This document shows, in pieces, positions 1-36,442 of a stretch of 36,442 nt of DNA (position 1 is its first letter; every line of letters starts with the position of its first letter). Under the pieces are notes generated by a model. The model worked only from the letters and a program-made list of their open reading frames with translations, was not told the DNA's origin and did not search any database. Source of the stretch: a virus (Duplodnaviria; Caudoviricetes); the IMG/VR virus record IMGVR_UViG_3300025418_000339, positions 1 to 36,442 of that record, one strand, 5' to 3'. A program made the translations under genes and the position numbers.

Positions 1-763
1 CGACTGCGAGGTTAGTGACTGTGCCTGAACCCGTAGCGGCTAGGAGATCGCCCTTAGCGGTGACTGTAGAGGACTGGATCGCGTTAGCAATATTGAATGT
101 ACCTGTTGATATGACTGTGGCTATATCGCCCGCTACAAGGGCTGTAAGCCCCGTTACGGTGCTTCCATTAGAAGCTGTGTAGTCAACGCCACGCTCTAGG
201 AGAACGCCGTTGATATAAACCATTTCCTGCCCTGCTGTGTAAGCAAGCGATGTGGAGAAATCATCTGTACCGGATAGCGATGTTTCTCCACCTGCCGCAG
301 CCTTACGCCATTGGGTCATAGTGCCAGCATTTGTAGTCCACTTAACGCCAGCAGTCTGAGATGAGTCAGCAACTAGGAATGAGTTATTTGCTCCCACTCC
401 AACGCGAGCCATAGCGCCAGCGCCTGTTGCGGCAAGAATGTCACCCTTGGTTGTAGGGAGATTGATTAGGTTATTAGCCTCATCAAAATCAATTGCTGTT
501 GGAGATGGGTAAATGATCGCACCGGCAAGGTGGGAAGTGGCTGTAGTTCCATCGTAGCCACGGGTGGTGATTGTTACTGTGCTTCCGCTACGGGAAGTAG
601 CAAGCATCTTTTCTTCGCCAGCGAGTCCTGGATCAATAACAAGGGAGAAAGTGCCAGTAGGCCAGCCAGTTGTACTGGTCAGCGTAAGGCTAGTAGAAGA
701 ATTGGTAATGTTCGATGTGATAGTTGTAGGGGCTGCTGCACCCTGATATTCACGACGACCCAT
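1..763 (-). CDS. Tail fibre protein, N-terminal part (runs off the window's left end; not in ORF track)
   Basis: Manual translation from ATG at 763 (MGRREYQGAAAPTTITSN...) is open to position 1. It is Gly/Thr/Ala-rich with two KGD(I/L)LAATG repeats and a VYINGVLL..GVDYTA motif, and lies directly after the nozzle gene. Confidence 0.85.
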   Translation of the reverse strand, partial: MGRREYQGAAAPTTITSNITNSSTSLTLTSTTGWPTGTFSLVIDPGLAGEEKMLATSRSGSTVTITTRGYDGTTATSHLAGAIIYPSPTAIDFDEANNLINLPTTKGDILAATGAGAMARVGVGANNSFLVADSSQTAGVKWTTNAGTMTQWRKAAAGGETSLSGTDDFSTSLAYTAGQEMVYINGVLLERGVDYTASNGSTVTGLTALVAGDIATVISTGTFNIANAIQSSTVTAKGDLLAATGSGTVTNLAV

Positions 764-766
764 TTA

Positions 767-2656
767 TTAACCTACTATCTCTCTAAGTTGGGCATAGAAA
801 ACGCCACGGACTTTGCCATAAATGTCCACCGCATCGGGCAACCATTGGTAATCATACATGATTACCTGATAAACATTGTCGGCTACCTGCAAGGAAACAA
901 TATTCTGATTCTGATGTAAGCCAAAAAGGAACTGAAGTTCGGCATCTGAATCCTGCGCCCAGTCTTTATCCCCAAGGGTTACGGTTGGATAGATCAAAAG
1001 AGGAACATTCCATTGAGCGCTTCTAACTGGCTTTGGGTAGGCTCTTAAAATCCAACGGGTAAGAACTGGGGTATGTGTTCCATCTGAAATTAGCTTAATA
1101 ACAATTTGGAAGTTTTCGCCAGCCAACTGTCCTGCGGAAAATGGGTATGGCCCCGATACGCTTCCAGGAACATCAGAAGTTCCAATGATATTTGCATCTG
1201 AAGGAACGATATAAGCATCGTTTTTATCAGCAACAATTCCCACTTCGATACTTCCCTGCAATGGCTCATGCTTAATATCGACAAACATGGCAATTTTAGG
1301 ATCTGAAATTCCATAGGCAATAACGCCACTAATAAAAGTTCCATCAGGAACTGGAACGCTTGCTTCACCAACTAGACCAAATCCATCAACAGTAAAGTAA
1401 CGCTTATTGTTATAGGTAACTACAGAACGGACATTTCCCAAAACGCCAACTCTTGCACCGGCAACAGTATCAAAAGACATAAGATCCGAAGCATAAGCAG
1501 GGACAAGATTAGAAGTAAATGTGGTCAGATCCATGCGACCCAAGCCGCTTGTATAACCGTTGTAATTAGAATTTCCATACCAAACAAAATGATCTTGGGC
1601 TTCAAAACAATAAACAGGAGCATCTGTTGAAATGATTCCACCGATAGTCAAAGAACCATCTGAATTAACTGAACAGAATCGAACACCTTTATCTGAGCCA
1701 ATCATTATGTAACCAAGATAAGCAGAAATAGAACGAACAATTTCCCCATCAGGGAGTTCTGCTGCGACTGTAGGTACAGCAAGAGCTGTGCCATCAGGAA
1801 GTACTGCTGTGCGGTAGATAAGGGACTTATCGCCAGCATAACCTGCTGCATAAATTTGAGATTGACCGCCACAAATATCTACCCAAGTAAAGTTACGGGA
1901 AGAAAGATCGAGAAGGGCTGAAGGTAAAGCACCACTAGTAGTTACATTATAAAGTTTTCCACCGCCAGCAACCATAAGGCGTGATTTTGTAAAACGAACA
2001 AGGCTGGCTGTTCCAGTAGCGTAACTACTTACCGTAGTGCCACCAACAGTTCCTGAATAAATACCATTGCTGCCGTGGGCTGTATAAATAGTATTACCGT
2101 CAGTATCAATAGATACTGGATTACCAGTAGCACCTGTTGCGGTAAGCCATGTTGCCAAAGTCCCTGAAGAATACTTAATAGCGCTTCCATCAAGAAGGTA
2201 AATATAAGTACCTGCTGCAACACATTGAAGTCCAGTATTGCTACTTGCATAAACTTTAGTTGTGTCGTTAAGAAGTTTTAATTGCCAAGGAGTCCAAGGA
2301 TCAATTCCAAGCCCATCATGGTAGCGACGGATCTCTGAAGTAGCTCGGTCAAGATAAGTCTGACCTTCTCCATATAGCCAAGTGTCTTGAGATCTACGCC
2401 AAAACTGCTCAGGAGAAATTGATTGCTCACCTGGAATATTAGAGTTGTCTGCTTGCTGACGAAGCAAGGGAAGAGACTCGCGCTTAAACTTTGCTCCCCA
2501 TACACCAATAGAATCTTTATCCCATTGAACGCCGTAATAGTGTCCACCCAAACCAACAGGGAACGGATAGGGAACTAAATCTGAAGAAGAAGTACCGGCA
2601 AATAAAGCGGGAGATGGATCGTATAAGGGGGTATCAAATGTCTCTAGTTCAGCCAT
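767..2656 (-). CDS. Tail nozzle / tail tubular protein B-like (probable beta-propeller)
   Basis: 629 aa, rich in short beta-strand patterns; lies between the adaptor-like gene and the tail fibre as in podoviruses. Confidence 0.6.
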   Translation of the reverse strand: MAELETFDTPLYDPSPALFAGTSSSDLVPYPFPVGLGGHYYGVQWDKDSIGVWGAKFKRESLPLLRQQADNSNIPGEQSISPEQFWRRSQDTWLYGEGQTYLDRATSEIRRYHDGLGIDPWTPWQLKLLNDTTKVYASSNTGLQCVAAGTYIYLLDGSAIKYSSGTLATWLTATGATGNPVSIDTDGNTIYTAHGSNGIYSGTVGGTTVSSYATGTASLVRFTKSRLMVAGGGKLYNVTTSGALPSALLDLSSRNFTWVDICGGQSQIYAAGYAGDKSLIYRTAVLPDGTALAVPTVAAELPDGEIVRSISAYLGYIMIGSDKGVRFCSVNSDGSLTIGGIISTDAPVYCFEAQDHFVWYGNSNYNGYTSGLGRMDLTTFTSNLVPAYASDLMSFDTVAGARVGVLGNVRSVVTYNNKRYFTVDGFGLVGEASVPVPDGTFISGVIAYGISDPKIAMFVDIKHEPLQGSIEVGIVADKNDAYIVPSDANIIGTSDVPGSVSGPYPFSAGQLAGENFQIVIKLISDGTHTPVLTRWILRAYPKPVRSAQWNVPLLIYPTVTLGDKDWAQDSDAELQFLFGLHQNQNIVSLQVADNVYQVIMYDYQWLPDAVDIYGKVRGVFYAQLREIVG

Positions 2657-2658
2657 TG

Positions 2659-3549
2659 CTACGCCTTAAAGGTTGGGTAGAGTGCTTCTAGTCTTGCAGC
2701 TTCTGCTGAAATACGATTAGCGCGAAGTTGCTGCAATCCACGGGCAGATTGTAGAACTGCTCCTGGTGGAGTTTCACTAGCACGACGAGTATCTCCCTGA
2801 CCTTCTGTAAAGTTACGCTTGATCTCTCGACCTTCCATCAAACGAATTGCAGCACCTAGTGGTGGCAGATCATAAGCAGATGGAAGCAAGCCAGTAGAAG
2901 ATACATTAGCAAGGTAAGTGCTAGGCATAATAAAGTTAGAACGATAAACAACGCGAACATTGTAACCAGGATAAGCAGGTTCAAACATCTGCAATGAAAG
3001 TCCTGATGGGAACTGGGAAGCATTGGCATTACGGTTCAAGCGCCATCCTGTTGTGTGGATGCGTGGGTTATCAAGTTGCGGTCCAGGAGTTAGATACTTA
3101 ACTTCATAAATAGACTGAAGGTTGTCACCAATAGAACCAAGATCATAACCGTTAAGTGTTGCGTTGTAGGTTAGATCAACCGTCTGAATTCCAAATAAAC
3201 CATTAGCAGGAGATGAAAGGTCCCCAAGGTCATTTGCTAGTTGCTTCCAAATTTCATCACCAGTAAAGCGTGGAGATACACGAACAAGAGTTCCTGCTGG
3301 AACGCTAAGATCGGTAGAAGAATCTTCTCCTGCTTGAACTGTTGCTTGCTGACCGCTTACTGACCATACATAAAAAGTATTTGTGCCAATAGAAAGGCGA
3401 GCGCCTGGGCGAATACCAGCCATGTCGTACTGAAAAACAAGAAGACCACTACCTGCTGTGTAATCCTGAGCAAGTTTATTTCTGTTCTCAGCATAACCAC
3501 TCATTAGGTATGAGCGAGTTTGAGCGATCCAGTCTTGTCCTGTTGTCAT
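2659..3549 (-). CDS. Head-tail adaptor / tail tubular protein A-like
   Basis: 296 aa ORF downstream of the capsid gene, coupled to its neighbours; function inferred from position. Confidence 0.5.
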   Translation of the reverse strand: MTTGQDWIAQTRSYLMSGYAENRNKLAQDYTAGSGLLVFQYDMAGIRPGARLSIGTNTFYVWSVSGQQATVQAGEDSSTDLSVPAGTLVRVSPRFTGDEIWKQLANDLGDLSSPANGLFGIQTVDLTYNATLNGYDLGSIGDNLQSIYEVKYLTPGPQLDNPRIHTTGWRLNRNANASQFPSGLSLQMFEPAYPGYNVRVVYRSNFIMPSTYLANVSSTGLLPSAYDLPPLGAAIRLMEGREIKRNFTEGQGDTRRASETPPGAVLQSARGLQQLRANRISAEAARLEALYPTFKA

Positions 3550-3986
3550 AGATTTACCGGTTTCGTATCAGGGGTGTAAACACTTTTGCCTGTAATAGAT
3601 TCAATAGCGCTAACCGCAGTTTCAATTTTCTTTGCTTGACCAGGGAGTACCTGACCTGATTCAACTTCAAAACGAGTTTCTGCTTTTGCCTCAATATGAG
3701 CTGCACCGTCAATAGTTTTAGGTTGTAACCCCTGTTGACGCAAACGCTTATACGCTGGCATATCTTTTTCCCAACGCTTCTCACGGGCTTCAACTGCTTG
3801 AGATCCAGGGTGACGGGTAGGCATAGTTCCAACACCAAAGCCAATAGAGCGAACTGCATCTAGCGAGAATGATCCTTCATCAACAGAAAGATGCTCGTCA
3901 CAAAGTTTGCAAATATAAGTTTTTTCTACGCTTCCATCTTTTAGCGTTACAAAAGTCATCTTGCGGTTCTGATGGCTACAAGTCAT
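3546..3986 (-). CDS. Hypothetical protein with N-terminal Zn-ribbon-like C/H pattern
   Basis: Start moved to ATG 3986 (MTCSHQ..., CKLC) after a GAAAGGG RBS; stop overlaps the next start (ATGA). Confidence 0.7.
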   Translation of the reverse strand: MTCSHQNRKMTFVTLKDGSVEKTYICKLCDEHLSVDEGSFSLDAVRSIGFGVGTMPTRHPGSQAVEAREKRWEKDMPAYKRLRQQGLQPKTIDGAAHIEAKAETRFEVESGQVLPGQAKKIETAVSAIESITGKSVYTPDTKPVNL

Positions 3987-3999
3987 TACGCTCCCTTTC

Positions 4000-4320
4000 T
4001 CACCCGACAATGTTATCACCGTAACCTGCTTGGGTAAGGATGCGCTTTTCTTCATCATTAATGGTGTAAATATGTCCACCATAAAAAACTTTTTTAACGC
4101 CAGGAGTTACGCTGATTTGGTTGCCATCAGCATCTGTAACTGTGCGTTCAATCCACAAAGGGGGTTGAATTTCTGTTACTTCATTAAAAGTATTGATCCA
4201 CACATTAATACCGCGTGGGATAGACGGCTTGAAATAAGCAAATGGGCGTTGCTGTTCTTTAGGGACATTAGGAGTAACAACAGGAACGAGAACGCGTGAA
4301 GGGGGTTCAAAGGTTGCCAT
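4000..4320 (-). CDS. Hypothetical virion-associated protein
   Basis: 106 aa ORF with AGGAG RBS right after the capsid terminator. Confidence 0.7.
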   Translation of the reverse strand: MATFEPPSRVLVPVVTPNVPKEQQRPFAYFKPSIPRGINVWINTFNEVTEIQPPLWIERTVTDADGNQISVTPGVKKVFYGGHIYTINDEEKRILTQAGYGDNIVG

Positions 4321-4337
4321 TGTTACTCCTAACGATA

Positions 4338-4380
4338 AAGCGGGGGATGAGGCGAGAAAGGTATAAGCGCCTCACCCCCC
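4338..4380 (-). terminator. Probable intrinsic terminator after the major capsid gene
   Basis: Minus strand GGGGGTGAGGCG...CGCCTCATCCCCC stem followed by a short GCTTT tract. Confidence 0.6.
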
Positions 4381-4388
4381 TAACTTAA

Positions 4389-5576
4389 TTACTGACCGAT
4401 TGAAGAACCTGATTCAATGCGGTACAAAGCAGCCTGACGGAATACAGCGTATCCGACAAAATGCTTCCAGCCAATACCTGTGAAACGACGCAATGTGTCG
4501 ATAACAGGTACATCAACGATCTGAGCTTGCTCGCCATAACCGCCACCAGTTGAGAACGCCTTAGCAAGAGCCTGACGACCCATGACAAGAGTTCCGTACA
4601 CATCGACTGCAGCAACTGCAAGTGTCAATGAAGTTCCTGGGTTAACACCAGTAAGACCAGCAACAGAAACTGTAAGAGTTGTTGTTGATGGAACAGTTAC
4701 AACTGTGAACTGAGCATTGAAGCCAGTCTGATCTGTTGAACCTGTACCTGATGTAGATGTAGCACCTGAGATGGTGAGAGTATCGCCAACAGAAAGACCG
4801 TGAGCAGCAGAAGTTGTAAGTGTTGCAACACCTGAAGATACAGCGATTGTTGAGATTGTGTATGACTGTGTAGCTCCATCAGAAAAGAATGGTGCGCGTG
4901 GTGTTTCCATGAACTGTACGCCCTGGAAGTTACCGATTACACCATTGTAGATACCTGAAGGATCTGAATAGACATGAGGATCTGACCAGTTAGTTCCACC
5001 AGTAGCGCCACGGAAATCGTATGAAGCATCAGGGTGGATAAGACCCTTGTACATACCATTGAATGTAGCAACATTCTGCTTGCGGAGCTTAGCAACAGCC
5101 TTACGAACATCGTTACCTGCAAGGGTATCGGTCTTAGCAAGAGTTGCGCGTGAGGTCTTTGAACCAGCATAGCCGACCTGTGTACCCTGACCAGCAGCAT
5201 TACGAGCAATACCGTCTGTTGAGATACCAGCGTTCCAACCAACTACATTTGCAGCGATTGGGTTAACTTCCATGAACGCTGTAGCGCCGAGCTTAGAAGT
5301 AAGCTGAACTGCGTTACCGTATTCAAGAGGTGTAACGACAACATAAGAATCTGACATAGCAACAGGAGTTGTGTCTGAAGATTCGTTAAGTGCTGTTGTT
5401 GCTTCAGCAAGATCTGAAGCGATTGTGAACTGTACAGATACGCCACGGTTTGTAGCGTTTGTTGACTGAACCTCTACTAGAGCATCGTAATAAAGCTCTG
5501 GGCGAAGTGCGTAGTATGCAAGCATCTCATACGCGGCCTTCGAGAGATCCAGCGACGAGGTGGTTGTTAATGCCAT
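4389..5576 (-). CDS. Major capsid protein (N4-gp56-like, HK97 fold) with internal inserted domain
   Basis: 395 aa after the scaffold gene; EYGNAV, LIHPD, GVIGNFQGVQFMETP and C-terminal GWK..GYAVFRQAALYRIES patterns typical of this MCP family. Confidence 0.85.
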   Translation of the reverse strand: MALTTTSSLDLSKAAYEMLAYYALRPELYYDALVEVQSTNATNRGVSVQFTIASDLAEATTALNESSDTTPVAMSDSYVVVTPLEYGNAVQLTSKLGATAFMEVNPIAANVVGWNAGISTDGIARNAAGQGTQVGYAGSKTSRATLAKTDTLAGNDVRKAVAKLRKQNVATFNGMYKGLIHPDASYDFRGATGGTNWSDPHVYSDPSGIYNGVIGNFQGVQFMETPRAPFFSDGATQSYTISTIAVSSGVATLTTSAAHGLSVGDTLTISGATSTSGTGSTDQTGFNAQFTVVTVPSTTTLTVSVAGLTGVNPGTSLTLAVAAVDVYGTLVMGRQALAKAFSTGGGYGEQAQIVDVPVIDTLRRFTGIGWKHFVGYAVFRQAALYRIESGSSIGQ

Positions 5577-5607
5577 TTATTTCTCTTTTCGCTAGAAGTA
5601 GGACAGG

Positions 5608-6114
5608 CTAAATCTTGAACATTTCGCCTGGTTGTTCATGCGAGATAGTGATGTTGTTTTCACGAAGAATCTTCATAATCTCAGAAGGATCCGCAGCGTT
5701 ACGAATAGCATCTAGTGCTGTAGGAGAAACAACTCCTGTAGAACCTGCTGCAGCCTGTGAAACGCGATCCAACGCATCAAGATCATTCTTGACCTCAGAA
5801 GTCTGAGATGTTGCGATCAAACCGTATTCAGTTGCTGCTGCCTTAATTGCTTCTACAGAAATCTCTCCGTCGTATGCCTTGGCAAACAACTTTCCTGTTG
5901 GAGACTCAACATCTACGCCTGACTTAATTAGAGCTAGTTCGCGCTTTGCGGCTTCTGCCTCGCGTTGGGCATCTTCTGCCTGGCGCTTTGCAGCCTTGCC
6001 TTCCTTCGCTTCCTGCTCTAACTTTCGTACAAACTGACGAGAATCCCTAGCGGGTTCGTTGGTTTCTTCTGGTGAGTTATCTAGTTCTTGATCTTCAAAA
6101 TCATATTCGCTCAT
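5608..6114 (-). CDS. Capsid scaffolding protein
   Basis: Acidic N-terminus (MSEYDFEDQE) then a coiled coil; immediately upstream of the MCP. Start taken at ATG 6114. Confidence 0.7.
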   Translation of the reverse strand: MSEYDFEDQELDNSPEETNEPARDSRQFVRKLEQEAKEGKAAKRQAEDAQREAEAAKRELALIKSGVDVESPTGKLFAKAYDGEISVEAIKAAATEYGLIATSQTSEVKNDLDALDRVSQAAAGSTGVVSPTALDAIRNAADPSEIMKILRENNITISHEQPGEMFKI

Positions 6115-6333
6115 TGCATTTTCCATTTCCGTGTCGCGCACCTACTAGGAATAGTGGTACGGCGGGGCTGATTAAAGGGGCTGGCTCGGAAGCCAAAGAC
6201 CGACACCACGAAGCCATTCGCGGGGCGACCTTCATCAAGTCTCAACAGGTCTCAGGCAAACGACTTGGAGATTGCCAACAATTACTCGGACCTTCTAGAC
6301 GAAAGCGTACAGAATGTCTAAGCACTAAGCAAC
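6115..6333 (-). promoter_or_regulatory. Structured non-coding leader upstream of scaffold/capsid genes
   Basis: About 220 nt intergenic region with several stems on the minus strand (GGCAA/TTGCC, CCGCGAA/TTCGTGG, TGGCT/AGCCA). Confidence 0.4.
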
Positions 6334-7611
6334 TTAGGCTGTGGCGTTACCCTTACCAAGACCAGTAATACCTGTAGCGTTAGAAGCAACTGCCCCACCC
6401 TGATTAAACTCGTTGACACGGGCTTGCTGAAGTTTCTTAACTGCCAAAGTATCTTGAGAATTTAATCCAAATTGAGCATTGATAAGTTGCTGGTTAGTCA
6501 CGCTACCAGTTGTATCCCCAGGAAGCGCTTGGGCAAACTGACCTTCTTGACCAAGGGTATTAAATCCTGCCTGTGCCTGAGCCTGATTAACACCAGCATT
6601 AGCAAGTTGTTGTGCTTGGGTGGTGCTGAGTTCGCCATTAGATGCTAGACCACCATTAAATCCAGCCTGAAGAGCTGCTCCACCGATCTGCATAGCCTTA
6701 GCCTGTTGCTGAATAACCTGTGTTGATGCTGCTGGATCCAAAGCCCAAGCAGCAAGACTTCCGGCATTAAGTCCGTAAGTATCTTGAGCATATTTAATAA
6801 TGTTTGGATCCAAAGAATTTACAGAATCCTGTGCTGCTTGTAAGCGCATTTGCAAATCAGGAGCTGTGACATTGTTTGAAATCAATTTCCCAAGGTAGGC
6901 AGTTGTATCAAAAATTCCAGCAGGAATGTTGTATTGCTTAAGAAGTTCAATATCTGCTTTTTCTTTATTGATGTAATCTGCTTCAGTAATACGCTGTCCT
7001 CGAGCAGCCAAAGCAGCCATTCCTGGAAAACGATTTGCATAATCTTGGCTATTGCGAATGTCGTTAATAATTTGTGCTGCGGGAACGCCAGCCTTAAGTT
7101 GGTTATAAGCATTATTGGCAAGAGTATTTAAACCAGCCTGTGTGAGAATATCAGAAATAGAGTTAATCGCAGAAGTATCTGCTGCATTAACCTGTGATTG
7201 ACCTTGAACAAGTTTGACGGATGTGCCATCAGACATTGGTTGGTAATACCAGCCATCAGATCCAAGAATGGCTTGTCCTACTGCTGTAGCAGTTGTACTT
7301 CCCGTGCCAGTACCGCCAGTACCTGAACCGCTACCAGCCCCTGCGCCACCCGCAACTACGGGATTTTTATAAAGAATTGGGTTTCCATCAGGTCCAAGAG
7401 TTTGACCATAATGTGTTCCTGCAGGAGCAGGATGCGCTTGAGCGTAAGCGGAAATAGTGTTAGCAATTTTTTGATTTGTTGAAAGAGGCGCAACTGGTGT
7501 TGAGGCATAATTGATTGCTGCTGCCTGATCTGCTGCACTTGGCGTATATGTAGAAGTTGGGGTAGCAACGCTTCCGTCATCAATTAAAGCTCGACCTGTA
7601 TAGATAGCCAT
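6334..7611 (-). CDS. Putative internal virion (ejection) protein
   Basis: 425 aa, Ala/Gln/Gly-rich, helical-looking C-terminal part; lies between portal and scaffold. Confidence 0.5.
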   Translation of the reverse strand: MAIYTGRALIDDGSVATPTSTYTPSAADQAAAINYASTPVAPLSTNQKIANTISAYAQAHPAPAGTHYGQTLGPDGNPILYKNPVVAGGAGAGSGSGTGGTGTGSTTATAVGQAILGSDGWYYQPMSDGTSVKLVQGQSQVNAADTSAINSISDILTQAGLNTLANNAYNQLKAGVPAAQIINDIRNSQDYANRFPGMAALAARGQRITEADYINKEKADIELLKQYNIPAGIFDTTAYLGKLISNNVTAPDLQMRLQAAQDSVNSLDPNIIKYAQDTYGLNAGSLAAWALDPAASTQVIQQQAKAMQIGGAALQAGFNGGLASNGELSTTQAQQLANAGVNQAQAQAGFNTLGQEGQFAQALPGDTTGSVTNQQLINAQFGLNSQDTLAVKKLQQARVNEFNQGGAVASNATGITGLGKGNATA

Positions 7612-7619
7612 ATTTCTCC

Positions 7620-8684
7620 CTAGAATCCGAACATTTGCTTGATTTGAGAAGCAAGGTTAGCGGCATCATTTTTTGCTGCATTTGTATAATCATATCCATA
7701 CTGCGGATCAGTCTTGATCTTATTCATAACATCAGACATATTGGCTTGAGTTGAAAGACCAGGCTTTGCTGGATCTGTCTTAACAAGAAGTCCCTGCCAT
7801 TTTGGATCTTGCCAATTTACTTGATCGGGAGAAATATCTAAAGTATTGGCAATGGTTGTAGCAAATGGCTGAAGGTAAGTCTTTGGAGCGATACCGGCAT
7901 CAATTGCTGCGCTCATCCATGGGAAAAGGCTTTTAGCCTGATCTTTAGCGTACTGAGTAAAGATCTGTTCAGCATTACCACCAAGGGCAGGGTTCTGATT
8001 ACCAGGGGCAATAATGCCTTTAATAAAGGTTTCCATTTGTGCTGGATCTTTAGGAAGCGGAATACCATAGTTGCTTGCAATTGCAGCCATATCGCTAATG
8101 GTTTTACCAATAGTTCCACCAGGAATTTTGGCAGTTGGATCATAATGGTACTGAGCAGTTAATGCTGCTTTGATTTGATCTGTAGTAGTCCAGCCGTTGA
8201 CATAGGCATCTTCTGCAACTTTGTTTAAAGATTCTGCTGGAAGATTTAACCCAAGTTCGTTGGCAACTGGGGTTACTGCTGAATCAAGGGTATTCTTAAC
8301 ATTTTGATTGTAAGTTCCTACATCAGAAATCTTTTGAGCCATGGCATCTCGAACCGCTTTGCCATGTGTGCCAAACCAACTTTCTTCAGGCTTAACTTCG
8401 ACAACATTTCCGCTTGCATCAACAGCATGGGTTTTAATGTAATCGGTATAAGCCTGACCCTGAAGTGCTGTTCCATTTTTACCTGCTGTAAGGGCAGATT
8501 TAAGAACTGGACCAATAGAAGGGTCGTTGTACCAAGCAGCAATAGAACCAAAATTACTATTTAAGAAATCTTGAGTTGCTTGGTCAAAATTAACATTGGT
8601 CGCTGTTTTAGCAACTTGAGTAGAAGATACTGTTCCACCTGAAGGAACTTTTGCTTTAGGTGAGTGGATAACTGTTTGTGCCAT
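7620..8684 (-). CDS. Putative internal virion protein
   Basis: 354 aa ORF translationally coupled within the structural block. Confidence 0.45.
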   Translation of the reverse strand: MAQTVIHSPKAKVPSGGTVSSTQVAKTATNVNFDQATQDFLNSNFGSIAAWYNDPSIGPVLKSALTAGKNGTALQGQAYTDYIKTHAVDASGNVVEVKPEESWFGTHGKAVRDAMAQKISDVGTYNQNVKNTLDSAVTPVANELGLNLPAESLNKVAEDAYVNGWTTTDQIKAALTAQYHYDPTAKIPGGTIGKTISDMAAIASNYGIPLPKDPAQMETFIKGIIAPGNQNPALGGNAEQIFTQYAKDQAKSLFPWMSAAIDAGIAPKTYLQPFATTIANTLDISPDQVNWQDPKWQGLLVKTDPAKPGLSTQANMSDVMNKIKTDPQYGYDYTNAAKNDAANLASQIKQMFGF

Positions 8685-9850
8685 TATGCGCCCTTCAACA
8701 TTGACATGAACTGACTAAGACCATCGGCTGCAGCTTGAGCTGATGCTTCGGTTGGATTCTGCTGAGCAGCATAGTTAGCCGCAGCAATGCTTGCTGTAGG
8801 TGGTGCTTCAACCGCATTGATTCCAGGCTGAGTGCTTTTAATTGGCTTAGAAGCTGTTTGACCTGTTTGTTCAAATTGAATTGGATTGGCAGGTGCATTA
8901 AATGCTGCTGCTTTCTTAGCATCAACTTTAGCGTTACCATATGAAAGAACAAGATCTTGATATTTCTTGGCAAAATCTGCTGCTTCTTCAGGAGATGCTG
9001 AACGACCAAGAGTTGTCGCAAATGCTGTTTGCGCTGCAGAAGTTAGATCTGCCTGAGCAGGAACGCTGACTACGGGAGTTGTAGTCTGAGTGCTGTTGAT
9101 AGTGCTAAAAGATACGCCACTCTTTTTGGCATTTGTCGCGGTTGTGTTAAGGAATCCAGCAACGCTCATTTGATTGCTAGGCATAGTGGTATTTACATTG
9201 TGAAGGGTAGTAATAAAACTACGAACTGCAGTTACATCTTGGTTAGTCCAGTTAAGGCGAAGATCTTTGGCTGTATATCCCGGAATGGTGTTTTTGAGAA
9301 TATCTCGGATGCCACCCCAATTTTTGTTATTGGTTGCAGCCATAGCATTGATCGCTTGATAAATCTGATCTCCGGTCATCTGACCATTTTTAGGAGTGTT
9401 AGGAAGCCCAAGCCCAGTTACATCGTATGAAGCCTTTGCTGCTGCAGCCCAGTTGGAATCGGTTGTTCCACCGCTACCTGGCAATGTAGGAAAACTTGAA
9501 CCAAGGTTATCAACAGCAGAATTACCAGTTTTAACTGATGGCTTTGTTGCTGAAGGGCTTGCGCTTGGAGTTGGGATTGAAGATTTTTGTGAATTTCCGT
9601 TACTTGTTTTATTTGGAATTACATCTCCTGAAGATTTACCTGAAACGGAAGCATTTATTTGACCAACCCAATTATTATTTTTTAATGTATAAGTTGGAGA
9701 ATTGGATTTAATTATTCCGTTTTCTTGATAAATTGCTGTTTTGGATTTTCCATCATCAACAATAATCCAACCAGTTGCACTAGGTGCTTTTTGGTCTCCA
9801 GCATCAATTGCCTTTTTAGGATCAAAAGGTGGGATTTTTGAAGTAGCCAT
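8684..9850 (-). CDS. Putative internal virion protein
   Basis: 388 aa, Ser/Thr/Ala-rich, TAATG-coupled to neighbours. Confidence 0.45.
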   Translation of the reverse strand: MATSKIPPFDPKKAIDAGDQKAPSATGWIIVDDGKSKTAIYQENGIIKSNSPTYTLKNNNWVGQINASVSGKSSGDVIPNKTSNGNSQKSSIPTPSASPSATKPSVKTGNSAVDNLGSSFPTLPGSGGTTDSNWAAAAKASYDVTGLGLPNTPKNGQMTGDQIYQAINAMAATNNKNWGGIRDILKNTIPGYTAKDLRLNWTNQDVTAVRSFITTLHNVNTTMPSNQMSVAGFLNTTATNAKKSGVSFSTINSTQTTTPVVSVPAQADLTSAAQTAFATTLGRSASPEEAADFAKKYQDLVLSYGNAKVDAKKAAAFNAPANPIQFEQTGQTASKPIKSTQPGINAVEAPPTASIAAANYAAQQNPTEASAQAAADGLSQFMSMLKGA

Positions 9851-12800
9851 TACATTCCTTCCAATGGACCGTACTTAGACTGATAATACTTTTTGTAAAA
9901 AGCAGCAAAAGACTTATCTTGCAAAGATAGTTCGACAGCACCTTTACGGAAAGCATCCATTGCAGATGCAAGTGTAGTGCTATCTATCGAATCCTTGCTT
10001 ATTAAGGATTGAAGTTGATCGTTGTAAGCAACCAATTTATCGTAAAACGGAAGGTAAGCGGGGGCTACTTTTTGAACATCTTCGCGTTGCTTGCTAATGG
10101 CTGCTTTTTGATTGGCAACTGCGATAAGGATCTGAGCCGAATCCCACTTTGGATAGACATGGTTTACTAGATCATTGATAGTCGCAGTAGAAACCTTTTG
10201 ACCGCCAACCCGAGGAATGTCTGAAGGCCAAGCGTAGTTTCCACCCCTGCGGTTTGCCTCAAGAACTGCAGAAATCTTGGTCATTAACTGAGAGCGAAGG
10301 TTCCAGCCAGCGTTCTGCTGAGCTGTGTAGTTAAGGTGATCTTGGCTTGCCCAATCAGCCTGTGAGCCACGGTGTAGGGCATTGCCAATCTCCCATCCTA
10401 ATTCTTTAGCGCTTGACCAAAGTTCTCCGCCCAATTGAGTTGGCTTCTTTCCGTTTGGGTCATTACCAATCAAGATATTAGAAAGATCACGATAGGCAGG
10501 AATAAGTGCTGCAATTGCTTGAGCCGAATCCTTAGTTGTAATTGGCTGAGGTGAAACCATTGCCACAAAGAGTTGCTTGAGAACATCGTATGGAAGTCGG
10601 TTAATTCCACCAAACTGACCAATGCCTACGCCATGGAAGAATGGATTGAACTTTTCTACTTCTTTAAACAATGGCAAATTAGTTTCCATCCATTGCTTAG
10701 TTTTTTTACCATCTGCTGAGTCATAAGCAGCAATAGCCGCAGCAGTCATTAAGCGAGCGCCAGGGTTATCGAGGATGTGACCACCCAACTGACGCATAAC
10801 TGTCTTTTCAAACGAGAATGGGAAAAAGAACGCATTGACTGTTTTTTCAGCAGCGGTGCGATTTCCATAAGAATAGATGTTGTCAAATTTCTTGAGAACA
10901 GAAGCCTTGTCAATCTGAGATACATTGCCACCGGCATCGGCAAGCGCGGCATTGTGCAAGTAATAAATATTACGAGCCTCAATAGCGCGTGGGTTGTAAA
11001 CATTGTAAATATCGTTTTGATCGAATTCTTTGGTTACATAATCAGTTACTTCTTTTTGAACTGGGTTTGCTCCAAGATACTGATCGCGTAGTGCGTATGC
11101 CCGTGCTTCTTCTTTTGGACCCAATGCCTTTAAAGCATCGGCTGCATTAAGGGTAAATGGAATATCTTCGGTAACGCCCTTGAGAGCAGACTTAACTGCG
11201 CGAAGATAGGCAAAGCGATATGAACCTTGATAACGGAATGAAAGCAACTGCTTTTGAATATTGCCAGTTATATCGAGAATATGTGCGCCATTAACGCCCA
11301 ATGGAATATTACCCAAACCAAATGTGCTTCCAAGCATTTTGGTTAATGGGCTTTGACCATTGACATAAGTTGGTGCGTCACGAAGTCCCTTTTGCATGGC
11401 ATAGTAAAAATCATTAGCGGCTTTTTTGCTAATTCCTACTGCCTCAACTTCACGACCAAACTTATCTGTAATAAGTTGATTGTCCCCACCTTTATTGGTT
11501 AAGGCATCTACAACCTGCTTGCGAGTCCAATATTGAGGACCTACATCTTTTGTTAATGAATTTTTGATTGCAGCCTTAGCATCCTCACGGGTCATCTTTG
11601 GATCAGAAGCCATGAGCTTCTTGATTTCATCTTCCCACATTCCACCCCTGAGTGGGCGAATAAATTTGCTTGTGCGAGAAGTAGCAACTGCAAGTTGACC
11701 TGAGATAAATAGATTCATGTCAGGCTTAATAACATTCTGTAAGAAATTAGTCATACGAGATGCAGTAGCCCATGCAGGATAAGCATCAGGGTTTGCAGAC
11801 AAATGATCTTGAATATTGTTAAGCATCTGAGAGTACGAATGTTGCGCTGCAACTGATGGTTCTACCTGTTGGAAATCAAGACCTAATCTGTCTGCAAAGC
11901 GAGACATTAGATTTTGAGAACGACCAAGTACATTTAATGGAATTGGTGTATTGGCAAACGCATGACCAATATCAGTTCCATAAACTAACTTTCCACCAAG
12001 AGCCTCAAGTTTAGCAACTGATGCTCTGAAAGCAGGAGAAGCATCCGCAGCCAAAGGAGCATCGCCAGCAAGCAAATGAGAACGCTCAACGACAAGATCA
12101 ATAAGATTCTTGGTAGGAACATAAAGTAAATCTTTAACATTTCTGTTGAGTTCTTCGCCAAGGTATTGAAGCACTTGATTGCGAAGTTGAATTTCTGCTG
12201 TAGTGGCAGAGTTGTAATTAAAATTCTTTGGAAGATCAGAAATCTTAGTTGTGTTTTTTCCACCAGCAAAAAGTGTTTCTAGATCGGAATTATCATCAAG
12301 TGCTTTAGGGGCTACATATCCAGGCTTTGCTTTTTCTAATTGATTGTAAAACTGCATTGCTTTGGCTTGTGCATCATTTGCTGTTTGACGCTCTGTATTC
12401 ATGTGACCAAAGCTGGGAATAAGAGTTTGGTCATTAAGTGCTGCTTGTTCAGCATCTGTAATGCCTTGCTTAACTCCCTGTGCGCGAAGTTGCTTTGCCA
12501 ATTCTGTTTGTGGTGTTACAACATTGCCATCAAGATGTGGGGCAATTTCGTTACGCATGATTTCATCGCGCTGAAGTTTGTTCATAAAGTCTTTTGCATA
12601 AATATAAGTTTTATCAGACTTCATGTTAAGAATAGAACGGTTTAAATCTTTTGCATATAGTCCAGGCTTGAGCAAATAACTTTCACGGGCTTGCGACAAA
12701 AGATTTGGATCATTCAAAATTGCATGAGAAGTTTCACGCATAAAGTTTAATCTTTGGTCATCTGTCATTGCTTGCTGAGTTAATTTAGAAGCAAATGGAG

Positions 12801-14388
12801 CATTAACAGATGTTCCTGTTTTTGCTTCTAAGAGCGATTGAGCGCCATGCCATGCAGCCATTTTGTTAAGATCATGGAAAATGCTTGCATCAACTGCTGA
12901 TTGTGGGATACCTGCTTCTGCTGCCTTAGCAACTGTGGCTTTATAACTTTCGCCAGTTCCGCGTTCCCAGTTAGCAAGGACTTGATTTTGATTAAGTCCA
13001 TCAACCAACTTTTGACGAGCGTTCTCTACTTTTGATCCAATTACCGCAGAAGGAGCTGCAGAAATATCGTAAGTTGGGGCATGAAGTCCTACTTGCAAAA
13101 GGTTAAGTGCATTTCCTTCAATACCGGCAATTGGTCGAAGGTTTTCAAGAGCCAAAGCCTGACCGCCATTTGGATCACCAAGGAAGTTTTCGGCATTACC
13201 AATAAGACCAAGTTTTAATCCAGCGGTAGGAATAGATTTTCCAGCAATTTTTCCAATAACGCCGACAATAGGCAAGCGATATGGGGTTGCAAGAAGTGCG
13301 CGGTTTGCTTTCCATCCATCAGCAAGACCTGTAGCAACCTTGTTAACGCTGTTCATAAAGTTAAGGGTTGGAATATTTTGCAAAGACTTTGTAAATGCGA
13401 AACGACGCATACCATCTTCCGTCTCGGGAAGAATAGAATTCATTACCCACTTGCCGGTTTTACCTTGTTGGAAAGTAGAATCCGCACCAAGGTCTGTAAA
13501 GAATGAACCTGCAGTTGTCTTTGCTCCTGCTGCTTTACCTGCTGCAGTTGCACCCTTAATTGCAAGAATTCCTTCTTCGCCAAGTTTTCCAATAGTTGAT
13601 GCGGTAAGAGCTGTGCTTGCAACATTTACCAAATCTTGCATACCCAATGGGGTTTTCAAATACTGATCTAAATTCTGAGTTTTTTGATTCTCAATAATTC
13701 GACCAGCAGAATCAAATGCGTGTGGAATCTGTGCCGCTAGTTGAGTTTGTGGTTTTACACCTTCTAAAGAACTAACTGCATTTTCTTCTTTAAGAAGTAA
13801 TTTACCAGGAACTGCCAAGGCTTTTAAGGCATCTCCTAAAGCAGATTTGCCCATGCTAACAACAAGCGGAATTGCTTTGTTGAGAAACGTCGGTCCAAAT
13901 ATGTCGCTAAATAATTTACCAGCGCCAAATGTTCCTACTGCTGGCTTATTCTGTGTATCAAGGTGCATTTGATATGACTGGTTATTCCAGTCTGCAGTCC
14001 ACACTCCATTTGGCTTAAGGTTTTTTCCGTAACCTGCAGCAATCATTTGATTCTGAATATCAGTAATTGTTTCGTTTGGAATTGATGGAACACCAGTATT
14101 TTTAAAATGGTCATTCATCTGTTGAGCAATTGTTGGTGGTTGCTTAACAGTAGGTTCGCCAAAAAAATGTCCTACGCCTTGCCAAATATCAGTAAGACCG
14201 TTTTTTACAGTTTGCAAAATGCTATACCCACCAGGGGTATTGCCAGTTTGCTGACCTACGGCTACCTGAACATTTGGATCTACATTGCCACTACCCGTTG
14301 CATGGGCAGTATCAATAAAGTTTGCTAAAGACTGAGCATTAGGATCTGCCTTTTGCTGAGTATTAACATTGGGCGTAATGTTTGGCAT
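9850..14388 (-). CDS. Large putative internal virion / DNA ejection protein
   Basis: 1512 aa, Ala-rich, no catalytic motif recognised; size and position fit podoviral ejection proteins. Confidence 0.55.
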   Translation of the reverse strand: MPNITPNVNTQQKADPNAQSLANFIDTAHATGSGNVDPNVQVAVGQQTGNTPGGYSILQTVKNGLTDIWQGVGHFFGEPTVKQPPTIAQQMNDHFKNTGVPSIPNETITDIQNQMIAAGYGKNLKPNGVWTADWNNQSYQMHLDTQNKPAVGTFGAGKLFSDIFGPTFLNKAIPLVVSMGKSALGDALKALAVPGKLLLKEENAVSSLEGVKPQTQLAAQIPHAFDSAGRIIENQKTQNLDQYLKTPLGMQDLVNVASTALTASTIGKLGEEGILAIKGATAAGKAAGAKTTAGSFFTDLGADSTFQQGKTGKWVMNSILPETEDGMRRFAFTKSLQNIPTLNFMNSVNKVATGLADGWKANRALLATPYRLPIVGVIGKIAGKSIPTAGLKLGLIGNAENFLGDPNGGQALALENLRPIAGIEGNALNLLQVGLHAPTYDISAAPSAVIGSKVENARQKLVDGLNQNQVLANWERGTGESYKATVAKAAEAGIPQSAVDASIFHDLNKMAAWHGAQSLLEAKTGTSVNAPFASKLTQQAMTDDQRLNFMRETSHAILNDPNLLSQARESYLLKPGLYAKDLNRSILNMKSDKTYIYAKDFMNKLQRDEIMRNEIAPHLDGNVVTPQTELAKQLRAQGVKQGITDAEQAALNDQTLIPSFGHMNTERQTANDAQAKAMQFYNQLEKAKPGYVAPKALDDNSDLETLFAGGKNTTKISDLPKNFNYNSATTAEIQLRNQVLQYLGEELNRNVKDLLYVPTKNLIDLVVERSHLLAGDAPLAADASPAFRASVAKLEALGGKLVYGTDIGHAFANTPIPLNVLGRSQNLMSRFADRLGLDFQQVEPSVAAQHSYSQMLNNIQDHLSANPDAYPAWATASRMTNFLQNVIKPDMNLFISGQLAVATSRTSKFIRPLRGGMWEDEIKKLMASDPKMTREDAKAAIKNSLTKDVGPQYWTRKQVVDALTNKGGDNQLITDKFGREVEAVGISKKAANDFYYAMQKGLRDAPTYVNGQSPLTKMLGSTFGLGNIPLGVNGAHILDITGNIQKQLLSFRYQGSYRFAYLRAVKSALKGVTEDIPFTLNAADALKALGPKEEARAYALRDQYLGANPVQKEVTDYVTKEFDQNDIYNVYNPRAIEARNIYYLHNAALADAGGNVSQIDKASVLKKFDNIYSYGNRTAAEKTVNAFFFPFSFEKTVMRQLGGHILDNPGARLMTAAAIAAYDSADGKKTKQWMETNLPLFKEVEKFNPFFHGVGIGQFGGINRLPYDVLKQLFVAMVSPQPITTKDSAQAIAALIPAYRDLSNILIGNDPNGKKPTQLGGELWSSAKELGWEIGNALHRGSQADWASQDHLNYTAQQNAGWNLRSQLMTKISAVLEANRRGGNYAWPSDIPRVGGQKVSTATINDLVNHVYPKWDSAQILIAVANQKAAISKQREDVQKVAPAYLPFYDKLVAYNDQLQSLISKDSIDSTTLASAMDAFRKGAVELSLQDKSFAAFYKKYYQSKYGPLEGM

Positions 14389-14903
14389 TAGTGTGGCATC
14401 TGATTTTCTGCTTGAAGGGCAAGATAATTACGAATGTAATTCACTTGTGGAGAAACATTATCTCCAAGTGAATTTAACAATGTTAATGCCGAAGATGCTG
14501 GATTGGTTTGAATTGTTTGTGGCATCGCTTCCGGACCAGCACCAGGGCCTGTTGGAAGTCCTGTTGTGATAGGCAATCCATGAGTTGTTGGCTGAGCCAA
14601 TGGAGTTACTGGTTGCATACCTGCCATTGGAGATGCGCCACCTTGTTGTGCTGGAGCAGTAGGAGTTGCAGGAGCAGGTTGTATTGGACTTGATGTTGCT
14701 CCCATAGGAACTGCTTTTTGTGCTGCTAATTGTGCGCCAGCAGATCCATAGGCTTGCCCAGGAACTGCTGTTGCAGCAAGTTTATTTGCATTAAGGTTTT
14801 GACCTTGTGGACCTACAACATTTGCACCGTTCATGTCTGTACGGTTTGCGTATGCTTTTCCTGTTACGCCCTGACGAGCGCCACCGCGACCTCTAGAACC
14901 CAT
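14388..14903 (-). CDS. Hypothetical Pro/Gln/Ala-rich protein downstream of portal
   Basis: 171 aa, coupled on both sides; contains P.TTGLP.GPGAGPEA. Confidence 0.75.
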   Translation of the reverse strand: MGSRGRGGARQGVTGKAYANRTDMNGANVVGPQGQNLNANKLAATAVPGQAYGSAGAQLAAQKAVPMGATSSPIQPAPATPTAPAQQGGASPMAGMQPVTPLAQPTTHGLPITTGLPTGPGAGPEAMPQTIQTNPASSALTLLNSLGDNVSPQVNYIRNYLALQAENQMPH

Positions 14904-16678
14904 TATGCACCAGCCTTAGCGCCACCACCGAGTGATGCAAGGAACGCACCAACATCTTGTGGTTGCTGTGGTTGTGCCGGTGGTTGCTCTGCACCCATTC
15001 CTGGTTGTGCAAGTCCTGGCATTGTTTCAGGTGCGCCTGTTGGTGCAGGAGTTGCTTGACGCTTCTGAGCTTGTTCGTGAATCTTTGTTACCGCGTCAGC
15101 CAACGACGCTTTGTCCGACGCGACCAAAGCAGCAATAGCAGCCACATCACTAGGGGGAATAGCACCTTGAGAAGCCTGAGTTTGAATTGATTGGAGAAGC
15201 GCTTGCTCAAGTCCTTCACTAATAACACGGTCTTTCTCTTGCTCGGGATCGGAAATAAATGGATCAATTTCTTGTGCTGTTTGCTTTGACATGATTCCAA
15301 TACCAATGCGCTGACCAAGACCTACAACAAGTGCGTTTGCATCTGCACCTGTGTGTGAATAGGTAACAACATTGTTATCATCTTCAAAATCTTTGTTTGG
15401 TACATAGTCAACATGACCCTTTGCACCACGCGATGAAATGTAGAAAGACTTGCGCTCATTACCAAAATAAGTCTTGGCAATTGCAATAGCGCGCTTGTTC
15501 TCTTCCTGCAAGGAAGCAGCAAAGATTTCCTGTGCTTCCTGAATTGGGAAATCAACTACGGCTGAAAGGATTGCATCTCCGCGCTTTCCAGTACGGACAT
15601 TGGATGTTGATTCTCCACCGAACTCAGCAGGAGTACCAGAACCGATACGCTGCGCTCGCTCAATGCGATCCATCATTCCGTTGGTAGCAAATCCAGGATT
15701 AGCAGCCATTTCACGAATGTCTCCACCTTGAACCACATTTACCTGACCGGTACGACCATCGTAAGGTCCTGCTACGAAACGAGCAGTCTCACCTGGGCGA
15801 GATACAAGATAAGTGTCAGGGAAGATACCGCGCTCTACAGCAATGACTTCAAGAGCCATTAACTTAGACTGCAACTGGTACATACCAACAAGTGAGTCGA
15901 ACTGACCCATTGGGCGATCAAGAGTGATACGGCCTGGAACTACAGCAAGGCAAAGCCCTGTTTTATTTTGGATGCGCTCGAGTTCTACATGAGGAACACC
16001 GCGAACTGGACCATCCCATTGAGAAAGTTTTGTTTGCGATGAAGCCATAAGAACTGTTACTTCAGCATCTGTGTATTCAGCAATCTGTACAAGATCAGTT
16101 GGCTTTGCTTTATCCCCACCAACGAGCTGTACTGCTGCATCAGGATAGTGTTGCTTGAGCCATGCGCGTGAACGAGTATATGTAAAAATACAATCGTTAG
16201 GAGTAATCTCATCAGGATCTTCACCGATAGATGGATAAGTGCTTAGGGGATCACGAATATCCCAACGAGCAGCGCCCCACTTTGTATCAGGGCGAAGAAT
16301 GACTGGTGAGGAAGCATAGCCAATAAGCCAGCGAGCTCGACGGCGCATCTTCAACTGCATCTTATTTGCTTCCCACCAGCCCATTGTTGCGCGCTTACGG
16401 GTGCGAGCGCGCTTCTCAGAAGCATTGTTTCCTTCTTCAAGGGCAGGATAATAAACACTAGGCATTGTTGATGAGATACGCATTGCAGTCTGATCTAGAC
16501 CAGTAGTAATAAGATTTGCGACAGCAGACTTCTCGCGTCGATCCATTTCAGGTAACGGAATAACGAGATCACCATTGTAGGCATCTCGTAGTTGACGCAT
16601 TTGGTCAATCATTGGACCTTGGCGCTGTTGTCTTTCAGACAAAATATAAGCAATCTCAGCAAGTGTTGGACCGACCAT
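14903..16678 (-). CDS. Portal protein
   Basis: 591 aa downstream of the terminase, helical-looking, with a Pro/Gln-rich C-terminal tail typical of podoviral portals. Confidence 0.8.
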   Translation of the reverse strand: MVGPTLAEIAYILSERQQRQGPMIDQMRQLRDAYNGDLVIPLPEMDRREKSAVANLITTGLDQTAMRISSTMPSVYYPALEEGNNASEKRARTRKRATMGWWEANKMQLKMRRRARWLIGYASSPVILRPDTKWGAARWDIRDPLSTYPSIGEDPDEITPNDCIFTYTRSRAWLKQHYPDAAVQLVGGDKAKPTDLVQIAEYTDAEVTVLMASSQTKLSQWDGPVRGVPHVELERIQNKTGLCLAVVPGRITLDRPMGQFDSLVGMYQLQSKLMALEVIAVERGIFPDTYLVSRPGETARFVAGPYDGRTGQVNVVQGGDIREMAANPGFATNGMMDRIERAQRIGSGTPAEFGGESTSNVRTGKRGDAILSAVVDFPIQEAQEIFAASLQEENKRAIAIAKTYFGNERKSFYISSRGAKGHVDYVPNKDFEDDNNVVTYSHTGADANALVVGLGQRIGIGIMSKQTAQEIDPFISDPEQEKDRVISEGLEQALLQSIQTQASQGAIPPSDVAAIAALVASDKASLADAVTKIHEQAQKRQATPAPTGAPETMPGLAQPGMGAEQPPAQPQQPQDVGAFLASLGGGAKAGA

Positions 16679-16845
16679 TATTTACCTGACTTCTTCTTAG
16701 TTCTTTTTGCTGCAGCATTATCAACCAAATTTGGATATGGTCTGCCAGCAGCTTTTGCACTTGCCTTGGCTTTTGCCTTTTGCTCAGGGGTTAAAGGCTT
16801 AGAAACTTTATTAGGATTTTTTTTATCCCAAAATTCTTTTTTCAT
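16678..16845 (-). CDS. Small Lys/Ala-rich protein (55 aa; not in ORF track)
   Basis: MKKEFWDKKNPNKVSKPLTPEQKAKAKASAKAAGRPYPNLVDNAAAKRTKKKSGK; overlaps both neighbours (ATGA, TAATG). Confidence 0.8.
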   Translation of the reverse strand: MKKEFWDKKNPNKVSKPLTPEQKAKAKASAKAAGRPYPNLVDNAAAKRTKKKSGK

Positions 16846-17138
16846 TTCTTACCTTGATTTCTTTTAGAAATTGCTGCGGCTTTCTTTTTAGCATCTGCTT
16901 TGCTAGAAGCACCCCATGCTTGTAGCGAAAGTAAAAGGCGAGTTGGATCTCCGTTAGGCTTGTGTTCAGGTCCTGGCATATTGCCCATACGAGCAAGAAA
17001 ACTTGCCCTGCGTGGGTTATCGCCTGATTTAACAGGAGCCTTTATATCGTGACCTTTAGCATTAAGCGATGCTCTGCCTTTAGCGTTTAAGCCACCTTTA
17101 GGATTTTTGCCTTCTTTTTTTTGCCAAGCCTCAGACAT
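16842..17138 (-). CDS. Small basic protein (DUF6321-like)
   Basis: AWQKKEGKNPKGGLNAKGRAS...RRASFLARM...SLQAWG, a motif set common in aquatic phage basic proteins. Confidence 0.7.
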   Translation of the reverse strand: MSEAWQKKEGKNPKGGLNAKGRASLNAKGHDIKAPVKSGDNPRRASFLARMGNMPGPEHKPNGDPTRLLLSLQAWGASSKADAKKKAAAISKRNQGKK

Positions 17139-17320
17139 TACTTACCCTTTTTGATTTTTGCTACGAGAGCCTTATCCATTTTCATATCTGCTTTAGCAGA
17201 TGGTTTCTTTTTATCCATAGCAGCATCGCCTTTTTTAAAGGCTGCTTTTTGCTTCGGGGTTAATCCCTTTGTTACTTTAGCATCCTGCTTTTTATCTGTT
17301 TTTTCGCTGTACTTAGCCAT
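17138..17320 (-). CDS. Small Lys-rich protein
   Basis: 60 aa, TAATG-coupled on both sides. Confidence 0.8.
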   Translation of the reverse strand: MAKYSEKTDKKQDAKVTKGLTPKQKAAFKKGDAAMDKKKPSAKADMKMDKALVAKIKKGK

Positions 17321-17508
17321 TACATACCCTTCTTGCTTTTTACTCCGGAAACCTTTTTGAGGTTTGGGTTAGCCTTGAGTGCGGCAGGAGATGCTTTACG
17401 AGCGCCAGCAGCAAGAATTGCTCCTGCTCGCTTTGAGCTAACTCCTTCTTTCTTCGCAATCTGTGCTTGAACGGCTTTGAATCCTGGGTGTGCTTTCTTT
17501 GCAGCCAT
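17320..17508 (-). CDS. Small Lys/Ala-rich protein
   Basis: 62 aa, HPGFKAVQAQIAKKEG motif, AGGAG RBS. Confidence 0.8.
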   Translation of the reverse strand: MAAKKAHPGFKAVQAQIAKKEGVSSKRAGAILAAGARKASPAALKANPNLKKVSGVKSKKGM

Positions 17509-17519
17509 GTCATTTCTCC

Positions 17520-17693
17520 TTAGACAGTCTTGTTGATTTTTTTGCCAGCAGACTTAGACTTCATAGAAGCCTTGGTCTTTACGACTACATCTTTTTCGCC
17601 ACGCTTTTTTTCTAGAGCTGCAATAGCTTTACCTTCAGCATTTTCATGTTTAGCCATTGCTGCCTTTGAAGAAAACTTTTCCATTTTTGCCAT
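17520..17693 (-). CDS. Small Lys-rich protein
   Basis: Start moved to ATG 17693 (MAKMEKFSSK) to avoid overlap with the terminase. Confidence 0.7.
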   Translation of the reverse strand: MAKMEKFSSKAAMAKHENAEGKAIAALEKKRGEKDVVVKTKASMKSKSAGKKINKTV

Positions 17694-17754
17694 GTCAATC
17701 TCAATTCTCGAGAGGCGTAACTTGTGTGTAAATATACCACTTAACGGTAATGAA

Positions 17755-19644
17755 TTACCTATTTCCCCATCGAGATCCTGACATCCAACTTGGTCGTGCA
17801 AACTTTGGTGGGTTAGTCATATTGGCATGGAACAAATTCGGTGCGTTCCAAATTAAGAACCAATGCGCCATAACGGTATCGTCGGTTGATCCTTCAGGCC
17901 ATTGAATAAGTTCTTTAACCATTGGTTTCATCGTTGCCTTTGAGCCAATGTAATCGCCACCGCTAGGGAAGCGAACGCGACCAGCTTTATAATGTGGGGC
18001 AAGGGTTTGAACACCAAAGTCCTCATCGGACTTGTTGCGGTTAGTCTGATGCGGGACAAGGCTGACATTGCGAATCGCTGCCCACCGTTTGAAATGATCG
18101 TACTGAAGCATGAAGCGTTGCGCTGCATTTGCCTCAACGATTAGCGTGGTAAACGGATGACCCTGATCATTGGCGCGTTGCCACCATTCCTCAAGCAACC
18201 CCGTGTACTGGCGCGTGTCTTGGTTGTAGTCCAAAAAGTCAGGAGCATCCATAGGCGAGCGCACCAAATCAACCAAGTGTTGCATTTGGGTTTCTGCTGA
18301 GTAAGCCCACCATTGGACAGCCCAGTACTTTGTAGGAGACGGGTCAGCAGTTACCACCGAATAAGCGTTGATGCCAACAGGCCATTTACCGATGATGCGA
18401 TCCTCATCCCAAGAACCTTGGTGCATGACACCGGTTGAATCTTGTCCACCGTCAATCCATGCTGGCTGGATCAAGCTCGCTGCCTGATCTACATCCTCTT
18501 GTTGATAGAGAGTCTGAAAGCGATCTAAACGATTTTTTTTGATTCGGGCAAGTTCTCGCCACGGCAATCTATATTCATCTAAAAGACAACCGTGTGGGTA
18601 GTTGCCCTTATGAACGCCGCCGTTTTTATCAGCATCACATAGTTCGTCGTAATGCGCCTTGTAAACAATGTGGTGATATTTTTTGGGGGCTTTCTCGGGG
18701 GTTTCCTCAAATTCCTCAGACCAGTCAACTAGGTTAAGTGCGTACCGGTACAGATCATCTGAAGCCATGCGCTGACCTTGAAGGATTAAAAGCCCACCTG
18801 GATCAAGACGCGTCTCAGCTTCCGTTTCCCACCAACTGATTAAGTTCTCTCGGGACTCAACTGTACGGATGTTTGTTTTATCGACAAGGTCATCCCAAAT
18901 AACTGTGTCAAAGCGCCCACCCAAGAAGCCTGAATCCATACCGTATGCGACGAAGTTTGGTTCTTTGTCGTCAACTGCCACTCCACCGTCTTGCGCCAAG
19001 ATGAATTCCTCAAGTCTCCATAGGTCTGAGTTACTTGGTTTGAATCTTCCGAAGTCTGTGATGAGAGTTGATTTTGCATCTTCCGCTAAGCCTTTCTCAA
19101 AGAGGATGGGGTCAGCCTTAACAGGTGTGACGCGTTCAAAGGTACGACGGATACGACCTGTGTACTTAACTGCCTGACCTGCTGTACGAGATCCGATCAT
19201 AGTTCTACGCGAACGGTCACGGACTGCAAGCCACACCGGAAAGTCGTGTGTCCATGTTGTTGACTTACCAACGCCAGGTGGACAGTTGATAACAACATAT
19301 TCTTTGTTGGGGGTTGCTGCTAACTCAAGCATCTTGTACGCAGCTTCTTCCACCCATGGTGAAGTAGAGCGCGCAAAGTAACGCTGACGGAAATATCCAA
19401 AATCTTCTATCGCTCGTTGTGCGTCGCCTTTAACATCATCAATTCCAAAGACACCAGCCTTCTCAAAGCCAAACTCACCAAGTACGCGGTTAAGTCGTGA
19501 AGTTGGAATTGGCAACTGACGCATAACAGATGAGTAACTAATGCCAGCCATCTGCGCGGCGGTTCGTTGGGAGTGTCCTTCGCTGACTGCTTTTGCATAC
19601 TTACGCCAGCGCGTGTCATCAATGCGTTTGTTACTGTTGCTCAT
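17755..19644 (-). CDS. terL: Terminase large subunit with N-terminal HTH
   Basis: Walker A PPGVGKST, Walker B VIWDDLV, nuclease acidic motifs (TADPS, DDTVMA). Start taken at ATG 19644. Confidence 0.9.
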   Translation of the reverse strand: MSNSNKRIDDTRWRKYAKAVSEGHSQRTAAQMAGISYSSVMRQLPIPTSRLNRVLGEFGFEKAGVFGIDDVKGDAQRAIEDFGYFRQRYFARSTSPWVEEAAYKMLELAATPNKEYVVINCPPGVGKSTTWTHDFPVWLAVRDRSRRTMIGSRTAGQAVKYTGRIRRTFERVTPVKADPILFEKGLAEDAKSTLITDFGRFKPSNSDLWRLEEFILAQDGGVAVDDKEPNFVAYGMDSGFLGGRFDTVIWDDLVDKTNIRTVESRENLISWWETEAETRLDPGGLLILQGQRMASDDLYRYALNLVDWSEEFEETPEKAPKKYHHIVYKAHYDELCDADKNGGVHKGNYPHGCLLDEYRLPWRELARIKKNRLDRFQTLYQQEDVDQAASLIQPAWIDGGQDSTGVMHQGSWDEDRIIGKWPVGINAYSVVTADPSPTKYWAVQWWAYSAETQMQHLVDLVRSPMDAPDFLDYNQDTRQYTGLLEEWWQRANDQGHPFTTLIVEANAAQRFMLQYDHFKRWAAIRNVSLVPHQTNRNKSDEDFGVQTLAPHYKAGRVRFPSGGDYIGSKATMKPMVKELIQWPEGSTDDTVMAHWFLIWNAPNLFHANMTNPPKFARPSWMSGSRWGNR

Positions 19645-19846
19645 CAGGCTCAATTCTTGCGTGTAGGAATCCAGTTACATTAGTTATGTACAAATGATAG
19701 AAAAAATGTTTGCGCTTAATATGTGCTTTCAAATCCAAAGTCCATAGATCAAGAGCATCCATAAATACAACGCTTGGATAACTCTCAGACTTCCATTTGC
19801 ATTTAGGGCAATGAGCTGAGTATTTACCTTCTTTAAGATCAAACAT
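19631..19846 (-). CDS. Hypothetical protein with CxxC...HxxxxH Zn-finger-like pattern
   Basis: 71 aa with GGAG RBS, directly upstream of the terminase. Confidence 0.6.
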   Translation of the reverse strand: MFDLKEGKYSAHCPKCKWKSESYPSVVFMDALDLWTLDLKAHIKRKHFFYHLYITNVTGFLHARIEPDEQQ

Positions 19847-20913
19847 TACTCTCCATGGTTATCCCTTTCCGTAATGTTTAACCCTATCACTTGCAATGCT
19901 TGTAATTGATGCTATCGTTCGTTTACCGCAAGGGGAAGTTGCGGTTATTGGAAAAAACTTAATAATGGCAGCGCGGCACACCATGTAAAAAACCGCGCAC
20001 ACTACTGACTCTAGTGTGGCCCCGTTAGATGGGTTAGTCTTTACTGCCCGAATGTTGATCGGCAAAAGGTTAGCCACCGAGGAACTCCTGAGAGCAAGGG
20101 AGTTAAACAGCGAGTATCTATTAGCTCATAAACACGAATCACCTTATGAGCATTACAACAACTAATAGATTACATATAGCGTGATTGGGAGCAATCCCCT
20201 ATCTAACAGATAGTCCTTAACTAAGGCTATCTATGTCCACCACCGGTCAATCAGTTACGCCGCGATTAGTGAGTGGCTTTAAAACCATTACTCATAGATG
20301 AGAAGATAGCCTTAAAGCTATACGACAAACTTGAGTCACACCGACTCAACTACGACTGGTCAATAGGTTACGCTGATGACATATAGTTCATATGGTGATA
20401 TGAAATTGGGTCGCGCCACCCACCCTCGGCACATCCCCCGTCAAAGCTAGACAGATCACGCTTAAATGTCTAACCCTTAACTTAACCGTTAGAGATAGTC
20501 CGATAACCTGCAGACAATGGCGAGAGGTTGCAGAAGATGGGACTAGATAGAAAATAGCGCGGAAGTTCTCAGATAACGACTAGCCACTAGTGCGAACCGC
20601 AAGCATTGAAAAGGTTGGGGATAAAATGGGGAAAAGATAACGCGGAATAACTCACTATCTTCACAAGATATGCACAACTATAAAGCGATAAACGGGGATA
20701 AGTGGAAAGAATTCCGGGGAAATAGTGGAGTAATACCATCCCACCCCTAGGCCCTAAGAATTTAAGCGTGAAATAACCCCGAGCAGCTACCGAAAGGCCC
20801 GCCGCCTATGGTGAGCCTATCCACCCGGCTTAGATACCGGGATGACACAATTTCGCAACACTCCCGGCGAGCTATTCGCGGCCTTTATTTCTCAATTTCT
20901 AGCCCCGGGATGC

Positions 20914-20943
20914 TTGCCTAACCGTAATCTTTCCGGCTATCCT
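20914..20943 (+). promoter_or_regulatory. Putative housekeeping-sigma promoter of the ardA operon
   Basis: TTGCCT-18 nt-TATCCT about 50 nt upstream of the ardA start. Confidence 0.55.
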
Positions 20944-20992
20944 TACGCCTAACGAGTCCGGGAGAGTCCGGGCCGAATTGAAAGGTTAGGAT

Positions 20993-21565
20993 ATGAGCGC
21001 ATTAGATACCGGCGTAATAGTTGCAATAGGTAACGATCAAGAGTCAACAACTCCCCGAGCATGGGTGGGATGCTTATCGTGTTACAACTCCGGCAGCTTA
21101 TTTGGTAAGTGGATCGATGGAGTCGAGTGCGACGATCTAGAGTCTGCCGGGATCGCAACTATGGAAACGGTCGGAGAATATTCGGCTTATCGCTGCGTGA
21201 AGTGCTTCGGCGATGAATTCTCGGTAATGGATCATGAGAATTTTCTCGGACTTATTACCGGAGAGTGCAGCACTACCGAAGCAGCAGAAGCAGCGCGGCA
21301 GCTCGCAGATATTGCAGACGATGAGCGCGAGATAGTTATCGCCTGGCTAAGTAACGGGATGAAGTTCGATCTCGAGACTATGCGCGATAGCTACATCGGA
21401 GAATATTCAAGCGATCAAGACATGGCGGAAGAATATATCTCCGGCACGGGCATGCTAGATGATGCGCCGGAATTTTTAGCGCGTTACTTCGATTATGAGT
21501 CTTTCGCTCGCGATCTTATGCACGATATTTTCGAAGTATCCGGCCACTACTTTCGGAGTTACTAA
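20993..21565 (+). CDS. ardA: ArdA-family antirestriction protein (DNA mimic)
   Basis: Very acidic 190 aa; N-terminal W/YVGCL..YN.G.L.GKWI and C-terminal L.RYFDYESFARDL hallmarks; GAAAGG RBS. Confidence 0.9.
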   Translation: MSALDTGVIVAIGNDQESTTPRAWVGCLSCYNSGSLFGKWIDGVECDDLESAGIATMETVGEYSAYRCVKCFGDEFSVMDHENFLGLITGECSTTEAAEAARQLADIADDEREIVIAWLSNGMKFDLETMRDSYIGEYSSDQDMAEEYISGTGMLDDAPEFLARYFDYESFARDLMHDIFEVSGHYFRSY

Positions 21566-21727
21566 GTGAAGCTAACGAGACGCGGCGAGCGCATTAGGGC
21601 ATTACTCATCACGGCGCTATTTATCGGAGTTATTTACTTACTTAATTACTTACTCACTCCGAAAGGTTGCAGGGTATCGGTTGAACATATGTCGCAAGGT
21701 TGCAAGGATATTTTATTCCCCCATTAA
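21566..21727 (+). CDS. Small single-pass membrane protein (53 aa; not in ORF track)
   Basis: GTG directly after the ardA stop: MKLTRRGERIRALLITALFIGVIYLLNYLLTPKGCRVSVEHMSQGCKDILFPH. Confidence 0.75.
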   Translation: MKLTRRGERIRALLITALFIGVIYLLNYLLTPKGCRVSVEHMSQGCKDILFPH

Positions 21728-21731
21728 GTAA

Positions 21732-21816
21732 GCAGCGCGGCCCGGCGGCTCGGGAGTGTTCGACTCACTCCCCGCGCACTATCTCTTAGGGATCGGCCCG
21801 GGAGATTATCGAAAGG
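21732..21816 (+). ncRNA. tRNA-like structured element, copy 1, plus ATCGG hairpin and RBS
   Basis: GCGCG/CGCGC stem, GGGAGTG-TTCGACT-CACTCCC arm, ACTA, hairpin with ATCGG loop, GAAAGG. Confidence 0.7.
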
Positions 21817-21823
21817 TTAAACG

Positions 21824-22465
21824 ATGAATAGCACACTCGCAGAAAATACAGTAAATACCGGAGTAACAATTAGCGCGGATCTATTTCGCGATCTACTCGC
21901 CGGCGCTTCGGTCGCAGCTCATCCGAAAGACGATCTAACCGCGCTTAACGGCGTAAACATTCGGGTAATCGATGGAGAGTTAAGAGTAACCGCTACCGAT
22001 AGATTCCGAGCTATTATCGGAGAGACTTCTCTCGAGTCCGGAGATCTCGAAGCGATCACGATTCCACTAGCGAGCGTTAAGAAGATCCTCGCAGCGCTTA
22101 AGGCCTTACCTAAGCGCACTTTTAAGCCGGTAACGGTTAATCTATTTAAGGCCGGGGATATTCTTACCGTATCAATTAGCGCGGCTTCGCTTGAGTCTCC
22201 CGGGGATAGCTTCTCGATCTATCTCCCCGGCGCAAATTTTCCCGGTCCGGAGACTCTCGAGAAGCTATGGGATAGCGAGAAGATAGCACTCTCGGAATTT
22301 TCACTTAACGCGGAATTTTTAGCGAGCTTCGCGAAAGTGCCGGGATCGAATAAGGCCGGAATAAATAAATTTTCTTTCCATGGCGAAAATAAGCCGATAA
22401 CTATCGAAATTTCTCACGATTCGATTAAGTGGCGCGGCCTACTTATGCCGGTACGCATTAAATAA
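21824..22465 (+). CDS. Truncated DNA polymerase III beta sliding-clamp-like protein
   Basis: LNGVNI...LRVTATDRFR (cf. ATDGHRL), ANFP, LNAEFL, ENKP and GLLMPVR match DnaN motifs; only 213 aa. Confidence 0.75.
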   Translation: MNSTLAENTVNTGVTISADLFRDLLAGASVAAHPKDDLTALNGVNIRVIDGELRVTATDRFRAIIGETSLESGDLEAITIPLASVKKILAALKALPKRTFKPVTVNLFKAGDILTVSISAASLESPGDSFSIYLPGANFPGPETLEKLWDSEKIALSEFSLNAEFLASFAKVPGSNKAGINKFSFHGENKPITIEISHDSIKWRGLLMPVRIK

Positions 22466-22469
22466 CCCG

Positions 22470-22555
22470 GCAGCGCGGGCCTAGTGGCCTACGCGAGAGT
22501 GCGATCCTCTCGCCGCGCACTAGCTCATAGGATCGGCTTATGAGTGAGTGAAAGG
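22470..22555 (+). ncRNA. tRNA-like structured element, copy 2, plus ATCGG hairpin and RBS
   Basis: GCGCG/CGCGC stem, GGCC-TAGT-GGCC, GCGAGAG-TGCGATC-CTCTCGC arm, ACTA, hairpin with ATCGG loop, GAAAGG. Confidence 0.7.
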
Positions 22556-22563
22556 AAAATAAA

Positions 22564-23127
22564 GTGAAAGAATATACAGTAACCCGCTACAGCTTCGAGG
22601 AATTATCTTCCGAAGCTCAAGAAAAGGCCTTAGAAGCATGGAGATATTCTCTTTATATGGAGATTCCGGACTATCTTCTCGAAGAGTCTATGCTCGAAGA
22701 ATTAGCCCGAGAGATCACCGGCGCTTATGATCTACCCGGCGCGGATGATCTTAAGATCTCTTATTCCCTAAGCTATAGCCAGGGAGACGGGGTTAGCTTC
22801 TCCGGTCGAGTAAATAAAGAGACGGCCCCCGGCTTATCCTGGCCCGATTCGGCTATTTACGCAGAATTTAAGCGGAATTCTAATCACTACTCGCACGGTT
22901 ACACGGTTACGCCGGAATTATTCGACGCGGAAGAAGAAGAGATAAGCGACGGGATCGAAGAATTTCGCGAGTCCTATCTTAAGATCTGCCGGAATTTAGA
23001 AAAGTACGGTTATAAGTGGGTCGAAGAGTGGACTAGCGAAGCTCACGCAAGAGAAGAGATCGCAGAAGCCGGAGATATTTTCCTATTGTCCGGGAAAGTC
23101 GATCACCCTGCCGGAGTTAACGCATGA
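22564..23127 (+). CDS. Acidic hypothetical early protein
   Basis: 187 aa, GAAAGG RBS, YSFEELSSEAQEKALE and YSQGDGVSFSG motifs seen in phage early proteins. Confidence 0.8.
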   Translation: MKEYTVTRYSFEELSSEAQEKALEAWRYSLYMEIPDYLLEESMLEELAREITGAYDLPGADDLKISYSLSYSQGDGVSFSGRVNKETAPGLSWPDSAIYAEFKRNSNHYSHGYTVTPELFDAEEEEISDGIEEFRESYLKICRNLEKYGYKWVEEWTSEAHAREEIAEAGDIFLLSGKVDHPAGVNA

Positions 23128-23546
23128 GCGCCGGGACTCTTATTCGCTGCGATGAGTGTTCGGAAATTGTGAAAATAACCCTAGACCGTTACGGGTCCGG
23201 GGTTATGGGGGTTATCTCTTGCCCTAATTGTGGCGAGTCTTACGATACCGACGCAGAAGCCGACTCTATTTCATGGGGAGAGTTAGCCGAACTTACTCAC
23301 GCTACCGCGCTTGAGCGCTTCGGCTTCTGCCTATGCGAAGATCCGGGAGACTCGGAAGAGCTTCCATATTCCGACTGTCCGAAATATGCCGGTAACGGAG
23401 AACTCGTAAGCGTTAACGAGTCCGGGTTATTTATTGACTCGTTAGGCCGCTTCGGGTATCGGACTCACTTCACCGGCGCTTATATCTGCTATACCTGCGG
23501 GGCCTTATGCGATCCGGACCGGCACGGATGGGAGAATGAAGAGTAA
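23124..23546 (+). CDS. Cys-rich acidic hypothetical protein
   Basis: 140 aa with CDEC, CPNC, CLC and CYTC..C; ATGA-coupled to the previous gene. Confidence 0.75.
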   Translation: MSAGTLIRCDECSEIVKITLDRYGSGVMGVISCPNCGESYDTDAEADSISWGELAELTHATALERFGFCLCEDPGDSEELPYSDCPKYAGNGELVSVNESGLFIDSLGRFGYRTHFTGAYICYTCGALCDPDRHGWENEE

Positions 23547-23571
23547 GCCCTAACTATAAAATAAAAAAGTC

Positions 23572-23598
23572 TTAGACTTTATAGAGAAAAAAGTCTAA
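23572..23598. repeat. Inverted repeat at the convergence of the island and the minus-strand operon
   Basis: TTAGACTTT-atagagaaa-AAAGTCTAA. Confidence 0.6.
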
Positions 23599-23688
23599 CC
23601 CTCAACCTACGGGGGCGGGGTCGGATTTTTCAGGGACTAGTGCGAACTCAGTATCAAGAAAATTTATTGCAAGCCACCTAGTGAGAAC

Positions 23689-23889
23689 TCAATCTCCGGT
23701 GGCTTGCTTTTTTTCTTTTGTTAATTTCAATCGTTCTTCTAGCAATAAATCAATCGATTGGATCAGGTTCATTTTTTTTCGCCAGTCCATCCGATTACCG
23801 TACTCATCTTTTTTAAGATCCCGTGAGAGATTCGCAAGAGCTTCATCTATCTCAGCAAGAGATTCATTCGTAACGGTAAGCACCAACAT
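23689..23889 (-). CDS. Hypothetical protein
   Basis: 66 aa helical-looking ORF, last of the minus-strand operon. Confidence 0.65.
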   Translation of the reverse strand: MLVLTVTNESLAEIDEALANLSRDLKKDEYGNRMDWRKKMNLIQSIDLLLEERLKLTKEKKQATGD

Positions 23890-23892
23890 ATT

Positions 23893-24078
23893 TTAACCTT
23901 GATTACGGTCATCTCGCTTTGCTTTATATGCGCGAACATCGTCAGCCAAATAGAAAACATCTCGACCAACTTTCTTCACCCACTTAATCGCACCGCGATG
24001 CTGCATTTGTCGAAGGTTGTTTAGATTGACTTGTAAAAACTCAACAACCTGTTTAGACGACCAAAGTTCTTCACTCAT
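23893..24078 (-). CDS. Small winged-HTH DNA-binding protein (excisionase/MerR-like)
   Basis: LWSSKQVVEFLQVNLNNLRQMQHRG...GRDVFY...DV pattern. Confidence 0.7.
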   Translation of the reverse strand: MSEELWSSKQVVEFLQVNLNNLRQMQHRGAIKWVKKVGRDVFYLADDVRAYKAKRDDRNQG

Positions 24079-24461
24079 TAGAAGGGCGCATCCTCACTTT
24101 GTGTAGAGGTTACAGGTGCATCTTCAGTTGCATCTTTAGATACGCGCTCAACCTTTTCAATTTCGCTTCCGATAATGTCTAGAGAAGTGCGAACCTCTCC
24201 ACTATCTGTTGTGAATTGAGACTGAGCTAGTCGGCCCGTGATCGTCACGGTATTACCTTTAACAAAGCGATCAACAACTTTCTCAGCAGAGCCACCAAAG
24301 AAAGTTACTTGGAACCACATGGTCAAACCGTCAACCCACTCACCATTGACGCGATGACGCTGACCAACGGCGAGTGAGAAGTTGCAAATAGCCTTGTTAT
24401 CTTTCGTAAACTTGAGTACCGGATCTTTTCCAAGGTTGCCGGTGATAGTGATCTGATTCAT
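24078..24461 (-). CDS. ssb: Single-stranded DNA-binding protein
   Basis: MNQITITGNLGKDP, KGNTVTITGRL and an acidic EDAPF C-terminus. Confidence 0.95.
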   Translation of the reverse strand: MNQITITGNLGKDPVLKFTKDNKAICNFSLAVGQRHRVNGEWVDGLTMWFQVTFFGGSAEKVVDRFVKGNTVTITGRLAQSQFTTDSGEVRTSLDIIGSEIEKVERVSKDATEDAPVTSTQSEDAPF

Positions 24462-24481
24462 TATTTACCTTTCTTCTGTTG

Positions 24482-24901
24482 TTAGTACCAGGGATTACCT
24501 AGCTTTGCTTGATGATTCCAAAAATTAAGAGCCTTACACGGGCTTCCATAACGCACCGTAATATATCGTAAACCTGCCTTAATCTGAATTACAGGATCTT
24601 TGGGCATATATGGATACTTGTAATTGCCCCATGTCTGAGGCAAGAACTGAGCGATACCAAATGCACCCGACGATTTATTGAACGCTTTCGGATTCCAATG
24701 ACTCTCTCGATTCCAAAGAGTGTTCAAGCATTGAAACTCTTTGACGATTTTCCATTGCTTGAGAACAGATTCTCTTGCAAGCAAACGCGGTGACATTGCA
24801 AAATGTACGCTTTTACTTGGAGCTACTGCCGCTTGCGCTGGAACAATATGTAAAAACCCTACCATTATGGCTGTTAAAAGGGCTTTACGGCGTAGGCGAA
24901 T
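24482..24901 (-). CDS. Secreted lytic transglycosylase (SLT-like); ATT start at 24901 proposed, first ATG at 24865
   Basis: LWNRESHWNPKA, SSGAFGIAQFL, QI.AGLRYI..RYGSPC.A and terminal WY, typical of actinobacterial SLT-domain proteins. Confidence 0.85.
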   Translation of the reverse strand: MRLRRKALLTAIMVGFLHIVPAQAAVAPSKSVHFAMSPRLLARESVLKQWKIVKEFQCLNTLWNRESHWNPKAFNKSSGAFGIAQFLPQTWGNYKYPYMPKDPVIQIKAGLRYITVRYGSPCKALNFWNHQAKLGNPWY

Positions 24902-24904
24902 CGC

Positions 24905-24997
24905 CTAGCCTTTCGCCACCTTTCGGCAGACTTCGCAAGCGTTATCAACCCAACGCTGTGCGCCACACTTGCAATAAATAACTTTTGAATCATCCAT
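24905..24997 (-). CDS. Tiny Cys-rich protein (30 aa)
   Basis: MDDSKVIYCKCGAQRWVDNACEVCRKVAKG with a GGGGGA RBS. Confidence 0.6.
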   Translation of the reverse strand: MDDSKVIYCKCGAQRWVDNACEVCRKVAKG

Positions 24998-25033
24998 GAT
25001 TTCCCCCTAACGGTGTTGGTTATGGACAAGGAA

Positions 25034-25255
25034 CTATTTTAGCGTTATTGAATCCTTGATCTTCGACTTAGCAATGTCTCGGGCTACCTGTAAGCCACGC
25101 GTGTACGCTTGTTCAGGTGTAAGATCCACCGGCAATTCTTTGAAATCTAGAATCTGCTGTTGAATCGCGCTCACAATATCTGAAGCTGTACGGTTAAGAA
25201 CCGTCAGCATAAGGCTATTGATCTGTGGGCCTAGTGATTTTGGATCGGGTTTCAT
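25034..25255 (-). CDS. Hypothetical protein
   Basis: 73 aa, GAAAGGA RBS, ATGA-coupled. Confidence 0.7.
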   Translation of the reverse strand: MKPDPKSLGPQINSLMLTVLNRTASDIVSAIQQQILDFKELPVDLTPEQAYTRGLQVARDIAKSKIKDSITLK

Positions 25256-25416
25256 TTACTGGACATTCCTTTCACATTGATACTTGGGGTTGCGTGGAAC
25301 TGTTTGGTCATCTGTTGACCGCACTTTGGGCATTGAGGAATAGAACTATCCTCAAGTGATTGGTGCATCTCGATCATTGAGTAATCGGAAGAGCAACGAT
25401 ATTCGTATGTAGGCAT
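25252..25416 (-). CDS. FmdB-like zinc-ribbon protein (54 aa; not in ORF track)
   Basis: MPTYEYRC...CPKCG..M.K.F.ATP pattern. Confidence 0.8.
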   Translation of the reverse strand: MPTYEYRCSSDYSMIEMHQSLEDSSIPQCPKCGQQMTKQFHATPSINVKGMSSK

Positions 25417-25640
25417 TAGTGCTTCACCACCCTATAATTCATAACCCCACAATTACTACATCCAAATGAGATCTGAGTTATATTGCGCTTGAGAATTAAA
25501 TCAATCTCAATTTTGGTATCGCAATCGCTGCAATACAAAGCATCAACATATTGATCTGATACTAGGTAATAGCCCGCTTCATCAATGATCTTGGGATGGC
25601 TGTCACTAATTGCTTCAGCTTGATCTGCAAATTCGCTCAT
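25416..25640 (-). CDS. Hypothetical Zn-ribbon protein
   Basis: CSDC...CSNC; coupled to neighbours. Confidence 0.65.
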   Translation of the reverse strand: MSEFADQAEAISDSHPKIIDEAGYYLVSDQYVDALYCSDCDTKIEIDLILKRNITQISFGCSNCGVMNYRVVKH

Positions 25641-25744
25641 AGAATTACCGACTTTTCTCTTAAATACAATTCAATTAAATGTCTTAATTCAGGTGAATCT
25701 TCAATAAATACATCCATCAAATCCAAATATTTATTTACTTCCAT
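25637..25744 (-). CDS. Tiny hypothetical protein (35 aa)
   Basis: MEVNKYLDLMDVFIEDSPELRHLIELYLREKSVIL; overlaps both neighbours (TAATG, ATGA). Confidence 0.55.
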   Translation of the reverse strand: MEVNKYLDLMDVFIEDSPELRHLIELYLREKSVIL

Positions 25745-25905
25745 TACTCTTCACCTTCAATCTCTGTTTGGCATTTAGGGCAGGTAGCAACCCATATTCC
25801 GCGCTCGAGAAATACTTCTTGCTCAAATTCGTCATCACAAGTTGGGCAATATGCAACAACTTCTATCTCAACTGATTCGACTCCTGGATAATATGAGTAA
25901 GACAT
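25744..25905 (-). CDS. Small acidic Zn-ribbon protein
   Basis: Start at ATG 25905 (MSYSYYPG); CPTC...CPKC. Confidence 0.65.
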   Translation of the reverse strand: MSYSYYPGVESVEIEVVAYCPTCDDEFEQEVFLERGIWVATCPKCQTEIEGEE

Positions 25906-26045
25906 TACGCACCCTTCTTTACAACAGCGCCTAACGAACACCAACGGCACTCAATAATTGCATCATCACCGGTGCGATGAATAATAAGATCGTTAGCGAA
26001 ACCGCCTTTAGTGCCACACCAAATACAAGTAAGACCGTGGCTCAT
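25905..26045 (-). CDS. Small Cys-rich protein (46 aa)
   Basis: MSHGLTCIWCGTKGGFAN...ECRWC; coupled on both sides. Confidence 0.65.
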   Translation of the reverse strand: MSHGLTCIWCGTKGGFANDLIIHRTGDDAIIECRWCSLGAVVKKGA

Positions 26046-26137
26046 TTGTTTTCGATTCTGTGGCATAGACCTTCAAGAGCTACACCAGCAAAAGTAGCAA
26101 GCGTAGATAAAAATAAAACAACTAGAAAGAAACTCAT
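26042..26137 (-). CDS. Tiny membrane protein (31 aa)
   Basis: MSFFLVVLFLSTLATFAGVALEGLCHRIENK; AAAAGGTG RBS; first gene after a promoter. Confidence 0.6.
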   Translation of the reverse strand: MSFFLVVLFLSTLATFAGVALEGLCHRIENK

Positions 26138-26178
26138 AATGCACCTTTTCTCTTGGGGACTCTCCCCTGTTACTGCGT

Positions 26179-26207
26179 AATCTATTCCTGATTAGTTACG
26201 GTGTCAA
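26179..26207 (-). promoter_or_regulatory. Housekeeping-sigma promoter
   Basis: TTGACA-17 nt-TAGATT on the minus strand. Confidence 0.75.
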
Positions 26208-26559
26208 GAGAATCGCCATAACCGGCATCTCTGAGCAGATTCAATATCTGCCCGACGGTCATAACCGCCCACCAATCTTCAACTGAACCCAAGCCAACGC
26301 CATTGGGTTTCACAACCAATACACCGTAATCGGCTTTGGCATTTATGCGTTCAACTTCAGTTTCTTTTAACCATTCAGGAAACTTATATGTTTTGTGATT
26401 CTTGATCTCGAACACCAAACAAGGCGCGCCCGATACATCACCCATGTCGTTAGCCCCTGAGAGCGAACGGCGCTCCACCATAGGGAAAGACTCAAGCACT
26501 CTCGCGTTCTTTACAAACGCGGTTTCTGCACTTGTGCCTTTTTGTTTAGCCTTACTCAC
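26182..26559 (-). CDS. Holliday junction resolvase, PD-(D/E)xK type
   Basis: KQKGTSAET, D.GDV, FEIKN motifs typical of actinophage resolvases. Confidence 0.75.
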   Translation of the reverse strand: MSKAKQKGTSAETAFVKNARVLESFPMVERRSLSGANDMGDVSGAPCLVFEIKNHKTYKFPEWLKETEVERINAKADYGVLVVKPNGVGLGSVEDWWAVMTVGQILNLLRDAGYGDSLDTVTNQE

Positions 26560-26743
26560 TAACGATTAACTGAACAGGGTCACGCACGATCTTGTGACAG
26601 CCACCATAACCGTTGTCCAAATAAATATCAAATGTCCCGTTGTGATCGGGTCCATCAACTATTCGGATTGTGCCTTGGTCTTTGTCAATAATTACAGGGT
26701 CGCCAAGCTGAAGGTTGGCTGGATCAATTGATACGGTAGTCAT
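26552..26743 (-). CDS. Hypothetical protein (small beta-barrel-like)
   Basis: 63 aa with AAGGA RBS. Confidence 0.65.
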   Translation of the reverse strand: MTTVSIDPANLQLGDPVIIDKDQGTIRIVDGPDHNGTFDIYLDNGYGGCHKIVRDPVQLIVSE

Positions 26744-26765
26744 TTTTATTCCTTACTCGTAATCA

Positions 26766-27185
26766 TTACGGTCTAGGGTACACATTACGGGACCATTGTT
26801 CAAGTAATCTTTTCTTCACTTCATCAGGGATGGAAACTGCTTGCTCCCTGGCTCTCTGAGCCTCTAGATCGAGTTCTAAAGCCTTTTTGCGTTCAGCCTC
26901 ATCTCTTAACCTAGCCTTTTCCAATTCAGCCTTTATAAGCTCGTCAGGGCTGAGTTTTCGGGGTGGCAGGGGATCATCCGACCAACGCTCTTCATCAAGC
27001 CAGCGAGCAGGGGAAGGGGTAAAGGTTGGATCTCGATTGGGGTCAGCCGCATAAGCCTGGACTGCATCAAGAATAACCTTGGGGTTTACTTTGGTGATTG
27101 CAACTTTCCAAGATTCCCTTGCGCTGACAACGCTTACCTTGCGAGGATAGGCGTTCCAAAATAAACCAAAATCATCAATGACCAT
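26766..27185 (-). CDS. Protein resembling the C-terminal domain of phage replication initiators
   Basis: F..FWNAYPRKV, A...W and P.PARWL...RW.D motifs. Confidence 0.65.
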   Translation of the reverse strand: MVIDDFGLFWNAYPRKVSVVSARESWKVAITKVNPKVILDAVQAYAADPNRDPTFTPSPARWLDEERWSDDPLPPRKLSPDELIKAELEKARLRDEAERKKALELDLEAQRAREQAVSIPDEVKKRLLEQWSRNVYPRP

Positions 27186-27513
27186 TCATCAAACTCCTTA
27201 CCTGTACTTCATCAATGCCAAACCGAGCGATGGATTTTAATGTCCGTACTCGATTCTCAAAGAATTTATTGCTCATAAACGATTGACGCTCGATACCGGT
27301 TAGCCCGCCCCAAACGCCAAACTCTTCATTCTCAAATGCCCACTTCAAACAATCTGCCCAAATGGGACAACTAAAGCAGATGGCACGAACCGCTTCGGTT
27401 GTATCAGACTTCTGCGGGGATGCCCGCATTTCCTCAAGATCGAAGAAAGTATTTACGGGCATCCCAACGCAATTGCCTTGATCCCAATCTATGCCCGCCT
27501 CAAAGAACCGCAT
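27175..27513 (-). CDS. whiB: WhiB-family Fe-S transcription factor
   Basis: W...NC, CFSCP...DC and FGVWGGL motifs; start at ATG 27513 after GAGGTG. Confidence 0.9.
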   Translation of the reverse strand: MRFFEAGIDWDQGNCVGMPVNTFFDLEEMRASPQKSDTTEAVRAICFSCPIWADCLKWAFENEEFGVWGGLTGIERQSFMSNKFFENRVRTLKSIARFGIDEVQVRSLMNGH

Positions 27514-28172
27514 CCCACCTCGCCCGTCTCGTCGAAGTATTCGCAATACATCTTGCAAAAATGCTTAGGCTTTTCGGGGGAAGGAATCTCTTTCTTAGAT
27601 GCGGCTTCTTTTACTTCATCGAGCCAAGCGAGAGCAGCTTCTGCTTTCGTTGGGTCATAAGGTTCTGAGTGGGTGAGTATGTCAGCCATCTTTCCATCGC
27701 GGGGGATGGTGACAAGTGCAACTTCCTTTGGATCTTCGCCACTAGCTTTAAGCATATGCGCGTAAACCTGCGCTTGCCAAATCTGTTGGTCGCTAGGGAA
27801 GTAACGAAGGGAAGCCTTGGTGGTGGTTTTCCAGTCCACCACCAATTGCTTGTCCCGGATATAAAGATCCGTATGGGCAGGAATTCCATACGCATCTAAA
27901 GTTTGCTCGATCAAAAAGTTATCACCAAATGGATCTTCAACCTTAATTGCTTCAGCAATGCCGGCATGGATATAAGTTCCAAGAATTGCAGGTAACTTCT
28001 CGGTTGCATTAGTTTCAGGATGATCTACCAATTGGTAATACACCTGACGACGGCATCCACCAAGTTGCGATGGGCCGATTTCTTTCTGTTTAGATCGATC
28101 TCGTTTGCCATCTTCTGCGATGAGAGCGCCAGTTAAAAGTTTATAAAGAAATACATTAGTTGTGTCGCTCAT
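27489..28172 (-). CDS. Cas4-like PD-(D/E)xK exonuclease
   Basis: GPSQLGGCRR, GT.IH, DL...VVDWKT, Q...Y and C-terminal Cys cluster; near bet. Confidence 0.85.
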   Translation of the reverse strand: MSDTTNVFLYKLLTGALIAEDGKRDRSKQKEIGPSQLGGCRRQVYYQLVDHPETNATEKLPAILGTYIHAGIAEAIKVEDPFGDNFLIEQTLDAYGIPAHTDLYIRDKQLVVDWKTTTKASLRYFPSDQQIWQAQVYAHMLKASGEDPKEVALVTIPRDGKMADILTHSEPYDPTKAEAALAWLDEVKEAASKKEIPSPEKPKHFCKMYCEYFDETGEVGCGSLRRA

Positions 28173-28471
28173 TTCTTCTCCCATACTGTAACCATGCGGG
28201 CGTGTGATGAAACGCGTCGGGTCTTTTCAAACCCAACGCGCTCCACCGCACCGCCGTGTGACCAAGTGCGGATCTTTGCTCCAACCGCGTTATTGGAGTT
28301 CGGATTGCTCTTGTCGGGCAACCCGATTGCATCAATCAAATCTTCTGAAGTGAATCTTTCGCCGCTTGCTAAATCTTTAAACCACACATCAGCATCAAAA
28401 CTCCAAAGTGATTTGGTGATAAGAGCTAATCGTGATCCTTCATTAGCAAGCACCTCTCCTGCGATGCTCAT
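28169..28471 (-). CDS. Hypothetical protein
   Basis: 100 aa, ATGA-coupled on both sides. Confidence 0.7.
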   Translation of the reverse strand: MSIAGEVLANEGSRLALITKSLWSFDADVWFKDLASGERFTSEDLIDAIGLPDKSNPNSNNAVGAKIRTWSHGGAVERVGFEKTRRVSSHARMVTVWEKK

Positions 28472-29259
28472 GCTTCAGATGCTTCCTTGAGTTCTGCAAC
28501 TCGGGCAGAGATAACCTGCTTTAATGTTTTACCATCAACAGGTATATCTAAATACTGGGCTTCATCTGCCCATAGTGCGCGGAGTCCATCAATGTCGTGT
28601 GACGGCACGGAATTGATGAGAACAGTTGCGCGCTTGATTTCAAGTTCTGTTGGCTCTACAACTTCTGCTTCGGCAATCTGCTTTCCTGGTGCATCAGCTT
28701 TAACTGGTGTTGGCTTTTCTTCTTTATCAGCCTGAGACATTTCATCATTGGTATAAATCCCTGAGAGATCGTTGGGAAATGCTTTACGAAGAGCAAGTGC
28801 TTCGGCACACTTTGAAAGCATAAGGTCCGGCATCTTCTTCCAAATTGGAGAACCGGCATTGTATGAATCCCACTTAGCAACTGCATAAGTTGGGTGCGGG
28901 GTATCTTTGTAATAGACACCGATACGAGCAGCAACTGGTGGAGTTGGCTCTAACCAAACATCCTTCCAAACACCATCTTGCCCACACCACTCTGCGGGGG
29001 TCTGACCACCGTAGTTTCCTGAGCGTTGAGCGACGATGCGAAGTCCATCAATTGATGACTGGATGGTGAACTTTCCACCACGGGAGATCATGTAGATCTG
29101 ACGGGCAAATGGGTCTAACCCTGTGCGTTGGCAATAGTGGTGAAATACCTTCATATCGCCTTCAGATGCCCCTGTAAGCCCTAATTGCTTGAGTGCAGCA
29201 ACTTGGGTAGGAGTCCAGTTATCCTGCTCTGAGGTGAGAGCTAGGCTTTTTTCAGTCAT
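28468..29259 (-). CDS. bet: Phage recombination protein Bet (RecT/Red-beta family)
   Basis: GLDPFARQIY, IDGLRIVAQRSG.Y and WKKMP..ML.KCAEALALRKAFP motifs. Confidence 0.92.
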   Translation of the reverse strand: MTEKSLALTSEQDNWTPTQVAALKQLGLTGASEGDMKVFHHYCQRTGLDPFARQIYMISRGGKFTIQSSIDGLRIVAQRSGNYGGQTPAEWCGQDGVWKDVWLEPTPPVAARIGVYYKDTPHPTYAVAKWDSYNAGSPIWKKMPDLMLSKCAEALALRKAFPNDLSGIYTNDEMSQADKEEKPTPVKADAPGKQIAEAEVVEPTELEIKRATVLINSVPSHDIDGLRALWADEAQYLDIPVDGKTLKQVISARVAELKEASEA

Positions 29260-29303
29260 AATCGAACCTTTCGTTTGGGGCTTCTAATTGCCCGTGTAGC
29301 CGT

Positions 29304-29333
29304 AATCTATCGGAGCATAATCTTTAATGTCAA
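29304..29333 (-). promoter_or_regulatory. Housekeeping-sigma promoter for the bet operon
   Basis: TTGACA-18 nt-TAGATT on the minus strand, same boxes as the promoter at 26179-26207. Confidence 0.75.
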
Positions 29334-29381
29334 CAACCCCGTAATCTGTGTTTTGGGTGTGTCGCGTGAGAGGATTGCCTT

Positions 29382-29585
29382 ATGGCATTTTCATCAATCG
29401 AGATCAGACTGGGCGGCCTATGGGTGTCGGTCCAAAGCGAGTTAACCTACCCTGATGGGATAGATGACCTGACCTCTAGGGCGCTTTTCATGTTTAAGGA
29501 AAGCGTAAATACAGCCAAGGCAAACAACATTGATATAACGGTGATGAGTTTGATGACCGGATACCCCGAGGATACTGACGAGTGA
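29382..29585 (+). CDS. Hypothetical protein
   Basis: 67 aa, GTGA-coupled to the protease-like gene. Confidence 0.7.
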   Translation: MAFSSIEIRLGGLWVSVQSELTYPDGIDDLTSRALFMFKESVNTAKANNIDITVMSLMTGYPEDTDE

Positions 29586-30112
29586 CAACCATTATTGGAA
29601 TTCAATACGACGACTCTTGCCTTATCGTTGCTGATTCCAGGGTAACCGATGACTCAGGAAAGATCTTCAGCCATCCAAATATGACCAAGATCAATGAGCG
29701 CGGAGCGTTTTTGATTGCCGGTGCTGGTGAGATTCTTCCCTGCGATGTAGTTCAACATTCTTGGAACCCACCACGCGTAACCGCTAGAGATAAACAGAAC
29801 CTCTATCATTTCATGGTAGTCAAAGTAATACCTTCTATACGCAAATGCCTAAAAGAGAATGGCTATAACTTTGATGAAAATGGAGATGACCGCTTCAGCT
29901 TTTTAATTGCTGTATGCGGTCAACTCTTTGAACTCGATGACAATCTCGGGATCACTCAAAACAATACAGGCTTTTATGGAATTGGATCGGGAGCGCCCTA
30001 TGCTCTTGGAGCATTAGCAGTTGGTGCTAAGCCAATAGAAGCGATGGATGTTGCAACTGATCTCACCGCTTTTACTGCGCCACCGTATCAACTTGCTGAG
30101 CAATCCTCTTAA
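29582..30112 (+). CDS. Ntn-hydrolase, proteasome-beta/HslV-like peptidase
   Basis: N-terminal (M)TTIIG, ADSRVT, K at about residue 33 and GIGSG..YALGAL. Confidence 0.85.
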   Translation: MTTIIGIQYDDSCLIVADSRVTDDSGKIFSHPNMTKINERGAFLIAGAGEILPCDVVQHSWNPPRVTARDKQNLYHFMVVKVIPSIRKCLKENGYNFDENGDDRFSFLIAVCGQLFELDDNLGITQNNTGFYGIGSGAPYALGALAVGAKPIEAMDVATDLTAFTAPPYQLAEQSS

Positions 30113-30259
30113 TCATTCGTCTTTTTTCCCAAGAGCAATGTCTCTGATGCGTTGTTGCGGTACACCAAAACGCTTTGACAATTCAATAACATTTATCGCT
30201 TTACCTTTCACGACTTTATATTCTTTGCGAATAATTTTTACTGCTTCTTCATCCAACAT
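30113..30259 (-). CDS. Small HTH protein (48 aa; not in ORF track)
   Basis: MLDEEAVKIIRKEY...ELSKRFGVPQQRIRDIALGK; GAAAGG RBS. Confidence 0.65.
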   Translation of the reverse strand: MLDEEAVKIIRKEYKVVKGKAINVIELSKRFGVPQQRIRDIALGKKDE

Positions 30260-30335
30260 GGTTGACCTTTCTAGTATCTACCGTGGATGAATCCAACCCC
30301 AATCCCTAAAATAAAGCAACCGATCATGGTCAGCA

Positions 30336-31364
30336 TTAGTCGAGCCACACCTGGTATTGAGCTGTGACGCGACCCTTGATGGGATCTACGAAGTGAAGGC
30401 GTTGGCTAGGCATACCTGATGCGGCCATCGAATCACGGGCGTATCTATTATCGGACTCAGTAGAGCCAGTCCAATAAAGATTGAAGTTCTTTTGAATAGG
30501 CTCTTGTGCATGGCGATGGTAGTGACCAAGATATATGTCATGGAAATCATAATCGTGAGCGCCAGCCTTCCAACGGTTAGCACCAGCGATCCATGCAGCA
30601 GGAGAAGCAAAGCCCGAGCGACCAAGTTCATCACCGTGCATCAACAATGCGCGGTAATTGCCAACAGCAACTTCTTGTATATCTTCAGGGCAATCTTCCC
30701 AAGTAAGGCGCTTCTCACCGGCAAGGATCTGCCGAGACATTTCATAGACCATGCGATCCACATTGTCGCTCTTAGGAACTTCAGCTCTCTTGCCACCGAT
30801 GCGCCCGTGGTTTCCCCACTCAGCAACAACGGTTACCTTCTCAAAGTTAGCAAGCATCACGCGAACAAAGTCCACGCAAAGGCGAGATACCTGGGTAAAT
30901 TGACCAAAGAGCGAAGCATCGATCTGCCACAACTGAGCAGGATAGTTAAACAAACCTTCAACCATGTCCCCACCAAACATCACTACGCACTCGCGTACTG
31001 GATGATGCGCTCGCTGTAGTTCAGTTAGGTGAACGATCTTGTCTGCAAACTGAAGAACTCTCTTACGCATAATCTCTGAGTTGTAAGAAGTAGTTACCTT
31101 TGCACCCTGCCAGTCGGTTGAGTGAACAAGTGCAACTTCAGGAGAGACCTTGCGCTTATCTGCTTTAGGTGATGGAACTGCTGGAACTTTACCGAGAGTA
31201 AGCATCGCTTCATACGCACCACGGTGAGTTGCTACTACAAGTTCATCGTTGCGGATCTTTGCTTTTGATAGTTGCTTCTGAGCGTTGTTAAGCGCCTTAC
31301 GAAGTTCTACGATTTCCGGATTTGATTCTTTTTCCAACTGCTCTAAATCATCCTCTAGCGCCAA
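30336..31364 (-). CDS. Calcineurin-like metallophosphoesterase with N-terminal coiled coil
   Basis: DWQ, GDMVEG, GNHG, HGD and GHYH motifs; TTG start at 31364 after GAAGGGG. Confidence 0.85.
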   Translation of the reverse strand: MALEDDLEQLEKESNPEIVELRKALNNAQKQLSKAKIRNDELVVATHRGAYEAMLTLGKVPAVPSPKADKRKVSPEVALVHSTDWQGAKVTTSYNSEIMRKRVLQFADKIVHLTELQRAHHPVRECVVMFGGDMVEGLFNYPAQLWQIDASLFGQFTQVSRLCVDFVRVMLANFEKVTVVAEWGNHGRIGGKRAEVPKSDNVDRMVYEMSRQILAGEKRLTWEDCPEDIQEVAVGNYRALLMHGDELGRSGFASPAAWIAGANRWKAGAHDYDFHDIYLGHYHRHAQEPIQKNFNLYWTGSTESDNRYARDSMAASGMPSQRLHFVDPIKGRVTAQYQVWLD

Positions 31365-31593
31365 GGCATTGACCCCTTCTATGACGAGACACAACACCTT
31401 CGCTGAGGTTGTATCCATTCTTGCGAAGCACTCGACTCAAAGATGAGCTAGTGATGTTTTTATCTTCAACGCGTTCTGCAATTAACTTGGCTTCTTCTTT
31501 CGGAAGGGTTTCTAGAAAAGTACAAAATGTACATTTGCCTCTAGAAGAATGTACAAAATTATCTTTGTTCTTGAGGTCATCAAGAAGTCCCAC
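31348..31593 (-). CDS. Hypothetical Zn/HTH-like protein
   Basis: CTFC...LSRVL...S...V.RHRRGQC. Confidence 0.7.
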   Translation of the reverse strand: MGLLDDLKNKDNFVHSSRGKCTFCTFLETLPKEEAKLIAERVEDKNITSSSLSRVLRKNGYNLSEGVVSRHRRGQCLGARG

Positions 31594-31838
31594 TATGCAC
31601 CCACGATCTCTCGACCCACGGTTACATAACCCACAATGTCATCCCAAGAATCTGAGTAGGTGGGATTCTTCAGGACTCTTACTGATTTCAAAGCGATCAT
31701 CATTACTGCTACCTCTTCAGGAGCAAGATCATCGGTATGGAGAATAGCTCCCCATAAGCGACCTATGAGTGCGAAGTTCTCAGACGCATCCCCATACTTT
31801 TCTTGCCGATCTTCAAGAATTTGGTCAATCATGTTCAA
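31593..31838 (-). CDS. DUF6378-like protein
   Basis: RQEKYG...NF..I..LW, MM..LK..R and DSW.DI.GY motifs. Confidence 0.75.
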   Translation of the reverse strand: MNMIDQILEDRQEKYGDASENFALIGRLWGAILHTDDLAPEEVAVMMIALKSVRVLKNPTYSDSWDDIVGYVTVGREIVGA

Positions 31839-31881
31839 CCCTTTCTATTGGTTGAACGAACTCTAACAGGTTACACGCCGT

Positions 31882-31918
31882 AAAAGCAGAAACACCCCTA
31901 GATCGGTAGGGGTGTTTC
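31882..31918 (-). terminator. Intrinsic terminator ending the late minus-strand transcript
   Basis: Perfect 12-bp stem GAAACACCCCTA/TAGGGGTGTTTC followed by TGCTTTT on the minus strand. Confidence 0.75.
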
Positions 31919-31962
31919 GCGGGGGCAACAGACTTAACCCACTAGCGGTTAAGGTTGTAAAA

Positions 31963-32232
31963 CTAGGATACCTGAAAAGTTCCGCAATCGATAACAGGGA
32001 TCTCGGGCGAGTCGGTAATCTGCGCCCACACCTTCCATATACCTACCCCGTAAGTACCCGTTAAAAAGCCTGTAGCGCCCTGTAGGAGCGTTGCGGGGAA
32101 CCAGTCAGCATCAGTTGGTCGGGCGGTAGGTTTGATGACCGCAAACTCCACGGCATCGGTATAAGCCACATTGTCCAGGGTGACCAACACCGGCTGGAAT
32201 TCAACGCTCTCGCGTGGGTAAATATTGGTCAT
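31963..32232 (-). CDS. Small beta-rich putative virion protein
   Basis: Start at ATG 32232 (MTNIYPRESVEF), ATGA-coupled. Confidence 0.65.
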   Translation of the reverse strand: MTNIYPRESVEFQPVLVTLDNVAYTDAVEFAVIKPTARPTDADWFPATLLQGATGFLTGTYGVGIWKVWAQITDSPEIPVIDCGTFQVS

Positions 32233-33671
32233 TGGAGATATGCCTTCCATCGTTTGTCTTGGAGTGAGCCAATGTTGTTCTTGTCCCCAAGAATAGCACC
32301 CCATCGACGAGTAGCCATTATAGCCTCATAGTTTCTTGGAGCTACGATGACTGAATCATCTCGCTGGACCGACAATTCTGCGTACCACCGGCGAGGAAGA
32401 ATCTCACCAAAGGTTTGAATATCGTGGTCATTAAGCGGGCTTACGCGCTTGATCTTAAAGGTAAGTTTTGCAGTAATAGCCAAGGGAACCGCAACTGCAT
32501 AATAAGTCTTGGAAATGTTTTGCAAGAAAGTTGCAGAAATTATTATTGGATTGACACTTGCGTATCGGGTGACACTTGCATCGCAAGTAAATGTTGCGCT
32601 TGCCGAAATGCTAGTTGAAGCGGTTAAAGAGTGAAGGGCATCGCTTGTTAATGTTGTAATTACCTGTGTTGATGTATTTGCAACTTCAGCATTGTAGGCT
32701 GTTGAAGATAGAGTAGTTGTAACAGCGGTAGAAGAAGTAATTTTTTGATCTTTAATTACATCTGCTGTTTGTGTTGCAATTACAGAAGTAGATGTTGCTG
32801 CCTTTTGATCTTTTTTGGAATCAGCAGTTTCGGTAGCAGTTACTGAAAGAGAAGAAGCGCCGTAATGCGTTACATTTGCCGCGCTTGTAAGTGTTGTTAA
32901 TATTGCAGTAGTAGATGCAATAAGACTGTTATTAGAAGCAGACCCAGTTGTTGTTGCATTAGCATTGAATGTTTCATCTGCATATTGAGTTTTAAGAGCT
33001 GCTGTTATTTCAACATCTGCAATAGTTAAATTAGCCTGAACAAGCATTGCCCTATAAACATCAGCAGTTCCGGCAAATGTTGTATTACTAGATGATTGAA
33101 TATAAGAAGTTCTAAGTCCATCGCCAGTTAATGTGGCGGTAAAAGCGCTAGGTGCTTGAGCAATTCGAGTTACTACACCATCTGCAGTAAGGCTGGCTAC
33201 AAATGATGAATTAGAAGAGATAAGTGTATTAAGTAAAACAACACTAGATGTTGTTGAAGTAATTGGTGTAGATGCTGAAGCAATTCTATAAACAACACCA
33301 TCTGCTGTTATTGTAAAGATAACTGGCGTTGATGCTTGAAGATAAGAAATGCGAAGGGAATCGCCAGTAAGATTTGCTGCAAATGAACTTGTTGTTTGTG
33401 CTAAACGGGTAACATTTCCATCAGCGGTAAGCGAAACAGTAAATGGTGAAGATTCAGCACCATAAACGGTGCGGAAAGAATCTGCGGTAACGGTTGCAGT
33501 AAGTGAAGTTGAAGCAGAAATACTCTGACCGCGTGAAGAATCTGCGGTCAGAGTACCTGTAAACGACGAACTTGAATCGACATATATTGCAATCGCACCT
33601 AGCCAAAAGGCAGGTGACGGACTGTAAAACTTGCCGTCATAGGTTAAGGCGCTGGACTTAGTAAGACCCAT
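32229..33671 (-). CDS. Ser/Thr/Ala-rich protein with 20-aa tandem repeats (putative fibre/filament)
   Basis: Recurrent S..hT.TLTAD..R units spaced 20 aa apart. Confidence 0.75.
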   Translation of the reverse strand: MGLTKSSALTYDGKFYSPSPAFWLGAIAIYVDSSSSFTGTLTADSSRGQSISASTSLTATVTADSFRTVYGAESSPFTVSLTADGNVTRLAQTTSSFAANLTGDSLRISYLQASTPVIFTITADGVVYRIASASTPITSTTSSVVLLNTLISSNSSFVASLTADGVVTRIAQAPSAFTATLTGDGLRTSYIQSSSNTTFAGTADVYRAMLVQANLTIADVEITAALKTQYADETFNANATTTGSASNNSLIASTTAILTTLTSAANVTHYGASSLSVTATETADSKKDQKAATSTSVIATQTADVIKDQKITSSTAVTTTLSSTAYNAEVANTSTQVITTLTSDALHSLTASTSISASATFTCDASVTRYASVNPIIISATFLQNISKTYYAVAVPLAITAKLTFKIKRVSPLNDHDIQTFGEILPRRWYAELSVQRDDSVIVAPRNYEAIMATRRWGAILGDKNNIGSLQDKRWKAYLQ

Positions 33672-33701
33672 GACTTAACCCCCTGTTACTGCGAAAAAGA
33701 A

Positions 33702-34085
33702 CTAAGCAGCCAAAGGTGAAAGTGAAACTCCCAAAGTTGTGAATGTAAGAGTGTCTGTATTCACGACTGACTTAGATGTTGTAAGAGCTGCTGACCAAAG
33801 GAAGTTTCCTGCAGTTGAAGCATCCCATACAGAGATGTGCGTAATTGTCTCTGTTGCTGTCATTGTAAATGATGGCGAGTTTGACAATGCAATTGCCCCT
33901 GCTGATGCAGCAGAGAAAGTTGCTGATGATCGAGTAGTAACAGCAGATGAATTTGCTGTTCCTGCTGCTCCTGGATCGGCTGTGTGTAGCTTGATATAAG
34001 TTCCGGCAGGAGCAGTAAATGCTGTACCGCGAAGCATATTTAGCCAGTTATTAGCCAGGGTTGTAGTCGCTAGTCCTACAGTCAT
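33702..34085 (-). CDS. Putative virion structural protein
   Basis: YIKLHTADPG, ITHISVWDASTAGNFL, KSV...DTLTF motifs common in phage fibre-associated proteins. Confidence 0.7.
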   Translation of the reverse strand: MTVGLATTTLANNWLNMLRGTAFTAPAGTYIKLHTADPGAAGTANSSAVTTRSSATFSAASAGAIALSNSPSFTMTATETITHISVWDASTAGNFLWSAALTTSKSVVNTDTLTFTTLGVSLSPLAA

Positions 34086-34171
34086 TCTTGCTCCTTATTT
34101 TCTTCTTGGGGGGTTGCTTTGGTTATTTCTGCATCAGCAGTAAAAACCAATCCCATTACTGTGTTAGACAT
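34082..34171 (-). CDS. Tiny hypothetical protein (29 aa)
   Basis: MSNTVMGLVFTADAEITKATPQEENKEQE, ATGA-coupled to the next gene. Confidence 0.45.
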   Translation of the reverse strand: MSNTVMGLVFTADAEITKATPQEENKEQE

Positions 34172-34181
34172 TATATCTTAA

Positions 34182-34445
34182 TTAAGCCTGTGGCTTATCG
34201 AGAACAGTCGCATCAGCAGCAACAAGTGCCTTGCTTGGAGCAGGGAACTGATCTGCTGGATTAGCCCAACGATAGATCAATGGAAGAATTGCAGCGCCAC
34301 CGGCACTAAGCAAACCCTTGACTGAAGTTGTGTGGTGCAAAAGGTATTCAGCAGTTACTGCACCTACGAAGATGTGCGCCCATTGTGAAAGAACAGTCCA
34401 CACTTTAGGAGATACATTAAAGAGATATTTGTTAGCCATTTTCAA
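34182..34445 (-). CDS. Putative holin
   Basis: Two hydrophobic segments and RWANP.D.F ending; follows the endolysin. Confidence 0.65.
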   Translation of the reverse strand: MKMANKYLFNVSPKVWTVLSQWAHIFVGAVTAEYLLHHTTSVKGLLSAGGAAILPLIYRWANPADQFPAPSKALVAADATVLDKPQA

Positions 34446-34492
34446 TCCTTTACTAGATTAGGAATGGGCGTATGCCCAAGGGAATAATACCC

Positions 34493-34966
34493 CTAGGACT
34501 GCCACTTAGGGCGAATTACAGCCTTAACAACTAACGGTGAGCGTACTTTTGCGTAAACACCGTCTCCGTTGCTTTGGTTTACGCCTACATGGTCGGGTCC
34601 AGTATTGCCTTCGATAGTCGGGATCAACTTTGTATGAGGATCCATAGGCCCTGTAGCGATGCCAGTATGTTCAGCAACCCCGCTATGAGTCCAGTCAAAG
34701 AGAAGTACATCTCCCATTTGAACCTGAGAGATAGGTACGATCATGTTGTGGCTATGCGCCCAAGATTCTAGAGATGGGCAGTAAGAGAATTTTTCAAGAG
34801 CTGATATTGCCTGTGCTTGATCGAAGCACCATGAAACAAAGATAGCGCACCATGAGACATGGTTTACGCCGTACCAAACACCAAACTTATTGTCGTTGTT
34901 AGCGCCTTCTTTATAACCAACCTGCGCCTTGGCTGCGGCAACCACTGCGACTGCTTGCTTACTCAT
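34493..34966 (-). CDS. CHAP-domain endolysin
   Basis: WCAIFVSW, GDVLLFDW, HTGI and TIEGNT motifs. Confidence 0.9.
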   Translation of the reverse strand: MSKQAVAVVAAAKAQVGYKEGANNDNKFGVWYGVNHVSWCAIFVSWCFDQAQAISALEKFSYCPSLESWAHSHNMIVPISQVQMGDVLLFDWTHSGVAEHTGIATGPMDPHTKLIPTIEGNTGPDHVGVNQSNGDGVYAKVRSPLVVKAVIRPKWQS

Positions 34967-35217
34967 TTGTCGTACTTTGCTTTCATTACCTCAACATCAA
35001 TTTTAATAGACTGTTGATTTTCAAGTAGCTCTTCTACTTTGTTAATCAAGCCAGTCTTACCATCGTTATAAAGCGCGTATGTAATCTTAGCCAATTGATC
35101 TTTGAGTTCATCAGTATGCTTTTGAATCGTATGCTTGGCAATAAGGCTAAGCCCCGCAAGCAATGCTACGGCTACAAAGAAATACGAATAGACTATCGTT
35201 GCGGTATCTGATGACAT
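34963..35217 (-). CDS. Single-TM coiled-coil membrane protein (lysis cassette)
   Basis: N-terminal TM, N.GKTGL..KV motif, overlaps the endolysin start. Confidence 0.7.
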   Translation of the reverse strand: MSSDTATIVYSYFFVAVALLAGLSLIAKHTIQKHTDELKDQLAKITYALYNDGKTGLINKVEELLENQQSIKIDVEVMKAKYDK

Positions 35218-35236
35218 GATTGCGCCTTTGCGGTTA

Positions 35237-35482
35237 TTAAATTTCTAAAATATAAATAGGAGATGTGCTTGAAGCGGTAATCGCCCAAAGTTCAGCGCTA
35301 CCTGCAAGATCAAATGTAATCTTATCATTGGCATCCATCTTGTAACCTGTTGTTGCAGTTACATTACGGTCACCAAGAAAAACTGCTGTAGTTTCTGCAT
35401 GGATAGATAACTTGCGGGTTGATCCGGCTTGATCTGCAATCTTAACTGCTGTAGTTCCTGCTGTGTATTGTGCTGAACGCAT
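35237..35482 (-). CDS. Small beta-rich hypothetical protein
   Basis: 81 aa, VFLGD..VT..TGY motif, GGGAG RBS. Confidence 0.7.
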   Translation of the reverse strand: MRSAQYTAGTTAVKIADQAGSTRKLSIHAETTAVFLGDRNVTATTGYKMDANDKITFDLAGSAELWAITASSTSPIYILEI

Positions 35483-35513
35483 TAAATCTCCCTAGATTAT
35501 TTAATGCCTAATC

Positions 35514-36311
35514 TTACTCTATTAGATTAACTAAAGAGCGTGTTCTACCCTGAGATAATTGTGTGTACACCTGAGTTGTTGCTACAGATGAATGACGCAT
35601 AAGATCTCGAACCGCCAGCAAATCACCGTTAGATTTTTCGAGCATGGTCGTTGCAAAGTAATGACGAAGGCTGTGAAAGTGTTTAGCGTTCGGTCCAAGG
35701 ATTCGACGCATTTCATCAGCAGCTTTTTTAGAGAACCGATTTGGATCGCATTTCCATAATGGTCCGAGCGTGTTATAACTTTTGATGACTTCGGCAACTT
35801 TTGCAGCAACCGGCACTACAAGATCTGTCTTACCCTTACCAATAACCCGTAATGAATAGCCACCGTTATCTTCAATCAGATCAGCGCCTTCGATCTTCGC
35901 TACCTCATGGGCGCGAAGCCCGACCATACCGCCAAGAATGAACCAGTCTTTGTAGGGTTGGGTTGCTTCAGAAATCAATTTATCAAACTCGCCCTTAGTA
36001 ATGGGCTTAGGGACACCCCTGCCTGACTTCACATTGGGTAAGTCGGCTGCAGGGTTATTGCCATTGACAAGATCCATCTTGTTCAGGTGCTTGTAAATCG
36101 ACCTAAGCCTAGACACATAGTTTGCCTTGGTGCTTTGCTTAGTAGCTGAGAGAACTATCTTCTCGAGATCCTGGACTGTGGCTATGGCTGGATGAACGCC
36201 AATGCGCCGGATAATCTGCCAGTCTGTGCGGATCACATAGGGTGAAAAGCCCGAAGTGTCATACCGGTTTTTGAGCTGTCGGTATATCTCTTCGAGGGGT
36301 ACTAGATCCAT
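35514..36311 (-). CDS. Tyrosine recombinase, short Xer-like type
   Basis: Catalytic set GLRAHE, GKG, HSLRH, MRH and TTQVYT; 265 aa with no room for an arm-binding domain. Confidence 0.92.
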   Translation of the reverse strand: MDLVPLEEIYRQLKNRYDTSGFSPYVIRTDWQIIRRIGVHPAIATVQDLEKIVLSATKQSTKANYVSRLRSIYKHLNKMDLVNGNNPAADLPNVKSGRGVPKPITKGEFDKLISEATQPYKDWFILGGMVGLRAHEVAKIEGADLIEDNGGYSLRVIGKGKTDLVVPVAAKVAEVIKSYNTLGPLWKCDPNRFSKKAADEMRRILGPNAKHFHSLRHYFATTMLEKSNGDLLAVRDLMRHSSVATTQVYTQLSQGRTRSLVNLIE

Positions 36312-36317
36312 TTACCC

Positions 36318-36323
36318 ACTATA
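36318..36323 (-). promoter_or_regulatory. -10 box for a leaderless recombinase transcript
   Basis: TATAGT lies 6 nt before the ATG, with no clear RBS. Confidence 0.55.
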
Positions 36324-36442
36324 GCGTGTTAACTCTCGGTGGAGTGTTCCCTACCGTTTCAAGGTTCTAAGAAAGAACCAGCGCTTGAGGCGCAAGATAG
36401 GCCGATATTTGATTTTGTTTAAAAGCCTACGCCTATCTTGAT

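What the first reader, a model, noticed from the sequence alone, without database searches (positions are those of the whole stretch)
21732..22555. Anticodon-less tRNA mimics punctuate the anti-restriction operon
Seen: two intergenic elements (21732-21816, 22470-22555) share one architecture with different stem sequences. Each has a 5-bp stem (GCGCG/CGCGC), a short GG-containing D-like segment (CGGCGG, TAGTGG) and a 7-bp arm closed by G-C with a 7-nt T-loop-like loop (TTCGACT, TGCGATC), then unpaired ACTA. The 5+7 bp stack is 12 bp, the same as the 7+5 acceptor/T stack of tRNA, but there is no anticodon arm. Established: RNase P and RNase Z recognise that 12-bp stack and elbow, as in the tmRNA tRNA-like domain, mascRNA and mitochondrial tRNA punctuation. 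Inference: the phage uses host tRNA-processing nucleases to cut its early polycistronic RNA, analogous to T7 RNase III sites, and/or releases ~44-47 nt tRNA decoys. I do not recognise this as a described family.
Basis: partly seen in the sequence, partly recalled or inferred. Interest (0 to 1): 0.9.

Follow-up and report, generated by a model that had tools for sequence, protein, structure and literature searches.

The report
Half-tRNA punctuation marks in phage operons
Two short stretches between genes of this phage's anti-restriction operon are predicted to fold into the top half of a tRNA; they belong to a widespread, unannotated family repeated 8-14 times in some lab phages, which likely tells host tRNA-trimming enzymes where to cut the long message, though no cut has been measured.

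Summary
Real. Both elements (21735-21781, 22473-22522) are anticodon-less tRNA top halves: 12-nt stack, T-loop, A73-C74 tail. Each starts 7 nt after a stop codon and is followed by a hairpin, RBS and gene. The family is widespread: 57 sequence clusters in viral/metagenome contigs, a Tsukamurella contig, and 48 unannotated copies in five cultured Streptomyces/Mycobacterium phages. The elbow is under selection: D-loop GG goes with T-loop U55, AG with G55, as in true tRNAs; the window has one of each. Corrections: 6+6 fits better than 5+7; many relatives have 11 nt; the link to ardA is optional (2 of 21 lineages); RNase Z is doubtful (full-length homologue in 15 of 81 Actinomycetes). Best reading: mRNA punctuation, likely slow RNase P cleavage; hammerheads fill the same slot in related operons. 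Against it: leaders avoid U-1, and CCA was not seen in any copy. No RNA data. No Rfam match; closest are t-elements and tLRNA-type mimics (the latter from scan notes; preprint not seen). The scan found this kind before on other DNA (e1-6118730, e1-5978086, e1-9741383).

The parts
20993..21565 (+). ardA anti-restriction gene, first recognisable gene of the + strand operon
   Evidence: Pfam PF07275 E 1.8e-22; PHROG anti-restriction protein
21566..21727 (+). 53-aa ORF whose stop (TAA 21725-21727) lies 7 nt before copy 1
   Evidence: kept in relative L001
21735..21781 (+). tRNA top-half mimic, copy 1: acceptor-like stem 21735-40/21772-77, D-like linker with GG 21744-45, T stem 21753-58/21766-71, T-loop 21759-65 (U55 type), A73 21778, tail CTA
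21782..21805 (+). hairpin directly after the tail, GATCG-containing loop, no U tract
   Evidence: weak on its own (z -0.8); not called as terminator
21811..21816 (+). RBS-like GAAAGG before ATG 21824
   Evidence: sequence
21824..22465 (+). 213-aa beta-clamp-like gene between the two copies; stop 7 nt before copy 2
   Evidence: Pfam PF02767 E 2.9e-8; PHROG 947 and 12598
22473..22522 (+). tRNA top-half mimic, copy 2: acceptor-like stem 22473-78/22513-18, D-like hairpin with AG 22483-84, T stem 22494-99/22507-12, T-loop 22500-06 (G55 type), A73 22519, tail CTA
22523..22545 (+). hairpin directly after the tail, GATCG-containing loop
   Evidence: z -3.4
22550..22556 (+). RBS-like GAAAGGA before GTG 22564
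   Evidence: sequence
22564..23127 (+). 187-aa gene of unknown function following copy 2
   Evidence: PHROG 5162, unknown function

Best explanation
The two elements are anticodon-less tRNA top-half motifs at cistron junctions of the ardA operon, and they likely act as mRNA punctuation marks that host RNase P would cut, probably slowly, at or next to G1. Shown: the motif, its tRNA-type elbow covariation, its fixed place just after a stop codon and before hairpin-RBS-start, and its spread. Inferred: the fold forms in the co-transcribed message just outside the footprint of the terminating ribosome; RNase P docks on the elbow and the R73-C74 tail; the cut leaves the upstream cistron with a bare ~7-nt 3' end and gives the downstream cistron a base-paired, exonuclease-resistant 5' end (tRNA-like fold plus hairpin). 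The early message is thus split into separately translated, separately decaying units, the job that hammerhead ribozymes are proposed to do in other prophage operons. A second, 3' cut by RNase Z is not required.
For: Elbow selection: T-loop G55 with D-linker YAG in 6 of 7 clusters, U55 with YAG in 2 of 50 (Fisher p 5e-6); true tRNAs in the same loci follow the same rule (GG in 417 of 421 U55 tRNAs; AG seen by eye in all 9 G55 tRNAs). Acceptor end: G1-C72 in 53 of 57 clusters; C74 in 15 of 16 clusters not selected on the tail and 48 of 48 cultured-phage copies. G1-C72, R73 and C74 are RNase P contacts (passages of PMC11143913, PMC1874595), and RNase P cuts CCA-less substrates in vivo. Position: stop 5-10 nt before G1 in 25 of 57 clusters against 2.4% of random positions and 1 of 57 on the other strand; 25 of 48 cultured copies, none closer than 5 nt. 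Copies sit on one strand in one run of small genes, with none in the other 93.6 kb of three cultured genomes. Type II hammerheads occupy the same stop-RNA-RBS slot in element-bearing operons (L010/L017, L019); in L019 hammerhead and element share the same RBS leader. Active hammerheads flank ardA in Agrobacterium (PMC3088659 passages). Protein-selected locus L547 has a copy 5 nt after the ArdA stop with every feature.
Against: No RNA data. The leader is unlike that of pre-tRNAs: U-1 in 2 of 57 clusters (local background 21%) and 1 of 48 cultured copies, against 27 of 44 matched CCA-less phage tRNAs. Host T. soli tRNAs have U-1 in only 6 of 33, so this contrast is host-dependent. C75 is absent from 16 of 16 unselected clusters and 48 of 48 cultured copies, so the RCCA contact is partial. 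The stack is 11 nt in 45 of 48 cultured copies; YrlA RNAs with short acceptor stems were not cut by RNase P (PMC4201824 passage). Hammerheads were seen in only 3 element-bearing loci (two of them identical), and none was an orthologous swap. The hairpin after the tail is only modestly enriched in environmental clusters (32 of 57 vs 27% shuffled), though present in 40 of 48 cultured copies. In L004/L010 the element precedes a terminator/promoter-like sequence, so no downstream cistron would need capping there (hexamer not enriched over control).
Confidence: 0.47

Rival explanations
1. 3' cap model: the fold evades RNase P and stays on the upstream cistron. A cut falls between fold and hairpin (RNase Z-like or RNase E/J, then trimming to C74 and possibly CCA addition), so the upstream mRNA ends in a tRNA-like 3' end and the downstream mRNA starts with the hairpin.
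For: A/G at -1, no C75 and 11-nt stacks all weaken RNase P signals. The hairpin starts right after the tail. It has the same topology as a type II hammerhead, which cuts between two helices. All 33 T. soli tRNAs examined have C74 and 19 lack CCA, so hosts mature such ends.
Against: Long 5' leaders and C74 inhibit RNase Z. Full-length RNase Z is in only 15 of 81 Actinomycetes. G1-C72/R73-C74 are also RNase P contacts.
Confidence: 0.2
2. Uncut cis element: the elbow binds the ribosome or another elbow reader, or simply blocks exonucleases, and controls termination/re-initiation or stability at the junction.
For: Tight 5-10 nt distance from the stop and 25-55 nt to the next start (28 of 57); weak RNase P leader.
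Against: Does not explain conservation of the acceptor end (G1, R73, C74) or hammerheads in the same slot.
Confidence: 0.15
3. The excised ~44-nt RNA is the product: a decoy for tRNA-end or elbow-binding defence proteins.
For: Up to 14 copies per genome; next to ArdA or genes annotated OCR-like antirestriction protein in the window, L547, Amela and Zemlya; three copies punctuate a repeat stretch in L169.
Against: Needs two cuts; no anticodon to lure anticodon nucleases; almost always one copy per junction, not tandem; most ArdA lineages lack it.
Confidence: 0.13
4. Relic tRNA/att fragments, or a DNA-level repeat with no RNA function.
For: T-arm plus 3' acceptor strand resembles tRNA 3' halves, and CTA is a common tail of CCA-less phage tRNA genes (63 of 380 in a biased sample).
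Against: Compensatory stems, tertiary 18:55 covariation, strict strand and spacing.
Confidence: 0.05

Closest known systems
t-elements of plant mitochondria (PMC1920247; passages read) and mitochondrial tRNA punctuation
   Same: tRNA-like folds with a T arm inside long transcripts, proposed as cis signals for RNase P/Z
   Different: organelle context, larger irregular cloverleaves, ends were mapped; here a minimal ~44-nt fold in phage operons, ends unmapped, RNase Z doubtful
tLRNA-2 DUF2693-FD (RF02926) and tLRNA-3 salivarius-1 (RF03030); the tLRNA label comes from scan notes citing a bioRxiv preprint I did not see
   Same: 49-56-nt branched RNAs closed by a stem; the visible part of the DUF2693-FD consensus shows a 7-bp stem and a small D-like hairpin
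   Different: neither model matches the window or the elements of four other genomes; different consensus; our family is multi-copy at stop-RBS junctions
Tandem hammerheads of prophage operons (PMC3088659; passages read)
   Same: same slot between small genes, flank ardA, proposed to cut polycistronic RNA
   Different: self-cleaving; the element has no ribozyme core and would need a host nuclease
tmRNA tRNA-like domain / tag-less mini-tmRNA
   Same: acceptor-T stack with a D-loop-like segment, no anticodon arm
   Different: no G3-U70 in the window copies (6 of 57 clusters have it), no tag frame, acceptor 5-6 bp
YrlA Y RNAs (RF02553; PMC4201824, passages read)
   Same: D/T-arm mimic, found in phages, one is an RNase P substrate
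   Different: permuted domain in a longer RNA beside Ro60; no Rfam hit and no TROVE gene among 44 window ORFs scanned
T7 early-region RNase III sites; P1/P7 C4 and phage M3 RNAs as RNase P substrates (T7 recalled; C4 and M3 named in PMC11143913)
   Same: host nuclease processes phage RNA; T7 sites punctuate an operon led by an anti-restriction gene
   Different: simple hairpins (T7) or stand-alone antisense RNAs (C4), not repeated tRNA-elbow mimics

Membership tests
tRNA gene | anticodon stem-loop | tested here: not met
   linker of 12 and 15 nt only; ARAGORN 0, Rfam 0
tRNA gene | T-loop consensus and 18:55/19:56 elbow | tested here: met
   GG/UUCGA in copy 1, AG/UGCGA in copy 2; family-wide covariation
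tRNA gene | 7-bp acceptor + 5-bp T stem | tested here: not met
   6+6 (or 5+7) here; 5+6, 6+5, 7+5, 7+4, 8+4 in relatives
RNase P substrate | 12-bp stack from elbow, G1-C72, R73-C74 | tested here: met
   both window copies; 34 of 57 clusters have 12 nt, 19 have 11
RNase P substrate | pre-tRNA-like leader (U/C-1, A-2) and C75 | tested here: not met
   both copies have C-2 A-1 and U75
RNase P substrate | cleavage at G1 | not testable with these tools
   needs in vitro assay or end mapping
t-element (processing signal) | transcript ends coincide with element ends | not testable with these tools
   no RNA holder listed
t-element (processing signal) | tRNA-like fold inside a longer transcript | tested here: met
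   7 nt after a stop, same strand as both flanking genes; co-transcription is inferred
tLRNA-2/-3 (RF02926, RF03030) | match to the Rfam model | tested here: not met
   0 matches in the window at E<=10; no match over elements in four other genomes
tLRNA-2/-3 (RF02926, RF03030) | tRNA top-half architecture as defined in the preprint | tested here: inconclusive
   only part of the consensus was visible; preprint not seen
tmRNA / mini-tmRNA | G3-U70 alanine identity | tested here: not met
   G3-C70 in both copies
YrlA | adjacent Ro60 gene and RF02553 match | tested here: not met
self-cleaving ribozyme (hammerhead etc.) | catalytic core | tested here: not met
   no Rfam hit; no hammerhead core in the window
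C4/CI antisense RNA | complementary target sites in the phage | not tested
   only the Rfam scan was done, with no hit
intrinsic terminator | hairpin followed by U tract | tested here: not met
   neither hairpin called

The most novel reading that the evidence does not exclude
Phages have a general, modular mRNA-dicing grammar (stop - cutter - hairpin - RBS) in which a minimal tRNA elbow is interchangeable with hammerheads and is tuned away from ideal RNase P features (A-1, no CCA, 11 bp), so that bacterial mRNAs are left carrying tRNA-like, possibly CCA-tailed ends or are cut on a timer: tRNA punctuation and TLS-like mRNA ends in DNA phages.
Probability: 0.3. Interest if true: 0.88.

Novelty: new variant of a known kind. 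Interest (0 to 1): 0.66.

Why it matters
If right, many phages of Actinobacteria use the host's essential tRNA-processing machinery to split and time their early messages, a bacterial-virus counterpart of mitochondrial tRNA punctuation. The family is unannotated in five cultured phages of laboratory hosts (8-14 copies each), so the idea that such phage operons are diced into single-gene units is now directly testable. The ~44-nt folds are also natural minimal elbow mimics for probing RNase P rules and for building polycistronic processing cassettes.

Tried and rejected
Rfam: no family over the elements in the window (E<=5), 11 homologous loci, 20 more, 40 ArdA/other loci or Amela/phiCAM. RNA data: no RNA holder listed, so no reads were laid. 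blastn of the window copy and of the L005 and L155 copies found no cultured phage; L174 did. A pattern with a fixed GGG/CCC T stem returned mostly real tRNA/tmRNA ends. In genome contigs only 1 of 20 hits (L155) passed the descriptor. T-loop/hairpin-loop pseudoknot: perfect in copy 2 but mismatched in copy 1, L428 and L438, so rejected. Orthologous hammerhead/element swap in L004 vs L010 and L011 vs L019: not orthologous junctions. The idea that Y-2/R-1 compensates for 11-nt stacks: rejected, same pattern in 12-nt stacks. Promoter downstream of elements: 6 of 57 vs 7 on the other strand, not enriched. Specific link to ArdA: rejected as general. Pair counts on the T stem are circular because the descriptor requires pairing. 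Print searches found no description of this family. Limits: the supplement of PMC5737381 was unreadable; the alignment files of PMC10690425 were not searchable and its tables gave no hit for the few motifs and contigs tried; one Streptomyces phage genome paper was not held; the tLRNA preprint was not seen. Any of these may already hold the motif.

Full report
Setting. The window is a 36.4-kb virus record with terminase, capsid, RecT, SSB and WhiB genes; WhiB suggests an actinobacterial host (inference). Almost all genes lie on the minus strand. A + strand island at 20993-23546, divergent from the terminase side, holds ardA, a 53-aa ORF, a beta-clamp-like gene and two unknown genes. 'Early' is inferred from ardA and from the position of the equivalent arrays near the right end of the linear Amela and Zemlya records.

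Observation. Both elements are present as described, with G1 at 21735 and 22473 and the discriminator A at 21778 and 22519. Each begins exactly 7 nt after the upstream stop and is followed by CTA, a hairpin, an RBS-like GAAAGG and the next start. RNAfold recovers the three-way fold. ARAGORN and Rfam are blank. A descriptor that does not use the tail finds only these two in the window, against 0.5 hits per 1.24 Mb of shuffled loci. The 12-nt 3' strand is right, but two relatives break the 7th T-stem pair of copy 2, so 6+6 is the better split.

A family. A pattern fixing the acceptor stem, T-loop and tail but not the T stem hit 25 viral loci, and in 24 the free T stem pairs. Over 492 sequences (1.9 Mb) the descriptor gave 92 unique elements in 71 loci, after dropping 14 that overlap ARAGORN genes and 5 in tRNA-rich loci; they form 57 clusters at 75% identity, 16 of them not selected by any pattern. 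A pattern using only the tail and downstream hairpin gave 38 distinct matches; 5 had a T-loop at 11-12 nt, two of them new. Tsukamurella soli carries five copies in 2.3 kb. blastn with locus L174 matched 136 phage records, 99 Streptomyces and 25 Mycobacterium. In five that I fetched there are 48 copies with no annotation (Amela 9, phiCAM 9, Zemlya 8, Damien 8, Papyrus 14; shuffled 0.5), and none in the remaining 93.6 kb of three of them.

It acts as RNA with a tRNA elbow. T-loop G55 goes with a YAG D-linker in 6 of 7 clusters, U55 in 2 of 50 (p 5e-6; clusters are not fully independent). True tRNAs in the same loci obey the same swap: 417 of 421 U55 tRNAs have D-loop GG, and all 9 G55 tRNAs show AG by inspection. 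The window's two copies are one of each type, as in L004 and L241; the single G55 copy in Zemlya also has AG. The acceptor end is constrained too: G1-C72 in 53 of 57 clusters; C74 in 15 of 16 unselected clusters and 48 of 48 cultured copies; C75 in none of either set. The stack is 12 nt in 34 and 11 nt in 19 of 57 clusters, but 11 nt in 45 of 48 cultured copies.

It sits in mRNA junctions. The upstream stop lies 5-10 nt before G1 in 25 of 57 clusters (random positions 2.4%; other strand 1 of 57), and a start with RBS lies 25-55 nt after in 28 of 57. With deposited annotations, 25 of 48 cultured copies are at 5-10 nt, 35 at 5-15, none below 5. A hairpin follows at once in 32 of 57 clusters (27% in shuffles) and 40 of 48 cultured copies. 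Neighbouring genes are small and mostly unknown: 2 of 61 have a Pfam hit. Among 41 loci chosen by ArdA similarity, only 2 of 21 lineages have the element, one being the window's own relative and one independent, 5 nt after the ArdA stop. In Amela a copy follows the gene annotated OCR-like antirestriction protein by 6 nt. The tie to anti-restriction is therefore recurrent but optional.

Why cutting is likely. Type II hammerheads occupy the same stop-RNA-RBS slot in element-bearing operons (L010/L017, L019); in L019 the hammerhead and an element share the same RBS leader, though no orthologous swap was found. PMC3088659 (passages read) reports active tandem hammerheads flanking single prophage genes, ardA among them, and proposes processing into single-gene mRNAs. 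Plant t-elements are the precedent for tRNA-like processing signals (PMC1920247, passages). RNase P measures the stack from the elbow and pairs with R73-C74-C75 (PMC11143913, PMC4919913, PMC1874595; passages), and it cuts CCA-less substrates in vivo, less efficiently.

What does not fit. U-1 occurs in 2 of 57 clusters and 1 of 48 cultured copies (A-1 in 39 of 48), against 27 of 44 matched phage tRNAs. The comparison is softer for a real host: T. soli tRNAs have C-1 16, A-1 7, U-1 6 of 33, but A-2 in 18 of 33, while all five of its elements have a pyrimidine at -2. With no C75 and often 11 bp, these look like deliberately poor RNase P substrates; short-stem YrlAs were not cut (PMC4201824, passage). 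RNase Z is weaker still: cytidines after the discriminator and long leaders inhibit it (PMC7479834, passages), and a full-length homologue (E<1e-70, all below the curated cut-off) was found in 15 of 81 Actinomycetes sampled (14 of 78 without three unpublished genomes), not in T. soli; weaker partial matches in the rest were not resolved. No RNA run was listed. I therefore put slow RNase P cleavage at 0.47, a 3'-cap model at 0.2 (together 0.67 for a processing signal), an uncut cis role at 0.15, a decoy at 0.13 and a relic at 0.05.

Known or new. It is not a tRNA, mini-tmRNA, YrlA or ribozyme by the tests listed. Scan notes point to tLRNAs (DUF2693-FD, salivarius-1) from a preprint I did not see; their models do not match, but the visible DUF2693-FD consensus is similar in build, so minimal top-half mimics appear to be a known kind. 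Ten paper searches, passages of PMC5737381, PMC10690425, PMC4324244 and PMC13085918 and part of one supplement set showed no description of this family; unread supplements (and zip/PDF files of PMC10690425) could hold it. The scan has noted the same kind on other DNA several times; those notes are not independent support. Verdict: a real, conserved, unannotated variant of tRNA-mimic punctuation with an unproven cutter; interest 0.66.

Noticed in passing
window 20740-23560: The ardA island is depleted of CA/TG (o/e 0.35-0.78 vs 1.0-1.5 elsewhere; CTGA/TCAG 0 vs 29 expected, CCAA/TTGG 1 vs 37) and rich in CG and TA. Same in relative G001, not in the other element-bearing genomes checked. Possibly avoidance of asymmetric restriction sites in first-entering DNA.
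   Followed up: partly
window 21782-21805 and 22523-22545; L003, L387, L428, L438: The hairpin after the tail keeps a GATCG(G) loop on different stems across several lineages; role unknown.
   Followed up: partly
L169:2680-3045 (-): Three copies within 300 nt punctuate a pentamer-repeat (GGCAA/GGCGA-like) stretch before an RBS, as in a processed small-RNA array.
   Followed up: no
L010:2446-2513, L017:3538-3605, L019:1039-1104: Type II hammerhead ribozymes directly after stop codons in element-bearing operons.
   Followed up: yes
L011, L172, L186, L207, L224, L278: 6 of 57 clusters have G3-U70 with A73, the alanine identity set; a possibly chargeable subclass (the search pattern allowed it).
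   Followed up: no
L004:3053-3140, L010, L025, L257: Element followed by a short hairpin, T run and a TTGACA promoter-like sequence, so it may end the transcript there; hexamer not enriched overall.
   Followed up: partly
window 21824-22465; L011, L019: A ~210-aa beta-clamp-like protein lies beside elements in unrelated phages; PHROG labels conflict (processivity factor vs RusA-like).
   Followed up: no
tRNA genes in fetched loci; G003: CTA is the commonest 74-76 triplet of phage tRNA genes in a biased sample (63 of 380, CCA 35); all 33 T. soli tRNAs examined have C74 though 19 lack CCA.
   Followed up: partly
Actinomycetes sample G003, G011-G090: Only 15 of 81 genomes have a full-length RNase Z homologue; many others have shorter matches lacking model positions ~150-200. 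The count includes one unpublished genome.
   Followed up: no
window 20380-20460 and 20910-20992: Short non-coding blocks are conserved with L001 in an otherwise diverged 900-nt gap; the second holds a TAATCT candidate -10 element before ardA.
   Followed up: no
window 29582-30112 (+): A second small + strand island with a weak proteasome-subunit match (PF00227, E 3e-4, below cut-off).
   Followed up: no
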